Part shown: one piece after another, positions 1 through 64,000 of the stretch
How the letters are laid out: every line of letters begins with the position of its first letter
Position numbering within the stretch: the stretch's first letter is position 1
From: Candidatus Poribacteria bacterium
GTDB taxonomy: Bacteria; Poribacteria; WGA-4E; WGA-3G
Assembly: GCA_965197475.1 (NCBI GenBank)
Contig: CBDANF010000003.1
Coordinates: 1,664,001-1,728,000, forward strand
Direction: 5' to 3'
DNA length: 64,000 bases
The notes under the pieces: model-generated
What the model saw: only the letters and a program-made list of their open reading frames with translations
The model's database searches: none
Told to the model about the DNA's origin: nothing
Made by a program: the position numbers and the translations under genes

Positions 1-655
1 ATTTGTGTTGATGATAGCTTGTTTTGTTATCAGCACGAGCGACATGGCACAGGCGGAGGAAGTCTTGGGAACAGGAACGGCGGCACTGCTCGGAGGAGAC
101 CTAACCGACCCAGAAGACGATGGTGCTCCTGATTCAGATGACGGTTACAACGCCATTTTCTCAGCCAACGAAGAACCCGGATTCGGGGGTGGGGAATTTG
201 CGTTTAACGTCTTCGATAACATCCTTGGCGGCGGCAATGCCAAATGGTGCTGAGGACGTGGAGGCGGCTTTCCGGAGGAAGGCCTACACGTGACAGCTGA
301 GTTTGAGGAGCCGTACGCATTGACACACTTTACCGTATCTTCAGCGAACGATGTTCCTGCAAGGGACCCTACAGTATGGGAGGTTCAGGGGTCGAACGAC
401 GGCGAAGAGTTTACGACCATCTTTTCTCACGACGGGGCTAGCTTTTGGGATCAGCGACTGCAAGTCGTCCTTTTTGAGGCAGGGGAAGATTACGACGATC
501 AAAAAATCGGGTATCTGTTTTTTCGGCATGTTACTTTTGCCACCGGGGGGGGCTTTCAAATTGGCGAAATTGAGTACTTCGGCGATGATAGTTATGCCGT
601 AGACCCTAAAGCCAAGCTTACAACCACATGGGGAAGCATCAAAAACGTCCGATAA
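1..655 (+). CDS. Secreted discoidin/F5-8C-like protein, 5'-truncated by the window edge, with in-frame TGA at 251-253 (candidate selenocysteine, otherwise a nonsense pseudogene)
   Basis: ORFs 5..253 and 290..655 are in the same frame. Read through the TGA, the protein is collinear with the paralog at 1560..2243 (KWC*GRGGGFPEEGLHVTAE vs KWCCGRGGGIPEEGLHVTAE). Ends in the VDPKAKLTTTWGSIK motif. Confidence 0.8.
254..291 (+). promoter_or_regulatory. Candidate bacterial SECIS hairpin directly 3' of the UGA
   Basis: Lower stem ACGTG(256-260)/CACGT(287-291). Upper stem GGCTTTCC(266-273)/GGAAGGCC(277-284). G-starting apical loop GGA begins 20 nt after the UGA. Confidence 0.55.
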
Positions 656-724
656 GTGAAGTGCCATCGATTTTTTAGACCAGAATTTCGTAAAGTTAAG
701 ATCAAGTGTTCTTTCTCAAATTCA

Positions 725-1217
725 ATAGGTGTCAAATAGCCTAACGCTGAGCCCTGATCCCGCCGACTGGGGCTAAAGAGTATGTCTTACACCGTTTTCT
801 GGACACATTCCGCACCGCTGGGGTTGCTACCATTACAAATTAGCACCGTTTTGCTAATACCACACACTAAATTGACGCTTATGGTGTGATTAGGAAACCG
901 CACCATAGGTGTCAATTTAAGGAATTGAACCAGTTTTTGTGAATGTTTATAGCCCCAGAGGGCGAAAGGTGTATAGACACGCGACTCTACCAAACTCAAG
1001 CCCCAGCGGTGGCAGCATGCGCGTGTGGCATGCTGCATGAGGTGTCCATGTTGTGTGTGATACACCTGTCGCCCCTCCGGGGCTAAAGAGTATGTCTAAC
1101 ACCGTTTTCTGGACACATTCCGCACCGCTGGGGTTGCTACCATTACAAATTAGCACCGTTTTGCTAATACCACACACTAAATTGACGCTTATGGTGTGAT
1201 TAGGAAACCGCACCTAC
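725..1217. repeat. Composite REP/MITE-like repeat cluster containing a 136-bp direct repeat (769-904 / 1079-1214)
   Basis: Direct repeat has one mismatch. Inverted ends CCATAGGTGTCAATTTA (903-919) / TAAATTGACGCTTATGG (868-884 and 1178-1194). Internal modules are shared with the MITEs at 26896 and 59828. Confidence 0.85.
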
Positions 1218-1559
1218 CGGTAAGGAGAAAATAAGAATTACCAAAAGAATAAGTTAATCTTCATATAAGGGGCAGGGGGTTGGAAATTTAGGGATTTCAA
1301 AACATAGTATACTGAAATTACTTACCGAGTCAACCACTAACTAACACAAGTCGTTATGATGATCTAATTCTTTGCGTTGTTTTCTATATTTTTTAAAAAT
1401 AATATTGAATTTTTTATGATAATATGAAATAATATGTTATTATGGAACACAGATTAGTAAAGATTGGTATGGTAAATGAGTGCAGTTTATTCAAACTCAC
1501 GTAACTTAACACGAAACTCACGTAAAAGTGAGATTCATTTCTTTAGGAGGTTTAACGGC

Positions 1560-2243
1560 ATGAAAAATATGTTGGTATTAGCAGGAATTGTGTTGATGAT
1601 AGCCTGTTTTGTTATCAGCACGAGCGACATGGCACAGGCGGAGGAAGTCTTGGGAACAGGAACAGCAGCACTGCTCGGAGGAGACCTAACCGACCCAGAA
1701 GACGATGGTGCTCCTGATTCAGATGAAGGTTACAACGCCATTTTCTCAGCCAACGAAGAACCCGGATTCGGGGGCGGGGAATTTGCGTTTAACGTCTTTG
1801 ATAACATCCTTGGCGGCGGCAATGCCAAATGGTGCTGCGGACGTGGGGGCGGCATTCCGGAGGAAGGTCTACACGTGACAGCTGAGTTTGAGGAGGTGTA
1901 CGGATTGACACACTTCACCGTATCTTCAGCGAACGATGCTGCTGGGAGGGACCCTACAGTGTGGGAGGTTCAGGGGTCGAACGACGGCGAAGAGTTTACG
2001 ACCATCTTTTCTCACGACGGGGCTAGCGTTTGGGATCAGCGACTGCAAGTCATCCGTTTTGATGCAGGGGAAGATTTCGACGTGCAAACCACCGGGTATC
2101 GGTTTTTTCGGCATGTTACTTTTGCCACCGCGGGGGGCTTTCAAATTGGCGAAATTGAGTACTTCGGCGATGATAGTTTTGTCGTAGTAGACCCTAAAGC
2201 CAAGCTCACAACCACATGGGGAAGCATCAAAAACGTCCGATAA
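1560..2243 (+). CDS. Secreted discoidin/F5-8C-like protein (Cys-containing paralog)
   Basis: AGGAGG RBS at 1545-1550 before ATG 1560. Signal peptide, then FDN...KWCC, HFTVSSAND..RDPTVWEVQGSNDG and FQIGEIEYFG motifs, then the C-terminal TTWGSIK motif. Confidence 0.85.
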   Translation: MKNMLVLAGIVLMIACFVISTSDMAQAEEVLGTGTAALLGGDLTDPEDDGAPDSDEGYNAIFSANEEPGFGGGEFAFNVFDNILGGGNAKWCCGRGGGIPEEGLHVTAEFEEVYGLTHFTVSSANDAAGRDPTVWEVQGSNDGEEFTTIFSHDGASVWDQRLQVIRFDAGEDFDVQTTGYRFFRHVTFATAGGFQIGEIEYFGDDSFVVVDPKAKLTTTWGSIKNVR

Positions 2244-2581
2244 GCGCAAATATCGGACATTTTCTAAATCGGCTTGAATCCAGTAATAACTGGGTTTGAG
2301 CCGTTTTTCATATCCGCTTGAAACCGTATGGACTATACTGGGGAGGACCTTTTCGATTATGAACCGCGAAAATCTTCATGCTCATATTGATTATGAGCTT
2401 ATAACAGCGGTTCATCTTGGCGCAAATGCCAGCAAGAAAGCGAAGTCAACAACGAATGCAACGATCGTGAGTCGTGCCGCTGTGGGTAACCTACTCTAAT
2501 ATAGCAAAATAAGCCAAACCTGTCCAAAATGTTTTTACGTTTTTTAGCATTTGATTGTCTCCGATAAGAAGATCATATCCA

Positions 2582-2794
2582 CTATTTTTTCTCTGTAGGA
2601 ATTATAGATGTAATCGTCCATGGAATCTTTTTATAGATATAGGTTGATAACCAGGAGAAGTAAACTATTGTTACAATAGTGGCCGCAATGGTAGTAGTGC
2701 TTCCCTCAAAAAGACGAAAGACCTCAATAAGAATACCAAAAATACTGAAAGCAACAAACCAATAAACATATTTCCATTTTCGGGATATAGACAT
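2582..2794 (-). CDS. Small two-TM membrane protein, paralog of the N-terminus of 2836..3291
   Basis: Hydrophobic ORF. WKYVYWF...TTIAATIVTI...STYI aligns with WRYVFWF...TTAAIVVTI...ATYI in the neighbour. Confidence 0.6.
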   Translation of the reverse strand: MSISRKWKYVYWFVAFSIFGILIEVFRLFEGSTTTIAATIVTIVYFSWLSTYIYKKIPWTITSIIPTEKK

Positions 2795-2835
2795 ATTACA
2801 TACTCCATTAAACGAATGAGGAACTGTAGTATTAT

Positions 2836-3291
2836 CTAATAAGTTCCTGTTATTTCTGTACTACATACGCGATATAGTATTCCACCTGGCTGCGAACGCC
2901 TAATTTGGTTATGTTTTACTTTGTCCATATGACATTGATAGACATTTTTACTGCAGCCTCTGGTTTCCTCGTCTCCTTTGCATGTATACATGAATCTATG
3001 TCCCCTGCTCGCCAAACTAGATAGATAACGCGATGTCTCGCCACATTGCAAACATTTCCACTTATTTCCCGCTATACGAACTATGTTCCATATACCCCAT
3101 TGCACTTTCCCTTCAATATAAGTCGCGATTCCCGAAACACTGAGTATTGTTACAACAATCGCTGCGGTAGTTGCGATGGGTTCATCAGCAAAAGTTAGGT
3201 AGGTTTTAATGATTTTAATGAGAAAAGCATAAAGTCCGAAAACGGCAAACCAGAAAACATATCGCCATCCAGGATGTATCATAATAGACAT
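2836..3291 (-). CDS. Membrane protein with Cys/His-rich (zinc-ribbon-like) C-terminal domain
   Basis: Two TM helices, then CLQC...C...C...CH...C. Start placed at MSIMIHP by similarity to the neighbouring paralog. Confidence 0.6.
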   Translation of the reverse strand: MSIMIHPGWRYVFWFAVFGLYAFLIKIIKTYLTFADEPIATTAAIVVTILSVSGIATYIEGKVQWGIWNIVRIAGNKWKCLQCGETSRYLSSLASRGHRFMYTCKGDEETRGCSKNVYQCHMDKVKHNQIRRSQPGGILYRVCSTEITGTY

Positions 3292-3507
3292 ATAAGACCC
3301 CATTATGTCAGTAGGACAGTTCCGGAACTGTGTTGACATCCGAAACTGCCCAGACAAGTTACCTTGTTGTGGATTAATCAACTAATTACGCCCAACATCG
3401 CTACCAATACTGTCCGTAGTAATAGCCACCATCATTACAACCACGCTAAATGTCAAACTTTTTTCTAAAAATTCGCAAAATTTTATGGTATTTATACCAT
3501 TTTTAGA

Positions 3508-3538
3508 AATTATATACGGAATTCCCTGGTTTTGTCAA
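3508..3538 (-). promoter_or_regulatory. Sigma70-like promoter for the 2582-3291 genes
   Basis: TTGACA and TATAAT about 18 nt apart on the minus strand. Confidence 0.45.
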
Positions 3539-3630
3539 GTTTTTTTGAAGAAAAAAATTATTGTTTTCGGAATTATTTTGAATTTCAGCGCAAATTTATA
3601 TTTTTACGGTGGTTTGAAACAATTCATACA

Positions 3631-4272
3631 TCATGGCGATAACCTTTCGATTTCCCAATCGCCACTCTCTTTCAAAGTATAACGGATTCTATCGTGAAGA
3701 CGGCTTGGACATCCTTGCCAAAATTCAAGCATATTTGGAATAAGTCTGTAGCCTCCCCAGTGTGACGGGCGCGGAATGCCAATGTCTGAATACTTTTGTT
3801 CTGCTTTTTTGAAGTTTGTTGTCAGATGTTCTCGCCCAGAAATAACAACGCTTTGCCGTTCTGCCCATACAGCGAGTCGACTGTCAATTGGACGGTTGGC
3901 GAAATATGCATCCGATTCAGCGGCTGTCATCTTTTCAACCGTGCCGTTGCTTCTCACCTGACGATCAAGTTCTCGCCAATAGAATACAAGCGCGGCATGC
4001 GGGTTCTCTGCCAATTCCTTCCCTTTTTGGCTGTCATAGTCTGTATAGAAACAGAAGCCGTTTGCGTCAAAACCTCTAAGGACAACCATGCGGGCAGAGG
4101 GGATACCGTCTGGTGTTGCGGTCGCTAAAGTCATTGCGTCTGGCAGATCAATCCCTGCTTCTATTGTCTCGTTAAACCATTTTTTAAACTGTTCAAAAGG
4201 ATTTTTAGCAGCACTGATTTCGGTTAATTCGCCATGTGCTTGATATTCCCTGCGGAGTTTGTTAGCGTTCAT
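3631..4272 (-). CDS. pdxH: Pyridoxamine 5'-phosphate oxidase
   Basis: AMTLAT..PSARMVVL, RPSHWGGY and EFWQG...RLHDR motifs. Confidence 0.95.
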   Translation of the reverse strand: MNANKLRREYQAHGELTEISAAKNPFEQFKKWFNETIEAGIDLPDAMTLATATPDGIPSARMVVLRGFDANGFCFYTDYDSQKGKELAENPHAALVFYWRELDRQVRSNGTVEKMTAAESDAYFANRPIDSRLAVWAERQSVVISGREHLTTNFKKAEQKYSDIGIPRPSHWGGYRLIPNMLEFWQGCPSRLHDRIRYTLKESGDWEIERLSP

Positions 4273-4273
4273 T

Positions 4274-5782
4274 TTATTTCTTCCAGAAATTTGGTGAAAA
4301 AAGAATAAGCACGGTATAGATTTCTAAACGTCCTAATAACATGCAGAAAGACAAAATAAATTTACCAGCAGTAGTGATATGTGCATAATTATCAATCGGC
4401 CCTACGTCACCGAGTCCGGGACCGATGTTACCCATCGATGCTATTGTGCAGCTGGCAGCAGTAATTAAATCTAATCCCAAGGTTGCCATGATACACGTCA
4501 CAATCGCAAATATGCCGATAAAAAAGAAGAAAAAACCAAGGACATGTGTAAGTACTTCAGGGGGTACAACTCTGTCATTAACGCGTACGGGAAGGACAGC
4601 GTGTGGAAAGATAAGTCGTTTAATTTCTGCCCCACTCTGCCTGATAAGAAGTAGGAAGCGAAGCTGCTTCATTCCGCCACCTGTTGATCCAGCGCACCCA
4701 CCATAAAACATGAGCGTTACTAAAACGAATTGGGATAAGTAGGGCCACATTTCAAAATTAGCAGTGCCATAGCCTGTTGTTGTAGTTATAGACACAACTT
4801 GAAATGCGGCATAACGAATGGAATCCCACACGGAATCATAGGGAATCAGTCCATCCTTGTTTTGAAATCGAACAATGTTCCAAGAAACGAGAAAAATGCT
4901 CAAAAGAATCACGATACAATAGAATCGGAATTCGGTGTCTTTGATGTAACTTTTGACATCACCTCGAAGGGCGCGATAGTGCAAGGCAAAATTAGTTCCT
5001 GCGAGGAACATAAAAACAATGATAACAACTTCAATATAAACACTATTGTAATCTGCGATGCTACCATTTTTGGTTGAAAATCCGCCAGTTGCCATTGTCC
5101 CAAAGGTATGACAGAGCGCGTCAAAAAGAGTCATGTCGCCAAGCCAAAGCAGCAATGTTTCAAGGACTGAGAGCAGGATGTAAACACCCCAGAGGAGTTT
5201 TGCTGTTTGTGCAATACGTGGTGTAAGTCTATCTGTTTGTGGACCTGGTGCCTCCGCACGAAACAGCTGCATTCCGCCAACACCGAGCATTGGGAGTATT
5301 GCTACAGCAAGCACAACAATCCCCATACCGCCAAGCCAGTGGCTGAAGCTGCGCCAAAACAGCATTGCATGCGAAAGATGTTCAATCTCTGTCAGTACTG
5401 TAGCACCGGTTGTTGAAAAACCGGACATAGATTCAAAATAGCAGAAGGAAAATTCTGCCCAAGAAGTGCGCCCTTCTGCAGAGAAAATCCCTGCGAAAAG
5501 ATAAGGAAACGACCCAAAGAGGGCGACAATCACCCAACCTAAAGCAACAACCGCGAAACCTTCACGTATGCCGAGTTCCGGTTCTGCCGGTTGAATAGTG
5601 AAGCGGAGAATTAAGCCGACACATAGGGTTATAACGGTAGCGTAAACGAACGCCAGCATATCGTCTTTCGGTTCGCCTGCGCTTACAAAATAATAGATAC
5701 CTATGCACAACGGCAATAACATTGTGCCAGCGAGACAAATTAATAGGTTGCCAAGTGTGTGAAAAATGAGTTTTCGACTCAT
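4274..5782 (-). CDS. trkH: Trk potassium uptake membrane protein
   Basis: FESMSGFSTTG, ATGGFS, TTTGY and GGCAGSTGGG pore loops; LLGRLEIY. Confidence 0.95.
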   Translation of the reverse strand: MSRKLIFHTLGNLLICLAGTMLLPLCIGIYYFVSAGEPKDDMLAFVYATVITLCVGLILRFTIQPAEPELGIREGFAVVALGWVIVALFGSFPYLFAGIFSAEGRTSWAEFSFCYFESMSGFSTTGATVLTEIEHLSHAMLFWRSFSHWLGGMGIVVLAVAILPMLGVGGMQLFRAEAPGPQTDRLTPRIAQTAKLLWGVYILLSVLETLLLWLGDMTLFDALCHTFGTMATGGFSTKNGSIADYNSVYIEVVIIVFMFLAGTNFALHYRALRGDVKSYIKDTEFRFYCIVILLSIFLVSWNIVRFQNKDGLIPYDSVWDSIRYAAFQVVSITTTTGYGTANFEMWPYLSQFVLVTLMFYGGCAGSTGGGMKQLRFLLLIRQSGAEIKRLIFPHAVLPVRVNDRVVPPEVLTHVLGFFFFFIGIFAIVTCIMATLGLDLITAASCTIASMGNIGPGLGDVGPIDNYAHITTAGKFILSFCMLLGRLEIYTVLILFSPNFWKK

Positions 5783-5837
5783 AGTTTTCTATGGTGATCA
5801 GTTATAGTGAACTTGTAATTATTGAAAACTATTGACA

Positions 5838-5860
5838 GCGCGCTTACAAAGCGCGCCTAC
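5838..5860 (-). repeat. GTAG-type REP palindrome
   Basis: Reverse complement GTAGGCGCGCTTTGTAAGCGCGC. Near-identical copy at 27254-27276. Confidence 0.7.
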
Positions 5861-5893
5861 AGGTGGGTGTCTACTTATTTGAACTTTATTCAG

Positions 5894-7267
5894 TTAGACT
5901 CTCCGAGCTGCAAACATATCTTCCACAATTGGTATTGCATCTGGCATACTGAAGACAATAACGCGATCAGCAGGTTGAATGGCGGTTTCACCGTGTGGAA
6001 TAATAAGGTTTTCGCGACGGAGTATTGCCCCGATAAATGCGTTGTCAGGAAATTTGGTTTTCAACGAACCGAGTTCTTTGTGTGCAATTTTCGCGTTTAC
6101 ACCTGTGATGATCTCAATGACTTCTGCGTCAATTTCATGCAGTGAAGCAACTGAGACGATATTTCCTCGACGAATCAGACGCAATAGGTTGCTGACAACG
6201 GTCAAGTGTCTACTGACTGCGCCATCCAAACGGGGAATCCGAGCCAACAACGGAAGATATCGCGGTTGTTGAATTAAAGCGAGGGCACGTTGCGCTCCGT
6301 GTTCCTTAGCGGTCATGCATGCCATAATATCGTTTTCATCATCGCCAGTTACCGAAACAAATCCGTTAACGTCCTCTACGCCAGCTTCTTCTAACAATTG
6401 GAATTGAAGGTAATTTCCACGCAGAACGGTTGTCCGTTTTAAGGTCTGCGATGCGAGTTCTGCCATTTTCTCATCTGACTCAATGAGCTTTACATCAGTG
6501 CCATTTCCCTCAAGAACGCGTGCAAGCTCAATACCGATAGCACTTGCCCCAACAATTAAAACACGGTTAAGATGTCTGTTGAAAATTATGCCGAAAAGCC
6601 GGAACAGCTGCTCAATAGCCAATGCGCTTCCGATGACGAAGACATCATCACCCTGTTTGAGGATATCATCACCTCTCGGAATAATAACGTTTTGTTGACC
6701 GCGCCTTTTGATCGCTGCAAATCGGATATCGGAGATAACACCTTTCGTATCCAATTCAGCAAGAGATTTTCCTATGAAAGGATTCCGCTGTTTTATTCGG
6801 AAAGCAGCAAGCTGAATCCTGCCATCTTCAAATTCAACAATTTCTCGAGCTTCGGGGGTTTTCAAGAGACGGGTAAATTCCTCAACGCACAAATGCTCAG
6901 GATTAACAAGGAGGTCTATCCCGAAGTCTTTCGGTGTCAATCCACTTTCATCGGAGAAATAATCTGGATTTGAAACGCGTGCGATTTTAGTTTCAACCTC
7001 GTACCGATCTGCAATTTGACATGCGAGCATGTTGATCTCATCGCTGTTGGTGACAGCAATGATGATTTCGGCATCACTGATACCCGCATCTTTGAGCAGT
7101 ACCGGTGATGCACCTGACCCGCAGAGGGTTTGCAAATCTAACTGTTCGTTGACGCGTTGACACGCTTCTTCGGACTCATCAATTAAGACAACATCGTTAT
7201 CATCAACAGTTAGCAATTTGGCTGTATGAAATCCGACTTCACCTGCGCCTATGATGATTGCTTTCAT
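5894..7267 (-). CDS. trkA: Trk potassium uptake NAD-binding subunit
   Basis: Two RCK_N/RCK_C pairs; IIGAGEVG; AVTNSDEINMLAC. Confidence 0.95.
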   Translation of the reverse strand: MKAIIIGAGEVGFHTAKLLTVDDNDVVLIDESEEACQRVNEQLDLQTLCGSGASPVLLKDAGISDAEIIIAVTNSDEINMLACQIADRYEVETKIARVSNPDYFSDESGLTPKDFGIDLLVNPEHLCVEEFTRLLKTPEAREIVEFEDGRIQLAAFRIKQRNPFIGKSLAELDTKGVISDIRFAAIKRRGQQNVIIPRGDDILKQGDDVFVIGSALAIEQLFRLFGIIFNRHLNRVLIVGASAIGIELARVLEGNGTDVKLIESDEKMAELASQTLKRTTVLRGNYLQFQLLEEAGVEDVNGFVSVTGDDENDIMACMTAKEHGAQRALALIQQPRYLPLLARIPRLDGAVSRHLTVVSNLLRLIRRGNIVSVASLHEIDAEVIEIITGVNAKIAHKELGSLKTKFPDNAFIGAILRRENLIIPHGETAIQPADRVIVFSMPDAIPIVEDMFAARRV

Positions 7268-7337
7268 TTGTTTATTAGTTTTTAGTTGTCGGTTATCAAT
7301 AAGAGTTCTTTTGTAACTAGATACGGATAACCTTTTG

Positions 7338-10205
7338 TTAGTATTGTGTTAGTGGTGGGCAGGAACATAAAAGATTTCTGTCTCCGTGGACTTCGTTAAT
7401 GCGTGCGACTGCAGGCCAAAACTTTGTTTGACGTACCCACGGTTTTGGAAATACTGCATTTTCACGTGAATAGGTGTGGTTCCAGTCAGTCTGTGTAACA
7501 GTTTCAACAGTATGCGGAGCATTCTTTAGTACATTGTCGTCCTTGTCGGTGTTCCCATTTTCAATTTCAGCTATCTCTTCGCGTATGGAGATGAGCGCGG
7601 AACAGAAACGATCTAATTCTGCTCTGGATTCGCTTTCGGTGGGTTCAATCATCATCGTTCCGGGAACAGGCCATGACACTGTTGGCGCGTGAAAGCCGTA
7701 ATCCATAAGACGTTTGGCAACATCCGTTACATCTATTCCGGCAGTCTTCTTAAAGTTGCGTAAATCAATAATGCATTCATGCGCGACCAACCCGTTTTTA
7801 CCTGTATAAAGCACAGGATAGTGGGGTTCCAGTTGTTTCGCGATATAATTGGCGTTAAGGATGGCGACTTCTGTTGCAGATTTTAGCCCTTCTGCCCCCA
7901 TCATAGCAATGTATGCCCAAGAAATTGGAAGAATCCCCGGACTTCCCCACGGTGCTGCGGATACAGGTCCAATTCCATCCTTCCCTCCGACTGTGACAAT
8001 CGGGTGTGTGGGTAAAAAATCGGTGAGGTGTGCCTTCACACCAATCGGTCCCATTCCTGGACCGCCACCACCGTGAGGTATACAGAATGTTTTATGTAAA
8101 TTGAGATGACAGACATCCGCGCCGAGGTCGGCTGGACGACTTAGTCCGACAAGTGCGTTGAGATTAGCACCGTCCATATATACCTGCCCGCCGTGTTGAT
8201 GAATAATATCACATATTTCACAGATATGTTCTTCAAACACACCGTGTGTTGAAGGATAGGTCACCATCGCAGCAGCAAGTGTTTCGCGATATGTCTCCGC
8301 TTTTTCCTTTAGATCAATGAGGTCAATGTTGCCTTCTGAGTCGCATGCAACGACAACGACTTGCATGCCTGCCATAACTGCGCTGGCAGGGTTCGTTCCG
8401 TGGGCAGATGTCGGAATTAAACAGACATTCCGATGTTCTTCGTTTCGGCTTTGGTGGTATTTTCGTATGACTAACAACCCAGCATATTCACCCTGTGAAC
8501 CGGCGTTCGGTTGCAGTGAAATTGCGCTATAGCCAGTTATCTCGGCAAGCCATGCTTCAAGTTGTTTGAAGAGGGTATGATAACCTTGTGCTTGGTCACT
8601 TGGAACAAAGGGATGTAACCCACCGAACGCTTGCCATGTGACAGGCACCATCTCTGCCGTAGCATTGAGTTTCATTGTGCAAGACCCCAACGGTATCATT
8701 GCGTTCACAAGAGAAAGGTCTTTAGCTTGCAGCCTGTGGATATACCTAAGCATCTCCGTTTCAGAATGATAACTATTGAAAACAGGATGTGTAAGGCATG
8801 GAGATTTTCGTAGCAAATCTGCTGGGATTTCTACATTTTGGGCATCGTGTCCGCCGGTCTTATTGACTGCAAAAAGTTGTATCAAATCTTCAACATCGGC
8901 ATGTGTGGTAGTTTCATCTAACGATATGCCAACATGCGTTGAATCAATAGCGCGAAGATTCATCTGTCTCTTAAGGGCAGAAGTAAGCAATTCTTGAGTC
9001 CTTTCTGGACCAACGTCAACAGATAGTGTATCAAAACAGGGAGAATCGCCTGTGTTATAACCGAGATTTTCCAGTTTAGCACGGAGGCTGTGGGTAAGCG
9101 AATGGACGCGTTCAGCAATTTGCTTAAGTCCTTTAGGTCCGTGATAGACAGCATACATTCCTGCCATAACAGCAAGGAGTACTTGTGCTGTGCAGATATT
9201 GCTCGTAGCTTTTTCACGGCGGATATGTTGCTCGCGCGTTTGAAGTGCTAATCGGATGGCGGGTTCACCATTTGCATCATGGGAAACGCCGGCAATCCGT
9301 CCGGGAATGTTACGTTTAAGTTCCTCGCGCGTGGAGAGGAAAGCAGCATGAGGACCTCCATAACCGAGCGGAACACCAAACCGTTGAGAGTTGCCGATGG
9401 CAATATCTGCTCCAAATTCACCTGGAGGTTTTAATAGCATCAGTGCTAATAGGTCTGTGGCTGCAACGAACAAACCTCCAGCGGCATACACTTGTTCAGC
9501 AAATTGACGGTAATCGTAGATCGCACCATCTGTCGCTGGATATTGCACGATTGCGCCTAAGATAGGTTTATCAAAATGCGTTTTCCTGTGGTCCCCGATG
9601 TACAATTTAATACCGAGGGGTTCGGCACGTGTTTGTAAAACAGCAATTGTTTGCGGATGACAGGTTTCTGAAACAAAAAAGTTGTACCAGTCCTTCGGCG
9701 TTGAATTTCCTATACACATTGTCATAGCTTCAGCGGCAGCTGTAGCCTCATCAAGCAGGGATGCGTTTGCAATAGGGAGGCCGGTCAAATCTATAACCAT
9801 TGTTTGGAAGTTTAGCAACGCTTCTAAGCGACCTTGTGAAATTTCGGCTTGGTAAGGGGTGTATTGGGTATACCAACCGGGGTTCTCCAAAATGTTTCGT
9901 TGAATAACCGGAGGGACAAAACAGTCATAATAACCCATTCCGATATAGGAACGGTAGACTTGATTTTGAGAGGCAAGTTGTTTTAAGGCATCAAGTGCTT
10001 CATATTCTGAAAGACCTTGTGAGTATGCGGTTTTCCCATCAATATCTAAACTGAACGGTGATGATAAACGAATGTCTGCTGGCACAACGTCTTCAATGAA
10101 ATCTGCCATTGAAGAATAGCCGAGCGTTTCCAGCATCTGTTCAATGTCTTCAGGACGAGGACCGATGTGCCGGTTCGCGAAGTTTATCTTTTCTGTTTCA
10201 AGCAT
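7338..10205 (-). CDS. gcvP: Glycine dehydrogenase (decarboxylating), P protein
   Basis: [22 protein letters not shown] and [18 protein letters not shown]. Start at MLETEK overlaps the gcvH end. Confidence 0.97.
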
Positions 10206-10584
10206 GCTCCGCCTCAATATGTGATTGATAATTATCGGCATCAAACAGTGCGTCAAGTTCACTCGGATCAGTCATCCTGATTTTGAGAAACCACCCATCA
10301 TCATAAGGGGATTCATTCACTTGTTCGGGAGCGTCAAGGAGGGATTCGTTTACCTCAACAACTTCTCCACTAACGGGGGCGTAGAGGTCAAATGCTGCTT
10401 TGACAGATTCTATCACCCCGAATTCTGTTTTATGTGTTAATTGGGTGCCTACTTCCGGCAATTCGACGTAGACAATATCTTGAATTTCGGATTGCGCATA
10501 GTCTGTGATGCCAATAGTGGCGATGTCGTCTTCTTGCCTAACCCATTCATGGCTTTCCATGAATCTTAAGTTTTGTGGAATCAT
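10198..10584 (-). CDS. gcvH: Glycine cleavage system H protein
   Basis: SHEWV, GITDYAQ and ESVKA (lipoyl Lys). Confidence 0.97.
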
Positions 10585-12450
10585 TTAATCTTCCTTCACG
10601 TGTTTTTTTGTTCTCACATTTGAGTCTATCTCTTTTGCCTTCTCAAAGTCAACTTTCGCTGCGTCATGTTGCCCAAGTGCTTCCTTTGCCAGTCCACGAT
10701 TGTGATAGGCATCAGCATATTTCGGGTTAAGTTCAATGGCTTTATCGTAGTCAGCAATCGCACCAGCATAGTCCTTGAGAGCAACCTTTGCCAGTCCACG
10801 AACATTGTAGGCGTTGGCGTATTCAGGTTTGAGTTTAATTGCTTCCGTAAAATCTTCTATCGCACCAGCATAGTCACCAAGTAGCTCCCTTACAGATGCT
10901 CGACTGTTGAAAGCACGGATATCATCAGGTTTTATTTTTATCGACGCCGTAAAATCTTCTATCGCACCTGTGTGGTCACCAATTCGTCGTTTTGCCCCAC
11001 CGCGAAAATTGTATGCAATAAAATCGTCAGGTTTGACTTTGATTGCTTGTGTATAATCTGCTATTGCTCCAATATCGTTGTCAAGTGCCTCCTTTGCATG
11101 ACCGCGATGTCTGTATCCGTAGGCATGATTAGGTTTTAGTTTGATTGCCTGCGTAAAATCTTCTATCGCACCGGCATGGTTGCCAATATAGTTCTTTACC
11201 CAACCGCGAGCATCGTATGCATAAGTATCGTACGGTTTTAGTTTGATCGCCTGCGTAAAATCTTCTATCGCACCGGCATGGTCGCCAATATGGTTTTTTG
11301 CCCCACCGCGAAAATTGTATCCAAAAACATCGTCAGGTTTGACTTTGATCGCCGCTGTATAGGCCTCTATTGCACCGGCATGGTCGCCAATGGATTGTTT
11401 CATGTGCCCGAGTTCGATATATGTATTGGCATCATCAGGTTTGAGTTGGACAGCATCAGATTTGAGTTTTAGGGCATGTGAATAGTCATCTATCTTCCCT
11501 GCATAGTCGCTAAGTTGCCCTTTTGCCTCCCCGCGTTTCTTATAGGATTCTGTATCGTCCGGATTCAGTTTTATAGCCTGATTATAATCTTCAATTGCAC
11601 CTATATGGTCGCCAAAGCCGGTTTTCACCTTCGCCCTAAACTTGTAGGATTCTGCATCATCAGGGTTAAGTTTAATCGCTTGATCGAAATCTTTTATCGC
11701 CTCTTTAGCATTCCCATCATTATATTTTTTCCAACCTTGCTTGTAATAGACATAAGCACGGACAATTTTTCGCTCCTGCCACTGTTCCATAGGTTCCGTA
11801 GATGTAGAACCAGCGAGTAATGCCTTAAGTGCGCTTGAAGGCATAGCGTCGTAACTATGTCCAACGTGGATTCCAATGACTTCACCTTTACTGTTTAGTA
11901 CAGGACTACCACTGTTCCCCGGATGAACTTCAAGTGCCATTTTAATCAATTTATCGCTACTTCGTACATCTTTTACGATTCCTTCCGTAACTTTGTATTC
12001 TTCTGCATCAGGGTAGCCCGCGAGAAAGACAGTCTCACCGATTTGAAGTGTATCAATGTCACTGAAAGGCATCGGTATGCCTTCACTTTTTACTTTCAGG
12101 ATGGCAATGTCACTCTTGACATCAAATGCCATAACACCTTCTATCACCCAAATTGCTTCTTTGTGACCTAATTTGGCGAAAATAGGTACAGTTATAGGGC
12201 CTGCGGCAACGTGAAAACTTGTTGCGATCTTATCTGGTGCTACAAAGAATCCCGTACCGCCATCTAATAGAAAATCCGATTTTTTGCGCGCTAACCCAAC
12301 TATGCGCACTGTAGATTCTTTTGCCTTTTCGGATATTAAGTCAGTTTCTATTGCCTTTTCAATGTTTTCGGCAGTTTCCTGCGCATAAGAAAGTGAGAGA
12401 AATAACCCCAGAATTAAGAAGCAAAACAAAAGTTTTGTGTAGTGTCTCAT
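10585..12450 (-). CDS. Secreted trypsin-like serine protease with TPR repeats
   Basis: Signal peptide; TSFHV / DIAIL / GNSGSP catalytic triad; about ten 34-aa TPR units (GAIEDFTQAIKLKP). Confidence 0.9.
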   Translation of the reverse strand: MRHYTKLLFCFLILGLFLSLSYAQETAENIEKAIETDLISEKAKESTVRIVGLARKKSDFLLDGGTGFFVAPDKIATSFHVAAGPITVPIFAKLGHKEAIWVIEGVMAFDVKSDIAILKVKSEGIPMPFSDIDTLQIGETVFLAGYPDAEEYKVTEGIVKDVRSSDKLIKMALEVHPGNSGSPVLNSKGEVIGIHVGHSYDAMPSSALKALLAGSTSTEPMEQWQERKIVRAYVYYKQGWKKYNDGNAKEAIKDFDQAIKLNPDDAESYKFRAKVKTGFGDHIGAIEDYNQAIKLNPDDTESYKKRGEAKGQLSDYAGKIDDYSHALKLKSDAVQLKPDDANTYIELGHMKQSIGDHAGAIEAYTAAIKVKPDDVFGYNFRGGAKNHIGDHAGAIEDFTQAIKLKPYDTYAYDARGWVKNYIGNHAGAIEDFTQAIKLKPNHAYGYRHRGHAKEALDNDIGAIADYTQAIKVKPDDFIAYNFRGGAKRRIGDHTGAIEDFTASIKIKPDDIRAFNSRASVRELLGDYAGAIEDFTEAIKLKPEYANAYNVRGLAKVALKDYAGAIADYDKAIELNPKYADAYHNRGLAKEALGQHDAAKVDFEKAKEIDSNVRTKKHVKED

Positions 12451-12470
12451 TTTTATTACCTCAACGGGTT

Positions 12471-12495
12471 ACGGCACACGGAGTGTGCCTACTAC
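12471..12495 (-). repeat. GTAG-type REP palindrome
   Basis: Reverse complement GTAGTAGGCACACTCCGTGTGCCGT. Confidence 0.6.
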
Positions 12496-12511
12496 TTTTA
12501 AGCGTTCATTT

Positions 12512-13618
12512 CTAAATAAAAGGCACCTTCACGATTTTCGCGGGGTGCAGTTTACCTCGGATGTCAATTTCTATGCTTTTCCCAGTATTTTTAGAGATGG
12601 AAGCGAAACCGATATTGCATTTCAGACTCGGCGACGGTGCACCGCTCGTCACTTTACCGATAGAATTACCGTTTTGATACACAGCATACCCGCAACGCGC
12701 AACAGCACGGTCAAGCATTTGAAAACCAACTAATTTTTTGTTTAGGTTTCCCTTTTCTTTCTGTGCAAGGAGAACGTCCTTACCGATAAAATCTCCTTTA
12801 TCCAACTTGACAAACCGACCGAGACCCGCTTCAAAAGGTGTCGTGTTTTCGTCCATATCCATGCCATATAGACGAAGTCCAGCTTCAAGTCTTAAGGTAT
12901 CTCGTGCGCCAAGTCCTACCGGTTGTCCTTCTGCTTCCATCACAGCAGGATAGATCACATTCCATAAATTTTCTGCATTGCTTGACTCAACGTATAACTC
13001 AAAACCGATTTCACCCGTATACCCGGTTCGCGAAATTGCGGTAGGTATTCCTGCAATCTCGCCTACAGCAAACCGAAAAAATGAAATTTCGGAGACATCC
13101 CGCTCAGGAACAAAAGGATTCAGAATGTCTACTGCTTTTGGTCCCTGTAGTGCAATGAGAGTTGTGTCTTCGCTATCGTCAGCCACCTCTGCTCCCATAT
13201 CATTATGGTTTTCCACCCATGCGAGGTCTTTTTGAATGTTGGAGGCGTTGACTACCAACGTATAATTGTTATCAGCGTGCTTATAAATCAGAATGTCATC
13301 AACTATTCCGCCGGTTTCATCGCATAGTAGTGTATATTGCACCTGTCCATCGGTTAAGCGGCTCACGTCGTTTGTGCTGAGTTTTTGCACCAAGTCGTTT
13401 GCCCCCTTGCCGCAAACGTCAATTTCTCCCATGTGCGATAGGTCAAACAAGCCAGCAGTAGTTCGGACAGCAAGATGTTCCTTTACAATACTGTTATATT
13501 GTAAAGGCATCTCCCATCCACCGAATTCGGTGAATTTGGCGTTGAGGGATTTGTGGACTTGATAAAGCGGTGTTCTTTTCATTTGTAGTGTCTTTAAAGG
13601 AAGCGCGCTTACTGCCAT
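12512..13618 (-). CDS. gcvT: Glycine cleavage system aminomethyltransferase T
   Basis: KRTPL, FGGWEMP, SRTGYTGE and GLGARDTLRLEAG. True start may be at MKRTPL. Confidence 0.97.
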   Translation of the reverse strand: MAVSALPLKTLQMKRTPLYQVHKSLNAKFTEFGGWEMPLQYNSIVKEHLAVRTTAGLFDLSHMGEIDVCGKGANDLVQKLSTNDVSRLTDGQVQYTLLCDETGGIVDDILIYKHADNNYTLVVNASNIQKDLAWVENHNDMGAEVADDSEDTTLIALQGPKAVDILNPFVPERDVSEISFFRFAVGEIAGIPTAISRTGYTGEIGFELYVESSNAENLWNVIYPAVMEAEGQPVGLGARDTLRLEAGLRLYGMDMDENTTPFEAGLGRFVKLDKGDFIGKDVLLAQKEKGNLNKKLVGFQMLDRAVARCGYAVYQNGNSIGKVTSGAPSPSLKCNIGFASISKNTGKSIEIDIRGKLHPAKIVKVPFI

Positions 13619-13640
13619 AGCGTAAGTCTTGTTTATGTTA

Positions 13641-14396
13641 TCATTCTAATTCATAGATACGGGCAAGATTATCGCCAAAAATCAACGCTTCTGCGTCATC
13701 ACCGAGTTCCAACCGTTTTAAGGCGTTGATAACCTGAATCGGTCTGTATTCGGGCAAGTTAGAACCGAAAACTATCCGATCCGGTCCAAGGGTATCAACA
13801 GCAGTCTTCACCTCAGTCGGTACAACCGTGTTTGGATCAGTTCCCCAACGACGATGGAATCGCAGGATTGTCGTTCCGAGTGAGATGTTTTTGTTCGCTT
13901 TTGCTACAGAGATAGCGGCATCTAAATCATCTGGAAATCCCATGTGATCCATAATAATTGGCGTTTCAGGAACCCAACTTGCGACGGTGCCGATCCGATT
14001 CGGATGACAATTGTTAGGTCCAGAATGTATTGAAATAATAAGTTCGCTGTCGCAAGCGGCTTCTACAACAGGACGCACGATTGGGTCATCTACGTTGTAA
14101 TTGTGAACCGCGGGCATCAGTTTAATACCACGCATTCCCCACTGCTCTGCTGCAAGTTTAACTTGTGATACTGGTTCCGGTTCTGTCGGATGCACAAGAG
14201 CACATCCGAGGGCACGCGGGTTACCGCGAATCGCGTCGGCAAGTTCATCGTTCCGAGGAACACGTTGGGTATTCGGCATGATGACTGCCACATCCATAGC
14301 AGCTTCATCTTCTATTGCAAGTAGCGCGTTTAAATCTAACTTCCCAGATTTATCGCGAAATTCATCACTGAGATATGCTTCAAAATCACCACGCAT
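13641..14396 (-). CDS. Amidohydrolase_2-family TIM-barrel protein
   Basis: RGIKLMP, SIHSG, IMDHMG and DRIVFGSNLP motifs. Confidence 0.8.
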   Translation of the reverse strand: MRGDFEAYLSDEFRDKSGKLDLNALLAIEDEAAMDVAVIMPNTQRVPRNDELADAIRGNPRALGCALVHPTEPEPVSQVKLAAEQWGMRGIKLMPAVHNYNVDDPIVRPVVEAACDSELIISIHSGPNNCHPNRIGTVASWVPETPIIMDHMGFPDDLDAAISVAKANKNISLGTTILRFHRRWGTDPNTVVPTEVKTAVDTLGPDRIVFGSNLPEYRPIQVINALKRLELGDDAEALIFGDNLARIYELE

Positions 14397-14486
14397 AAGA
14401 AGGTTCCTTTATTTAACTATTTAACGGGCTGAATTCCTTTTTTCTCCATGATTGTTGCAAGGGTGCAGCTTGGGAATTGAAACTTT

Positions 14487-15629
14487 CTACGGTTCAGCAA
14501 ATTGCTCGTCAATGAGAATTGCCCCATTTTGCGAATCAGTTTCAAAAGACACATTTTTTGACATTAAGACGTTACGATACTGTGTGTATGCGGATTGCGC
14601 CTCAGCAACAGTAGGAAAACGGATGAGGAAAACAATATAGGGATTTACCGATTTTTTTGAATGTGTATTACTATATTGTGCTAATATGCCGATCGTTCCA
14701 TCCATCAATTGTGGGATAATGTCGGGGGCAGACTTATAAACCTGGCGCAGAACCCAATTTGAAGTAAACAACTTTTCGCTCCCACGAATGTATTGGGGTA
14801 GCAGTTCAAGAAGCGGTATTTTTTGCGGCGGATCTTGGATATTCTTTGCGGTGACTTGGGCAAGGGCGAGCATCCCCTTTTGAATACCGGTTGCTATCGC
14901 ATATCCCTCTATTTGAATGAAGTATTTTCCTTTCCAAAACCAGAGGTATTTTCCTGAAATAATCGCTTTACAACCAACCCACTCAAATTTTGGTTGTGGG
15001 TAGCTGTTAGTGCTAAAAATCCCGAATGCGTTCTCAGGAGTTCCCATATCGAAAATCTCAAGCAAGATATAAGGGATAGATCCGAATTTCGGACTTTGAT
15101 ATTCCACCTCCGCTTGCCTTTGAAACCCATAATTGAGGTAAATTTCCGGAGAAACGGCTCGATCTTGATAAAGCGTTTCAATATTATACGTTGACGGTTT
15201 ACGCGCACGTACCCAATCTGTTATTTCGTCATCTTCGGGTAAAAGGGTTTCTGGGGCAGCAGTAGTAGAAAAGGGGAGCGTTTTATAAGCTTCTTCCAAA
15301 CCGACAATAGGTTCAGACTCACTGTCTTTTTGTTCTGTATCTATCCGCTGTTCTGTCTCTTCGTTCTGTGTAATTGTAGGTAACGATTGAACCTCGGAAT
15401 GTGCATGAATTCTTGCCGAAACATCTGCCATTACCTCTTTGGCACTTTTCGTTGTAGGTGCTTTCCACACCCCGAAGATATACGCATTCTCTTGGTTAAC
15501 CGATGTTAAATTACCATGTTCTTCCTGACATGAAAGGAGAATCATTATAAAAATAGAACCGAGCAAAACTGTGCTGTGGAGTTTCATAAGTTTACCACTG
15601 TTCTGCGAGTTGATTGTAAAGGTCCTCAA
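14487..15629 (-). CDS. Hypothetical lipoprotein (DUF6599-like)
   Basis: LLSC lipobox; EIFDMGTPENAFGIFS and FWKGKYFIQI motifs. Start probably MKLHST. Confidence 0.65.
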   Translation of the reverse strand: MRTFTINSQNSGKLMKLHSTVLLGSIFIMILLSCQEEHGNLTSVNQENAYIFGVWKAPTTKSAKEVMADVSARIHAHSEVQSLPTITQNEETEQRIDTEQKDSESEPIVGLEEAYKTLPFSTTAAPETLLPEDDEITDWVRARKPSTYNIETLYQDRAVSPEIYLNYGFQRQAEVEYQSPKFGSIPYILLEIFDMGTPENAFGIFSTNSYPQPKFEWVGCKAIISGKYLWFWKGKYFIQIEGYAIATGIQKGMLALAQVTAKNIQDPPQKIPLLELLPQYIRGSEKLFTSNWVLRQVYKSAPDIIPQLMDGTIGILAQYSNTHSKKSVNPYIVFLIRFPTVAEAQSAYTQYRNVLMSKNVSFETDSQNGAILIDEQFAEP

Positions 15630-16212
15630 TAAGTTCCTCTATTATCAAATTTTTTGCTTGATCAGGTGTTTCTGGTGGTTCACCTCGATTATCTACAACA
15701 TAAAAGTCGTGTATCTGCATGTGGTTATCTGTTTGAGCAATTCGATTATTTCTAACCTTATCAAGAAATTCATATTCGACTTGCAAACTCATCCGCAACA
15801 TTTCAACATTGCCACTAGGTCCGAACCCATGTTCTATCAATTCGTAATTCTGTATCCGTATAGTGAGTTCGGAATCGTTACCATCGCTCCATTTCCGATT
15901 AAACCGTTCGGTTAACTTCTCATGGATCACTTCATCAAAAGGACGTTGTGAAACGTTATCATAAGCTATATCTGCATCCTGAATTTCAATAGGTGGGATA
16001 TCAATCGTTCTGATATGCTCCAGATACGATGAGGTAGAGACATATCCACACCCAGCGATCAAACTAAATGATGCTAATAGACTAAAGCACAACAACGTTA
16101 GCACTGCATAGTTGAGATATTGGTATCTTTCTCCTGTTTTCCGCGTCTTTAGAGGAAGTACTGGATTGAGGTGAAAGAATTGTGTGCTACAGTGTATCCA
16201 TTTGGTACGCAT
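15592..16212 (-). CDS. LptE-like LPS assembly lipoprotein
   Basis: IAGCGY lipobox, then IRTIDIP, and a C-terminal helix ending in W, as in LptE family proteins. Confidence 0.6.
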   Translation of the reverse strand: MRTKWIHCSTQFFHLNPVLPLKTRKTGERYQYLNYAVLTLLCFSLLASFSLIAGCGYVSTSSYLEHIRTIDIPPIEIQDADIAYDNVSQRPFDEVIHEKLTERFNRKWSDGNDSELTIRIQNYELIEHGFGPSGNVEMLRMSLQVEYEFLDKVRNNRIAQTDNHMQIHDFYVVDNRGEPPETPDQAKNLIIEELIEDLYNQLAEQW

Positions 16213-16540
16213 GCGAATTTCCTCTTAGTGAAAAAATAAAGAATTGAAAAGGATTTTCAAGTCTAATTTTCGGACGCTCAGGTTTTTTCTCTTCTTTCCC
16301 AAAACGCAAGACTCGCACAAATTCAACAATCTGTTTTTTTACAGAAGGAATTGATAGAATTACAAAGACAACGATAAGTAAGATAAGGATGAGTGCTAGT
16401 AGATTTGTCATCCATTTCTGGGCGAGCAAATCCCCTTTGGCTTTTTGAATTTGCCGCCTTGCCCTGGGATTACGAGTTCTCATTAAGCTCACCTTTAAGT
16501 AAAGTATAGATAATAAAGAGCGAATATCAAAATCGGTCAA
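16187..16540 (-). CDS. Hypothetical single-TM protein
   Basis: ORF with one long hydrophobic helix. Start probably MRTRNP. Confidence 0.45.
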   Translation of the reverse strand: MTDFDIRSLLSILYLKVSLMRTRNPRARRQIQKAKGDLLAQKWMTNLLALILILLIVVFVILSIPSVKKQIVEFVRVLRFGKEEKKPERPKIRLENPFQFFIFSLRGNSHAYQMDTL

Positions 16541-16670
16541 ACATCTCTAACTTCAGTCAATAAAGAGAAATCAGACAGTTTTGAAATTCGCCTCGCCGAA
16601 TGCCATAAGCGCATTCGGCATTGATTTGGAAGAAAGATGTTTTCAGACACCTTTCGTTGATTATTTTAAT

Positions 16671-16792
16671 GTGAGCTCGGTATAAGCCTACTTTCACGAG
16701 TTCGCGGGTATTTTTCCACAGATTCTCCCTGTTTGCGGAGTTTAGGAGGTCCGAAATAGGTAAAAACACCCTTCTATCTACACCGAGCTCAC
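16671..16792 (-). ncRNA. Candidate structured RNA downstream of pnp
   Basis: 15-bp closing stem plus an inner GGGUGUUUUU/AAAAAUACCC stem, separated by an asymmetric bubble. Confidence 0.4.
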
Positions 16793-16811
16793 GTTATTTA
16801 GGTTGTCCCTC

Positions 16812-19127
16812 TTAAAACCTGCCTTTTGGGAGACGCGGAGACCTTCGGTTTCTGGAGTCACGCGAGCTATCCTGTTGCTGCTCATACCGGTTGTTGCGTC
16901 TGTCACGATTGTCGCGACTATCTCGGGATTCACGGTAAGGACGATTCTCGCGATAATTTGACCTGCCTTGTTCACGTGGTTCGCGTGGTTCGCGTTGATC
17001 TGGTTCGAAATCTGATTCAGAAGAGGTGTTGAGTTCTTCAAGTGGAACACCTTTAGCCGCAATAAGTGACAGGTCAATTCTACCTTGTTCATCTATAGTC
17101 AAAATCTTTACAGTAACCTCATCTCCAACCTGCATGACATCTTCAGCTCGGCGGACATAACCGTCTCCCATCTGAGAGATGTGTACAAGCCCATCTTTCC
17201 CGGGAAGAATTTCTACAAATGCACCAAAAGAAGCTGTTCGAACAACTTTACCGGTGTATTCCTTTCCGATTTCGGGCATAGCCGTAATTTGGCGGATTTT
17301 CTCCTCAGCAAGTTTGACCTCTTCCGCACTGGTTGAGGCTATTTCAACGGTACCATCATCTTGGATGTTGATAGTGGTATTCGTTTCTTCTTGAATACCT
17401 TGTACGGTTTTGCCTCGGGGCCCAATAAGGTCTTTTATCTTTTCGGTTGCGATCTGGAGTGAATAGATACGGGGCGCGTAAGGTGATAACTCTGCACGCG
17501 GTTCGTTAATAACAGCGTTCATCTGCTCAATGACAGCGATACGCGCTTCTCTTGCCTGATGTATAGCACTGCGCATAAGTTCAGGGGTGACACCGTCTAT
17601 TTTGATGTCCATCTGTACCGCAGTTACGCCTTCCGTAGTTCCAGCGACCTTAAAATCCATATCGCCGAGGAAATCTTCGGTGCCGAGCATATCTGTCAAC
17701 ACGACTTCCCGTTCACCTTCTTTAATAAGTCCAACACCAATACCGGCTACAGACTTTTTCAATGGTACACCTGCATCAAGAAGAGCTAAAGTTGCACTAC
17801 AGACGGTAGCCATTGAAGAAGAAGCGTTCGACTCTAATATCTCGGATACAACGCGGATGGTATAGTTAAACTCCTCCTTATTTGGAATAACCGGTTCAAG
17901 TGCTTTTTGTGCGAGCGAACCGTGTCCAATTTCTCTACGCCCGGGTCCCATCATTCGCTTGACTTCGCCAGTGCTAAACGGTGGGAAGTTATAGTGTAAA
18001 AAGAAAGTACTGCGGACTTCACCGTCCAATCCACGCTTTACATCCTCGTCACCAGAAGTACCGAGAGTCGTGACACAGAGTGCTTGCGTCTGCCCACGTG
18101 TGAAAAGAGCGGAACCGTGTGTTCGTGGCAGAAGTGCAACCTCACCCGAAATCGATCGGATATCTGTGACACCGCGCCCATCAACACGCCTTCCTTCAAC
18201 AAGGATGGCTTGCCGCATTTCTTCTTTTTCTATATCACTTAGAATCGAACGTGCCTCTCTTTCTGCACTCGGTTCAATTTCTTCAGGAGCATCCTCTTGG
18301 ATTTCAGAGAGGATATCTGATTGTATCTGTTCAAGGTAATTTTCACGTAACTGTTTGTCCACCATTCCGATCGATTCTCGGATTCGAGCAGTGGCGAGAT
18401 CTCTGATGCGTGTGTTTAACGTATCCTCTACAGTTTTTGCTTCATACTCACGTTTTTTCTGACTACAGACAGCAACGATGCCTTCTTGAAGTTTGATAAT
18501 TTCTTTTATTTCTTCGTGTGCTGCGATGATAGTGTCAATTACTTCATCATCTGGAATCTCATTTCCCCCACCTTCAACTGACATCACAGCATTAGAGGTG
18601 CCACTTACAAAAAGTTCTATATCAGAAGTGTGTAACTCCTCGTAAGTCGGATTTATGATCAATTTTCCATCTATCTTCCCGATAGTCACAGCAGCAACTG
18701 GACCGCTGAATGGAATATCAGACACAGATAGCGCAGCGGAAGTTCCGATTAAAGCAGGAACGTCTGCTGGGTGAATACCGTCTGAAGACAAGACCGTACA
18801 TAGTACTTGTACTTCAGCCTTAAATTCCTTAGGGAAAAGTGGACGAATACAATGGTCAATAAGGCGCGCAACAAGTTGTTCTGATGTTCCGGGCCGTGGT
18901 TCACGCCTTCCATATACGGTCGGGATACGACCACCTGCATAGGCTCTCTCTCTGTAATCTACTGTCAAAGGGAAAAAATCTAAATCATTTTCGCTATCAT
19001 CTGCGACTACAGTCACTAACACAACTGTTCCACCGTATTGTACCCAAACGGCCCCATCTGCTTGTTTAGCAACCTTCCCCATTTCAATCGATAACTTTTC
19101 GTTACCGAGCTGCATTTCAACTTTCAC
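16812..19127 (-). CDS. pnp: Polyribonucleotide nucleotidyltransferase (PNPase)
   Basis: FFPLTVDY, RTHGSALFTRGQTQ, EDFLGDMDFKVAGT, KH and S1 domains; AGGAGG RBS; follows rpsO. Confidence 0.98.
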   Translation of the reverse strand: MKVEMQLGNEKLSIEMGKVAKQADGAVWVQYGGTVVLVTVVADDSENDLDFFPLTVDYRERAYAGGRIPTVYGRREPRPGTSEQLVARLIDHCIRPLFPKEFKAEVQVLCTVLSSDGIHPADVPALIGTSAALSVSDIPFSGPVAAVTIGKIDGKLIINPTYEELHTSDIELFVSGTSNAVMSVEGGGNEIPDDEVIDTIIAAHEEIKEIIKLQEGIVAVCSQKKREYEAKTVEDTLNTRIRDLATARIRESIGMVDKQLRENYLEQIQSDILSEIQEDAPEEIEPSAEREARSILSDIEKEEMRQAILVEGRRVDGRGVTDIRSISGEVALLPRTHGSALFTRGQTQALCVTTLGTSGDEDVKRGLDGEVRSTFFLHYNFPPFSTGEVKRMMGPGRREIGHGSLAQKALEPVIPNKEEFNYTIRVVSEILESNASSSMATVCSATLALLDAGVPLKKSVAGIGVGLIKEGEREVVLTDMLGTEDFLGDMDFKVAGTTEGVTAVQMDIKIDGVTPELMRSAIHQAREARIAVIEQMNAVINEPRAELSPYAPRIYSLQIATEKIKDLIGPRGKTVQGIQEETNTTINIQDDGTVEIASTSAEEVKLAEEKIRQITAMPEIGKEYTGKVVRTASFGAFVEILPGKDGLVHISQMGDGYVRRAEDVMQVGDEVTVKILTIDEQGRIDLSLIAAKGVPLEELNTSSESDFEPDQREPREPREQGRSNYRENRPYRESRDSRDNRDRRNNRYEQQQDSSRDSRNRRSPRLPKGRF

Positions 19128-19167
19128 TCAATTTCCTCCTCATACACAAATGCTTACGGTGGAATAT

Positions 19168-19458
19168 TTAACTTCTCTGTGAACCGATTGTGTCGCGAAT
19201 TCCGAGTTCATTAATTAAACGAAAATACCGTGGGACATCCTTCTTATAGAGATACCTTAATAAACGGCGTTGTTTTCCTACCAACCGAAAAAGTCCGTAT
19301 CGTGAATGATGATCTTTTCTATGGGTCTGAAAATGTTGCGTTAATTCCTGAATGCGAGCATTTAATACCGCGACTTGCGCCTCTGGCGAACCGGTGTCTT
19401 TATCATGTATTTGATGCTTTTGAATTAATTCCTGCTTCCTTGCTGCATCAATTGCCAA
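19168..19458 (-). CDS. rpsO: 30S ribosomal protein S15
   Basis: DTGSPEAQVA and HRKDHHSRYGL motifs; TTG start. Confidence 0.98.
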   Translation of the reverse strand: MAIDAARKQELIQKHQIHDKDTGSPEAQVAVLNARIQELTQHFQTHRKDHHSRYGLFRLVGKQRRLLRYLYKKDVPRYFRLINELGIRDTIGSQRS

Positions 19459-19510
19459 TCTACCTCACCCCCTCTTTGCTATTCGTGTTTTTCTTGTAAA
19501 CATTAGATAA

Positions 19511-19623
19511 ATCTCATGATAAATAAAGCACGACGGAAACAGATTTGCCGTGCCTAAATCTTTTTTATGAGATGACTTCTACATATTAAGAGTAATTATA
19601 TCATAAATTGGAGCGAATTTCAA
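19511..19623 (-). promoter_or_regulatory. rpsO promoter and structured 5' leader
   Basis: TTGAAA-17-TATAAT with TGn extension (19623-19595). Leader hairpin AUCUCAU...AUGAGAU encloses AGGCACGGC/GUCGUGCUU. Confidence 0.55.
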
Positions 19624-19958
19624 GAAAATTTGTGGTTATCCTCCTGAGGGTGTAAAACTTGGACAGAAAGTCTACTCGGCATTTTATACCTATTGCCTGC
19701 CAATCAATGCCTCATACGTGCATGGCACTTGTCGTATAGCATTCGTCAAAGAGTGCCTGCTACTATGCATGTATACACATCTATCAATATTGATTTGAAT
19801 AGAGAGTATCCTGCTACCGTTTTTTACTAATTTTCATTTTTATCTTGATTATTTTTCCAATTATTTGTACAATTATGGAAAATGACGGAACCTAACTATG
19901 GAACGTTTTATGTAAACCTAAGTTTTCACTTTATATTATACAGAACAATAGGAGTTAT

Positions 19959-20932
19959 CATGAAATACTTTCTACGATTTCTCTGTCTATGTCTGATTGT
20001 CCTTCCACTGACAATACATGCCGAACTTACAGGCAAAGTTATCTCTAGGTACCCAGGTAACCCTAACGAGTTATGGATTTCCGATGTGAATGACATAAGC
20101 AAGACACGTCGGATTTGTAAATTTAAACAAGAACATATAATTCGCCATCTATCTGTCCAAAAAAATGGTCCTTTTATAGTTGTCGCTGCTCATCAAGACG
20201 CTAATACTGAAAAACATGATGTTTCCTTGTTAATACAAATCAGCCTAATATAGCCGAGCGCAACCTAACAGATAAGCAATTTGATATCATGTCGGATGTT
20301 GCCATTTCCCAAAACGGAGATATTCTCTTTACAAACATTGCCAAATGGGATAATAAGCGAGGTCTCTATCTCATTCCAAAAAGTGAAATGCTGAAACCAT
20401 CGCCAATAGTCACACGTATAAAAGCAGCTGACATCCAAAGTACTGTCTGGTTACCGAATGGAGATCAGCTTGCTTACGATGCGACCTTTGGAGACGTTTT
20501 TCACCTCAATATTGCAACGGGAGAAGAATTCCGTGTTAGCGGAGGCGGAAATTATCCAGCTATTTCACCGGATGGTAAAAAAATCGCTATTGTTTTCAAG
20601 GCTTGGCATTTCACGGATGAAATTCGCGTTATCTCACTTGAAACCCTACGTCCCTTGAAAATTATAAAAGATTTTGTTCCGCACACAACCTTTAATGACC
20701 TCAAATGGTCACCTGATGGAAAGTATATTGTTTACTCAGTATTCGGTAGGTCTCTATTTAAAAAAGGGACTATACACCACAATATTGCAGTCCCGCTTGA
20801 TGGAGGTCCTCCTGAAAGAATATTGGACATGTTTGAACACGGGGTGGCAAAATTTGATTGGGCGAGCACAGCGGGATATGCCTTGAACCTACGAATCGAT
20901 TGACTACACTCTGGGGTAAACTGAAACAGTGA
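19959..20932 (+). pseudogene. TolB-like beta-propeller secreted protein, two frameshifts
   Basis: ORFs 19882..20253 and 20289..20903 join with one added T near 20223. A second added base near 20882 restores AVEPTNRLTTLWGKLKQ*. Paralog of the next gene. Confidence 0.8.
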
Positions 20933-20940
20933 GTATAGAT

Positions 20941-20970
20941 GTTGGGTTCCGCAAACTCTACCCAACCTAC
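20941..20970 (-). repeat. GTAG-type REP palindrome
   Basis: Reverse complement GTAGGTTGGGTAGAGTTTGCGGAACCCAAC. A related copy lies inside MITE-A. Confidence 0.7.
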
Positions 20971-21094
20971 ACGGTTGCTAAACCAAGATTAGCAAAGTTA
21001 TTGGATTTCTAAGATTATACATATCTTGGGCGGAAATTCATAACCCTAAAAATCTTGAAATCTTGTGAATCCTGGTTCAGACAAAGGAGTTATC

Positions 21095-22154
21095 ATGAAA
21101 TATTTACTCAAATATCTCTATTTTTGTATCGTTTTTCTCCTGCCACTCGCAACACATGCCGAACTTACAGGTGAAGTTATCTTTAGACATCCGGATAATC
21201 CCAACGAATTGTGGATTACCGACGTAGAAAACACAGGCAATGCACGTTTGTTGTTTACACAGAAACACCCGATTCACAAACTGTCTGTCCAAAAAAATGG
21301 CACCTTCATCGTCACTATTGCCAAGAGCGATGATCCGACTTTTCCATTTGACGTTTACCTTGTTGATAGAAGTAAGGTGCCTGCACAAGAAAACAACTTA
21401 ACACATAAACTATTTACTGAGATACTTGATGTCAAGATCTCAAAATACGGAGATATTTTTTTCACAAACAATCAGATAAGGACAGACATGAGCAAAGGGC
21501 CGCCACCAGCGAGCGGCATCTACCACATTCCAAATTATGATTTAAAGAATTTTTTTCAACCTAAACAAACAGTAATTGTCGTACCTGGACCTGCTCCTGA
21601 TATAGTGGTAACGGTACAAAATCACTGGTTGCTAAAAGGAGTTGAAACGTCTCGTATCGCTCTGTCGCCAAACAGACATCAAATTGCTTATGATACCGAA
21701 AGAAGGCGTATTTCTCTTCAATCTCAATACTGGAGAGGTTGTCCAAATCAGTCGAGGTGGGAGTTTTCCTGCTTTTTCACCGGATGGCAAAAAATTCGCT
21801 TATGTTTATAGGCATTTTGGAATCGCGCATGAAATTGAAATTTACTCAACTGAGACCCTACGTTTCCTGGGGAACATTAGAAGAAGAATTATAGGTCACC
21901 AGCAATTCTTAGACTTTAAATTTTCTCCTGATGGGAAATATTTAGTTTACACAACATACGGCGGAGATTTTTTTAATCCGAATACTTCCTTTAACAATTA
22001 TGCAATTTCACTTGATGGAGAAGAGCAGTTTAAGATTTTGGATGGTATATTTGAAAATGGTGTGCCAATGTTTGATTGGACAACGAGCGAAGTGCCTTAC
22101 GCCGTTGAACCTACGAACAGATTGACCACCCTATGGGGAAAACTGAAACAGTAA
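21095..22154 (+). pseudogene. TolB-like beta-propeller secreted protein, one frameshift
   Basis: ORFs 21065..21811 and 21642..22154 join by removing one A near 21700 (YDTEEGVFLFNL). PAFSPDG repeats and the C-terminal TTLWGKLK motif. Confidence 0.8.
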
Positions 22155-22229
22155 GTCGTAGGTTAGGTACGGAATGTAATCAATTTTACAGCAAACTTTG
22201 GTGGCACCTCAACAGTCTCTTTCATATCC

Positions 22230-23252
22230 TTACGCATTCCACTCCAAGACAACACCTGTATAAATATCAGATTCGTTAAGGAGTCCATCGTAAGCCTGCT
22301 TAATTTGCTCAGGTTTGAGGCGATGTGAGATTAATGGTTCCACGTGCAACTGCCCGCGTGCCATCCAGTCAAAAATAGTCTGCTGTTTGCTGTGCTGTGA
22401 GGTGCGATTCCCGATATCTGGATACATCGGAACACACCATTCCAAAGCACCACGGATAGTTATCCATCGTAGATGCGTGTCGGAAAGAAGTTCTGTTAAA
22501 TCACCTGTGACAGAAACGCGTGGTGAACCGAGGATGACGAGTTGTCCATGGTTTGCGGTTGCGCGGAGAACCTGCATTACAACACTGCTATGTCCAACAG
22601 CATCAACTGTGATATTGCCCATTTCTCCGTTGGTAATGTCTTGAATCTGTGCTTGGACTTCGTCAGCATCCCTGCCGATAGTATGTGTGATGCCACATTG
22701 TTCTGCTAATTTCCGTCTTTTTTCTACAGGGTCTACACCGATAACACGACACCCGTGAATTTGGAACATCTGTGATGTGAGATTGCCAACAAGCCCTAAC
22801 CCGAAGACGATGACGCGTGGGTTCGTGCCGATGTCAGTGACAATAATTGCAGTCATCGCAACGCCTGCCATCCGAGATGCAGCCACAACACCAGGGTCCA
22901 TTGATTCTCTGACAGGAACAATAAGTGTGTCGTGTGAATACCGAATTGTTGAAGCATGTCGCCCATAAGTAAAGACACGGTCTCCTTGCACTGCGCGGGT
23001 AACGCTTGCCCCGACCTCCCGTACAACCCCGACATTCGCGTAGCCGGAACGCCACGGGTAAGCACACCAAGCTCCTTTCTGAAAAACTTTCGGTTCTCTA
23101 CCAGTATAGTTTGCGAGTTCAGTGCCGCTGCTAATGAATGTATATTCTGTATCTATTAACACTTCGTTAGGTGAGAGCTTTGAATCGTCTATTTTAGTAG
23201 TTTGCAGTTCTACTTGATTCTGCCCAGTTACAACAACCTCTCTAATTTTCAT
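22230..23252 (-). CDS. Zinc-binding alcohol dehydrogenase (MDR) family protein
   Basis: ISSGTE, SGYANVG and VFGLGLVG motifs. Confidence 0.85.
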   Translation of the reverse strand: MKIREVVVTGQNQVELQTTKIDDSKLSPNEVLIDTEYTFISSGTELANYTGREPKVFQKGAWCAYPWRSGYANVGVVREVGASVTRAVQGDRVFTYGRHASTIRYSHDTLIVPVRESMDPGVVAASRMAGVAMTAIIVTDIGTNPRVIVFGLGLVGNLTSQMFQIHGCRVIGVDPVEKRRKLAEQCGITHTIGRDADEVQAQIQDITNGEMGNITVDAVGHSSVVMQVLRATANHGQLVILGSPRVSVTGDLTELLSDTHLRWITIRGALEWCVPMYPDIGNRTSQHSKQQTIFDWMARGQLHVEPLISHRLKPEQIKQAYDGLLNESDIYTGVVLEWNA

Positions 23253-23577
23253 CTGAGATTCCTTCAGCTAATTCTTTCTGTTTGATTTCACGAATGAGTG
23301 CCTTCATCTGATTATATCTAAAAAGTCCGACAAAAAAAGTAAGGGTACCGATTAACATAAAAATTCCGCCAATTGCGCCATCAGCCATAGGGGCACTTAC
23401 AATTTTAAAATGTACGAAAGATAATCCTGCAACGAATAGTGTTAAAGCCGTTCGGATATAGGCGAGGAAGGTTCGCTCATTGGCAAGTATAGTTCGGTCA
23501 GCAGCAAGATGGTCACGCAGAATGAGTTGACCTTTGATACTCTGATAGGGGGTTTCTTTTTCTAACATTTGGTTCAA
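23242..23577 (-). CDS. DUF202 (YidH-like) membrane protein
   Basis: RDHLAADRTILANERTFLAYIRT. Confidence 0.9.
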   Translation of the reverse strand: MNQMLEKETPYQSIKGQLILRDHLAADRTILANERTFLAYIRTALTLFVAGLSFVHFKIVSAPMADGAIGGIFMLIGTLTFFVGLFRYNQMKALIREIKQKELAEGISDEN

Positions 23578-23594
23578 TTCGCTCCTTCCCTAAA

Positions 23595-23919
23595 TCAGAT
23601 AAAAATGAATATGCCTATGATCCAACCACAAAGTATATTCATAAATCGCAACCTTTTGACTATTTTTCGGTATTGATCGGTATAGAGAGCCGGATGTTGC
23701 AAGTAGACCTCTACTCGCTCAGATGTAGACAAATCAATTTTCGGTATTAAGAGACATACAAAAAAATTTGCCATACCGAGTGCTAAAACATTGATAACGG
23801 GTAGAAAACTCAGGCATATTCCTAAAGTTCTCCAACGCCACCTTGAGACATTTCTTTGAGCATCAGCTTTAGCAATGCTGATGAGCAATGCTGAACATGT
23901 CCCAATTGTGTTTGCCATG
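23595..23919 (-). CDS. Hypothetical membrane protein
   Basis: 3' part of ORF 23595..24038. The upstream part overlaps the PhyH gene, so the start is placed at MANTIG. Confidence 0.45.
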
Positions 23920-23937
23920 CGTATTATCTTCGCCCCA

Positions 23938-24681
23938 TCAACCTTCGTAGCGAAGATTTTTGCCGTTGTCAGGTCCACCTTGTCCCCACACCCAGACGTT
24001 GCGGAAATATGCTTGTTTTTCAGGTGGTAATCCGTCAATTATGTGTTTTGGCACTGTAGGTTTATGAAATTGACATCCAACAAAATTATAGCAATTGAAG
24101 ACAGCGATTCGGGGGCGATCAGGATTTTTCCACGTATCACCAGAATGACAAAGATTCTCTGTGAAGATAATCGCGGAACCGGGAGGGCAACTATACGTCT
24201 CAAAAAGTGGGGAATCAACTGTGCGATGTGTCTCTGGAATTTGGAAGTTGGCTTTGTGGCTTCCGGGTAGAAAGAGGGTCCCGCCTTCACCTGCTTTGAC
24301 TTCGTTCAGTTCAAAGACAACCCGTGTTAAGGCTGAGTATATCTTTCCGCCTTGACACTGGTAGCTAAAGTTAGGGTTAACGTTTCTCACACCCCCGTGT
24401 GGCAGCGGTCCACCGTTTCCCACAGAACGGTAGGTGAACCAACTTGACTCCATCCGAATTTCTCCCAAAATTTCCTTGAGAATATCAACTATCACAGGGT
24501 GGTCAATCAACAAAGAGGATGCGCCACCTGGAAATTGTCGTTCGTGTGGCGGTAACGCTTCAGCGTTGGTACGGATAGTGTCAACTTGGAATTTAATATC
24601 GGCTACTTCTGAGGGTGTCAGCATTTCTGGAATTAATAGATACCCTTTTAGGTCAAAAATAAATTTCTGTTCTTCAGTCAT
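23938..24681 (-). CDS. Phytanoyl-CoA dioxygenase (PhyH) family protein
   Basis: EQKFIFDLKGYL, LPHGG, LPGSHKANF and FTENLCH motifs. Confidence 0.85.
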   Translation of the reverse strand: MTEEQKFIFDLKGYLLIPEMLTPSEVADIKFQVDTIRTNAEALPPHERQFPGGASSLLIDHPVIVDILKEILGEIRMESSWFTYRSVGNGGPLPHGGVRNVNPNFSYQCQGGKIYSALTRVVFELNEVKAGEGGTLFLPGSHKANFQIPETHRTVDSPLFETYSCPPGSAIIFTENLCHSGDTWKNPDRPRIAVFNCYNFVGCQFHKPTVPKHIIDGLPPEKQAYFRNVWVWGQGGPDNGKNLRYEG

Positions 24682-24907
24682 AATAGGATTCCATTCCGTA
24701 AACTATATTTAGGTTATATGGCAGATTGTAACAGAATTCTGTTTTATAGTAAAGTATAAAATACGTACAGATTTAAATGCCCGTTTCTTGACATCAACGC
24801 ATAGATATGCTATACTAACAAAACAGATTTTAAGGGATGCTTGCAAATCTAATATTGCGAGTTTACAAACAACCTAATTTAAAATAAAAGAAATGGAGTG
24901 CTAATTT

Positions 24908-25498
24908 ATGGATTTCAAACAAGCATTAGACAGCAAAATTTCCAATTCTAATTTGCTTGATCATCCGTTCTATCAAGCGTGGAGTGCCGGCGAATTACCT
25001 GTTGAAGCTTTGAAATGTTATGCGCGTGAGTATGGTGCCTTTATCTCAACACTACCCAAGGGTTGGGAGACATTGAACGATTCTGAGACTGCAGAAGAGG
25101 AAACAGAACACATTGAGATGTGGGCTGATTTCGCAGATGGTCTTAACACTTCGGTTTCGGAAGCAGAGATTCCAGAGGTGAAAACTCTGTTGGAAATGGC
25201 TGAAAAACTTTTTTCTCAAAGTGAAACAGCATTAGGTGCCCTCTACGCTTTTGAAGCACAGCAACCGGAAACTGCGAAGTCAAAATTGGCTGGTTTGAAG
25301 AAGTTCTATCAACTTCCCGAAACGGTGGAACCGTATTTTGAGACGCATTCCCATAATGAACATGAAGCGGAAAAGCTACTTGCGCGAATCGGCGAATTAC
25401 CATCGGATTCTCAGCAAACTGTCGTGCAGGCTTGTGAGCAGATGAGCAGTGCTTTGTGGGATGCGCTCACAGGAATTCATGATGCCAAATGCGCATGA
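24908..25498 (+). CDS. CADD/PqqC-like heme-oxygenase-like diiron protein
   Basis: LLDHPFYQAWSAGEL..LKCYAREY, EEETEHIEMW and YAFEAQQPETAKSK motifs. Confidence 0.8.
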   Translation: MDFKQALDSKISNSNLLDHPFYQAWSAGELPVEALKCYAREYGAFISTLPKGWETLNDSETAEEETEHIEMWADFADGLNTSVSEAEIPEVKTLLEMAEKLFSQSETALGALYAFEAQQPETAKSKLAGLKKFYQLPETVEPYFETHSHNEHEAEKLLARIGELPSDSQQTVVQACEQMSSALWDALTGIHDAKCA

Positions 25499-25868
25499 TA
25501 CGGTGAAAGCATATTTTGACGCGCTTATTGCCAGAGATGCTGGAACCCTTATTGCGATGATGCTTCCTACTGCACACTATGTGAAGATAGGCACGGATGC
25601 AGGTGAAGTTATTAAAGGTGAGGCAGGAATTGCAGCTTATTACCAAAATCATGTCGCGAGTACTGAGGATTTCAGCATCACATTCATCAACCTTGATGTG
25701 CAAGAACGCGGTGATGTAGCGTGGTTTTATACACAACAAGTCTGGAAGCTTAAATGGCAAGGAACTTCGGAAGAATTTGTGATGCGGATGACAGGTGTTT
25801 TGGAGAGAATTGACGGGTTGTGGAAGTTTGCACAAATACATGCCTCAATCGGTGTTCCTACATATTAG
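25488..25868 (+). CDS. SnoaL/NTF2-like protein
   Basis: IGTDAGE and RMTGVLERIDGLWKFAQIHAS motifs. Start approximate. Confidence 0.8.
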   Translation, partial: NAHDTVKAYFDALIARDAGTLIAMMLPTAHYVKIGTDAGEVIKGEAGIAAYYQNHVASTEDFSITFINLDVQERGDVAWFYTQQVWKLKWQGTSEEFVMRMTGVLERIDGLWKFAQIHASIGVPTY

Positions 25869-25886
25869 TGTTTAGAGGAGAGGTTC

Positions 25887-26603
25887 TTGAAAATTTCGGT
25901 TGTCTCTTTTGATGGCGACATGACCTTATGGGATTTTCGGAAGGTTATGCGTCATGCGCTCAAGCACGCATTGATGGAGCTGCAGAGACAGATTCCAACC
26001 CCGCGTATTTTAGACCTTACAATTGACGAGATGATTGTGATTCGGAATCAATTTGCTGAAGAGGTAAAAGGCAAAGTCTGGAACCTTGAAGAAATCAGGC
26101 GGGGCGCGTTTGAACGGACACTTGAACATGTCGGATGTCCAGATAAAAACCTTGCTGCACACCTGAATGCAGTATATCTGAAGCACCGTTTTGAAGATAT
26201 AGAGTTGTATCCTGATGTTATACCTACCCTTGATGTTTTGACACCACATTTCAAGTTAGGGTTACTCTCAAATGGAAACACTTATCCAGAACGCTGCGGA
26301 CTCAAAGACCGCTTCGCCTTTGTTGTCTTTTCCCAAGATGTGCAGATTGAGAAACCAGATCGAAAAATCTTTGAAATAACTGCCCAGCGAGCAGGTTGTG
26401 AACTCGCGCAGCTGCTCCATGTAGGAGACTCACTTGAGAACGATGTTGCTGGGGCACAGAATGTTGGGGCACATGCAGTCTGGCTCAACCGAGAAGGGGT
26501 GTCAAACGACACAAAAACTCAACCTGATTATGAAATAGGTTCCTTGACTGTAATTCTCGCCATTTTAGGGTTGGAAGGAGAAAATTATGATTGCTCTTTC
26601 TGA
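25887..26603 (+). CDS. HAD-superfamily hydrolase
   Basis: FDGDMTL, LSNGN, EKPD and HVGDSLENDV motifs. Confidence 0.9.
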   Translation: MKISVVSFDGDMTLWDFRKVMRHALKHALMELQRQIPTPRILDLTIDEMIVIRNQFAEEVKGKVWNLEEIRRGAFERTLEHVGCPDKNLAAHLNAVYLKHRFEDIELYPDVIPTLDVLTPHFKLGLLSNGNTYPERCGLKDRFAFVVFSQDVQIEKPDRKIFEITAQRAGCELAQLLHVGDSLENDVAGAQNVGAHAVWLNREGVSNDTKTQPDYEIGSLTVILAILGLEGENYDCSF

Positions 26604-26865
26604 AGAAATTAGACAAGCAGTTCAGGATTCCAAGGACAACCTTGTACGCTTAGTGGACCCAGAAACTAATGTAGAATATGTTGTGTTACCTGCAGAAGCA
26701 TTCGCCCAGATGCAAGAGAAATTATACGATGACAGTCCGCTAACCGAAGAAGAACAGGATATTTTGCTTGTAGAACTAGGCCTTAGCATAGGTTGGGATG
26801 ATCCGGAGATGGACGTTTACAATGAACTTGATCCACGGAGGGACAATGAAGGTTCAACGCGGTGA
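26587..26865 (+). CDS. Putative antitoxin
   Basis: Small acidic protein ending WDDPEMDVY that overlaps the start of a PemK/MazF toxin gene. Confidence 0.65.
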   Translation: MIALSEEIRQAVQDSKDNLVRLVDPETNVEYVVLPAEAFAQMQEKLYDDSPLTEEEQDILLVELGLSIGWDDPEMDVYNELDPRRDNEGSTR

Positions 26866-26895
26866 CGTAATTCTTGTGGATTTTCCTTATAGTAA

Positions 26896-27225
26896 TACCA
26901 TATCTAATTGACAAAATATCATAATAGCTTGTTTTATACCATACACCTTTCGCACCGCTGGTGCTTGGTTTCTTGTGGTATACTTTTCTATACACCTTCC
27001 GCACCGCTGGTGCTGAGATACGATTGACTATAGCCTCGGAGAGGCAGCATGCGCGTATGGCATGCTGCATGAGGTGTCCAGCAGCTGATGTCTGTGTTTA
27101 CCAAGCCCAAGAGGGGCGACAGGTGTCCATTTTTTCCACCGCATAACACTAAAATTGACGCGTAAGGGTATCGCAAACTCTACCCGACGGACGAAATAAT
27201 GCAATACAATCTCTTAGAAATGGTA
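26896..27225. mobile_element. MITE-A (330 bp) with TAA target duplication
   Basis: Ends TACCATATCTAA / TTAGAAATGGTA. TAA at 26893-95 and 27226-28. Second copy at 59828-60104. Confidence 0.85.
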
Positions 27226-27228
27226 TAA

Positions 27229-27317
27229 TACCAAATTAACTTGATCCCACTCGGTAGGCGCGCTTTGTAAGCACGCAGTCTGCCCAGAAAAATAAGACTA
27301 ATCCCATTAATTTGGTA
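27229..27317. mobile_element. MITE-B (89 bp) with TAA target duplication
   Basis: Perfect 11-bp terminal inverted repeat TACCAAATTAA/TTAATTTGGTA. TAA at 27226-28 and 27318-20. Carries a REP. Confidence 0.85.
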
Positions 27318-27629
27318 TAACCACACGGAGAGTAAAACACGTCCAGCACTTGTTGTACAAGCGGATCCTTGGAATCAACGACTTGATGCCATAGTTCTCG
27401 CTGGTATCACTAGTAGCCGTCATCGGAGGGTCGGAGCACCCACGCAGTATTTTATTGATATTTCAACAACTGAAGGAGAACAACAGGACTTCGTCTTGAT
27501 TCAGTTGTTCAATGTGAAAAGTTAATCACCTTCAGTCAAAGTCGAATCCTGCGCGTTATCGGTAGGCTTTCCGATTCTGCGATGCAGCAGATAGATGTTT
27601 GCCTGAAATCCGCATTAGGCATTCACTAA

Positions 27630-28679
27630 GTGGAATATCAATCCATGGGTAAACAGGTGATGCCAAAACACAACTACTACAGAATTTTGAATGTTTCCCG
27701 CGATGCCTCTGCAGATAAGATTAAGAAAGCTTACCGACAACTCGCGCTAAAATATCATCCTGATAAAAATTCTGGTGATAAAGCAGCTGCTGCAAAATTC
27801 CAAGAGGTGACGAAAGCCTACGAGGTGTTGTCTGATAATGTGCAACGGCAACGTTACGACCGAAATCACTCGTCCAAACCAGGGCACTATGTAAATTACA
27901 ACGTAGTTTTTGGGAATGATGGTGCTGAAATGGTATTGATTCCCGCTGGGGGATTTCTGATGGGAAGCAGCACCGGAGAGGCGGACGAAAGTCCTATGCA
28001 TTCTGTCTACATCGACGATTTCTACATGGACAGATATACTGTGACAAATGTGCAGTATAAAACCTTTGTTGATGATAACCCGCAGTGGTGTAAGGATAGA
28101 ATCCTAAGAGAATATCATGATGGGAATTATTTAAAACTCTGGAATGACGAGAATTATCCAATTGGGAAAGGGAACCACCCTGTGGTTTCAGTTAGTTGGT
28201 ATGCGGCGATGGCTTACGCGCAATGGGCGAGGAAGCGGTTGCCGACTGAGGCAGAATGGGAAAAAGCGGCACGTGGCGGATTAGTAGGAAAAACCTATCC
28301 GTGGGGAGATTCAATTGATAGTAGTAAGGCAAACTACGGCAACCGTTGGGATGGACGAATCGCCACAATTCGCTTGACACCGGTTGGAAGTTATCCTCCG
28401 AACGGATACGGTTTATGTGATATGGTCGGCAATGTGCGTGAATGGTGTCTTGACGCTTATCAATCAGATTTTTATAAGCATTCGCCACGCCACAATCCGA
28501 TTGCTGGTACTAGCATCAAAGAAGTTCTCACTAATTTTACGACAGTAAAAAATTCTCGAGTGTTTCGCGGAGGGACATGGTATTTTTCACCGAAATCCTT
28601 ACGGGTTACGTATCGGTTGAGAGACATCCCCTCTTTTGCTGTTACCAGTGTTGGGTTTCGATGCGTGAAAAAGGAGTAA
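27630..28679 (+). CDS. J-domain (DnaJ) fused to an FGE-sulfatase/SUMF1 domain
   Basis: NYYRIL...KYHPDKN J-domain, then [28 protein letters not shown] and RGG.W...GFRC. Start may be MPKHN. Confidence 0.9.
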
Positions 28680-28686
28680 TGTAATC

Positions 28687-29469
28687 ATGACCCCTGAACA
28701 ACGTTATCTTTTTGATGTTACTGGATATCTTCACCTGAAGAATGTTATTAACGGAGAAGAATTGAAAGCGGCTCAAGAAGCAGCGGATACCTACATCAAC
28801 GCTTCCCCCGAAGAACTTCCAGATGGATTTGACTCCAGCGGCAAACACCTTCCAAATGGTTTTGCGTTCTCCAAATCTCTGGAAGCACTCACAATGCATC
28901 CAGCGACTTGGCCCATCATCAAGGAACTGACCGAAAACAAGCCACAACTTGCTCGCGGCACAATGATCGCGGACCGAATTGGAGTGCCGGAGGGTGGAGA
29001 AGCGTTACGTCTACATTGTGCACGGGAAGATTATGGACGTGACAGAAACTGTTTTGAGAACCGAAACGGTAGAATCTATTGTGATGATTTCGTCGTTTTT
29101 CCTTACCTGACAGATGTGTATCCCGGTGATGGCGGGTTGTTGGTTGTACCCGGTTCTCACAAAGCTGAGTTCGATCGTCCCGAACACATCTTCAACAATG
29201 GAACGATTTCAGATGTCGATCAAATTCCACAAGGTGTTGAAAACATTACGCCAAAAGCGGGTGATGTGTTGATTATCTCTGAACTCTTGACGCATGGTGC
29301 GCTACCTTGGAAACCGAAAGATAGGTATCGTTGCTTCCTTGTTTTGCGGTACAGACCGCAAGGCCGTGGTGAAAGTCGTGTGTCTGAAGCGGTAAGAAAA
29401 CTGTTATCGCCGGAAACGTTGGAGTTAATTGCTCGTGCAGATAATACTCACACGAACAGAGATTGTTAA
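28687..29469 (+). CDS. Phytanoyl-CoA dioxygenase (PhyH) family protein, probable frameshift near the 3' end
   Basis: EQRYLFDVTGYL, VPGSHKAEF and LTHGALPW. An alternative frame continues EIVKKDVVRLT* to about 29494. Confidence 0.85.
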   Translation: MTPEQRYLFDVTGYLHLKNVINGEELKAAQEAADTYINASPEELPDGFDSSGKHLPNGFAFSKSLEALTMHPATWPIIKELTENKPQLARGTMIADRIGVPEGGEALRLHCAREDYGRDRNCFENRNGRIYCDDFVVFPYLTDVYPGDGGLLVVPGSHKAEFDRPEHIFNNGTISDVDQIPQGVENITPKAGDVLIISELLTHGALPWKPKDRYRCFLVLRYRPQGRGESRVSEAVRKLLSPETLELIARADNTHTNRDC

Positions 29470-29510
29470 AAAGGATGTTGTTAGGTTGACGTAAGAGAAG
29501 GATATGCCCT

Positions 29511-30101
29511 TCAAGACTCTGGATGAATTAACTTGTCAAAATAGATTTCAGACCTCTGTGGAATTTTCTTAAAATTCTTAGGGCGGTTATGCAATTTACC
29601 TGTGGAATGGAAAGGTTCAGTTCTTCGTCTGCTCTTGTTAAAGTTAATTTCTACAATGCTTACAAACCTGTACTCATAACTATTGAGGAATGCTTCCGAT
29701 TCCCAGAACGATTTTCCGATACATTTGCAATAACTTATAAAGCAGGATGCGCCTTTTAATTGTTGGACAATTTGCCATGCCTTTTTAGAATCGCTTTCTT
29801 GGGTTTCAATACAAATAATCCACTTTTTCTCATTCTCGTCGTTGGATACAATTACAAAATCAGCTCGCTTACGTTCTCCCTTTGTCCCATTAAAGATAGT
29901 AAGAGGTTCTTCAAAAATTTCCGCTCTGATAACAATGGAGTCATGTGGTACGCCTTTTATCTTTACGGTGGTACCAGATTCTGGATCCGTTAATTCTACA
30001 GAAGGTTTACCCTGTCCAGATTGTAACATAACTTGGACATCATTGTTGAGCATTTCCTGCAGTATTTGTATATCATTCACGAGTCTTACTTTTCTCCCCA
30101 C
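29511..30101 (-). CDS. Hypothetical protein with PD-(D/E)xK-like motif
   Basis: KRADFVIV...IICIETQ. Overlaps the end of the upstream ATPase gene. Confidence 0.65.
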   Translation of the reverse strand: MGRKVRLVNDIQILQEMLNNDVQVMLQSGQGKPSVELTDPESGTTVKIKGVPHDSIVIRAEIFEEPLTIFNGTKGERKRADFVIVSNDENEKKWIICIETQESDSKKAWQIVQQLKGASCFISYCKCIGKSFWESEAFLNSYEYRFVSIVEINFNKSRRRTEPFHSTGKLHNRPKNFKKIPQRSEIYFDKLIHPES

Positions 30102-31468
30102 ACAATATCGTCCTGAATCCTGTTCATGTCATCAATCGTTTTGTCAAAAGTTCGGACTTCAATTCCGAACTTTGGATGAATCTTAGCCGGAACGAGTGTG
30201 TGTGCTTTCTTTCGCCTCTTTTGTCCCTCTTCTAACGGCACTAACGCTTTTTCAGCCACATATAATTTGATCTGATCTGCTTTAATCAACTCGTTGTCCT
30301 GATAACCGTTTTCTTCAGCAATTGCTTTTAGATGTGGTTTGTCGTAGTTAAGCATGATGAGCGTATTCAGCTCCTTGACGATGTAATCGCTATGAGTTGT
30401 GATGAAGACCTTAACCCCCAAATTGACAAGCTGTGCAAAAAGTCTGGCAATGCGGCGTTGATTTTCTGGGTGTAAACTTAATTCGGGTTCGTCTACCATA
30501 AGCAGATCCCCTTTTTCAGCAATGTGCCGCAAATAAAAACTAAGGTCTAATAGTGAACGGACTGCACTTGAACTTTCGACCATAGTCAATTTGGCTTGTG
30601 TGCCTTTTGGGATAAAATAGAGTTGGTCATTTTGTGTAATGGCATATTCACCGCCGACAATATCTGTGAAGTCTTCCAATACTTCCGGATGTTCTTTGGA
30701 GATGAAACTTTTACTCTTCGCGATGTTATCAAGGCGACGCGAATAGTCAACATTGGCTTCTATTGGCAAGGGGTAACTTTGATATCCTTTGGATAGCAAT
30801 TCTCGTAGATCAATCTTTTGGGCATTTCGTTCCATTTCTTTAAGCAGAAGGTTGTGAGCATAATCAAGTTCCTTCCGAAAAATTGAAACCCCGGTACGTT
30901 CAGACGAGAAAATAAAGGTTCTGGGTAAAGAGTCAGAGAAAATATCGTCAGCAATAATAAAATCAATAGCACTTTTTACACTATCAGTATCAATTTTTCT
31001 TTCTCGTTCTTCTCCTATCCCCGAAGCAAGTGTCAGCTCTTCGCTCCCCTTGGACTTTGAAAATATAAGTGACGGGCCTTGGTGAATTTTGATTCTGCTG
31101 TAGAATTCTTTATCTCGTATGTCAATCTCATCTGTCACGAGATGAAATTCGCTATTTTGAAATGCGCCTTCAGACGCTGCAAAAGTTTTATGCAATTGCT
31201 CAGTATATTTCTTACATGCTGCCGTAAACATGTCATCGGTTGCTTGCCCCAATTCAATTTTCACTCGTTCTGTAAGTACCCGTTGGATTTGGGTATTGCT
31301 AATTGGAAGATGGATAAATTCACGCCAAGAACTTAAAAACCCATACAACGCACAAGCTATATAAGTCTTGCCAGTATTATTTTCACCGCAGATGATAGTC
31401 AGATCACCCAGCGAAAATTTTGCCTGTTTTATAATTCCGAGGTTTTTTAAGCGTACTGTAAAGCTCAT
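30086..31468 (-). CDS. ABC/AAA_15-type (AbiEii/OLD-like) ATPase
   Basis: Walker A GENNTGKT, signature-like SSSAVRSL, Walker B LMVDEPELSLHP and H-loop TTHSDY. Confidence 0.9.
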   Translation of the reverse strand: MSFTVRLKNLGIIKQAKFSLGDLTIICGENNTGKTYIACALYGFLSSWREFIHLPISNTQIQRVLTERVKIELGQATDDMFTAACKKYTEQLHKTFAASEGAFQNSEFHLVTDEIDIRDKEFYSRIKIHQGPSLIFSKSKGSEELTLASGIGEERERKIDTDSVKSAIDFIIADDIFSDSLPRTFIFSSERTGVSIFRKELDYAHNLLLKEMERNAQKIDLRELLSKGYQSYPLPIEANVDYSRRLDNIAKSKSFISKEHPEVLEDFTDIVGGEYAITQNDQLYFIPKGTQAKLTMVESSSAVRSLLDLSFYLRHIAEKGDLLMVDEPELSLHPENQRRIARLFAQLVNLGVKVFITTHSDYIVKELNTLIMLNYDKPHLKAIAEENGYQDNELIKADQIKLYVAEKALVPLEEGQKRRKKAHTLVPAKIHPKFGIEVRTFDKTIDDMNRIQDDIVWGEK

Positions 31469-31554
31469 CCTAACACCTCTACAATCGTCATCGTGTCGTT
31501 GATGTCATGTATCAGAGTAATTTCTGTTGTTCGTAGCAATTCATACCAAATATA

Positions 31555-32874
31555 TCAAAATGGCACACCTGGCCTGGTTAGATCGGAGTTAACAGGCTTC
31601 ACACACCGGAACCCGATGTTGGTATAAATGTTTGTTGAAGGGCTTCCGTTACGATGAGAAACCCGTATTCCACTGGCACTATCTGCCCAAGAACCGCCTC
31701 GACTTACGCGGGCAGTTGTAATATTGTTCGGGGAACTATAAATTATATCTAATATTTCTCCACCTGAAATAGGATTTTCACGTGGAGAATTCGCATAAAA
31801 ATCCGCATCGTATTCATCAATACACCACTCCCACACGTTGCCAGCCATGTCATATAGACCGTAGGCGTTAGGAGAATAATTTCCTATAGGCGCGTTGTGC
31901 TCGTATCCATCATCAACATCCTCATCTGCCCAAGTAATAACTTCTTCTCCCCCTTCAAAATTCTCTACTAAACCGGCTACATGCTTATCCGCATAATTAC
32001 ACTGTGTTCCATCCGGCGCATCGTTACCCCACGGATATTTATTTCCACTCAAGCCCCCTCGTGCTGCCATTTCCCATTCTGCTTCTGTAGGTAAACGCTT
32101 GCGTGCCCATCGCGCATAAGCCATTGCATCGTGCCAACTTACACCTACAACCGGATGCTCATTCGTCGGAGATTCCGTAGAAACCCAAGGAGGTAACGCA
32201 CGATGTCCCGTTTCTTGAACAAATTGCTTATACTCGCCAATAGTCACCTCATGGATATCTATATAAAACGCATCAATGTAGACCGTATGCACCGGTTTTT
32301 CATCGTCCTCGGCATCTATCTGCTCGCTTCCCATGAGAAATTCACCTTCAGGAATCAGCACCATACCTTCGGGGATCGTATCAGTCTCCGGTTCAACGGT
32401 CGGAACAATCCGAGATGTTGTAACTTTTGAAGGATCTCCCAGCATATATCTGCTTAAATCGTCTTCGGAAGATATACCAGTACCCGATAACGGATACGCA
32501 TCTATGCTTTTTTCCCAGTAAGGTAGAATTGATGCTACCCAAGATACAGAGGAATCTAAACGCACCGTAAATGTCAGTGATGTCGTTTTTCTCGGGAAAA
32601 CTTCCCAACTGTGAAACGGCTCCTTTCCCGCAGAGACAAATTCAATTAATACTGCCAACCCCTCGGTAGGCGGTTTCGCTTTTAGTAGAAACTGCGCTTC
32701 TCCAACCTCTTTGTAACCCACAAATTCTATGGTGACCTCCGGGATCACCACTACATCTTCGGTTTCACCACACCCGAACAGAAAGCAAATCAGTAGCATT
32801 AATAACACGCGCTGCCATATCAATAACTTCAATTTTTTCCCTCCATGCATGCAACTCACAAGATGTTTTGTCAC
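31555..32874 (-). CDS. Lipoprotein with C-terminal FGE-sulfatase/SUMF1 domain
   Basis: LFGC lipobox; [27 protein letters not shown] and RGGSW...IGFRC. Start uncertain. Confidence 0.85.
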   Translation of the reverse strand: MTKHLVSCMHGGKKLKLLIWQRVLLMLLICFLFGCGETEDVVVIPEVTIEFVGYKEVGEAQFLLKAKPPTEGLAVLIEFVSAGKEPFHSWEVFPRKTTSLTFTVRLDSSVSWVASILPYWEKSIDAYPLSGTGISSEDDLSRYMLGDPSKVTTSRIVPTVEPETDTIPEGMVLIPEGEFLMGSEQIDAEDDEKPVHTVYIDAFYIDIHEVTIGEYKQFVQETGHRALPPWVSTESPTNEHPVVGVSWHDAMAYARWARKRLPTEAEWEMAARGGLSGNKYPWGNDAPDGTQCNYADKHVAGLVENFEGGEEVITWADEDVDDGYEHNAPIGNYSPNAYGLYDMAGNVWEWCIDEYDADFYANSPRENPISGGEILDIIYSSPNNITTARVSRGGSWADSASGIRVSHRNGSPSTNIYTNIGFRCVKPVNSDLTRPGVPF

Positions 32875-32930
32875 ATTTTCAATTTTTAAACATTCACAGG
32901 ATCAAAATGGATGCAGCACTTAGGCTATTA

Positions 32931-34991
32931 TCACAGCATCCCCAAAAACGCATCAATCTCGGTTGTTGGAGTTTGACAGACATAATTTTCGCAGACATAA
33001 GCCGTTGTGCTGTTATCAATCTGCGGTTTGTTTGCAAGTAGCGGCAACGCCCCACCATCATTCGGTTCGCTCAAGGCAACAATTTTGTTGGGTAGATACA
33101 TGCCGTGTAACGCAGTCAACATCGCTTCCGTTTTCGTATCCCTTTTTCCCCCAACTATAGCGATCTCCTTCGGAGTCGATATCAGGAACGCTAACTCACA
33201 AAGCAATTGTCCAGAGCCTGAAGGCATCACTTCTAACTGATTAAAATAGAGTTTCAATGTCTCTACAGCTTTGTTGTGGAATTCCGGTTTGTCCAGATGT
33301 TTGGCAAGTCGGAATAGACTATGGATAGCCATGGATACCCCTGCGGGTGTGGCACCATCATACGCGGATTTGGATTGGACAATGAGCGATTCGTGCGCTT
33401 TGCCTGTAAAGAAGAATCCATCCCCTGCTTCATCCCCAAACTGGTCAATCATCAGATGTGCAAGGCGTTCTGCCTCAGTGAGCCACCTGGGTTCAAAACT
33501 CGCTTCGTAAAGCGCGATTAAGCCCGCAATGAAATAGGAATAATCTTCAAGATAGGCGTTAAGGTGGCTTTTGCCCTCGCGGTAGGTGCGAAACAAAAGT
33601 CCGTTATCTTGGGAGAGTGTCGTCAACACAAACTCAGCGGATTTTTCACAGGCGGTAAGGTATTCAGGTTTTCTGGTCAATTGGTATCCCATCGCCATGC
33701 CACGGATCATAATGCCATTCCAACTGGTTAGAATTTTATCATCAAGTCCAGGTTTAATCCGTTTTTCTCTTTCCTCAAATAACTTTTGCCTACCGTCTGC
33801 AAGGAGTGCCTCTAATTCATCTTGATCCATTCTCAATTTTCGAGCGAAGATGTCCGGGGGTGTTTGGACGTGAAGTATATTTTCACCTTCAAAATTCCCC
33901 TGCGGTGTGATGTCATAATACTCGCAAAAAATTTCAGCGTTCTTTTCCCCGATAATATCTTCCACATCGGGCAGTTCCCATACAAAAAATTTGCCTTCAA
34001 CCCCTTCGCTATCTGCATCTTGTGTAGAGTAGAAGCCACCTTTTTCAGCGTCGTACATCTCACGCAGCACATAATCTAAAGTTTCTGTGGCTATGTCACG
34101 GTAAAAAGAGTTTTGCGTGGCTTGGTATGCTTCAAAATAAGCGACAACAAGTTGGGCATTGTCATAAAGCATCTTCTCAAAGTGCGGCACAAGCCAGCGT
34201 GCGTCTGTAGAATATCTGTGGAAACCACCACCAAGCTGATCATACATACCACCGAGTGCCATTTTTTGCAAAGTGAGTTCTACCATCTCTAACGCATTCG
34301 GATTGCCGCTGTGGTGCCAATAACGCAAAAGAAAAGGGAGTCCCATACTTGGTGGGAATTTGGGGGCATTGCCAAATCCACCATATTGCGAATCGAATTG
34401 GGAACGGTAGTGTTGGAACGCTTTTGTTATAAGTTCTTCAGTGAGTTCATGTTCGTGCGGATCAACAAGATTACTCATCTGATTGAGTTGTGTTGTGAGT
34501 TGATCTGCTTGTTCCAGTACCTGTGCGTTCTTTTCGTTAAATGCTTCTGCAACGGCGTGCATCACTTTTGGGAACCCTGGTCTGCCATATCGATCTTCGG
34601 GCGGATAATAGGTGCCACCGTAGAAAGGTTTCAAATTGGGTGTGAGGAAAACAGTCATAGGCCAACCGCCGTGACGTGTCATAATTTGGACAGCGTTCAT
34701 GTAAATTTCATCTAAATCGGGGCGTTCTTCTCTATCTACCTTGATATTCACGAACAGTTCGTTCATGACTGCTGCAATATCTTCATTTTCAAAGGATTCG
34801 CGTTCCATGACGTGGCACCAATGACAAGCAGAGTAACCGATACTGAGAAGAATAGGTTTCTGTTCGCGTTTTGCGCGTTCCAACGCTTCTTCACCCCACG
34901 GATACCACTCAACAGGGTTGTGTGCGTGCTGAAGCAGATAAGGGCTTGTTTCATGAATAAGGCGATTGGTATGTTTGAGGGTATCGTGCAT
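32931..34991 (-). CDS. Thioredoxin-domain protein, YyaL/SSP411 (DUF255) family
   Basis: [27 protein letters not shown] and [11 protein letters not shown]. The ORF extension to 35150 overlaps the tRNA and is not real. Confidence 0.93.
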
Positions 34992-35062
34992 GTGCATTCT
35001 CCAGTGTCTGGGAGTCCGAGTTAAGAAGGCAGGTAATCTACTCCCGCTTTTATAAATGAAAA

Positions 35063-35134
35063 TACCGCTACGGGGATTCGAACCCCGGTTTGATGGCTGA
35101 GAACCATCTGTCCTAACCCCTAGACGATAGCGGC
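35063..35134 (-). tRNA. tRNA-Glu (anticodon CTC), CCA not encoded
   Basis: GCCGCTATCGTCTAGGGGTTAGGAC-A-GATGG TTCTCAG CCATC...GGTTCGAATCC...TAGCGGTA cloverleaf. Confidence 0.95.
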
Positions 35135-35179
35135 TTATATTTTTACGCAATAAGTAGTTTCGGAATTACGCTTATGTTT

Positions 35180-37453
35180 TTAATTAGTTAGCTGAATCTT
35201 AACGATTTCATTTATAAGGTTAAAATCAATCTCTTGCAAATCATTGATAGGTAATCTAATTTCCAACTTACTTAAACGTTTCGAATTAAACTTTCTGTAA
35301 TAGTTATATCGCCATTTTTCACCATTTATAGCAGCACAGATAAAAATTCCAAAATTTTCATATTCTTTATATTCATCTTTTATATCCAGAACAAACACAT
35401 CTGGATTTGCGGCATATTCATAATCATGATAAAAAGCGCAACATGATCCCCTATTAGACGATATTGTGATTGTTCCTGGTGGATAAATTACATTAACACT
35501 ATTTTTATCAACAAAACTTGAAATACCATTGTTAAATTCAGATGTACTAATTAGGGGTAAAGAACCCAATGGAAGTGTTTTTACACGTCCACTATTTCCC
35601 TTCTTAATGGATTTGAAAAATGTTGTTAAATTGAAAAGTCCACATTTTGGTAATCTTAATTCCTTTTCTTTTCCTTTCCGGTCTATAATAGATTTTCCAT
35701 CAATAAGATTGTTCTTTACAAATGAAACATCACAATGATAGTTTTCTGTATCATGTTGACTAATAAACATTTCAGGTGCGCATTCTAAACTTTCCATGTC
35801 TAACAAACTGCAATCAAGTTCTTTTCTGATAGGGTCAGGAACTGTTTGCGTAGCGATATAATTGCCAATTGCTTTAGCAATAGTATTCATATTGCCTTTT
35901 GCTTGTGATACGTTTTGAGTTTTAGTTCTTACTTCATCATCTTTTAGTGTCGCCCATACTACTTTATCAGTAGAGACATTGTGTGGACGATGACATTGTA
36001 AGATAATAGCATGAGTGCCTTTACTTACATTTGGATAAAATAAATCTTCTGGCAATGTTATCACAGCTTTTAATGTATGTTCTTTTAACATGTTTTTGCG
36101 CCAACTAAGTTCTTCACGCTTGTTATTGGTAGAAGTCATTACGGATGTAGGAAGAACAGCAAAAAGCCAACCGTCATCTTTGATGAACTTAAGTGCTACA
36201 TCTACAAATTCCCATTCAAAGGCATTTTCAAGTGCAAATGGCGGATTCATTAATACTTTATCCGCTTTAATATCTAATTTTGCATTCAAACTGTCTCCTT
36301 CAATAATATTACTACTTCCATCCCCACGAAATATCATGTTGACAATAGCTAATGTGGCAATTACGGGGTCATTGTCTATACCATAAAAGTTACCTGACTT
36401 GAAAGTATGTAAATTGTTCTTATCTCTTTTTACTTTATCTAAAGCCGCAACTAAAAATCCTCCTGTTCCACATGCGGGATCAAACACTATATCGTCATAT
36501 TTTACGTCAAGTAGTTTTGCTGCCCATTCTGTTATATGCCGAGGTGTAAAGACAATTCCAAGTTCATTAGCATCATTAGCATATTTTAGAAATTGTTCGT
36601 AGAATTCACCAAGCACATCTATTCCACTATCAATAGCTGATGCTATGTTTAAGTCGCGTAACAAATCTATTGTTTGACATAAAGCAGCTCTATATTTCAT
36701 ATGGTTATCTTGTGATGGTGGCAAGGTAATCTTTATTTGATCGAAGTATTCCTTTTTATTATGTTTTTGAAGGGTAACTTCTGCCCTTGTATTAATATCT
36801 CTAATTAGACGCGTAGCATTATTACTTAGAGATAGTTTCTCATCTTCTGCTAAAGCAAGCAAAATACAAGCCATTACACTGGCTCGATCTCTCTTGTTAA
36901 TTGCACCCTGATGCAAAATCTTGTTAATATTTTTGGTTTTTGATCTAAATCTCTCATAATCTCCCATGTCGTATTCATCTAACCTACCTGTTCCATTCAT
37001 GATTAGAGAATCCATTTGTTTTGGAGATATAAACCCTGTTGCCCTTCTACCGTTAATAGTTAGTATGTTCCACGATTCACCTACTAAGCATTTTGTTTCT
37101 ATGTGATATGTTGCATCAGGACTGCCTGCAATACCTGTAATTATTTTGCAATTTAGTTCTGATTTATTATTAATATCGTTAGCATATCCTATAGCTTCTT
37201 TTACTGCAAGGTCAAGATCATTAATTGAACTTTTTGCTTCAATAGTCCAATATTCACGCTCATTTAATTTCACGATATATTCTGGGCGTTTCAACCCTAA
37301 AGCTAATTTGAGTTGCGGATCGTTTGCAAGTTCATTTTGCGCAAATACTTGTCCACCATTCTTTAGCGATTGTGTTCTCCAACCAAGTTCTTTAAGCTTA
37401 TCAAGAATAAACCCATATAATCTGAATTCGCTATCTTTTATCTTTTTGTTCAT
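35180..37453 (-). CDS. Single-chain type IIG/IIB-like restriction-modification enzyme (REase, N6-adenine MTase, TRD)
   Basis: N-terminal RPEY...IEAK nuclease-like motif; FTPRHI, DPACGTGGFL and NPPF; C-terminal BcgIB/HsdS-like segment (PLISTSEFNNG...AFYHDY). Confidence 0.85.
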   Translation of the reverse strand: MNKKIKDSEFRLYGFILDKLKELGWRTQSLKNGGQVFAQNELANDPQLKLALGLKRPEYIVKLNEREYWTIEAKSSINDLDLAVKEAIGYANDINNKSELNCKIITGIAGSPDATYHIETKCLVGESWNILTINGRRATGFISPKQMDSLIMNGTGRLDEYDMGDYERFRSKTKNINKILHQGAINKRDRASVMACILLALAEDEKLSLSNNATRLIRDINTRAEVTLQKHNKKEYFDQIKITLPPSQDNHMKYRAALCQTIDLLRDLNIASAIDSGIDVLGEFYEQFLKYANDANELGIVFTPRHITEWAAKLLDVKYDDIVFDPACGTGGFLVAALDKVKRDKNNLHTFKSGNFYGIDNDPVIATLAIVNMIFRGDGSSNIIEGDSLNAKLDIKADKVLMNPPFALENAFEWEFVDVALKFIKDDGWLFAVLPTSVMTSTNNKREELSWRKNMLKEHTLKAVITLPEDLFYPNVSKGTHAIILQCHRPHNVSTDKVVWATLKDDEVRTKTQNVSQAKGNMNTIAKAIGNYIATQTVPDPIRKELDCSLLDMESLECAPEMFISQHDTENYHCDVSFVKNNLIDGKSIIDRKGKEKELRLPKCGLFNLTTFFKSIKKGNSGRVKTLPLGSLPLISTSEFNNGISSFVDKNSVNVIYPPGTITISSNRGSCCAFYHDYEYAANPDVFVLDIKDEYKEYENFGIFICAAINGEKWRYNYYRKFNSKRLSKLEIRLPINDLQEIDFNLINEIVKIQLTN

Positions 37454-37556
37454 GATATACTCCTTCAGTATAATTTGATAAACATAATATCACACATGAT
37501 AAAATGTTTCAAATCATTTTCCCTTTCATTTAATTGTAACTGATATGAGTCAGTTG

Positions 37557-37588
37557 ATAGGGACCACGCCAAGAGGCGTGGTCCCTAT
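37557..37588. repeat. Perfect 14-bp GC-rich hairpin upstream of the R-M gene
   Basis: ATAGGGACCACGCC-AAGA-GGCGTGGTCCCTAT. Confidence 0.8.
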
Positions 37589-37666
37589 TCCCTATCTAAC
37601 AATGTTGAAATTAAGTATACTAGAAAAAATATAATGTCAAGAACTTTTTATAAATCTAAAACTATT

Positions 37667-38189
37667 CGGAATTAGTAGTTTTGGGATTTGGAAACTCACT
37701 CTAAACCCTTGCAAAGAGTGAGTTTTGCTTGTTTTAATTCGTCAAAAATGGTATAATATTGGTAAGTTAATAAGGTTATTTTTTTAAGGAATAGGACTTA
37801 CCAATGAAAAACTTTTGGTCGAAATGGTTTGTAAGTGCCTCCAGTGGGATATTAGGCAGAATGCTGCTTGTTGTTTTATGTTTAGGAGCGGGTTTTGTTG
37901 GTGGTCAATATATTTCAATCCCAATAGATAAAGAAATAATCACAGGTGCAGGACTCTTCATCGGTATTATTGCACTTTTTATTACAGCTTTTTTCCCTAT
38001 CTGGCTTCCTATGATATTGGAATGGTCTATTATGAAGAAAGATTTTAAAATCAAATCACAGGAATTAGAAAATGAGAACCTAAAATTGAAGTTAAAATTG
38101 CAACAGCAAGAACAACAATCTTTGCCAGATCAAGATGAGTAATATATTCAATAACCTACTGAAATCCAAGTCCCAAACTACTTATTCCA
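37667..38189. mobile_element. Nested mini-cassette with related terminal repeats carrying one gene
   Basis: Left end CGGAATTAGTAGTTTTGGGATTTGGA; right end (rc) TGGAATAAGTAGTTTGGGACTTGGA. Degenerate flanks AAACTATT / TAACTAAA. Confidence 0.7.
37804..38142 (+). CDS. Two-TM protein with C-terminal coiled coil
   Basis: AGGA RBS, upstream TGGTATAAT extended -10, two hydrophobic helices and a KSQELENENLKLKLKLQQQ tail. Confidence 0.7.
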   Translation: MKNFWSKWFVSASSGILGRMLLVVLCLGAGFVGGQYISIPIDKEIITGAGLFIGIIALFITAFFPIWLPMILEWSIMKKDFKIKSQELENENLKLKLKLQQQEQQSLPDQDE

Positions 38190-38300
38190 TAACTAAATAT
38201 GTGACATAAAACATAAACCCCACATCAAAACAAAAGGAAATCATAAGATAGCAACATCTCACCCGCTCCCTCACATACAAACACACAAAGAAATAATAAA

Positions 38301-39284
38301 ATGAATTCACCTAAAATTTTTCTTTCACATGTAAAAGAAAATGAACCAATTATCAAATCTATTGATCAAAATCTCACAAGATACGGTATTAATGTAATTA
38401 CTGACTACAAAAATATAGAAGGTGGTTCAAATTGGGAAAAAACATTAGAAAAACTTATAGAAGGTAGTGACTATTTTATCCTATGCTTTTCCAAAGAATT
38501 TGAACAACGTAAAAAAAGTGTCGCACATAGAGAATTGGATTATGCTATAAAATGTGCAAAAGATATTCCCTTTTGGAAAAAATGGATAATTCCAATCAAA
38601 ATTAATGAATGCACAATCCCTGATAGAGAAATCAGATCAGGTGAAAAACTTACTCACCTACAATGGATCAGCTTATTTCCTCGTAGCAAATTCAAAAACG
38701 GCATTAAATCTATTGTAAACATAATAAAGAGCGAACAATTGGAAAATACAACAAACGATAAAACAAGAAAGCACAATAGAAATAACAGTTATGTTAAAGA
38801 ACGAAAAAGATTAAATAGAATAATTTCTTTCGAAATAGATATGTCTCCTATTGATTTTATTAAATCACTCCCCCAAATAAAATCGGATTTATTACAGGAA
38901 ATTGGAACAATAAAAGATTCCAAAACCCCTATAGGTGGAACAACTATTGACATCTGCGAAATAAATGAATTGTATATTGATGCACTTCAAAAGATCCTAA
39001 CAAAACTTGCATCTTTCTATTCATCAGATTATTTTATAGACCAATCTCCACAAAATTTCTTTTCAGAGATAATATTTGCACGTAACCCTTTTTACAACAT
39101 AATAACTGAACCAGATGGCATAGGAACAGGGGGGACCATAAGGGGTATTCATTATACCCGCTTAGTAATCGAAGATATTGAAAATCTTATCAAAATAATG
39201 GTTGATGGATTACTATACCCTAAAGGTGATTATCCTGGTCTTGATTACGACAATTGGCTAAAACACTGGCGAGATTCAAGTTAA
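38301..39284 (+). CDS. TIR-domain protein with uncharacterised C-terminal domain
   Basis: KIFLSH...TDYKNIEGGSNW...SDYFILCFS...VAHRELDYA...IIPIKINECTIP, a TIR_2 pattern with Glu at the catalytic position. Confidence 0.85.
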   Translation: MNSPKIFLSHVKENEPIIKSIDQNLTRYGINVITDYKNIEGGSNWEKTLEKLIEGSDYFILCFSKEFEQRKKSVAHRELDYAIKCAKDIPFWKKWIIPIKINECTIPDREIRSGEKLTHLQWISLFPRSKFKNGIKSIVNIIKSEQLENTTNDKTRKHNRNNSYVKERKRLNRIISFEIDMSPIDFIKSLPQIKSDLLQEIGTIKDSKTPIGGTTIDICEINELYIDALQKILTKLASFYSSDYFIDQSPQNFFSEIIFARNPFYNIITEPDGIGTGGTIRGIHYTRLVIEDIENLIKIMVDGLLYPKGDYPGLDYDNWLKHWRDSS

Positions 39285-39399
39285 ATTATAATCATACATG
39301 ACAGCACTTCACATATAAACACACAGATATTCACAAAATAATAGGTAAGCCCAAAACTACTTATTGCGTATTTTTATAGGTGTTGCTCTACTGCCGATA

Positions 39400-39834
39400 T
39401 TACGATTCGCTTTCAGTTGTTAGTCTTCCTGCGTGTTCAATCATCTCACTTAACACATCAAGATTAACATCTGATAGGTTGCGAAAACTGACGCTGCTTT
39501 TACCAGTCTTGACTTTGCCGAGTCGGGAGTCATAGATTTCAGCCAAGTAACGTTTTCCTTCGACTGCATTTACATACACGCTGAAGTAATTTTTCTGTCG
39601 AGCTAATCCAACAAGAAACCATTCGACCTGCTTCTTATCAGAACGTTGATATGAAAAATTTCCGTAGCCAATGATCTGCTGTTCGCTGCCGCCCCAAAAA
39701 ACACCTTCCCACATACAGTAGTCCTGATCTGGTAATGCTGTCTTGATTAGCGTGTGAAGTTCCTCTAAAACCTTTCTAATATCTGGTTCTTGGTTTGCAA
39801 TATACTCATCAGGTGAGGTTTCTACCCGTTCCAT
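39400..39834 (-). CDS. DUF1801 (YdhG-like) protein
   Basis: IIGYG..Y...EWF.VGLARQKNYFSVY and GKVKTGKS motifs. Confidence 0.8.
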   Translation of the reverse strand: MERVETSPDEYIANQEPDIRKVLEELHTLIKTALPDQDYCMWEGVFWGGSEQQIIGYGNFSYQRSDKKQVEWFLVGLARQKNYFSVYVNAVEGKRYLAEIYDSRLGKVKTGKSSVSFRNLSDVNLDVLSEMIEHAGRLTTESES

Positions 39835-39893
39835 CTTGTCTCCTCTCAGGTTTACAACACAACTGTGTTCAAGTTGTTACTTTGTAAAGAAAG

Positions 39894-39967
39894 TGGCTGC
39901 CCGGGAAGGACTCGAACCTTCACTACATGGTCCAGAGCCATGCGTCCTACCATTAGACGACCGGGCA
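39894..39967 (-). tRNA. tRNA-Gln (anticodon CTG) with encoded CCA
   Basis: TGCCCGGTCGTCTAATGGTAGGAC-G-CATGG CTCTGGA CCATG...GGTTCGAGTCC...CCGGGCAGCCA. Confidence 0.95.
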
Positions 39968-39982
39968 TTGACCTTCGTGTTA

Positions 39983-40011
39983 AGTATATCTTAATAGGTA
40001 CTGCTTGTCAA
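39983..40011 (-). promoter_or_regulatory. Sigma70 promoter of tRNA-Gln
   Basis: TTGACA-17 nt-TATACT, 15 nt upstream of the tRNA. Confidence 0.75.
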
Positions 40012-40020
40012 TGTTTTCTG

Positions 40021-41496
40021 CTATTGTAGTGTGATCTTTTCCGAAAGGGTATAGAAAATATCCAAGAGTCCGATGAGGATAGTTGGAACAACAAAGACAC
40101 TCAATAGGGCAAAGGTGCCTTTAGAAAAGGAGAAATCATCCGTATCCTCGGCAGTTTCAAGATACATCGCCTTGACAATACGAGCATAGTAGTAGAGGGA
40201 GACGACACTGTTTAGCAAACCGATAAATGCCAGCCAATACATCCCTTTACTGATGACAGCATTGAACAGAAGCCATTTTCCAAAGAAACCGGCAAAAGGT
40301 GGGATACCTGTCAGTGAAAAAAGGAAAATCGCCATCGAACCAGCAACCAAAGGTGCGCGGGAGGAAAGCCCCCGATAACCGTCAATCATTTCACTACCTG
40401 ATTCGTTCGCAATTAAGACGACAACGTAAAATGCTCCCAAGTTCATAAAAAGGTAAACGATGAGATAAAAGAGAATGGCACCAAGTCCCTCAGGAGTGAG
40501 TAGAACAGCACCCATCAATAGGTAGCCTCCATGGGCAATACTTGAATATGCCAATAACCGTTTGACATTGCGCTGTGGCAGTGCAGCCAAATTACCTACT
40601 GTCATTGTGAGTGCGGAGATTATCGCTAACATTAATCCCCAATCAATAGATTGCATAATTTCCGGTTTGCTAAATCCTGAGTGGAAAAATCTGATGAACA
40701 GCGCAAATCCTGCGGCTTTTGAGGCAACAGATAGGAAAGCCGTTATCGGAATAGGCGCGCCTTCGTAAACATCAGGTGACCACATGTGGAAGGGAACAGA
40801 AGCGATTTTATAACCTATACCCGCCAGGATGAAGGTTATCGCAATTAGCAGGCCGAGTGCGGTTACTTTACCCGAAGCAAGTACTATGGGAAGTTGATTA
40901 CTGATTTCAGACAAGTTTCCCGTTCCTGTCATGCCGAACAGTAGGGACAATCCAAATAGCATTGTTCCAGATGCCACGGCACCATAAGTAATATATTTGA
41001 ATGCAGCTTCACTTGAACGCGGACTATGCGTCAAGAACCCGGCGAGGATATAGGAGGTAAGGCTGACCGTTTCCAACGAAACGAATATCATCAACAGATT
41101 TGTTGACGATGCCATAAGAAACATGCCGAAGGTAACGGCTAACAATAATGCATGGTATTCGCCTTTCAATCTTACATCAAGTTCCTCTGAACGGAGGGAG
41201 AAAAGAATCGTTGCAGCGGTTGCCAGAAGCAGGAGGACCTTGAAGAATATAGCAAATCCATCAAGTTGAATCATTCCAAGAAAGAGGGATTTCGATTCGT
41301 TAGTGCCGAGGGACAAGTGTGTAAATATAACTGCGATTAAGGTAACCCCGAGTCCCACAAGGGAGAGATATGCGACCTTTTCACTTTCCCGATTTTTAAC
41401 AACGAGATCAAGGATTATGACTGCAGCAGCGAAAACGACGAGGAGAATTTCTGGGCTAAAATGCAGAAGACTTTCAATGTTTTTTAAGGGTTCCAA
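40021..41496 (-). CDS. nuoN: NADH-quinone oxidoreductase subunit N
   Basis: EAAFKY, KIASVPFHMWSPDVYEGAP and KRLLAYSSIAH. Confidence 0.95.
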   Translation of the reverse strand: MEPLKNIESLLHFSPEILLVVFAAAVIILDLVVKNRESEKVAYLSLVGLGVTLIAVIFTHLSLGTNESKSLFLGMIQLDGFAIFFKVLLLLATAATILFSLRSEELDVRLKGEYHALLLAVTFGMFLMASSTNLLMIFVSLETVSLTSYILAGFLTHSPRSSEAAFKYITYGAVASGTMLFGLSLLFGMTGTGNLSEISNQLPIVLASGKVTALGLLIAITFILAGIGYKIASVPFHMWSPDVYEGAPIPITAFLSVASKAAGFALFIRFFHSGFSKPEIMQSIDWGLMLAIISALTMTVGNLAALPQRNVKRLLAYSSIAHGGYLLMGAVLLTPEGLGAILFYLIVYLFMNLGAFYVVVLIANESGSEMIDGYRGLSSRAPLVAGSMAIFLFSLTGIPPFAGFFGKWLLFNAVISKGMYWLAFIGLLNSVVSLYYYARIVKAMYLETAEDTDDFSFSKGTFALLSVFVVPTILIGLLDIFYTLSEKITLQ

Positions 41497-41505
41497 ACCT
41501 TCCTC

Positions 41506-43044
41506 CTATAGACTCGCTACTGTGTTCAGAATTTCAGTGAGTTTTGTAACGGATTCGCTGAACATATCAATTGCGAAGTGGGGCCAAATGCCAAGGACAA
41601 TGGTTAGAATTCCGAGTGGCACCAAAGTCAGGATTTCACGTCCATTGATTTCTGGAAGGTCTTCGTATTTAGGGTTGAGTGTTCCCAAGAAAACTCTTTG
41701 AAGCGTCCAGAGGAAGTATGCCGCACCCACAACAATACCAATCGTAGACAAGATAGTCAATGTTTCAAATTTTTGGAAGGCACCGAATAAGGAAAGTGCT
41801 TCTCCGATAAATCCGCTCAAACCGGGCAACCCTAAAGATGCCATAAACGCAAGCGTTGTAATGCCCGTATAGATGGGCATTCTATTTCCTAAGCCACCGA
41901 ACCCGTTAATCTCACGATGGTGCGCACGGTCATAGAGAACACCAACAAGTAGGAAGAGCATAGCACTGATGACACCGTGATTAAACATCTGGAGAATTGC
42001 ACCGTTGATTCCCATAGTATTCCGAGCGGCAAGCCCTAAGATGACAAATCCCATGTGTCCGATACTGGAATACGCTACTAATTTCTTAAAATCGGTTTGT
42101 GCCAACGCGCAGAAAGATCCGTAGACAATATTAATAAAACCGAGTAATGCCAAACTATTACCCCAGAAACCTACGCCGTTGGTAAAAATTGCCAAACCTT
42201 CCGGAAACATCGCCATATTGATTCGCACCAACCCGTAGGTTCCCATTTTTAAAAGAACACCTGCAAGGATAACGCTAATCGCTGTCGGGGCTTCAACGTG
42301 TGCATCGGGAAGCCATGTGTGGAAAGGGAAAATCGGCACCTTGACAGCAAAACCGATAAAGAAACCAAGGAAAACCCACATTTGGAAGCCTGAATCGGCG
42401 AGAGCATGTCCTTCGGTTGATGCCAGCGTAATGAGTGTCGGAATATCAAACGTTCGTAAACCTTGTGCTACTCCATTGACAACGTTGCTGTTGAGATAAA
42501 CCGCAATCATCGCAACCAACATCAGCACGCTGCCGAATAGCGTATAAAGGAAGAATTTAATTGCAGCATATTCTCGACGTGGTCCGCCCCACACACCGAT
42601 CAGGAAATACATCGGCAAGAGTGTCAGTTCAAAGAAGACGAAGAAGAGGAAAAGATCCAACGCAGCGAAAAAGCCTAACATCCCCGTTTCAAGTAACAGG
42701 AACAACGCCATATATGCCTTAATGCCCTTTTCTATGTTCCGCCAAGAGGCAAGCACACAGATTGGTCCCAAAAGAGCGGTCAGGAGTAGCAGTGTTACGC
42801 TTAAACCGTCAATACCAACGTGATATTGAATATTGAAAGTCGCAATCCAGGCGACAGGACCATCAACAAACTGTGTTCCAGCAATTGATCGTTTGTAGTC
42901 AATAAATAAGTAAATTGCGAGTATCAGCGGGATAAGTGCAAAACCGAGTGTAACGCGTTTTATTAATTCTTCCGACTCCTTTGGTAGAAGTAAAACAACG
43001 ATCATCCCCAGCAACGGGACAAAAATCATTAGCGACAATAACAT
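41506..43044 (-). CDS. nuoM: NADH-quinone oxidoreductase subunit M
   Basis: GIDGLS, KVPIFPFHTWLPDAHVEAPT and LLKMGTYG. Confidence 0.96.
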   Translation of the reverse strand: MLLSLMIFVPLLGMIVVLLLPKESEELIKRVTLGFALIPLILAIYLFIDYKRSIAGTQFVDGPVAWIATFNIQYHVGIDGLSVTLLLLTALLGPICVLASWRNIEKGIKAYMALFLLLETGMLGFFAALDLFLFFVFFELTLLPMYFLIGVWGGPRREYAAIKFFLYTLFGSVLMLVAMIAVYLNSNVVNGVAQGLRTFDIPTLITLASTEGHALADSGFQMWVFLGFFIGFAVKVPIFPFHTWLPDAHVEAPTAISVILAGVLLKMGTYGLVRINMAMFPEGLAIFTNGVGFWGNSLALLGFINIVYGSFCALAQTDFKKLVAYSSIGHMGFVILGLAARNTMGINGAILQMFNHGVISAMLFLLVGVLYDRAHHREINGFGGLGNRMPIYTGITTLAFMASLGLPGLSGFIGEALSLFGAFQKFETLTILSTIGIVVGAAYFLWTLQRVFLGTLNPKYEDLPEINGREILTLVPLGILTIVLGIWPHFAIDMFSESVTKLTEILNTVASL

Positions 43045-43211
43045 TTTTTGTATTCTTCCTCGTTGAATTTTGCACTATCGGCAAATTGTTGTAGTTGAAT
43101 TCTGTACTCTCTCGCTGCTATTAGCATATTTTGCGAGAAAATTGAAAATGTAAGGCTATAAACCTTGTTCATTCTTTTTCATTGCGCTTTTCAAACTGCA
43201 CCTATAAGCAC

Positions 43212-45470
43212 TTACAAAACCCTGAAAATCAAGATTATCAACACTATCCCGCCAATAACGACAAAGAGATAGGTTTGTATTGCTCCTGTCTGAAGTCTGC
43301 GGATTCTTCCTCCGGCTGCCCACGTAACTTCTGCTACCCGGTTGACGATACCATCAACAACACGATTATCAAAAAAGCCTATAAAAGCAGCGAGAATATC
43401 GCGTGTTACTGTTCCAACACCGTTGACGATTCCATCAACGACAGTCCCATCAAATTGGGCAAAAAGCCGCGACTTCCACACCGTCAGTGCAACCAACACG
43501 CCGTCGTAGAATTCATCAAAGTAGTATTTGTTCCAGAATAGGTTGTAGACCGGGCGGAAAGTTGTTGCAACAGCTTCTCCAGAGAACCTTCGCTTGTGGT
43601 AAAACAGCCATGAGAGCAGTATCCCTAAAGCCGCGACACAGATTGACAACACCATTGCGATTGTGTGTGCAGGACCGTGTCCAGGATGTGCATCATCAGC
43701 ATGTTCAGTGTCGTTTCCACCCTCTTCTTCAGCTGCTTCTGCTTCGGAAATACCAAAGAGTGATATGCCAAAATTCGCATCACCTATTTTGGTGTCAGGT
43801 GAAACGTAAGCATGTTGCGTTGTATTAGGCATATAGGGTTGTGACGGTGGTTTAACATAATCTTCGTTGAACCAAAGGATATTCACTGCGGGGAAACTCA
43901 GCAGTGCCAAAACGATGAGCGGCACCGTCATCGCCAACGGAGATTCGTGTGCCATGTCGTGCATTTCTTTGTTGCGCGGCTCACCGAAAAAGGTCATAAA
44001 TATCAGGCGGAACATATAAAATGCTGTGATACCCGCAGCAAGGAGTGCCATGCCGAATAGAATGTAGTAATGGGGTGAGTTTGATGCCATTGCCTCTCCA
44101 AGCACACCCCCTAAAATCGCATCTTTACTCCAGAACCCAGAAAAGACAAACGGCACACCTGAAATAGACAACGTTGCGATGAGCATTGTGAGGAAAGTAA
44201 TTGGCATTTTTCGACGGAGTCCGCCCATGTTCCGCATATCCTGGTCAGGTGGGATTTCAGAACCGTGTGCATGAACTAAACTGTGATCATCATGTTTATC
44301 ATGTTCCTTGCCATCTGCGTGTTCATCGTCATGATGGGCATGCATTGCGTGGAAGGCGTGAATAACACTTCCTGAACCAAGAAACAGGAGTGCTTTGAAA
44401 AACGCGTGTGTGGTAAGATGGAAAAGTCCAGCAACATAACTACCTACCCCAATTGCCAACATCATATATCCCAATTGGCTAATCGTAGAGTATGCCAAAA
44501 CCCGCTTAATGTCAAATCGAACGATTGCAATGGTAGCGGCAACAAGTGCGGTAATCCCTCCGACATAAGCGATGACGAGAGACGAAGCTGGTGTCAAAAT
44601 TGGGAACATTCGAGCTACGAGGTATACTCCGGCAGCAACCATCGTGGCAGCGTGTATCAAAGCACTGACGGGTGTAGGACCCTCCATCGCGTCTGGCAGC
44701 CATGTATGCAACGGCACCTGTGCAGATTTACCAACAGCACCACAAAATATGAGCACTCCGGCAATTGAGAGCCACACGATATCTGCTGTATCGCCTGTAA
44801 ACCTTGCGGGGTCAGTAAGCAGCGTAAAAATACCATCTGTTCCGTGCAGAGAAAGAGTATCAAATTTTTTGAACAGCATCATCATACCGATGAACATGCC
44901 AACATCACCGACGCGTGTTGTCAGGAACGCCTTCTTACATGCATTCGAAGCGGAATCCTTTTCAAACCAGAAGCCGATTAGCAGATAAGAGCAGAGACCG
45001 ACAAGTTCCCAACCGATATAGATACCGAGTAGGTTATCCGATACAACCAAGAAGAGCATTGAAAATGAGAAAAGCGAAAGGTAGGCAAAAAACCGTGGAT
45101 ACCTCGGATCACCGTGCATATAACCCATAGAGAAGATATGCACCAGACTACTGACTAACGTGACAACAATCAGCATAATCACGGTAACGCTGTCAAGGTA
45201 AAAACCCATTGAGAAAGTGGTATCACCGAGTGAAATCCAATCAACGGTATGCAGTGCGCCTTGAGCAACTTCACCCTCAGTAGTAGGCGCACTTTGTAAG
45301 CGTGCAACGTCTTGTAATAGCAAAAGTGAGCAGGCAAGCGCGACAAGCATCGCAGCGGTTGACAAATAATCTTGCCGTGGGAAACTACGTTTTGCTAAGC
45401 CCAATAGTGCAAAGATTGCGAAGGCTGCAAGCGGGCAAAGTAAGATAATACTTATTAAGGATACAACCAT
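43212..45470 (-). CDS. nuoL: NADH-quinone oxidoreductase subunit L (with His-rich insertions)
   Basis: GKSAQVPLHTWLPDAMEGPTPVSALIHAATMV and THAFFKALLFL. Confidence 0.96.
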   Translation of the reverse strand: MVVSLISIILLCPLAAFAIFALLGLAKRSFPRQDYLSTAAMLVALACSLLLLQDVARLQSAPTTEGEVAQGALHTVDWISLGDTTFSMGFYLDSVTVIMLIVVTLVSSLVHIFSMGYMHGDPRYPRFFAYLSLFSFSMLFLVVSDNLLGIYIGWELVGLCSYLLIGFWFEKDSASNACKKAFLTTRVGDVGMFIGMMMLFKKFDTLSLHGTDGIFTLLTDPARFTGDTADIVWLSIAGVLIFCGAVGKSAQVPLHTWLPDAMEGPTPVSALIHAATMVAAGVYLVARMFPILTPASSLVIAYVGGITALVAATIAIVRFDIKRVLAYSTISQLGYMMLAIGVGSYVAGLFHLTTHAFFKALLFLGSGSVIHAFHAMHAHHDDEHADGKEHDKHDDHSLVHAHGSEIPPDQDMRNMGGLRRKMPITFLTMLIATLSISGVPFVFSGFWSKDAILGGVLGEAMASNSPHYYILFGMALLAAGITAFYMFRLIFMTFFGEPRNKEMHDMAHESPLAMTVPLIVLALLSFPAVNILWFNEDYVKPPSQPYMPNTTQHAYVSPDTKIGDANFGISLFGISEAEAAEEEGGNDTEHADDAHPGHGPAHTIAMVLSICVAALGILLSWLFYHKRRFSGEAVATTFRPVYNLFWNKYYFDEFYDGVLVALTVWKSRLFAQFDGTVVDGIVNGVGTVTRDILAAFIGFFDNRVVDGIVNRVAEVTWAAGGRIRRLQTGAIQTYLFVVIGGIVLIILIFRVL

Positions 45471-45579
45471 ATTTTTTTACTATGGGCCTCCTGGTCCGCT
45501 TGCAGCCGTTGTTGCAAGCGGGTTTCTGATAAGATCGACGATATCTGATTAAATCGAACTTTTAACTGCAAATGAATTA

Positions 45580-45888
45580 TTAACCTTTTAAGGTATCCAC
45601 TTCGTCTGGGCGTATGCTACCGAATTCACGGTAAATAGCGAGAATTATGGCGAGAAATACCGCCGCTTCGGCTGCAGCAAGCACGATACCAAAGATAGCG
45701 ATTATCTGACCATCAATATTTTCTGGCGGTGTAACAAAACGTGAAAATGCGACGAAGTTTAGATTACACGAATTAAGAATAAGTTCAATGCCCATCAGAA
45801 TACTGATAGCGTTTCGCCGAGTTAGTACTGCGAAAATGCCGAGTGTAAATAGAATTGCACTGATTACCAAATAATGTTGAAGACTCAT
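45580..45888 (-). CDS. nuoK: NADH-quinone oxidoreductase subunit K
   Basis: RRN..ILMGIELILN and AAAEAAV. Confidence 0.95.
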   Translation of the reverse strand: MSLQHYLVISAILFTLGIFAVLTRRNAISILMGIELILNSCNLNFVAFSRFVTPPENIDGQIIAIFGIVLAAAEAAVFLAIILAIYREFGSIRPDEVDTLKG

Positions 45889-45927
45889 TTTTTCCTATCC
45901 TACAGATTTAGAAAGTGTCCAACGGAA

Positions 45928-46446
45928 TTAATCCCGAACCTCCTTGCGAGAAATGAGCGCAGCACCAATTAACGCAACTAACAGCAGCACAGATACAACC
46001 TCAAACGGCAGCAAAAAATGTTTTTTTAAAATCAGTTCGCCAATACGCTTGGTTGTCGGTTCAAGTTGCGTTCCATCATCGGTGAGATTTTTCCAACCGG
46101 GTGTATTCGCTATGACCGTCAAAAGCAGCATAAGCAGGGCAAGTGAAATTCCACCACCCAATAGCAGCTGACCGCGTTCAATGTGGATACGCATCTCTAA
46201 CCGTCCGCTTGTCATCATGACACCGAAAAGGATAAGCACCAGAATACCGCCGACGTAAACAATTACCTGTGTTGCTGCAAGAAAATCTGCTTGTAGAAAT
46301 ACGTATAATCCCGCTACCCCAAAGAGAGTAACCATCAGTGCAAAAGCGGCATGAACAATGTTACGAACCGTTACCACAGCGAGTGCAGAGGCAATTGTTA
46401 ATAACGCGAACCCGTAAAAAATAAATGTCTTGAGTGTAAATTCCAT
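45928..46446 (-). CDS. nuoJ: NADH-quinone oxidoreductase subunit J
   Basis: QVIVYVGGILVL and LPFEVVSVLLLVALIGA. Confidence 0.95.
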   Translation of the reverse strand: MEFTLKTFIFYGFALLTIASALAVVTVRNIVHAAFALMVTLFGVAGLYVFLQADFLAATQVIVYVGGILVLILFGVMMTSGRLEMRIHIERGQLLLGGGISLALLMLLLTVIANTPGWKNLTDDGTQLEPTTKRIGELILKKHFLLPFEVVSVLLLVALIGAALISRKEVRD

Positions 46447-46460
46447 AAAAGTAGAACTTC

Positions 46461-47180
46461 CTAATCTGCTGCTTCTGTGGCATCTGCCTCGTCTTTACCG
46501 TACATCTCCTGCTTATCAAAATTGAAGATTAAATCTGTGCGATCAAACTTTGAATATTCAATTCCCTCAAGCGAATCCTTCATTACGAGACACTCTGTCG
46601 GACAGACCTCCGTGCATAATCCACAATACATACAGAGGGACATATCAATATCAAACTGGTCAAGATAGAAAACGACCGGGTTTCTCGTAACGACGCGTGA
46701 TACCGTGTCTCCAGAAACGGTTTGGGTGCGGTTTTCATTCTCCGATGGCTCCAGCCGGTCTATAACCTCTTGTGAACCTAAGCGTGTGGTGATATTTGTA
46801 ACGGTTACCGAATCTTCCGGGTTTATCTTCTTTTCATTGCCTTCAATGATACCGATGATTTCCTGTCCGTCCTTGAGATGTACAACGTTCATGCTATCCC
46901 ATAATTGTTCACCCTTGGGAAGTTTCGTGCCGACAATCGTAATACAATCCACAGGACAGATCAACTCACACTTTTTACAGCCGATGCAGTCCTCAATCCG
47001 ATTATAGAGTTGACCACGATACCCTTTCGGAATTTCTCGAACGTTCTGTTTCTTTTCGTAATCGTGTTCATACGGATATTGGTGCGTGACGTTCGGTTCA
47101 AAGAACTGCCGAATTGTAATTCGCATCCCGACGAGGACGGTATAAACACCTCTGTATATGTTTCGTATGTATTTGTCCAT
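46461..47180 (-). CDS. nuoI: NADH-quinone oxidoreductase subunit I with a long insertion
   Basis: THQYP, CIGCKKCELICP and CMYCGLCTEVCP. Confidence 0.92.
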   Translation of the reverse strand: MDKYIRNIYRGVYTVLVGMRITIRQFFEPNVTHQYPYEHDYEKKQNVREIPKGYRGQLYNRIEDCIGCKKCELICPVDCITIVGTKLPKGEQLWDSMNVVHLKDGQEIIGIIEGNEKKINPEDSVTVTNITTRLGSQEVIDRLEPSENENRTQTVSGDTVSRVVTRNPVVFYLDQFDIDMSLCMYCGLCTEVCPTECLVMKDSLEGIEYSKFDRTDLIFNFDKQEMYGKDEADATEAAD

Positions 47181-47228
47181 AACGAATGTTCCTTTGTAGG
47201 TCAGTTTCCCACGCGAAAGGTGCGGATA

Positions 47229-47744
47229 CTACCTAAACGCGTATTTAATAAGCACACCGATAAGCAACCCGCTGTGGAGAACGATGCCGTAAATTTTCCA
47301 TTTACGGTCACCTTTGAAGAGTTCACTGGGTAGTGTCATGATCCAGTAAGCGATACATACTATGCCTAAACCTACAACAAAAGAAACCACAAAAGTATGC
47401 AACGACTGAATATTAAAAATTATTGCGATTGAATCGTTCAGGATTACAATTGTGCCTCCGAGAATTGTAAGTGCAATCCCAGAGATACATGCGACTTTTT
47501 CCGTTCTTGTTGCCTCCGTAGTTCTTATTTTTCTGAGGAGCGGGAACACTATATAGAAACCAAAGCATGCGAGACTCACTCCTAAAACGAATCCCAAAGT
47601 AGGCAGCCAATGCTTACTGACACCGTCAGCAATCAAATCGTCCGCGGTTATAAGCAGAATTACACCGATGATAGGTAACTGCTTTACCACCCACGCGATT
47701 TTTTCTTGCTTCGTACTTCGCAAAATCCCCATAACAGCATTCAT
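47229..47744 (-). CDS. Hypothetical multi-TM protein inside the nuo operon
   Basis: GGAGG RBS and about five hydrophobic helices; no nuo motif. Confidence 0.7.
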   Translation of the reverse strand: MNAVMGILRSTKQEKIAWVVKQLPIIGVILLITADDLIADGVSKHWLPTLGFVLGVSLACFGFYIVFPLLRKIRTTEATRTEKVACISGIALTILGGTIVILNDSIAIIFNIQSLHTFVVSFVVGLGIVCIAYWIMTLPSELFKGDRKWKIYGIVLHSGLLIGVLIKYAFR

Positions 47745-47808
47745 CGTTTACCTCCGTTTAGAACTATCCTTAAACTAATATACAGATAATTTCAACACAT
47801 TGCCCTGA

Positions 47809-49035
47809 TTAAGCTGAACTCGCCTGCGGTTCAGCTTTTCGCGCAAGATTTCTACCTGCAAATGCATACGCACCGATAAGACCAGCATAGATAATCGCAC
47901 AACTAATCCCGATGCTCCACACATCATCATGGTCAAAAATCAACCCCCATACACCTGTGCCTAAGATGTTAAAAAATGAAATCGGGATAAAGTATTTCCA
48001 GCACAGATTCATGAGTTGATCCACACGTAAACGTGGTAGTGTCCACCGCAGCCACATCATCAGAAAGACAAGACTCAAAGTCTTGATAACGAAACCGGGA
48101 AGACCACCGAGAAAATCATAACCCGGCAAGACACCTTCCCATCCACCGAGGAAGAGCGTCACAGCAATTGCACTCACCGCGAACATATTTGCGTATTCGG
48201 CAATAAAGAAGAGAGCAAAACGCATACCACTATATTCGGTATGGAACCCAGCAACGATTTCGGATTCTGCCTCAGGCAGATCAAATGGCGTTCGGTTGAC
48301 CTCAGCAATAGAAGATATAAAGAAGATAAAGAATGCTATAAAGGTAAAGGGTGACCGAAATATCAGCCAAGTGAAAACACCATTGGACTGACTATCCACA
48401 ATCTTACTCATACTCAAACTTCCTACGAGCATAACAACTGTCAAAATGGAAAGACCGAGCGGGATTTCATAACTGACAATTTGTGCAGCGGAACGTAATG
48501 AACCCAACAACGACCATTTACTGTTTGATGACCATCCTGCCATAATTACGCCCATGACAATCACAGACGAGATCGCCATGATATAGAAGATGCCAATATT
48601 AAAGTCGCTCACTAATATGTCTTGTCCAAACGGGATTGCAGCGAAAACTGCGAAAGAGCAGGCAAATATGATGTATGGTGCGAGCATGAAAAGAACTTTA
48701 TCACCTTGCGGTGGGATATAGTCCTCTTTGAAGATAAGTTTTATTCCATCTGCCAATGTTTGCAGTGTGCCCCAAGGTCCAACACGCATGGGACCTGTTC
48801 GATTCTGAAAACGTGCTGCTACTTTTCGTTCTGCAAGCACAAGGACCAACGGAAGTAGTGGCACAAGTGCAACGAAAATACCCGCGCATACCAACATCAC
48901 AAGCACAGAACCCAACTCCACAGGAAAATCTGGAATTCTCGGAACGATTACATTTTGGACAAAATCTGTTGCCCAATTAGTTCCTTCTTGTAAATTTATA
49001 TTAGGAAAGAAACCTTCAGATACAATATTTGGCAT
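47809..49035 (-). CDS. nuoH: NADH-quinone oxidoreductase subunit H
   Basis: ERKVAARFQNRTGP and NRTPFDLPEAESEIVAGFHTEYSG. Confidence 0.97.
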   Translation of the reverse strand: MPNIVSEGFFPNINLQEGTNWATDFVQNVIVPRIPDFPVELGSVLVMLVCAGIFVALVPLLPLVLVLAERKVAARFQNRTGPMRVGPWGTLQTLADGIKLIFKEDYIPPQGDKVLFMLAPYIIFACSFAVFAAIPFGQDILVSDFNIGIFYIMAISSVIVMGVIMAGWSSNSKWSLLGSLRSAAQIVSYEIPLGLSILTVVMLVGSLSMSKIVDSQSNGVFTWLIFRSPFTFIAFFIFFISSIAEVNRTPFDLPEAESEIVAGFHTEYSGMRFALFFIAEYANMFAVSAIAVTLFLGGWEGVLPGYDFLGGLPGFVIKTLSLVFLMMWLRWTLPRLRVDQLMNLCWKYFIPISFFNILGTGVWGLIFDHDDVWSIGISCAIIYAGLIGAYAFAGRNLARKAEPQASSA

Positions 49036-49079
49036 CTAACCTCCTAACCACAAGTAACATCATCTGTTATCAGATAGTT

Positions 49080-50285
49080 TTACCGATCAACTTCTCCCAT
49101 CACGATATCAATGCTTCCGATAATCGCGATAATATCTGCTATCATCAAACCTCGACTTAGTTCTGGTAGCGCGCTTAACGCACTGAAACAGGGCGAGCGT
49201 CCCTTGACACGCACAGGCTTCGGTGTACCGTCACTTACGATGTAAAATCCAAGTTCGCCACGTGGTGCTTCACTACGGAAATAGATCTCACCTTTGGGTG
49301 GACGGACAGCTTTTAATTGTGCCATGACAGGACCGTCGGGAAGACCTTCCGCTAAAATTTGTCGGACTATCCGCACGGATTCCTTCATTTCATCCATGCG
49401 CACTTTGTATCGACTCCAGCAGTCACCAACAACAGCACCTAACTCAGGAATATCCTTGGCAATAGGCACATCAAAATCAAACCGATCATAGATAGAATAG
49501 GGTTCATCTCGTCGCAAATCCCAATCAACACCTGACCCGCGGATATTCGGACCAGTAGCACCGTAACTCAGTGCCATCTCTGCCGACATAACAGCGACTC
49601 TCATTGTCCGTTCGGCGAAAATGCTGTTTGCTGTCAAAAGATCGTTATATTCGTCAATCTTCGGTTCAAAATAGTCCAGAAACTCTTTGATCTCATCTAA
49701 GAAATTCTGTTCAAAAACAGAACCAGGTTCCATAGGGATGATTTCAGATACACCACCGATGCGGATATAGTTATAGGTAAGACGTGCACCACAAATTTTC
49801 TCAAAAAGCAGAAGAAGCTTTTCCCTATCACGAAACGCATAGAGAAACGGTGTGAATGCTCCGATGTCCATTCCGTAAGTACCAAATGAAAGGAGATGAC
49901 TCGCAATCCGATTTAATTCACAAATAAGCACACGTAGATATTCCGCGCGTTCCGGCACCGCAAAATCCCGTTTTTCGTCCATCTCAATCAGTTTTTCAAC
50001 AGCAAGACAAAACCCCCAATTCTGGTTCATCGCCGCAACGTAATCCATTCGGTCGGTGAAAGGAATGATTTGAGGGTAAGAGAGGTTTTCTGAGTGTTTC
50101 TCAAAACATCGATGCAGATAACCGATATGTGGTATCGCTTCCCGCACGACCTCACCGTCCAACCTCAACTCCAGCCGTAACACCCCGTGAGTACTAGGAT
50201 GCTGAGGTCCCATATTCACTATCATCTCATCGGTGAACGGTTTGAGTTCTATAATTTTCGATTCTGTCTGTTGTGTGTTTTCCAT
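49080..50285 (-). CDS. nuoD: NADH-quinone oxidoreductase subunit D
   Basis: NMGPQHPSTHGVLRL and DIVMGEVDR. Confidence 0.97.
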   Translation of the reverse strand: MENTQQTESKIIELKPFTDEMIVNMGPQHPSTHGVLRLELRLDGEVVREAIPHIGYLHRCFEKHSENLSYPQIIPFTDRMDYVAAMNQNWGFCLAVEKLIEMDEKRDFAVPERAEYLRVLICELNRIASHLLSFGTYGMDIGAFTPFLYAFRDREKLLLLFEKICGARLTYNYIRIGGVSEIIPMEPGSVFEQNFLDEIKEFLDYFEPKIDEYNDLLTANSIFAERTMRVAVMSAEMALSYGATGPNIRGSGVDWDLRRDEPYSIYDRFDFDVPIAKDIPELGAVVGDCWSRYKVRMDEMKESVRIVRQILAEGLPDGPVMAQLKAVRPPKGEIYFRSEAPRGELGFYIVSDGTPKPVRVKGRSPCFSALSALPELSRGLMIADIIAIIGSIDIVMGEVDR

Positions 50286-50431
50286 AATGCGGGTTTGAAA
50301 GGTCTATTTTTATCTTTTATGTCTATCTATTTCACTATGAATGATATCTTTTGTGCTGCAAGTTAAACCTAACAATTATTTTCAAAGTTATTCAGTTGCG
50401 TGATTAGAGGCACATGGAAATCGATTCAATG

Positions 50432-50917
50432 TTAGTACGGCACACGCATTCCGCGATAAAAATCAGGCTCCTTATAATCTTTTCGTAGCGGGTATCCTTC
50501 CCAATCATCGGGAAGTAAGATTCGGCGTAGGTCAGTATGCCCCTCAAAGAGAATACCATATAGGTCGTAAGCTTCGCGTTCGTGCCAATCCGCAGTTTTC
50601 CAAATATGTGAAACGCTCGGAAGGTGTGCATCAGTTTTCGGCATTGATGCTTTCAAAACCACGCTATGTCGATGCTGCATAGAATAGAGATGGTAAACGA
50701 CAGAGAATTCTTCCTCCTTGGCACCCAGATCAACACCACTAAGGCACATCAACGAATCAAACGCCAACGTGTCAGTCTCAACGAGATATTGACACACCTC
50801 AGCGATAGCTGCGGGAGCAATTTGAATACTCGGATCGCCAGCAAGTTCGGTGTCAAAACCGAGGGCAGATTCACCAAACTTCTTGGTTAGAATTTCATAA
50901 ATTTCTTCCGGTTTCAC
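50432..50917 (-). CDS. nuoC: NADH-quinone oxidoreductase subunit C
   Basis: ADWHEREAYDLYGI.FEGH.DLRRIL and GYPLRKDY. Confidence 0.97.
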   Translation of the reverse strand: MKPEEIYEILTKKFGESALGFDTELAGDPSIQIAPAAIAEVCQYLVETDTLAFDSLMCLSGVDLGAKEEEFSVVYHLYSMQHRHSVVLKASMPKTDAHLPSVSHIWKTADWHEREAYDLYGILFEGHTDLRRILLPDDWEGYPLRKDYKEPDFYRGMRVPY

Positions 50918-50949
50918 GTAATATCTACTCCAGATGAGATAGTGCTATT

Positions 50950-51555
50950 TTATACAGTGCTTTCAGCGTTTTCGTCTTCAGCGGTTGGTGTTTCAGCTTC
51001 ATCGGCACCTTCGGTTTTCTCGTGTTCATACCATTCTGTTTTGGTAAAGAGTCTCTTCAAGAACGGAACATTGGAACGTTTTGCGACGGTTTGGGTTTTA
51101 ATTTTTTCCTGTAATTTCAACAAACCTTCAATGAGTGCTTCCGGTCGTGGGGGACATCCTGGGACATAAACGTCAACTGGTATAATCCGATCAACCCCTT
51201 TAAGAACATGGTATCCGTGCTGCCAATAGGGACCACCGCTTGTAGCGCAGCTACCCATTGAGATGACGTACTTCGGTTCAGGCATCTGTTCATAAAGACG
51301 TTTGATACGTGTTGCCATTTTAAGCGTTACTGTACCAGAAATCACCATTAAATCTGATTGGCGAGGTGTTGCCCGAGGCACACCTGCCCCGAATCTGTCC
51401 AAGTCGTAGTTAGAAGCAGCTGTTGCCATAAATTCAATTGCACAACAAGCGAGACCAAATGTCATCGGCCAGAGTGCTGAGGATCGTGCCCAGTTCGCGA
51501 CAGCATCAACTGAGGTGACAATTATGTTTTTGTCCAATTTCTCATCAATTATCAT
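50950..51555 (-). CDS. nuoB: NADH-quinone oxidoreductase subunit B
   Basis: [14 protein letters not shown] and VPGCPPRPE. Confidence 0.97.
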
Positions 51556-51955
51556 AACTTTCCTCCCTTTGGAAGGACTGTACCTCTAATTGTGTGGAAC
51601 GAATCCACTCCAGATCGCCTTTTGCCCACACATAAGCGAGTCCGACTAACAGGATTGCGATAAAGACGAGCATTTCCAAAAATGCAAAGAGACCGAAGTC
51701 TCGGAAAACAACTGCCCACGGCAGAAGGAATACGACTTCCACGTCAAAGATTAGAAAGATGAGGGCGATCACATAAAAACGGGTGTTGAACTTAATCCGT
51801 GTGTCGCCAATCGGGTCTTCCCCGCATTCATACGGGGTGTACTTTTCGCCCGAAAACAACTTTGTATGAACAAGACGAGAAATAGTTATGTTTAGGACAA
51901 CAAACAAGCAGCCAACAACTAAGAAAATCAGAACATTTGCAAAATCAAAGAGCAT
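51545..51955 (-). CDS. nuoA: NADH-quinone oxidoreductase subunit A
   Basis: [20 protein letters not shown] and KGDLEW. Confidence 0.97.
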
Positions 51956-52197
51956 CTATCTTATCCTTATTAGAACGGAAGTTGCAGTGTGTCGTGTTTC
52001 ATTTTGTCTATAAAGTATATCCTAAATTAGTAGGAATTTGCAAGGAAAAAATAAGCAACTCACGTATTTCCGTTATCTTATAAAGTGTTCTTGAACCATT
52101 TTTTCTTACGTTTTAGCATTCCTTCAATTTTTTGTTGCAATACATCTAAAATTTTGCAATAATTTATTAGGAATGAAAAAGTTTGAAGGAGTACGAA

Positions 52198-52965
52198 ATG
52201 TTTAGTTGTGACTACCATATTCATACGCAACTTTCCGGATGTGCCGATAACGAGTTAAGTATAGAGAGAATTATTCATCTTCAACAGGAACGTGGCATTG
52301 AGACAATCGGGATAACTGACCATGATTATAGTTATCAATCTAAAGAAAAAACGATTCAAGCTGCACAGCAGGCGATAAAGGCAGCAGACCCGTCAATTGA
52401 AGTGCATTTTGGTGTGGAGTCACAGATGTTGGAATATCAGGTTACCTCAATACACATTCGTTTGGCATCATATTTTGATTATGTCCTGATGGCTCCAAAT
52501 CACTATCATTTACAGGGTGTTGCACAGCCGAGAAGTTTTCGCGATCCGCGTCGGGTGGCACTACACGAAATCTATATGTTTGAGGCAGCGATTTCTTGCC
52601 CTATCACCGATGCAGTCGTCCATCCTTTTCTCCTCTCCCCAGATGTTTTCCGGTTTTCTACAGAGGAGCTCGCTGCTTTTGCACAGGAAATGATGCGCAA
52701 TATTGAACAGAAACGGTTGATTTATCAACTTGATCTCGCCTCTCAGCGCGGACTCGGTATAGAAATCAGTCCCAAGATGGTTCGTTACAATCAACGCCAT
52801 CTCATAGAATTCTATCAACTATGCTTAGAACGGGATGTGAAACTGCTGATCGGGAGCGATGCACATAACGTAAAACAGTTGGAAGAACTTTCACTGCTTA
52901 CGCCAATTATAGAAGAATTGGGGATTACAGAAGAACACCTCTGGCATCCAAACAGAACAAATTAG
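52198..52965 (+). CDS. PHP-domain phosphoesterase
   Basis: DYHIHT, GITDH, GVE, VVHP and GSDAH motifs. Confidence 0.9.
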   Translation: MFSCDYHIHTQLSGCADNELSIERIIHLQQERGIETIGITDHDYSYQSKEKTIQAAQQAIKAADPSIEVHFGVESQMLEYQVTSIHIRLASYFDYVLMAPNHYHLQGVAQPRSFRDPRRVALHEIYMFEAAISCPITDAVVHPFLLSPDVFRFSTEELAAFAQEMMRNIEQKRLIYQLDLASQRGLGIEISPKMVRYNQRHLIEFYQLCLERDVKLLIGSDAHNVKQLEELSLLTPIIEELGITEEHLWHPNRTN

Positions 52966-53111
52966 TTTGTGATTATAAGTTGTCAACCGACCGTCGCATC
53001 GGTTAAATAAATATATTCAATTGTCGTGGAGCATTCTTGTGGGAGGACTTTGTAAACCCGGTTTATGTGTTTGGTACATTTGATCCAACAATTTTCCAAT
53101 GGAAGTATGAC

Positions 53112-53160
53112 ACTTCTCTACATAGCCACGTTCCATGAAAACGTGGCTATGTAGAGAAGT
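53112..53160. terminator. Perfect 21-bp hairpin between convergent genes
   Basis: ACTTCTCTACATAGCCACGTT-ccatgaa-AACGTGGCTATGTAGAGAAGT. Confidence 0.55.
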
Positions 53161-53168
53161 CATACAAA

Positions 53169-54112
53169 TCAATTGGGACTTTTAATTCTTCCTCAAGTAG
53201 TGGTTAACAACGCTTCTGAAGGTGAGACAGTGAGGGTGAAGGGTCAAACCAAACCGCATCGAAATTGTGACCGTCATGCGTAAGCTGCTTGATCCTATGA
53301 GTGCTTAAATTGACTGTGAAAAGTTGGGCACCAACGTTTTCTGCCTGTGCATATAAAAGTTCATCACCGCTTGGTGACCACGCCAATGATCGGACATAGG
53401 TATCAATCTCAGCAATCTGCTCAAGTTCGGTTCCGTCTTGATTTACAGTGTAAATACCGCTTTCCTCCCCTATTCGCGACCAGTAAAAGGCAATTTTTTT
53501 ACCGTCAGGTGACCAAGTAGGGTAAAGCATCCACGGAGGATTTTTTGACACAAGCTTCTCTTGTGTGTTGGTTTCAAGGTTATATATGTAGATTTCTCTT
53601 TTTTGGAAGGCAGCCATTACAAAAGCTATCTCTGTGCCATCAGGCGACCAAGCAGGATCCCCGCCTCGTCTGTCCACCGGAATTACCGGGCAACAGATTG
53701 TCCATCTGTTGTGGCAATGTGGATATTCCAACTTTGGGATATTTTTGAATACGCCATATAAGCAATTTGTTTCCCATCAGGGGACCACGATGGTTCGCGT
53801 TTGTAATTCCCGGTGTCAAAGACAGGTTTCATGTTTGTTCCGTCTGCGTCCATAACATAGATGTCATGAAGCCCATTGTTGTTCCGTGCGCCAAAAAGAA
53901 TCTGTTCTCCCAAGGGAGACCAAGCTAATTGGTTAACCGTTTTTCGGATTAAGTTGACACGGTTACCCCCATCTGGGTTCATCATGTCAATACCCCATGT
54001 GTTATCAATTTTTGACACAAACGCAATTTTTGCAGTTGCGGGTGCCTTTGCCATAACCGGACACAACAACATTAGATTTATACCGCATAACAGCAAAAAA
54101 CGTAAATTTTCA
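53169..54112 (-). pseudogene. TolB-like beta-propeller protein, degraded
   Basis: WSPDG repeats split across 53683..54096 and 53204..53731, with another frameshift near 53235. The C-terminal motif reads VSPSEALLTTT*GRIK (TGA at 53193-95 in place of Trp). Confidence 0.8.
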
Positions 54113-54151
54113 TTGGAAATCCTCCTATAAATACAGGTTCACTTTCAAACA

Positions 54152-54450
54152 CTATTTAATCTTCCGAAAAGTACATTGAATATTACCCGTCCGTACCCAA
54201 CCCTCCGGGGTCAGTTCAATTCTACCGTAACGTGTCAAATGCAACAGGTCATCGGTGCCGGATTCTCCTTGAAAAAAAGAAACACCAACACCTGGCGCGA
54301 GTGATCTCGAAAAAGTAGCATCACTTTCCTTATGGAGTTCACCGTAAGATTCAAGCAAAGTTTGGCGTTCTTCTTGGGTTTTCAAGGTAGTTTAATTGAC
54401 ACAACTAATCAAAATGAGAAACACAGCGTACAGAAATGTTAGTGTTTCAT
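54152..54450 (-). pseudogene. Small lipoprotein remnant
   Basis: ATG at 54450, a frameshift, LILISC lipobox, then an in-frame TAA before ORF 54152..54385. Confidence 0.5.
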
Positions 54451-54458
54451 GGTTTCAC

Positions 54459-55205
54459 CTATTTTATCGTTACTAAAATAGCATTGGATTCAAGGGATGT
54501 CTTTCCACGACTCGAATTTAGTGGCAGATAAATGTTCTGCAGCTCATCCTTGTATTTCTCTTTGATGAATTCAATTTGGTCTTGCGTGTAACTGATGGCT
54601 TCTTTTTTTACCTCTGGCGTGAACTGTGGACTAGGATTATTCTGGATTTCCTGAATCTCGCGTTCCAATTCAATCACTTGTGGATGCTGATCTTGAAAGA
54701 ACTCATTGTATACCTCTAATACAATCGTAACTTTTACTGTGTAATTACCAGGTTCAAGTTGATAATGTTTCTGCAGGTTTTCCAATGAAACCTTCTGTGT
54801 TGCACCTGCTTTCAGATCAAAACCTTGAACACATCTGACAGATTCTCCATCTTGATAGAGTGTTTTGAGCGTGTTTGCAGGTGGAAGAGGGCGTTTCATT
54901 CTGACAATCTCACCGTTGCTGTCTGTAACTGTAAGTTGTTTGAAAACCCTTTGTGTTGAAACGGTTGAAAATGGCACCAGCAGATCGAACTTACCGTTTT
55001 GAATGTTAATCTCCAGCGGAATTACTTCTTGTGTTGAATAAGTCGTTTTAGGTGTGGAAAGTTCAAAGACCGCGAGAAGAGCCGATTTTTCTCCTTCAGT
55101 TGAGGAAACTTCCGTCTCAACCGGCCGCAATCCTCTCTCTAAGCTACCGACACATCCACACAAGCTGACAATTAGAAACAGATAAAAAAATGTAAATAGT
55201 TTCAT
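54459..55205 (-). CDS. Hypothetical lipoprotein
   Basis: AGGAGA RBS and MKLFTFF...LCGC lipobox. Confidence 0.7.
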   Translation of the reverse strand: MKLFTFFYLFLIVSLCGCVGSLERGLRPVETEVSSTEGEKSALLAVFELSTPKTTYSTQEVIPLEINIQNGKFDLLVPFSTVSTQRVFKQLTVTDSNGEIVRMKRPLPPANTLKTLYQDGESVRCVQGFDLKAGATQKVSLENLQKHYQLEPGNYTVKVTIVLEVYNEFFQDQHPQVIELEREIQEIQNNPSPQFTPEVKKEAISYTQDQIEFIKEKYKDELQNIYLPLNSSRGKTSLESNAILVTIK

Positions 55206-55226
55206 AAGTGTATATCTCCTAAAATT

Positions 55227-55670
55227 ACCCAAGTTGCTACCTAACAAATTACTTTTAAATTCATGGGATTTCCTCTATAATGTTTTATCACAACAAAACA
55301 AAAGGAGAACCTCATGGACTTAACCATTGTAGCACTTTATACGATTTGTGACGATCTTTTAATTTCACTCGGTCATTGGACACATCCACAAGCACAAATG
55401 TCGGATGCTGAAGTGGTGACAACTGTGGTTATTGCAGCACGATTTTTTGGAGGCAATCATCAAACCGCTTGCTGTGTCCTAAAAACACTCGGATATATCC
55501 CCGATATGTTAGGGCACTCGCGATACAATCGTAGACTCCATAAGGTCTCTCGGTTGTTTCAAACGCTTTTTGAACATCTCGCTGAAGTATCTAAATCCAA
55601 TAATCCGAAAAACATTTACGCGATTGACACCTATCCCGTCGCCGTGTGTGACAACATTACGACTTGGTAA
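55227..55670 (+). mobile_element. IS982-family remnant with truncated transposase (55314..55670)
   Basis: IVALYTICDDLL...MSDAEV.T...FFGGN...SRYNRRLH...YAIDTYPVAVCDNI. Left end ACCCAAGTTG; CGACTTGGT at the truncation point. Confidence 0.8.
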
Positions 55671-55700
55671 GTCAGTCCTACCAATCTATACTGCATAAGA

Positions 55701-57839
55701 TCATTTCCTTCCCATAGCATTTGCTACTTTTACTAAGTCCTGGATATTTACAACACCATCTTTATTGACATCATTTCTTAACCCAATCCCACTAAAAAAG
55801 CAACTCTCTCCGAAATCGTTGGCAACGCTAACTAAATCTTGAATGTTAACGACACCATCAGCGTTAACGTCTTCTGGGAGAAGTTCCGATATAGGTAGTA
55901 TGGAAGCCACATCCCACAAAAATCTGCCCGCTGTAAAATCCTTACCATCTGGGCTGAACGTTACGTTACTCCATCCTCCAGTAAGCATGTGCAGCAGCGC
56001 GCCGGTGTTCACATCCCAAAAATGAATATTATTAGGGAATCTGAGGAAAGAACGACTTGCAAGCGTTTGCCCATCTGGACTGAACGCAACGCTTTCCACA
56101 GTTGCCTTAAACAACGTTCGCAGCAGCGTGCCAGTGTTCACATCCCATAAATGAACTCCTACATCATCCCCACTTGCCAGTGTTTGCCCGTCCGGACTGA
56201 ACGCAACGCTATAAACCTTATGATACATTAATGTATCACTTTTCAGCGTGTATAACAGCGTGCCGGTATTCACATCCCATAAACGGGTGGTGCTATCCTG
56301 ACTCCCACTTGCAATCATTTGTCCATCCGGACTGAACGCAACGCTACTCATAGTAAACGTATGTCCTCTGAATGTTTGCAGAAGATCACCGGTGTTTACA
56401 TCCCATAATTCTATGATATTGAGATTAGTATTATAAGACCCACTTGCACTTGCGAGCGTTTGTCCGTCCGGACTAAACGCAACACTCCGAACATTATTCG
56501 CGTTTGCTTTGAATACGTGCAGAGTCTGACCGGTATTTACATCCCACAAACGGATAAAATTGTTATGATCCCCACTTGCCAGTGTTTGCCCGTCCGGGCT
56601 GAACGCAACGCTGGTGATCGTAGTACCATGCCCTAAAAGCATGCGTAGATGCTCACCGGTGTCTGCATCATAAAGATTAAGAGTAAGCCCATTCACTCTT
56701 GCAAGCATCTGACTATCAGGACTAAACGCCACACTACGTTCACCGAGAGCGTCTCCTATAAATCCTGTGATCGTGTGGAGTTTTCTAAAGGTATTGACAT
56801 CAATAAAACATATAGAACCGTCATAACCGCTACTCGCGAGTGTTTGGCCATCCGGACTAAACACCACCTGCATAACCGGAAACCTATGCGTGATTTCATT
56901 TATCTGACGAGAATGTGGTGCCACCGCACGCAGAATCCTGCCAGTGTTCGTATCCCGAAGTTTGATAGAAACTTCACCAGCCACACTTAAACTTACGAAT
57001 GTCTGCCAATCTGGGCTGAACACAATACTCTTATGATAACCACCCCCCAACGTGAATGTACGCAGCAGCGTGCCGGTTTCTACATCGTAGAATTGGAGCG
57101 TACTATCCCAAAGTGCAAGAGTTTGTCCATCTGGACTGAACATAAACAAATTACTTTGTCCAAGCGGCGTGAATGTGTGAAGAAGTATGCCTGTCTCCAC
57201 GCGCCACAACTGAGTGTTATTTTCAGGCCCACGACTTACAAGTATCTGTCCATCCGGGCTAAGACTATGTTTTGAAATAGGACCGGGGATCGGGAGTGAG
57301 CGCAAAAGTTTGCCCCCTGTGTCCACATCATAGAATTGAGTGGAATCCTTGCTACCTACTGCCAATATATGTCCATCTGCACTGAATGCCATTCCATAAC
57401 TCCGAGAGGAATAATTAAGATGACTAAATATCACTGTGCATACAACCCATCCGCGCTCCGTTGATTTGAGTGACTGGCTATTACTCAGCCCACCTATATC
57501 AGGTTGTGGTAGCTTATTTGTTGTAATCTCGTTCAGAAGGGTGCCGGTGTTCACATCATAGAATTTAGCACTCCTGTATCCTGCAAGAGATACTACGAGA
57601 ACTCGAACCTGTTTATTCGGACTCAGCCACTCGTTTGGCGAGTCCTCAATAGGCAGTTCTTGGTAGGTAACAGCATCATAAAAAAGTCTTCCATTAACTA
57701 TAAAATGTGTGCCATCTGGTGAGTACGCTATATCCGTTATCTGCCCTTTACCGATGTTTCTTTTAGTCGTGTCTTGGGCAGAACTTGTTGATAGAAAAAG
57801 TATTGTCAAAAAAACGATGATACCGGTAAAATATTTCAA
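55701..57839 (-). CDS. Secreted WD40-repeat protein with C-terminal dockerin-like repeat
   Basis: Many SVAFSPDGQTLAS...WDV repeats; DVNADGVVNIQDL present twice. Confidence 0.9.
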   Translation of the reverse strand: MKYFTGIIVFLTILFLSTSSAQDTTKRNIGKGQITDIAYSPDGTHFIVNGRLFYDAVTYQELPIEDSPNEWLSPNKQVRVLVVSLAGYRSAKFYDVNTGTLLNEITTNKLPQPDIGGLSNSQSLKSTERGWVVCTVIFSHLNYSSRSYGMAFSADGHILAVGSKDSTQFYDVDTGGKLLRSLPIPGPISKHSLSPDGQILVSRGPENNTQLWRVETGILLHTFTPLGQSNLFMFSPDGQTLALWDSTLQFYDVETGTLLRTFTLGGGYHKSIVFSPDWQTFVSLSVAGEVSIKLRDTNTGRILRAVAPHSRQINEITHRFPVMQVVFSPDGQTLASSGYDGSICFIDVNTFRKLHTITGFIGDALGERSVAFSPDSQMLARVNGLTLNLYDADTGEHLRMLLGHGTTITSVAFSPDGQTLASGDHNNFIRLWDVNTGQTLHVFKANANNVRSVAFSPDGQTLASASGSYNTNLNIIELWDVNTGDLLQTFRGHTFTMSSVAFSPDGQMIASGSQDSTTRLWDVNTGTLLYTLKSDTLMYHKVYSVAFSPDGQTLASGDDVGVHLWDVNTGTLLRTLFKATVESVAFSPDGQTLASRSFLRFPNNIHFWDVNTGALLHMLTGGWSNVTFSPDGKDFTAGRFLWDVASILPISELLPEDVNADGVVNIQDLVSVANDFGESCFFSGIGLRNDVNKDGVVNIQDLVKVANAMGRK

Positions 57840-57919
57840 AAGTATTCTCCTTACTTTATTTGACAGGTGAAAAGGTGTTTTTAGGACGTTTGATATGTTT
57901 AGTCAAACTCACAGTATGT

Positions 57920-59008
57920 TTACAAAGATATGAGTGATATACCCAAACCTGAGCGCGTAGACAGTTCAATAAAACCGTCAATAATTTGTTCGGGCGGGTC
58001 AACGAGGGCACTACGCCAATCTACTTCACCCCATGCATATTCAAGGATACCGAAGTTCGGTACACTTGCCATACATTGCACGCTTGCAGCTGTCGCAACG
58101 GGACCGCTTGGGTTATGAGGTGTTACTTTGACATTCGTTGTCTCTGTGAGGGTTGCTATCTTTTTTAAACCCAACAAACCACCGACATGTTTGACATCCG
58201 GCAATATATAGTCAACGCGCCCTTGTTTTAGTAGTCTGTCAAAATCTGTGAGTGTACGCAGTCGTTCTCCTGTTGCAATCGGCATAGACGTAGATTGACT
58301 TACATGCGCAACAGCATCAAGGTCGGTTAACGGCACCGGATCTTCAATCCAGAAGAGGTTCAGGTCGTCCAATGCTTTGGCTGTTTGAATGATGAGACCC
58401 GGATTAAACCGACTATGGCAGTCTACCATTAGATCTATTTCTGGACCGATAGCAGCACGAATCGCACGAATCCGATCAATACCCTGACAGATAGCAAGGT
58501 TAAGAGTGCCTTTCGAGATATCCGAGACTGAAACACCATCGAACGGTGCGCATTTTATTGCAGTAAATCCTTCGGCGACTGCTTGCTCAGCGTTTCGTGC
58601 AAAACCTTGTGGACTGCGATCTACTGTAGCACGGTTTATATTCGCATATAGACGAATTCGATTTCGGCACTTGCCACCGAGCAATTGATAACTCGGAACA
58701 TCTAACGTCTTGCCGGCCAAATCCCACATCGCCTGTTCAATTCCACTAAATGCGGTATGATAGGCGTGTCCTTCACTCTCACGGAAGAAACGGCGGCGAA
58801 ATGTTTCTAATTCAAACACATTCCACCCGATGAGTGTAGGTTTTAGTGTTTCAATTAGATATTTGACCCGTGCATCGTCTCTACCGTGGGAAGCTTCACC
58901 GATGCCAATTGTACCATCTTCAGCGTGAATTCTAACAAAAAGCCAATTACCGCGATGGTTCACATGGATGATTTCGGTCTCTACAGTTTTGATCTTTAGG
59001 GTGTACAT
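57920..59008 (-). CDS. Mandelate racemase/enolase-superfamily dehydratase (DgoD-like)
   Basis: GIGEAS, EQAMWDLAGK, MVDCH, WIEDP, ATGE and PHNPSGP. Confidence 0.9.
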   Translation of the reverse strand: MYTLKIKTVETEIIHVNHRGNWLFVRIHAEDGTIGIGEASHGRDDARVKYLIETLKPTLIGWNVFELETFRRRFFRESEGHAYHTAFSGIEQAMWDLAGKTLDVPSYQLLGGKCRNRIRLYANINRATVDRSPQGFARNAEQAVAEGFTAIKCAPFDGVSVSDISKGTLNLAICQGIDRIRAIRAAIGPEIDLMVDCHSRFNPGLIIQTAKALDDLNLFWIEDPVPLTDLDAVAHVSQSTSMPIATGERLRTLTDFDRLLKQGRVDYILPDVKHVGGLLGLKKIATLTETTNVKVTPHNPSGPVATAASVQCMASVPNFGILEYAWGEVDWRSALVDPPEQIIDGFIELSTRSGLGISLISL

Positions 59009-59018
59009 CTTTCGGACT

Positions 59019-59666
59019 TTACGATGTCGCTGCCCATCTTACTGCTTGCGTAAGAAATTTCTGCATTCCGGCTCGTTCAAAGGTACCCGGCCCGTGCCCC
59101 AAGGTAGTATAAAAAACACGCCCCGAACCGTAAGACTTAACCCATGCCATCGGATGCGCCTTGCCGAACCATTCTGCTGTTGCTAATACATGTATGTGCG
59201 GGTCGTACGCTGAGATGTAGATTTCATCTTCAACGTCAAAATCCGATACGCCTTGAGTTGTAGGATGTTCAGTGTCCTCAATACACACAGTAAAGGTTGA
59301 GCCCGGCGGATGCCAGTTTGCATGTCCACCAATCAGATCAACGGCGCGACCACCAATCCACCACGCGGTACCATGAATACCGACTAATCCTTTGCCCTCA
59401 TGCACAAACTGAAACAGACCGCCTTCTTGCGCAGGTGTTAAATCTGGGACGCGTTTGGAAGTGCCATCCTCTTGGCGTTCTGAGCGGGTGAAGCCAGTAC
59501 CGAAGACACACGCGTCATAGTTACTTAACTCATTGGACGCTAAGATATCTTTATCGTCGGTTAAGGTTGCAGAAATTTCTGCATCTGTATCCAGAAAACT
59601 GTGAATTACATTTGCACTCGCATTAAAACGATGGTTATCACCGGATAGCACGAGAATTTTTGACAT
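59019..59666 (-). CDS. ThuA-like domain protein
   Basis: GLVGIH, DEIY and GRVFYTTLGH. Confidence 0.85.
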   Translation of the reverse strand: MSKILVLSGDNHRFNASANVIHSFLDTDAEISATLTDDKDILASNELSNYDACVFGTGFTRSERQEDGTSKRVPDLTPAQEGGLFQFVHEGKGLVGIHGTAWWIGGRAVDLIGGHANWHPPGSTFTVCIEDTEHPTTQGVSDFDVEDEIYISAYDPHIHVLATAEWFGKAHPMAWVKSYGSGRVFYTTLGHGPGTFERAGMQKFLTQAVRWAATS

Positions 59667-59827
59667 AATTGTCTCCTTCCGAACAGCATTGGTAACTCGC
59701 TTATCATGAGAATCTAAACGAGTGAAGTGTTCTTAGTGTCAAAAGTATAGTTGAAAACCGAAAATATGTCAATATAATTGCGGAGCTACGCAGATCTATT
59801 CAATTCTCGTGAAATACGCTTAGGTAA

Positions 59828-60104
59828 TACCATTTCTAAGAGATTGTATTGCATTATTTCGTCCGTCGGGTAGAGCTTGCGATACCCTTATGCGTCAATT
59901 TTAGTGTTATGCGGCGGAAAAAATGGACACCTGTCGCCCCTCTGGGACTTGGTAAACACAGACATCAGCTATACACCTCATGCAGCATGCCATACGCGCA
60001 TGCTGCCTCTCCGAGGTATAGTCAATCGTATATCAGCACCAGCGGTGCGGAAGGTGTATGGTATAAAACAATCTATTATGATATTTTGTCAATTAGATAT
60101 GGTA
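59828..60104. mobile_element. MITE-A second copy (277 bp, inverted) with TAA duplication
   Basis: TAA(59825-27)-TACCATTTCTAAG...TTAGATATGGTA-TAA(60105-07). Reverse complement of 26896-27225 lacking about 50 bp. Confidence 0.88.
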
Positions 60105-61029
60105 TAATATCCCACAACCGCACTGTGCCATCCTCACTGCCACTCGCAAGTTTTGTCCCATCAGGATTGAACGCGACACTTTTAACAGATGCTGTATGAC
60201 TAGCAATAGTCTTAAGTTGTGCACCTATGTTAACATCCCATAGACGGATAGTTTTGTCCTCACTGCCACTTGCAAGTATCCTTCCATTAGGACTGAACGC
60301 AACACTCCAGACAACATCCGTATGCCCAGTCAGTAATTTCAGTTCCTCTTTCGTGGTAGTATCCCACAAGCGAATGGTTTTGTCCCAACTTCCGCTCGCG
60401 AGGGTCCTGCCATCAGGACTGAACGCTACGCTAAAGACCCAATTTGTATGTCCTTCAAAGGTCGCCTCGTGTTCACCCGTTGCAATATCCCATAAGCGGA
60501 TAGTGTTAGCAGCATTCCCACTCGCGAGTGTCTGTCCATCCGGACTGAACACAACGCTAAAGATATTCTCTGTCCCCTCAGTAAGAGCTTTCAGTTTTTC
60601 ACCTGTCGCCACATCCCACAGATAAAGATTACCGTCCTCACTACCACTCGCGAGTGTCTTACCATCCACACTAAATGCAACGGTATTGACCCAATGCAAA
60701 GCCGTACTTGTCCTCTTCCGCAATGTTTTGAGCTGTTCCCTTGTTTCCGCATCCCAAAGGCAGATCGTCTCACTTTCACTAACACCACCAGCGATAATTC
60801 GTCCATCTGGACTGAATGCAACACTTCTGACAGTACTTGTGCAATGCCCTCCGATATCCACCCAGAACATCTTCTTTTCTTTTCCAGTGGCAACATCCCA
60901 GAAGCGGATAGTGTTGTCCTTGTCCCCTGCAAGTATAGAACCATCTGGACTGAACGCCACACTATAGCGTCTTTCTTTATCTTCATCAATCGTCAAGTGA
61001 GGTATGTGTTCGGCAGTGGTTGTCTCCAT
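60076..61029 (-). CDS. WD40-repeat protein; last codons supplied by the MITE
   Basis: Seven SVAFSPDG...WD repeats. Confidence 0.9.
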   Translation of the reverse strand: METTTAEHIPHLTIDEDKERRYSVAFSPDGSILAGDKDNTIRFWDVATGKEKKMFWVDIGGHCTSTVRSVAFSPDGRIIAGGVSESETICLWDAETREQLKTLRKRTSTALHWVNTVAFSVDGKTLASGSEDGNLYLWDVATGEKLKALTEGTENIFSVVFSPDGQTLASGNAANTIRLWDIATGEHEATFEGHTNWVFSVAFSPDGRTLASGSWDKTIRLWDTTTKEELKLLTGHTDVVWSVAFSPNGRILASGSEDKTIRLWDVNIGAQLKTIASHTASVKSVAFNPDGTKLASGSEDGTVRLWDIIPYLIDKIS

Positions 61030-61050
61030 AACGAAATTTCTCCTTTGGTA

Positions 61051-62674
61051 TTATTTTTCGGATGTTGCCGATGAAGGCGGTCTCTGCATCACAGGAATTA
61101 CATAGCTGCGAATTGTCAAACCTTCTACTGTTTGGGTTTCTAAACGCGGGGTTGAGTTTTCGCGATGGTCAAAAACGACGTAGTAACCCTCTACTGCTCG
61201 TTCTAATTTGAGGTATGCGATCAGCTGCTTTTTGCCTGCTTCATAACGTCGTTCGCCTTCCCATATCTTTGTTTCAACGATATATTTTCGCCCATTGTGG
61301 AAAATGATGAGGTTAATCCTGCCACGTCCGGTTTGCGCTTCAAGATACATAACACCGCGTACAATGCTGACGAATTGATCAAGGTAAGCATAAAGAAGGT
61401 CCTGCCCGACGAACTCTTGTGGCGTTTCTGGCACTTGGAGTATTCGAAAGCCGACGCGGGCAATAAAATCACGGAAGTTATCCAGCAGCCGTTCTAAATC
61501 AATATATCTTGTTGGGGTGAGGTAATCTTCAAAATCGGTATCTTCCGGAAAGTATTCGTGTTCAAGTCCGTTAAATAACGGTTTGAATGCCTGCAGGATG
61601 CACTGCTGATAAATTGGATTGACAATTTCACAGAGATCGTCTGTGCCTTTTGCTATGACACCATAAGTAGTGAGTTCATTCATGATGTCATCATACGGAT
61701 TGAGGGGGACACCTCTCTCATAAGATGCGATCTTCATGAGAATATTTTTAAAGCGCGGATCCCGACGAACATTCGTAATCAGGTGTTGAATGTTGGTATT
61801 TCGTTCTTGGATAATTTGTGCGTGTGCCGTCAGAAAGTGTTCCATGCGAATTTGTTCGGTTTTCGGGATGTCCATCTCCTCGGTAAGAATCTGTGCGAAC
61901 CGATTGACAAGGAAGGGCTGTCCCCCGGTCTGTCTATGAAGCATTTCAATAACTTCAGGCGTGAAGGGTTGTCCAGTTTCTTCAGTGTACTGCGATAGCA
62001 ATTCCTGTACCTGTGCAAGCGTGAAGTTAGGTAGATTGAAGTCATCTTGGATATTGAACGGGGAGATGGAACGGTCGTAGTTCAGCTGTGTAATGCTCTT
62101 AACACCGACGATACCGACGCTATGTGGACATTGAAGTTCAGTAGAGAGATAGATATGGCGGAGCGTATAGAGAAAATCACTAACAACCGTTTCAGGAATT
62201 CCATCAAACTCATCAATAAAAAGCACAACGTGCTGCCCATCATACTCATAATCTAACAAATTGTCAAACTGCTGAAAAAAGTTCAACATTGAGAAAGAAT
62301 CAGTCAGTTGTGTATCCTTCAAAAATTGTGTTAGTGTCTCAGAAATTCCCTTTCCACTTTGGCGTAAGACTGTTTCTATTTGCCCACGTATCATTTCCAC
62401 GTATCATTTCATAGAGACGTTCATAAAAAATGGTAGGCGAGACATTGCGCAGTATTTGGAAATCCAGTTGAATTGGGAAGTAGCTTGGGATTTCTGTTGA
62501 GAGTGTATCAAGTGCGCGACGGAAAAAGGTGGTTTTGCCGGTCTGGCGCGGGGCAAAGAGAACAATATATCTTCCATCTCTAATGCGGTTAATGAAGTCA
62601 GCAGTCTCCTCAGCGCGTGAAACGACGTAGTTTTTCTGTGGATTTACGGGACCTCGGGTTTCAAAACGTCTCAT
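61051..62674 (-). pseudogene. AAA-like ATPase with C-terminal PD-(D/E)xK domain, one frameshift near 62400
   Basis: Walker A APRQTGKTT in 62339..62674. Walker B FIDEFD and C-terminal GRGRINL...IVETK in 61051..62400. Confidence 0.8.
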
Positions 62675-62994
62675 TTTTCTCTCCTTGTCATTAGCATTTT
62701 CCCGCCTTTATTGTACCAGAATCCATAGGCATAAATCAAGGTTGATTTTCGATACGGGCAGGGCTATTTAGTTTTCCGTGGTTTCTTGAAATTCAGCGTG
62801 AATTATTCTTGTGGGAGGGATTTATAACCCAGATTTACGCGAATTATAGCGCGCTAAGTCCCAATATTGCATTCTGAAAACCTAAAACTAAATCACCCTA
62901 ATAATTCATACTTTACCCAGAACTTTACACATTCGACGGTGGATAGAACAGATATTCGTTGCCTCAATACCAACAAGTATGGTATGATAGAAAT

Positions 62995-64000
62995 ATGCAT
63001 CAAAATGAACCAAGCGCGATTCAGGACGTTGAGAAACCTTCAACACTCCGTTTTATTGTTGGTACTCTCCTCTTCGGTTCTATCCTCATTATTCTTACCT
63101 GTTATTGGATAATCTCTGCCGAAAACCGTGTAGTGTGGGAACTCACAGATTTCTCAATCTTTCCCACCGTACTTTTCACATTCTTTCTGCTCGCTGCACT
63201 GGCACCTTTCCTGAGGAGAGTATTCAGACATGCTGCGCCAACTTCACGTGAACTCGCGTTGACGTACATCATGGTCTCAGTCGCAACTGCGCTTGCAGGA
63301 CACGACATCGTCCGGCAATTAGTACCGATGATAGCGAACGCGGGATGGTTTGCAACGCCGGAAAATGAATGGTCGGACATCTTCTTCCGCTTTCTACCAA
63401 GGTGGCTGACCATAACCGACCGTAAAATACTGCAAGGCTATTTTGAAGGGGATGACACCTTTTGGCAACCTCGCTACATGGAGGCGTGGTTTTGGCCGAT
63501 TGTTGCGTGGAGCAGCTTGGTAATAGTGCTGTTGTTTATGATGTTATGCATCAACATCATCATTCGGAAGCAGTGGATAGACCATGAAAAATTGAGTTAT
63601 CCGCTAACAACGCTTCCTATTGAACTGCTTGGCAATACCTCAAATCTTTTTCGCAACAAATTGATTTGGCTCGGTTTCGGCATTGCATTTGGTCTTGAGA
63701 TTTTGGCAGGACTGAATTATCTCTTTCCGGTGATTCCATCGCTCAAAATTAAGTATCAACTCTTCTTTTCAGATCGTCCTTGGAACGCGATGGGACGTTT
63801 GCCGGTTTATGTCTATCCATTTGCAATAGGTCTCGGTTATCTAATGCCGTTAGATTTAGCACTATCTTTCTGGGGATTTTATCTGTTTTGGGGTTTACAG
63901 CGCGTCTTTTTCAGCGCGACGGGATGGACAACGGCTATCGGCTTCCAAACAGAACAACGGGCAGGCGCATGGATCGGTATAGGGCTGCTTGCACTAGTGA
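62995..64000 (+). CDS. Polytopic membrane protein (DUF6785-like), runs off the window; absent from the ORF track
   Basis: Frame MHQNEP...ELALTYIMV...WFATPENEW...RKQWIDHEKLSYPL is open at the window end. Confidence 0.75.
   Translation, partial: MHQNEPSAIQDVEKPSTLRFIVGTLLFGSILIILTCYWIISAENRVVWELTDFSIFPTVLFTFFLLAALAPFLRRVFRHAAPTSRELALTYIMVSVATALAGHDIVRQLVPMIANAGWFATPENEWSDIFFRFLPRWLTITDRKILQGYFEGDDTFWQPRYMEAWFWPIVAWSSLVIVLLFMMLCINIIIRKQWIDHEKLSYPLTTLPIELLGNTSNLFRNKLIWLGFGIAFGLEILAGLNYLFPVIPSLKIKYQLFFSDRPWNAMGRLPVYVYPFAIGLGYLMPLDLALSFWGFYLFWGLQRVFFSATGWTTAIGFQTEQRAGAWIGIGLLALV

Follow-up and report, generated by a model that had tools for sequence, protein, structure and literature searches.

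A candidate exported, lectin-like selenoprotein with a vicinal Cys-Sec pair in Poribacteria

A gene at the start of the window, by which we mean the whole 64,000-nucleotide stretch analysed here from the genome of an uncultured sponge symbiont of the Candidatus Poribacteria, contains an in-frame UGA at positions 251-253 that is, with a probability of about 0.9 on the comparative sequence data, decoded as selenocysteine (Sec). The fuller reading, in which the gene encodes an exported, lectin-like protein with Sec at UGA 251-253 and a Cys-Sec pair proposed as its reactive centre, is also very probable. The protein would consist of a signal peptide, an acidic stretch, a β-sandwich of the CBM32/discoidin type and a lineage-specific C-terminal tag, and comparison with homologs would place Cys92-Sec93 where the domain family has an invariant Cys-Cys. 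Decoding would be carried out by SelB and tRNA-Sec and directed by a hairpin at 266-284 that lies within the coding sequence. The features of the locus are collected in Table 1; copies of the gene with TGA at the motif are called Sec forms below, and those with Cys are called Cys forms.

Table 1. Features of the Sec-form gene and its tandem paralog, in window coordinates
Feature	Position	Strand	Remarks
Sec-form gene, 226 codons	1-655	+	first 25 nt upstream of the window (G000:C3:1663975); stop TAA 653-655
Signal-peptide-like N-terminus, residues 10-27: Lys, hydrophobic run, A-Q-A before E-E	1-55	+	read in the translation
Vicinal codon pair TGC-TGA, putative Cys92-Sec93 in K-W-C-U-G	248-253	+	C92 and C93 invariant in a diverse 47-sequence alignment
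Whole two-stem structure	256-291	+	MFE fold
Putative SECIS upper hairpin GGCTTTCCGGAGGAAGGCC: 8-bp stem (one G·U), GGA loop 274-276	266-284	+	loop 20 nt past the UGA
C-terminal tag V-D-P-K-A-K-L-T-T-T-W-G-S-I-K-N-V-R	599-652	+	PEP-CTERM anchor at the same place in non-Poribacteria homologs
Tandem Cys-Cys paralog, 227 codons	1560-2243	+	protein 90% identical; 5′ 300 nt 97% identical to the Sec copy
TGC TGC, the paralog's Cys-Cys pair opposite 248-253	1833-1838	+	

Results

The UGA codon recurs in relatives and the sequence beyond it is under selection

The TGA lies in a frame that is already open at window base 2 and that runs on for 133 further codons to the TAA at 653-655, as the original prediction had it, and the read-through product, counted from a start 25 nt upstream of the window, would have 226 residues with Sec at position 93 (U93). 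The same prediction had set the TGA opposite the second Cys of the tandem paralog, and the alignment bears this out, the two copies being offset by 1585 nt so that 251-253 faces TGC 1836-1838. Within the genus, 22 of 40 genomes contain intact, full-length homologs with TGA at this codon, 24 in all, and one more Sec-type copy is interrupted by a contig end; Cys occupies the codon in 38 other copies examined. A rarer variant, W-U-C-G, would have Sec at the first of the two positions. All matches listed for the sister genus g13 have Cys (106 matches in 60 of its 65 genomes), and no TGA at the motif was found in that genus or in the phylum's other genera among the matches listed. Three non-Poribacteria-like sequences among public short proteins are Cys forms or truncated.

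Beyond the UGA, dN/dS is 0.24 among Sec forms (231 pairs, 22 sequences) versus 0.23 among Cys forms (496 pairs, 32 sequences). Both the recurrence of the codon in relatives and the selection past it had been proposed as checks on the candidate, and selection on the downstream part proves as strong in Sec forms as in Cys forms. These results bear on the reading of the window copy as a young pseudogene, whose frame was closed by one TGC to TGA substitution and whose downstream part is still undecayed. A single substitution would suffice for this, an intact Cys paralog lies 1.6 kb away, and downstream of the UGA the two tandem copies differ by 19 nonsynonymous and 8 synonymous changes (dN/dS about 0.69). 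The family also loses copies, with four Sec-type copies frameshifted and one Cys copy carrying a TGG to TGA change at the invariant Trp. The caution about pseudogenes that accompanied the original prediction is thus appropriate for the family, where the frameshifted Sec-type copies lie elsewhere; it does not hold for the window copy. A pseudogene is hard to reconcile with a TGA at the same codon in 24 intact genes of 22 genomes and in 62 clusters of public short proteins, with downstream selection equal to that of the Cys forms, or with a Sec copy whose T269 and C283 strengthen the hairpin and whose differing residues are common to other Sec forms. We consider this explanation quite improbable.

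In the whole-protein tree the window's Sec copy groups with its tandem Cys neighbour, whereas in the tree of the 3′ part it stands apart from that neighbour, inside a clade with all 22 Sec forms that has moderate support in the 3′-half tree (SH-aLRT 86). Where it differs from the neighbour, it has the residues found in other Sec forms. A fresh TGA mutation, suggested by the whole-protein tree, was rejected because the copies are 97% identical over the 5′ 300 nt and separate in the 3′-half tree, and the 5′ identity indicates gene conversion. The Sec form probably derived from a Cys form within the genus, from ancestral codons that would already have made most of the hairpin, and later appears to have diverged into two hairpin types, with several reversions to Cys. 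At the contig level, the codon's third base is that of the Cys form alone in two of the three RNA libraries, in a comparison where no sequencing run contained more than 27% of the assembly's sampled words. One 141-nt RNA-library contig retains the A of the TGA, by depth arithmetic, which is a weak hint that the Sec form is transcribed.

Public short proteins reflect how these genes are annotated. K-W-C is the C-terminus of 62 clusters among the best 120 in public collections, and 57 of the 62 are exactly 92 residues long. If UGA terminates translation, the locus would instead yield an exported peptide of 92 residues and, from GTG 290, a separate protein of 121 residues. Gene callers do report such pieces (62 N-terminal ones ending W-C and 28 C-terminal ones with the tag), and the open reading frame at 290-655 begins with GTG. 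The split would nonetheless fall inside one β-sandwich domain that is unbroken in all Cys homologs, the C-terminal piece would bear an export tag without a signal peptide, and the internal start differs among homologs (M-T-A-E-F, M-T-H-F-T, M-W-E-V). Two products would also leave the Sec-form-specific hairpin unexplained, and we regard them as highly improbable.

A SECIS-like hairpin follows the UGA

The 42 nt after the TGA fold with a minimum free energy (MFE) of -17.3 kcal/mol into a lower stem (256-260/287-291) and an upper stem (266-273/277-284) closed by the GGA loop at 274-276, in agreement with the two-stem hairpin and G-starting loop at 20 nt described in the original prediction. The lower stem is non-diagnostic because many Cys forms have it too. 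The window hairpin by itself reaches -10.6 kcal/mol. The constraints given for bacterial SECIS elements in the Fig. 2 legend of PMC13188914 are a loop of 3-9 nt, a stem of 4-16 bp, a G in the first two loop positions, a spacing of 16-37 nt and an MFE of at most -7.5; the window element (GGA loop, 8 bp, 20 nt, -10.6 kcal/mol) lies within every one of those listed there. Among 22,051 Cys codons in long frames of this genome, 18 (0.08%) have a contiguous stem of at least 8 bp with a GG-starting loop of 3-5 nt at +16 to +25, and 115 (0.5%) do when the stem need only be 6 bp or longer. A search of window positions 1-3000 against Rfam returned a sole match, to a miRNA at chance level (E 0.45), and no Rfam model fits the hairpin.

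The hairpin is present in all 25 Sec forms, as a stem of 6-8 bp with a 3-nt loop 17 or 20 nt after the UGA, the loop being GGA or GGC in 24 and AGA in one. A C-G pair closes the loop in 22/22 distinct Sec rows of the alignment versus 5/29 Cys rows, and at columns 20/36 most Sec rows pair G with C (14/22) and most Cys rows G with U (25/29). The tandem copies illustrate the same distinction. They differ at exactly three positions within 254-291 (262, 269 and 283), and it had been correctly noted that two of these weaken the stem in the Cys copy: A in place of T at 269 turns U·G with 281 into an A·G mismatch, and T in place of C at 283 turns G267-C283 into G·U. The Cys copy of the window retains seven of the eight hairpin pairs, and the hairpin is therefore not exclusive to Sec copies. 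Sec forms fold more stably over the 42 nt past the codon (mean MFE -11.7, 23 sequences) than Cys forms do (-8.8, 38 sequences), although relatedness among the sequences inflates the significance of the Mann-Whitney test (p 0.0014). Taken on its own, the minimal hairpin fails to reach -7.5 kcal/mol in 12 of the 25 Sec forms. Covariation is limited to two pairs with changes on both sides, a count matched in 33 of 500 shuffles. Most positions of this short hairpin do not vary, and its support comes mainly from conserved synonymous sites.

The genome encodes the selenocysteine machinery

The components whose presence had been named as a check are all found. The tRNA-Sec reaches 75.1 bits (cut-off 47) and is called SeC with anticodon tca by ARAGORN, selB adjoins the tRNA-Sec gene, selA scores 611 bits, and selD is of the Sec type and carries its own in-frame TGA. 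The genome also has nine AhpC/TSA genes and a formate-dehydrogenase-type gene with in-frame TGA, and selA is present in 105 of the 112 genomes of the taxonomic family. Six of the 11 other Sec codons in the genome are followed at 21 nt by a G-starting triloop closed by C-G on a stem of 6-7 bp; in selD and the formate-dehydrogenase-type gene the loops contain GG and lie 16 and 18 nt past the UGA.

Stem-loops past stop codons can promote read-through, and in principle the UGA might be read by a near-cognate tRNA as Trp or Cys, with the hairpin acting merely as a stimulator. We find nothing specific in favour of this reading. Against it, all homologs have Cys at this position, the genome encodes the full Sec machinery and elsewhere uses TGA for normal termination, and the hairpin shares its loop, closing pair and spacing with the SECIS design of the genome's bona fide selenoprotein genes. 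We consider read-through of this kind extremely improbable. A genetic code with TGA as a sense codon was likewise rejected, since TGA terminates 296 of the 1395 frames of at least 400 codons.

The protein belongs to a large family with a conserved Cys-Cys motif

The Sec-form protein is probably exported, judging from its N-terminus as read in translation; residues 2-20 form a helix in the AlphaFold2 (AF2) model. The two proteins of the window score 26.4 and 27.9 bits against PF00754, whose gathering cut-off is 28.2, while close homologs have a precomputed PF00754 match and multidomain relatives reach 30.9-118 bits. Neither window protein has an NCBIfam match at E up to 1. The AF2 model made from a diverse alignment has a pLDDT of 86.4, with the motif block 91-100 lowest in the domain at 80; it replaced a first model based on Poribacteria-only homologs (pLDDT 65.5, poor at the motif). 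The folds closest to it are those of a GH92 accessory domain (7nsn, E 3e-8) and of CpGH89CBM32-5 (4a41, TM 0.74, rmsd 3.3), with the muskelin discoidin domain 4pqq as another, and 7nsn is also the only sequence match in the PDB (E 1.9e-22). The protein is thus predicted to adopt the CBM32/discoidin β-sandwich, in keeping with the discoidin-like fold first proposed for it.

At 50% identity the family comprises 2432 clusters, whose members include adhesin-like proteins of up to 3906 residues, and 141 of its best 149 representatives have K-W-C-C. The module corresponds to query residues 28-211, with C92, C93, F119, T120, N125, D126, R130 and G139 invariant, and its partner domains in relatives are PA14, LamG, CBM9, TSP3 and dockerin. 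Many homologs outside Poribacteria end V-P-E-P...R-R-R-R, and some homologs are named PEP-CTERM sorting-domain proteins by NCBI. That domain combines a C-terminal P-E-P motif with a hydrophobic helix and an Arg-rich end; the window's proteins do not have it, their C-terminal end having neither a helix nor an Arg cluster.

Discussion

What the Cys-Sec pair might do can be approached from the fold and the motif. After export, Cys92-Sec93 may form a vicinal selenenylsulfide in the loop past the conserved Trp, and the pair could take part in redox exchange or touch a ligand as the reactive centre of the lectin-like domain; selenium would be expected to speed exchange and to hinder over-oxidation of the pair. 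An unlikely alternative, to which we nonetheless give some weight, accepts Sec insertion and takes Cys-Sec as a ligand for soft metals or metalloids (Hg, As, Cd, Cu) in an extracellular metal trap. Section 7 of PMC13188914 provides a precedent, in that it connects several CU-motif selenoproteins of bacteria (SaoC, MerB-like SaoL) with resistance to metals or metalloids and considers Sec a possible metal ligand in them. On the other side, the fold and the partner domains of relatives are of the adhesion and glycan-binding type, vicinal disulfides that contact sugar rings are described in the part of PMC12102755 that treats them, and no metal-resistance genes were seen adjoining the genes. We tentatively propose, as a speculative reading, that the invariant K-W-C-C pair may be a working redox or covalent-capture centre rather than a structural disulfide, and that a single Poribacteria genus would have improved this centre by placing selenium at one position or the other (C-U, or more rarely U-C). 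The target, for example a thiol or disulfide component of the sponge matrix, might be bound or processed by selenenylsulfide exchange within an exported, selenium-based redox network. If this reading of K-W-C-C is true, these would be the first lectin-fold, extracellular selenoproteins.

To our knowledge, the selenoproteins described so far are almost all oxidoreductases whose active sites are thioredoxin-like or contain a metal cofactor, and Sec in an exported domain of the CBM32/discoidin type would broaden both the folds and the cellular locations in which selenium is used. Sec is also, as far as we know, almost always the mark of a chemically active residue, which indicates the invariant Cys-Cys pair of a large and uncharacterised extracellular family as its functional centre. 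The locus appears to record a gain of Sec from Cys in which a pre-existing coding hairpin became a SECIS element through a few, mostly synonymous changes, followed by duplication, gene conversion and reversions. Since public annotation splits Sec-form genes into two hypothetical proteins, the selenoproteomes of Poribacteria are presumably under-counted.

The original prediction, which knew of no such fold among selenoproteins, agrees with the family table in the main text of a 2026 review (PMC13188914), from which the family, as PF00754 or PF22633, is absent. Within the main texts of that review, BSepDB and deep-Sep, neither 'discoidin' nor 'Poribacteria' occurs. In literature searches, the only match for Poribacteria with selenoprotein concerns hydrogenases; selenoprotein with discoidin gave nothing relevant among the matches listed, by title or abstract, and the same was true, by title or abstract, of selenocysteine with sponge symbiont or carbohydrate-binding module.

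The gene most closely resembles the bacterial genes in which a UGA is recoded by a SECIS element, such as those for formate dehydrogenase, SelD and the Sec-peroxiredoxins of this genome. It shares with them a UGA opposite Cys, a small G-starting loop at 16-37 nt and the full machinery, and differs in protein family. At the level of the protein, the nearest comparison is the K-W-C-C subfamily of F5/8 type C (discoidin, CBM32-like) domains, which has the same module and CBM32 fold. The Poribacteria Sec form departs from that subfamily in having Sec in place of the second Cys (the first in the rarer variant) and a V-D-P...T-T-W-G-x-I-K tag where many outsiders have PEP-CTERM, and the window's protein is single-domain where relatives extend to 3906 residues. 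Animal thioredoxin reductase has a C-terminal Gly-Cys-Sec-Gly redox centre, with the same adjacent Cys-Sec followed by Gly, and a similar vicinal selenenylsulfide/selenolthiol couple would be expected here. The pair in the window's protein is, however, internal (92-93 of 226), in a β-sandwich loop of an exported protein that has neither a flavin domain nor a partner CxxxxC centre, and the order W-U-C-G also occurs; a GCUG centre at the penultimate C-terminal position beside a flavin/dithiol centre is not what this protein has. Other bacterial selenoproteins with a CU motif, namely SaoC, MerB-like SaoL, KCU-star (DUF466) and form 2 of the 2Fe-2S CopZ family, are described in section 7 of PMC13188914 as having the adjacent Cys-Sec. 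They belong to folds and families unrelated to that of the window's protein. Section 2.5.5 of PMC12102755 assigns vicinal disulfides roles in ligand binding, in structural stabilisation or as switches. In 1wd4 an adjacent Cys-Cys contacts the ligand ring at the arabinofuranose-binding site, again in a carbohydrate-binding setting, and a comparable contact with ligand may be made by the pair in the K-W-C-C family.

Selenocysteine machinery of the genome and probable Sec decoding at the UGA codon

Translated with TGA as U, the gene at the start of the window yields a product of 226 residues whose only U, residue 93, lies within K-W-C-U-G, and its frame stays open for 133 codons beyond the TGA. 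Its tandem paralog carries TGC opposite this codon (the Sec and Cys forms, respectively). Comparative evidence supports co-translational insertion of Sec at the UGA, putatively directed by the hairpin that follows it. The original prediction required Sec machinery, and the genome (G000; 5.7 Mb in 3 contigs) encodes tRNA-Sec, selA, selB and selD. The tRNA-Sec gene, with a score of 75.1 bits where the cut-off is 47, is called SeC with anticodon tca by ARAGORN and is adjoined by selB; the selA match scores 611 bits, and selD is itself interrupted by an in-frame TGA where one is expected. One in-frame TGA is also present in each of 9 of the 23 genomic AhpC/TSA family matches and in the sole long molybdopterin-oxidoreductase match, which is formate-dehydrogenase-like. 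Elsewhere TGA is a normal stop, terminating 296 of 1395 frames of at least 400 codons. The TGA-bearing AhpC/TSA genes, several of them in tandem, lie at G000:C3:1947513-1950191, C2:1239201-1240025 and other sites; their SECIS elements are near-identical, each a 7-bp stem capped by GGU or GGC, with the triloop 21 nt beyond the UGA.

Coordinates of the Sec-form gene, its tandem paralog and associated elements (window positions unless stated)
Feature	Position	Strand	Basis or remark
Sec-form gene	G000:C3:1663975 (25 nt before the window) to TAA 653-655	+	translation with TGA as U
In-frame UGA	251-253	+	putative Sec codon
Lower stem	256-260/287-291	+	MFE fold
Upper stem, 8 bp	266-273/277-284	+	MFE fold; putative directing hairpin, 266-284
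GGA loop	274-276	+	MFE fold
Cys paralog	1560-2243	+	offset 1585 nt downstream; 90% protein identity; TGC opposite TGA
Similar 5′ tract	-161 to 302 and 1424-1887		96-98% identity
C-terminal tag	599-652 and 2187-2240		one in each paralog
136-nt direct repeats	769-904 and 1079-1214		99% identical; between the paralogs

The repeats between the paralogs have 21 blastn matches across the genome at 76-100% identity, so the 136-nt element is a dispersed short repeat; it has no match in Rfam.

Recurrence of the UGA codon among homologs

Searches with the Cys paralog as query covered 61 related genomes, later widened to the phylum's full set of 176, and 62 homolog loci (L021-L082) were fetched and read with TGA as U. 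The expected recurrence at the same codon was borne out: 24 intact full-length genes, from 22 of the 40 genomes of the window's genus, have TGA exactly where W-C-C-G has its second Cys codon. One more Sec form, the 25th, is incomplete and ends at a contig end, and 38 other copies encode Cys at this codon. In the sister genus, a neighbour in the same taxonomic family, the protein family occurs in 60 of 65 genomes (106 matches) with no TGA at the motif, and none occurs there among the matches listed for the remaining genera of the phylum. Because selA is widespread, occurring in 105 of the taxonomic family's 112 genomes and in 62 of the sister genus's 65, and Sec forms are seen in one genus, the Sec form represents a gain within an already Sec-using lineage.

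Public collections hold the Sec forms in pieces. Among the best 120 hits shorter than 124 residues (clusters P0274-P0393), at least 62 clusters end in K-W-C, 57 of these 62 at exactly 92 residues, and at least 28 are C-terminal pieces; gene callers therefore split Sec-form genes in two, and the public annotation of these genes is a pair of hypothetical proteins. In a rarer variant, K-W-U-C-G, it is the first Cys codon that is replaced by TGA, and the same hairpin follows; the single genomic example read (L076, G015:C170) is also frameshifted, and six public N-terminal clusters end in K-W (P0369-P0371, P0374, P0376, P0378). One Cys form, L045 (G001:C3:623242-623934), carries a TGG to TGA change at the invariant Trp of W-E-V-Q-G-S. 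No homolog has Cys at that position, and this TGA reflects either a nonsense mutation or an error in sequencing rather than Sec coding.

Sequencing runs, none of which contains more than 27% of the words sampled from the window's assembly, give at most a weak hint of the TGA: it is kept in one 152-nt contig with 2 differences from run X1 and, by depth arithmetic, in one 141-nt contig from RNA library X17, while two other RNA libraries have only the Cys letter at that position.

A SECIS-like hairpin characteristic of the Sec forms

The 42 nt 3′ of the window TGA fold with an MFE of -17.3 kcal/mol, and the hairpin falls within all of the published bacterial SECIS constraints, which the Fig. 2 legend of PMC13188914 gives as a 3-9 nt loop, an upper stem of 4-16 bp, G in the first two loop positions, a spacing of 16-37 nt and MFE ≤ -7.5. 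Among the 22,051 Cys codons that lie in long frames of the genome, 18 are followed at like distance by a contiguous stem of at least 8 bp with a GG-starting loop. Within 254-291 the Sec and Cys copies differ solely at 262, 269 and 283, and alignment of the copies upholds the claim that two of these three differences, 269 and 283, weaken the stem in the Cys copy.

The full-length Sec forms fall into two types. The 12 of type A, the window copy included, read G-[R/P]-G-G-G-I-P-E-E-G-L after U, and their stem of 3 + 4 bp is split by one A.G mismatch with 20 nt between UGA and loop; in the window this mismatch is a U.G pair owing to an Ile-to-Phe change. The 12 of type B, which form one clade (SH-aLRT 98), are one codon shorter after U, with an unbroken 6-7 bp stem and a distance of 17 nt. 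Loop length is 3 nt in every one of the 25 Sec forms; a single form has AGA, and the other 24 have GGA or GGC. In the alignments the eight stem pairs are formed in 85.2% of cells for Sec forms versus 74.1% for Cys forms. The loop-closing C-G pair is present in 22/22 distinct Sec rows versus 5/29 Cys rows. At the second outer pair, 14/22 Sec rows have G-C and 25/29 Cys rows have G.U; at the middle pair, 12/22 Sec rows have C-G or U.G, and no Cys row forms it. Covariation is thin, with two pairs changed on both sides (e.g., G-C to A-U), a level equalled by 33 of 500 shuffles; the hairpin signal is therefore mostly fixation of synonymous or near-synonymous sites in the pairing state.

Mean MFE over the 42 nt after the codon is -11.7 for 23 Sec forms versus -8.8 for 38 Cys forms, with a p value of 0.0014 that is overstated because the sequences are related. 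Folded by itself, the minimal hairpin fails to reach -7.5 in 12 of the 25 Sec forms; when context is included, each of the 23 forms folded comes to -7.6 or below. Bona fide SECIS sites of the same genome share the design: at six of its 11 other Sec codons a 6-7 bp stem with a C-G-closed, G-starting triloop lies 21 nt after UGA, and GG-containing loops are found 16 nt downstream in selD and 18 nt downstream in the formate-dehydrogenase-type gene.

Selection and history of the copies

Compared directly with its tandem neighbour, the window Sec copy at first looks relaxed downstream of the codon, with 19 nonsynonymous and 8 synonymous differences. Decay of this copy is argued against by the 96-98% identity of the paralogs over the first 300 nt and ~160 nt upstream, with less in the 3′ half; by the residues that set it apart from the neighbour, which are those of other Sec forms; and by its placement in a 3′ DNA tree of the part starting 14 codons after the Sec codon. 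That tree parts the two window copies: the Cys neighbour joins Cys forms from two further species (SH-aLRT 94), and the Sec copy lies beside a type-A group within the clade of all 22 Sec forms, which has moderate support (SH-aLRT 86). The trees omit two partial duplicates of the window's genes, the copy truncated at a contig end, another whose start is unresolved and one with masked bases. Purifying selection downstream of the UGA, a further expectation of the original prediction, is evident across the family, with a Nei-Gojobori dN/dS of 0.24 for Sec forms (231 pairs of 22) versus 0.23 for Cys forms (496 pairs of 32); before the codon the values are 0.34 and 0.28.

The simplest reading of these sequence patterns is that the 5′ halves of the paralogs, promoter region included, were homogenised by gene conversion. 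Of 11 differences in the open-frame part of the tract (1-302), four fall at the Sec codon and hairpin (253, 262, 269 and 283). Three tandem copies in a related genome, G034, show the same pattern of similar 5′ parts and differing 3′ relatives. The trees imply 6-8 switches between the Sec and Cys states, at least 3-4 of them forced by well-supported branches. One Cys form with a full type-A hairpin groups with two Sec forms, which points to Sec-to-Cys reversion in the family. Copies are also lost, with four Sec-type copies frameshifted.

Fold, predicted export and possible role of the putative Cys-Sec pair

The fold proposed at the outset, discoidin-like, agrees with a predicted model that matches CBM32 and discoidin domains. 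Pfam F5/8 type C scores 26.4 and 27.9 bits for the window's two proteins against a threshold of 28.2, and NCBIfam gives no match for them. The model, built from a diverse alignment, has pLDDT 86.4 and pTM 0.78 (pLDDT 80 for block 91-100), and its best matches include the GH92 accessory domain 7nsn (E 3e-8), CpGH89CBM32-5 4a41 (TM 0.74, rmsd 3.3) and the muskelin discoidin domain; 7nsn is the only match in a PDB sequence search. A profile search of 1.84 billion representatives returned 2432 clusters at E ≤0.001, defining a module at query positions 28-211 that often lies within extracellular multidomain proteins of up to 3906 residues, alongside PA14, LamG, CBM9, bacterial TSP3 repeats, dockerin and PEP-CTERM. 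Of the best 149 representatives, 141 contain K-W-C-C, and only C92, C93, F119, T120, N125, D126, R130 and G139 are invariant in a diverse alignment of 47 sequences.

The N-terminus looks like a signal peptide, and the mature protein has no cysteine aside from Cys92 and residue 93. Both window proteins close with V-[ED]-P-x-x-K-L-[AT]-T-T-W-G-x-[IL]-K and a few further residues, a tag that ends 34 frames of the genome. It occupies the position of PEP-CTERM in homologs from other phyla, its V-[ED]-P part looks like a remnant of P-E-P, and it may be a lineage-specific sorting signal.

Replacement of Cys by Sec usually marks a chemically active residue. The product would be an exported CBM32-like protein in which Cys92-Sec93 would close after export to a vicinal selenenylsulfide. 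The W-U-C-G variant supports the idea that the pair may act as one couple. As described in section 2.5.5 of PMC12102755, vicinal disulfides may serve as switches, make loops more stable or pack against ligand rings on their flat face, the ligand being a sugar in 1wd4. As the main rival function, the pair at 92-93 would serve as a soft-metal ligand, a role suggested by other bacterial CU-motif selenoproteins named in a review (PMC13188914).

Relation to known selenoproteins

PF00754 and PF22633 are absent from the family table of that 2026 review, and the words 'discoidin', 'galactose' and 'Poribacteria' do not occur in the main text of the review, of BSepDB or of deep-Sep, although the supplementary lists of the latter two could differ. 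Among the papers listed in literature searches, none was relevant by title or abstract. Judged from main-text family lists, this would be a new selenoprotein family, with a fold and location not known for Sec. The mechanism is the same as in ordinary bacterial Sec decoding, whereas the protein family that would employ it is different.

Follow-up and report, generated by a model that had tools for sequence, protein, structure and literature searches.

The segment at positions 35146-39368 of the window (the whole stretch of DNA analysed, 64,000 nucleotides from the genome of a sponge symbiont, Candidatus Poribacteria) entered its locus as one unit by transposition, duplicating TATTTTTA, and is very probably a transposase-less mobile insertion cassette of the IS1595 family, derived from passenger-carrying elements resident in the same genome. 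It is 4,223 bp long and AT-rich compared with its surroundings, and its target was an AT-rich spacer of ~39 bp between a DUF1801 gene and tRNA-Glu(CTC). The features of the locus are as follows.

35063-35134, minus strand: tRNA-Glu(CTC) (ARAGORN; Rfam tRNA, 58.7 bits)
35138-35145, no strand: target-site duplication TATTTTTA, left copy (direct reading)
35146-35169, plus strand: outer left terminal inverted repeat L1, CGCAATAAGTAGTTTCGGAATTAC; 18/20 against the terminus of six identical 1,970-bp IS1595 copies
35180-37453, minus strand: single-chain R-M-S protein, 757 aa (Pfam N6_Mtase 1.5e-35; Methylase_S 3.7e-07)
37484-37512, minus strand: promoter-like site ahead of the R-M gene, TTGAAA-17-TATTAT with TG (10/12, consensus match only)
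37533-37642, minus strand: conserved unit of ~110 bp, upstream of the R-M gene, in which 37557-37588 form a perfect 14-bp hairpin
37667-38189, plus strand: putative nested mini-element, 523 bp, bounded by IS1595-type ends of its own (L2 starting at 37667, R1 finishing at 38189)
37723-37775, plus strand: subterminal piece of the mini-element, containing TGGTATAAT (37749-37757); conserved in ~2.45-kb IS1595 copies and in the L043 element
37804-38142, plus strand: membrane-type ORF, 112 aa; the N-terminal two thirds are hydrophobic, the tail is charged and rich in Q/E/K
38301-39284, plus strand: TIR-domain protein, 327 aa, with a helical C-terminal domain of no known family (TIR_2 2.1e-18)
39345-39368, minus strand: outer right terminal inverted repeat R2, CGCAATAAGTAGTTTTGGGCTTAC read inwards; 19/20 against the 1,970-bp IS terminus
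39369-39376, no strand: target-site duplication TATTTTTA, right copy (direct reading; exact 8 bp)
39400-39834, minus strand: flanking host gene DUF1801, 144 aa (Pfam 7.7e-09)
39894-39967, minus strand: tRNA-Gln(CTG) (ARAGORN; Rfam)

The original prediction described imperfect 24-bp inverted repeats and an exact 8-bp duplication around AT-rich cargo inserted 11 bp upstream of tRNA-Glu, and the sequence bears out each of these. On direct reading the outer repeats agree at 21 of 24 positions with the first 15 identical (CGCAATAAGTAGTTTTGGGCTTAC being the reverse complement of 39345-39368), and they are also alike past the core in a common TTAC at positions 21-24; the GC content is 0.30-0.35 within the cassette compared with 0.44-0.46 outside; and 11 bp separate the 5' end of tRNA-Glu from the repeat, whilst the DUF1801 stop codon lies 23 bp from the right duplication. 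Contigs from public runs cover both outer junctions with zero differences, the two samples concerned belonging to one study and possibly being the source samples. The cargo that had been foreseen, an R-M enzyme, a membrane protein and a TIR protein, corresponds to the ORFs of 757, 112 and 327 aa, and the claimed lack of transposition and integration genes was likewise upheld: a tblastn search with three resident transposases found no transposase or remnant inside the cassette (best match 18 aa, E 0.079), no integrase or recombinase was seen among its ORFs and Pfam domains, and the cargo domains N6_Mtase, Methylase_S and TIR_2 are unrelated to transposition.

Empty sites were found in relatives, as had been anticipated, except that the exact allele with a single TATTTTTA was not seen, the spacer having diverged among these relatives, which are other species with a flank identity of ~85% or less. 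The cassette is present in 0 of 19 congener loci; in 15 of them tRNA-Glu stands directly beside DUF1801 as a simple empty site, and the remaining four comprise one with an insert of ~100 bp, one with another IS inside the tRNA and two lacking the tRNA. Metagenome contigs also join 35135/35138 to 39400/39404, these joints coming from relatives (29-40 letters on a side, likeness threshold 90). An insert of ~100 bp was observed in the spacer or tRNA region of G008 and G006, and an unrelated IS of ~1.25 kb lies inside tRNA-Glu in G006. The host genome has a second tRNA-Glu, with anticodon TTC, at G000:C3:311252.

The best promoter-like site of the region lies upstream of tRNA-Gln (40011-39983, 11/12), and the 144-aa DUF1801 gene stands between the two tRNA genes; that the insertion parted tRNA-Glu from the tRNA-Gln promoter, as originally remarked, is plausible. 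The promoter-like site at 37484-37512 points towards tRNA-Glu, and as the R-M gene reads into the tRNA with no terminator-like site between them, read-through from the cassette probably supplies tRNA-Glu now.

The ends of the cassette belong to a lineage that is abundant in this genome. The core AATWAGTAGTTT occurs exactly four times in the window, and five times when up to one mismatch is allowed, compared with 1.02 expected (1 of 100 shuffles reaches five); genome-wide there are 49 occurrences against 4 for the reversed control, and the 18-mer CGSAATDAGTMGTTTYGG gives 90 against 0. Other elements with these ends, and IS1595-type transposases sharing them, were to be expected from the original prediction, and both exist: nhmmer (E<=0.05) found 98 ends forming 39 adjacent +/- pairs, of which 37 enclose a transposase-like segment of 831-933 bp, and two representative transposases match PF12762 (1.4e-34 and 1.6e-36) as well as PF12760, to which can be added the transposase of a related element on another Poribacteria chromosome (L043), scoring 199.6 bits for NF033547 where the cut-off is 75. 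Perfect 8-bp AT-rich duplications flank nine of the 37 transposase-bearing elements. From its ends, which are common to transposase-bearing elements, and its 8-bp AT-rich duplication, the cassette is assigned to the IS1595 family; the DDE-K motif and a transposase of ~300 aa may point to the ISNwi1 or IS1016-like subgroup. Of 99 further genomes from this Poribacteria family, 93 carry ends of this type (control 0, except for one match in one genome), and judged by this distribution the ends are endemic in the family.

The R-M-S protein has three parts: at the N-terminus a domain bearing a PD-(D/E)XK-like motif, then a gamma-type N6-adenine methyltransferase, and at the C-terminus a single specificity (TRD) domain. 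It matches the type IIG REase_MTase model of PADLOC (6.9e-47) and HsdM-type structures in the PDB (down to 1e-17), and the MNPPF motif of its methyltransferase domain is nearly invariant among 33 sequences; with NPPF and a target-recognition domain in one chain, it classes by sequence as a type IIG/IIB-like enzyme, and its domains predict that it most likely restricts unmethylated DNA. The first 230 residues lie outside every Pfam domain; among them P57, E72 and K74 do not vary across the 33 sequences, and E58 and A73 hardly vary. A fold search with the model of this domain (pLDDT 87.8) placed BsaXI first at E 1.1e-3, followed by PD-(D/E)XK nucleases, with TM ~0.3 and no match reaching E 0.001, which hints at a putative nuclease. 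Copies of the ~110-bp hairpin unit, 77-84% identical, occur in G002, G012, G049 and G005, and adjoin different ORFs in G012 and G005.

Between the R-M and TIR genes lie two further end-like copies, absent from the original prediction, at 37667 (+, CGGAATTAGTAGTTTTGGGATT) and 38189 (-, TGGAATAAGTAGTTTGGGACTT), which flank the membrane ORF on both sides. They are of the CGGAAT type found in the resident ~2.45-kb IS subfamily; as the flanks of this mini-element agree at 5 of 8 positions and form no clean duplication, its nesting by transposition stays putative. Its subterminal piece shares 79% identity with five resident IS copies (53 bp aligned) and 86% with the L043 element (42 bp aligned), and TGGTATAAT within it may serve as a promoter. 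The 112-aa ORF had no Pfam match above cut-off and no PADLOC or NCBIfam match; homologs occur in G002 (69%) and in G055 (55%), where the ORF adjoins an IS end. A contig from an RNA library is identical over 37835-38270, a faint hint of transcription at this ORF.

The model of the TIR protein (pLDDT 73.5) gave 13 PDB matches at E<=0.001 over ~145 residues, the best being the SPARTA TIR-APAZ (8.7e-05), with the SARM1 TIR also among them. E78, which we take to be the catalytic glutamate position, is shared by 90% or more of the 15 sequences compared, and alignment and model together give a TIR fold carrying the conserved glutamate; the C-terminal half is a separate, exchangeable domain. The TIR half resembles NAD-cleaving TIRs and would, on a trigger, deplete NAD. 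No complete PADLOC system was matched that would provide a partner gene. Thoeris (ThsA/ThsB) was considered and rejected, the ThsB model reaching only E 0.0015 and the cassette having no SIR2, Macro or SLOG gene. From their domains, the R-M and TIR genes most likely represent two independent defence modules, and an anti-phage role of the cargo is suggested by the same assignments.

The insertion itself would be explained by a DDE transposase from a resident IS1595 copy which, acting in trans, bound both outer repeats and carried with them the R-M-S enzyme with its own promoter-like sites, the TIR protein and the 523-bp mini-element. The best candidate donors would be the six 1,970-bp copies, which are 100% identical with intact frames and whose termini are 18-19/20 alike. 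Since searches of this genome and of 39 congeners gave no further copy of the cassette as a whole, movement without a transposase of its own is something that we infer.

That missing second copy also suits a different history, which we consider rather improbable: an autonomous element bearing a transposase and the R-M gene arrived, the transposase was lost or exchanged in situ while recombination at common repeats added the mini-element and TIR module, and the cassette as such never moved in trans. The autonomous form is known from L043, in which a 4,065-bp IS1595 element (2232-6296; both ends CGCAATAAGTAGTTTTGGGAT, duplication TTTATTTT) encodes a 294-aa transposase and a 751-aa R-M homolog, 78% identical to that of the cassette in amino acids and 76% in nucleotides over 2,250 bp, and placed at the same element end. 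Exchanges between IS copies are many, duplication mates being split between them (e.g., AATTTTAA at C3:1218950 and 2788505), and such pairing of non-matching flanks is as expected after inversions. One-ended modules of a repeat plus cargo are common: G049 has the R-M gene (90% nt) at another locus, together with a left repeat that has decayed, G011 has the TIR gene (90% aa) together with the right repeat and other flanking sequence, and the membrane ORF of G055 stands beside an IS end as noted. However, no trace of a transposase is left in the cassette, the outer repeats resemble each other past the core in the TTAC noted above, and two other transposase-free pairs in this genome have perfect 8-bp duplications (C3:4003175-4004139, 965 bp, TATGAAAA; C3:3407940-3409404, 1,465 bp, TAATTTTA), showing that such derivatives do insert. 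Mobilisation of the cassette in trans by a resident transposase is the reading that we prefer.

The presence of four end-like sequences within 4.2 kb, the other insertions at the spacer or tRNA in G008 and G006, and the occurrence of TATTTTTA/TAAAAATA beside other ends in this genome could instead point to a hot spot at which the R-M unit, the mini-element and the TIR unit inserted separately, the outer repeats coming from different elements and the 8-bp match having another origin. We hold this to be very unlikely, as the two outermost termini are correctly oriented and directly abut an exact direct repeat of 8 bp, the ends follow the order +,+,-,- of nesting and not that of adjacent elements, and no further duplications were seen between the parts. 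A genomic island targeted to the tRNA by a site-specific integrase would account for the adjoining tRNA gene and the foreign GC, but has almost no probability given that there is no integrase-like ORF, that the insertion lies outside the tRNA on its 5' side with no tRNA segment repeated and no tRNA 3' repeat at the far boundary, and that inverted repeats and an 8-bp duplication mark its limits; transposition in place of att integration, as originally proposed, therefore holds. An integron cassette was rejected along with an integrase-borne island, there being no recombinase ORF and the boundaries being of the kind just described.

The original prediction went on to propose a system that shuffles anti-phage genes. 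The modules do occur apart elsewhere, yet the cargo at other such ends is mixed (R-M genes are common, and secreted protease-like and unknown proteins occur too), and the lineage is therefore not a dedicated defence shuttle. A wider and rather doubtful possibility is that the IS1595 lineage of this Poribacteria family forms an integrase-free cassette platform, in which half-modules (R-M, methylase-HNH, TIR, small membrane proteins) recombine at conserved termini of 15-20 bp and nest, giving rise to new combinations that lack a transposase and are then moved by the many resident ones, the ~110-bp promoter/hairpin unit acting as a portable expression signal. If true, the defence genes of sponge symbionts would be reshuffled with an outcome like that of integrons.

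Mobile insertion cassettes, passenger-carrying IS1595 elements and transposase-free R-M units are already in print, and the novelty of the cassette had been overrated. The qnrS2/qnrD cassettes are said to be examples of mobile insertion cassettes. [quoted passage not shown] The present cassette shares this build of IS ends around non-transposase genes and is likewise transposase-free; the ends are IS4/IS231 in MIC231-type cassettes and IS1595 here, the known cargo is resistance or metabolic genes whereas here it is R-M and TIR genes plus a nested mini-element, and mobilisation in trans is here deduced from sequence. Siguier, Gagnevin and Chandler reportedly described passenger-carrying (‘transporter’) IS of the IS1595 family in 2009. 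With these the cassette has in common the transposase family of its cognate elements (PF12762/PF12760, NF033547), the 8-bp AT-rich duplication and the passengers, and the L043 element is itself a passenger-carrying IS1595 with a homologous R-M gene; however, transporter elements have a transposase and the cassette has none. Tn7-like elements, large and autonomous multi-gene systems with target selectors, also carry defence genes, and resemble the cassette as a transposable vehicle for such genes, whereas the cassette is minimal, IS-derived and lacks a transposition gene.

Duplications of 8 bp rich in AT are reported, in the section concerned, for an IS1595-family member of the IS1016 subgroup (PMC12561309). 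The closest parallel is with the transposon-like R-M units of Furuta, Abe and Kobayashi (2010), which according to the sections describing them have inverted repeats and an 8-bp duplication and are transposase-free; the unit of Neisseria gonorrhoeae has 26-bp repeats, a type IIG gene, an S homolog and a hypothetical gene, and a relative has the empty site (PMC2853133). The cassette is like them in its transposase-free build, its repeats, its 8-bp duplication and its type IIG homolog. Those sections describe repeats confined to the unit and identify no cognate IS (PMC2853133), whereas the repeats of the cassette are those of a resident multi-copy IS1595 lineage, an autonomous version carrying the same cargo exists, and a TIR gene and a mini-element are aboard. 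As R-M units of this build, transposase-free with inverted repeats and an 8-bp duplication, have been on record since 2010, the cassette belongs to a known sort of element, of which it is a clear and well-documented example.

The cassette is bounded by two outer terminal repeats, and direct reading bore out all that the original prediction had said of them: inverted repeats of 24 bp, an exact 8-bp duplication and a distance of 11 bp to tRNA-Glu. The features at and around these ends are as follows.

35063-35134, minus strand: tRNA-Glu(CTC), with its 5' end 11 bp from the cassette repeat
35138-35145 and 39369-39376: 8-bp duplication TATTTTTA, directly outside both repeats
35146-35169, plus strand: outer left terminal repeat (IR-L), CGCAATAAGTAGTTTCGGAATTAC
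39345-39368, minus strand, read inwards from 39368: outer right terminal repeat (IR-R), CGCAATAAGTAGTTTTGGGCTTAC
39400-39834, minus strand: DUF1801 gene, 144 aa, between tRNA-Gln(CTG) and the cassette
39894-39967, minus strand: tRNA-Gln(CTG)

The two repeats are alike at 21 of 24 positions, the first 15 being identical, and the fall in GC content from 0.44-0.46 outside to 0.30-0.35 inside coincides exactly with them. Their match is beyond chance; the 12-nt core has four exact copies in the window and 49 in the 5.70-Mb genome (4 for a reversed control), and an 18-nt degenerate form of the end has 90 copies in the genome with none for the control. Both outer junctions are spanned without difference by contigs from public runs of two samples of one study, and these samples may be the source of the assembly.

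A search of the genome with a terminus profile (E ≤ 0.05) returned 98 ends, from which 39 adjacent plus/minus pairs were made by script. All but two of these pairs contain an 831-933-bp segment similar to one transposase, in size classes of 1,139, 1,970, 2,253, 2,296, 2,298, 2,420 and about 2,450 bp, and two representative elements carry the IS1595 DDE domain PF12762 (1.4e-34 and 1.6e-36) together with the zinc ribbon PF12760. Other elements with the cassette's ends, and an IS1595-type transposase sharing them, had been named as checks in the original prediction, and both are thus resident in the same genome. Identical 8-bp AT-rich flanks are found in 9 of the 37 transposase-bearing copies. 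Six copies of 1,970 bp are base-for-base identical with open transposase frames, and the termini of this class, CGCAATAAGTAGTTTTGGAC, match the cassette ends at 18 and 19 of 20 positions. Extra small ORFs (unknown proteins, DUF805, TPR-like) are present in most resident copies above 1.2 kb, so the carriage of passengers is habitual in this lineage. The ends are endemic to the family, being present in 93 of 99 other genomes of the family and in all 38 of the genus, and rare or absent further away. Mates of the 20 unpaired ends in the genome were mostly not found; two such sites, C2:54433 and C3:1780571, share about 1.1 kb consisting of the repeat plus a lipoprotein-like gene, with no second end at either.

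Two further observations concern the resident copies. The halves of some duplications are split between identical copies, AATTTTAA being found at C3:1218950 and 2788505 (copies C3:1216981-1218950 and 2786536-2788505) and TTTCACTT at 2474741 and 2588039 (copies 2472772-2474741 and 2586070-2588039), an arrangement that implies large inversions by recombination between IS1595 copies. In addition, a 276-aa ORF with IS3-type integrase-core motifs, recognized by eye, is identical or near-identical at two loci: at one it is inserted in a ~2.45-kb IS1595 copy (C3:3352277-3355745), and at the other it fills a 1,550-bp shell (C3:2344465-2346014) which has IS1595-type ends and flanks agreeing at 7 of 8 positions.

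The main comparator for the cassette lies in a complete Poribacteria chromosome (locus L043, 2232-6296), where a 4,065-bp element with cassette-type termini and a perfect duplication, TTTATTTT, encodes a 294-aa IS1595 transposase (NF033547, 199.6 bits); immediately behind it comes a homolog of the R-M protein, 751 aa long and 78% identical. The R-M stop codon adjoins the repeat there, as it does in the window. This shows the R-M gene to be a true passenger of IS1595 elements, and the window cassette is the transposase-less counterpart of this element; the absence of a transposase reported earlier extends even to remnants, none of which was found in the cassette. The modules also occur apart. 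One congener (G049) has the R-M gene, at 90% nucleotide identity, at a different locus, where the left repeat has decayed and the right one is absent. Another (G011) has the TIR gene, at 90% amino acid identity, beside the right repeat; the flank there differs, and upstream lies a host-like gene that is truncated. Taken as a whole, the core interpretation of an IS1595-type, transposase-free cassette is supported, and its mobilisation in trans is plausible.

The cassette flanks were compared with 19 congener loci, from other species no more than about 85% identical, and none of these contains the cassette. In 15 of the 19, tRNA-Glu lies a few tens of bases from the DUF1801 stop codon; of the others, one has an extra ~100-bp insert (G008), one an IS within the tRNA gene (G006), and two are without the tRNA. 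The empty site looked for in relatives is thus present as an arrangement, but the exact allele with a single TATTTTTA was not seen among the 19 loci because the spacer has diverged. Metagenome contigs that join 35135/35138 to 39400/39404 were rejected as a same-strain empty allele and ascribed to co-occurring relatives, since their sides are short and the threshold was 90%; they add nothing beyond what the congener genomes show. A joint from 37694 to 39346 (side 21) and backward joints from 37684 to 35136 look like repeat-driven alignments. As the cassette lacks an integrase and no part of the tRNA is duplicated, the view that it arrived by transposition rather than by att-site integration stands.

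The tRNA-Glu(CTC) spot seems prone to insertions of other kinds. An unrelated ~1.25-kb IS lies inside the gene in G006 (L029, G006:C1:4996000-5003400, reverse complement ~322-1570), and the gene is missing at the locus in L027 and L028. Two congeners have, in the spacer between DUF1801 and tRNA-Glu, an insert of ~100 bp that contains a GC-rich inverted repeat (…GGTAGGCGAGGTTTCCTAACCTCGC…; L018 of G008, ~2360-2480; L029, reverse complement, ~1590-1730), possibly a different miniature element.

The distance from the DUF1801 stop to tRNA-Glu in relatives is only about 20-45 bp, which suggests that this tRNA would normally be made from an upstream transcript, and the best promoter-like site lies upstream of tRNA-Gln. 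The R-M gene reads towards tRNA-Glu, with two promoter-like sites upstream of it and no terminator-like site between the two genes; after the insertion, read-through from the R-M gene would be the likely new source of the tRNA. The tRNA-Glu(CTC) seems dispensable: a tRNA-Glu(TTC) is present elsewhere in the genome, and among the congener loci one has a disrupted CTC gene and two have none.

Within the cassette, the original inventory of ends held for the outer pair but overlooked two inner end-like sequences, which bracket the 112-aa membrane-type ORF. The internal features, with the further copies of a hairpin unit, are as follows.

37533-37642: ~110-bp unit, with its hairpin at 37557-37588
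37667, plus strand: inner end-like sequence
ending 38189, minus strand: inner end-like sequence
L037 ~1500-1611; L040 ~1501-1593; G002:C12:74860-74972; G049:C60:28557-28645: copies of the ~110-bp unit in congeners

The mini-element so bounded has ends of the CGGAAT type, as in the ~2.45-kb subfamily, and a 53-bp subterminal piece in common with the ~2.45-kb copies and L043. It is for these reasons read as a putative nested deletion derivative, though without a clean duplication: 5 of the 8 flanking positions are shared between AAACTATT and TAACTAAA, and shifting the ends by 1-2 bases, by eye, gave no better agreement. Congener mini-elements of ~558 bp (G013) and 589 bp (G044, which retains a transposase N-terminal remnant) were set aside as counterparts, having only the ends in common with that of the window. 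The 112-aa ORF gave nothing above cut-off in PADLOC, Pfam or NCBIfam; it recurs beside an IS end in G055 and, in G002, in a low-GC island with an IS1595 transposase and a methylase-HNH gene.

A 438-nt sponge metatranscriptome contig is identical to window 37835-38270, spanning the membrane ORF and the inner right end up to just before the TIR gene. It comes from a different study, and the nested junction therefore exists in another sample; the junction may be transcribed, or the contig may reflect DNA carry-over. The RNA run holds a small share only; beyond this contig, absence of cover is uninformative.

The ~110-bp unit contains a perfect 14-bp GC-rich hairpin and, on the minus strand, a TTGACA...TATACT-like stretch, and is 77-84% identical in four congeners. 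It adjoins different ORFs in the two cases examined (G012 and G005), and Rfam, run on 34900-40100, returned the two tRNAs only and no match for this unit. Possible readings of it are a portable promoter/leader and a small mobile unit.

The 757-aa R-M protein combines a gamma-type N6-adenine methyltransferase domain with a single specificity domain; among PADLOC models, a type IIG restriction-methylase fusion fits it best. No family matches the first ~230 residues, which are nevertheless conserved in 48 database proteins, with P57, E72 and K74 invariant in an alignment of 33 sequences. The model of this region, a confident one (pLDDT 87.8), is closest in fold to BsaXI and next to PD-(D/E)XK nucleases, all weakly (best E 1.1e-3, TM about 0.3). 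The protein is read as a single-chain R-M-S enzyme, of which the modelled N-terminus is the probable nuclease part.

The 327-aa protein carries a TIR domain, its model matching the NAD-cleaving TIR domains of SPARTA and SARM1, and the glutamate at position 78 is conserved. None of the partner genes of known TIR systems accompanies it. The C-terminal half of the protein is helical and forms a unit of its own. Among 24 relatives in the database, 7 are alike over the whole length and 16 over the TIR half only, and ESM Atlas gave no usable match for the C-terminal domain. In P0072, a 248-aa database protein (alignment A2), this half stands behind a different N-terminus with Cys/His motifs which looks HNH-like by eye, an arrangement that suggests a candidate sensor-type domain paired with alternative effector domains. 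A scan of metagenome contigs with the TIR alignment gave 11 loci with only the TIR half in common, and IS1595 ends are absent at the two closest (L050 and L051). A defence function for the cassette cargo is plausible.

The genome has two further transposase-free pairs with perfect duplications (965 and 1,465 bp), their cargo unknown. A wider survey took in low-GC islands at solo ends and one further end pair, with the following cargo.

C2:1486202: type II methylase and MjaI-type endonuclease, in a low-GC island by a solo end
C3:1863128-1864550 (the further pair) and C3:2725263: methylase-HNH fusions
Other cargo: a weak HEPN/AbiU2 match, two secreted protease-like proteins, lipoprotein-like proteins and unknowns

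The N6_N4 methyltransferase-HNH fusions (406, 454 and 483 aa) make up three cases in two genomes, G000:C3:1863128-1864550, G000:C3:2725263 onward (offset 1079-2443) and L045:11498-12949, and adjoin IS1595-type ends or sit in an IS1595-associated low-GC island. R-M genes are frequent among the cargo surveyed. As to the proposed shuffling of anti-phage genes, the modules do occur separately, but the cargo is mixed, with protease-like, lipoprotein-like and unknown proteins, and the lineage is no specialised shuttle for defence genes. The most far-reaching interpretation compatible with the data, in which the IS1595 lineage serves sponge symbionts as a platform that shuffles defence-gene cassettes without an integrase, we consider unlikely.

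What one genus does hold is an unusually complete natural series of a single IS lineage, from the autonomous IS1595 with R-M, through the transposase-less composite with a homologous gene and TIR, to one-ended remnants and mini-elements, which documents a way for IS-derived cassettes to spread defence genes in sponge symbionts. The cargo is a small two-gene set, easy to test, and its TIR protein belongs to a family whose C-terminal domain is exchangeable.

A new kind of mobile element is not revealed here. Mobile insertion cassettes and passenger-carrying IS are already described (PMC3129680), 8-bp AT-rich duplications are reported for IS1595/IS1016 elements (PMC12561309), R-M units that lack a transposase but have terminal inverted repeats and 8-bp duplications are in the literature, a type IIG Neisseria case included (PMC2853133), and for sponge-symbiont metagenomes an enrichment in defence features is reported (PMC5099237). 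Our literature searches turned up no report of IS1595-derived cassettes carrying TIR or R-M genes in Poribacteria. Beyond the published R-M units and mobile insertion cassettes, the present cassette adds a direct tie to a resident IS1595 lineage and an autonomous sibling with the same cargo, as well as a TIR passenger and a nested mini-element.
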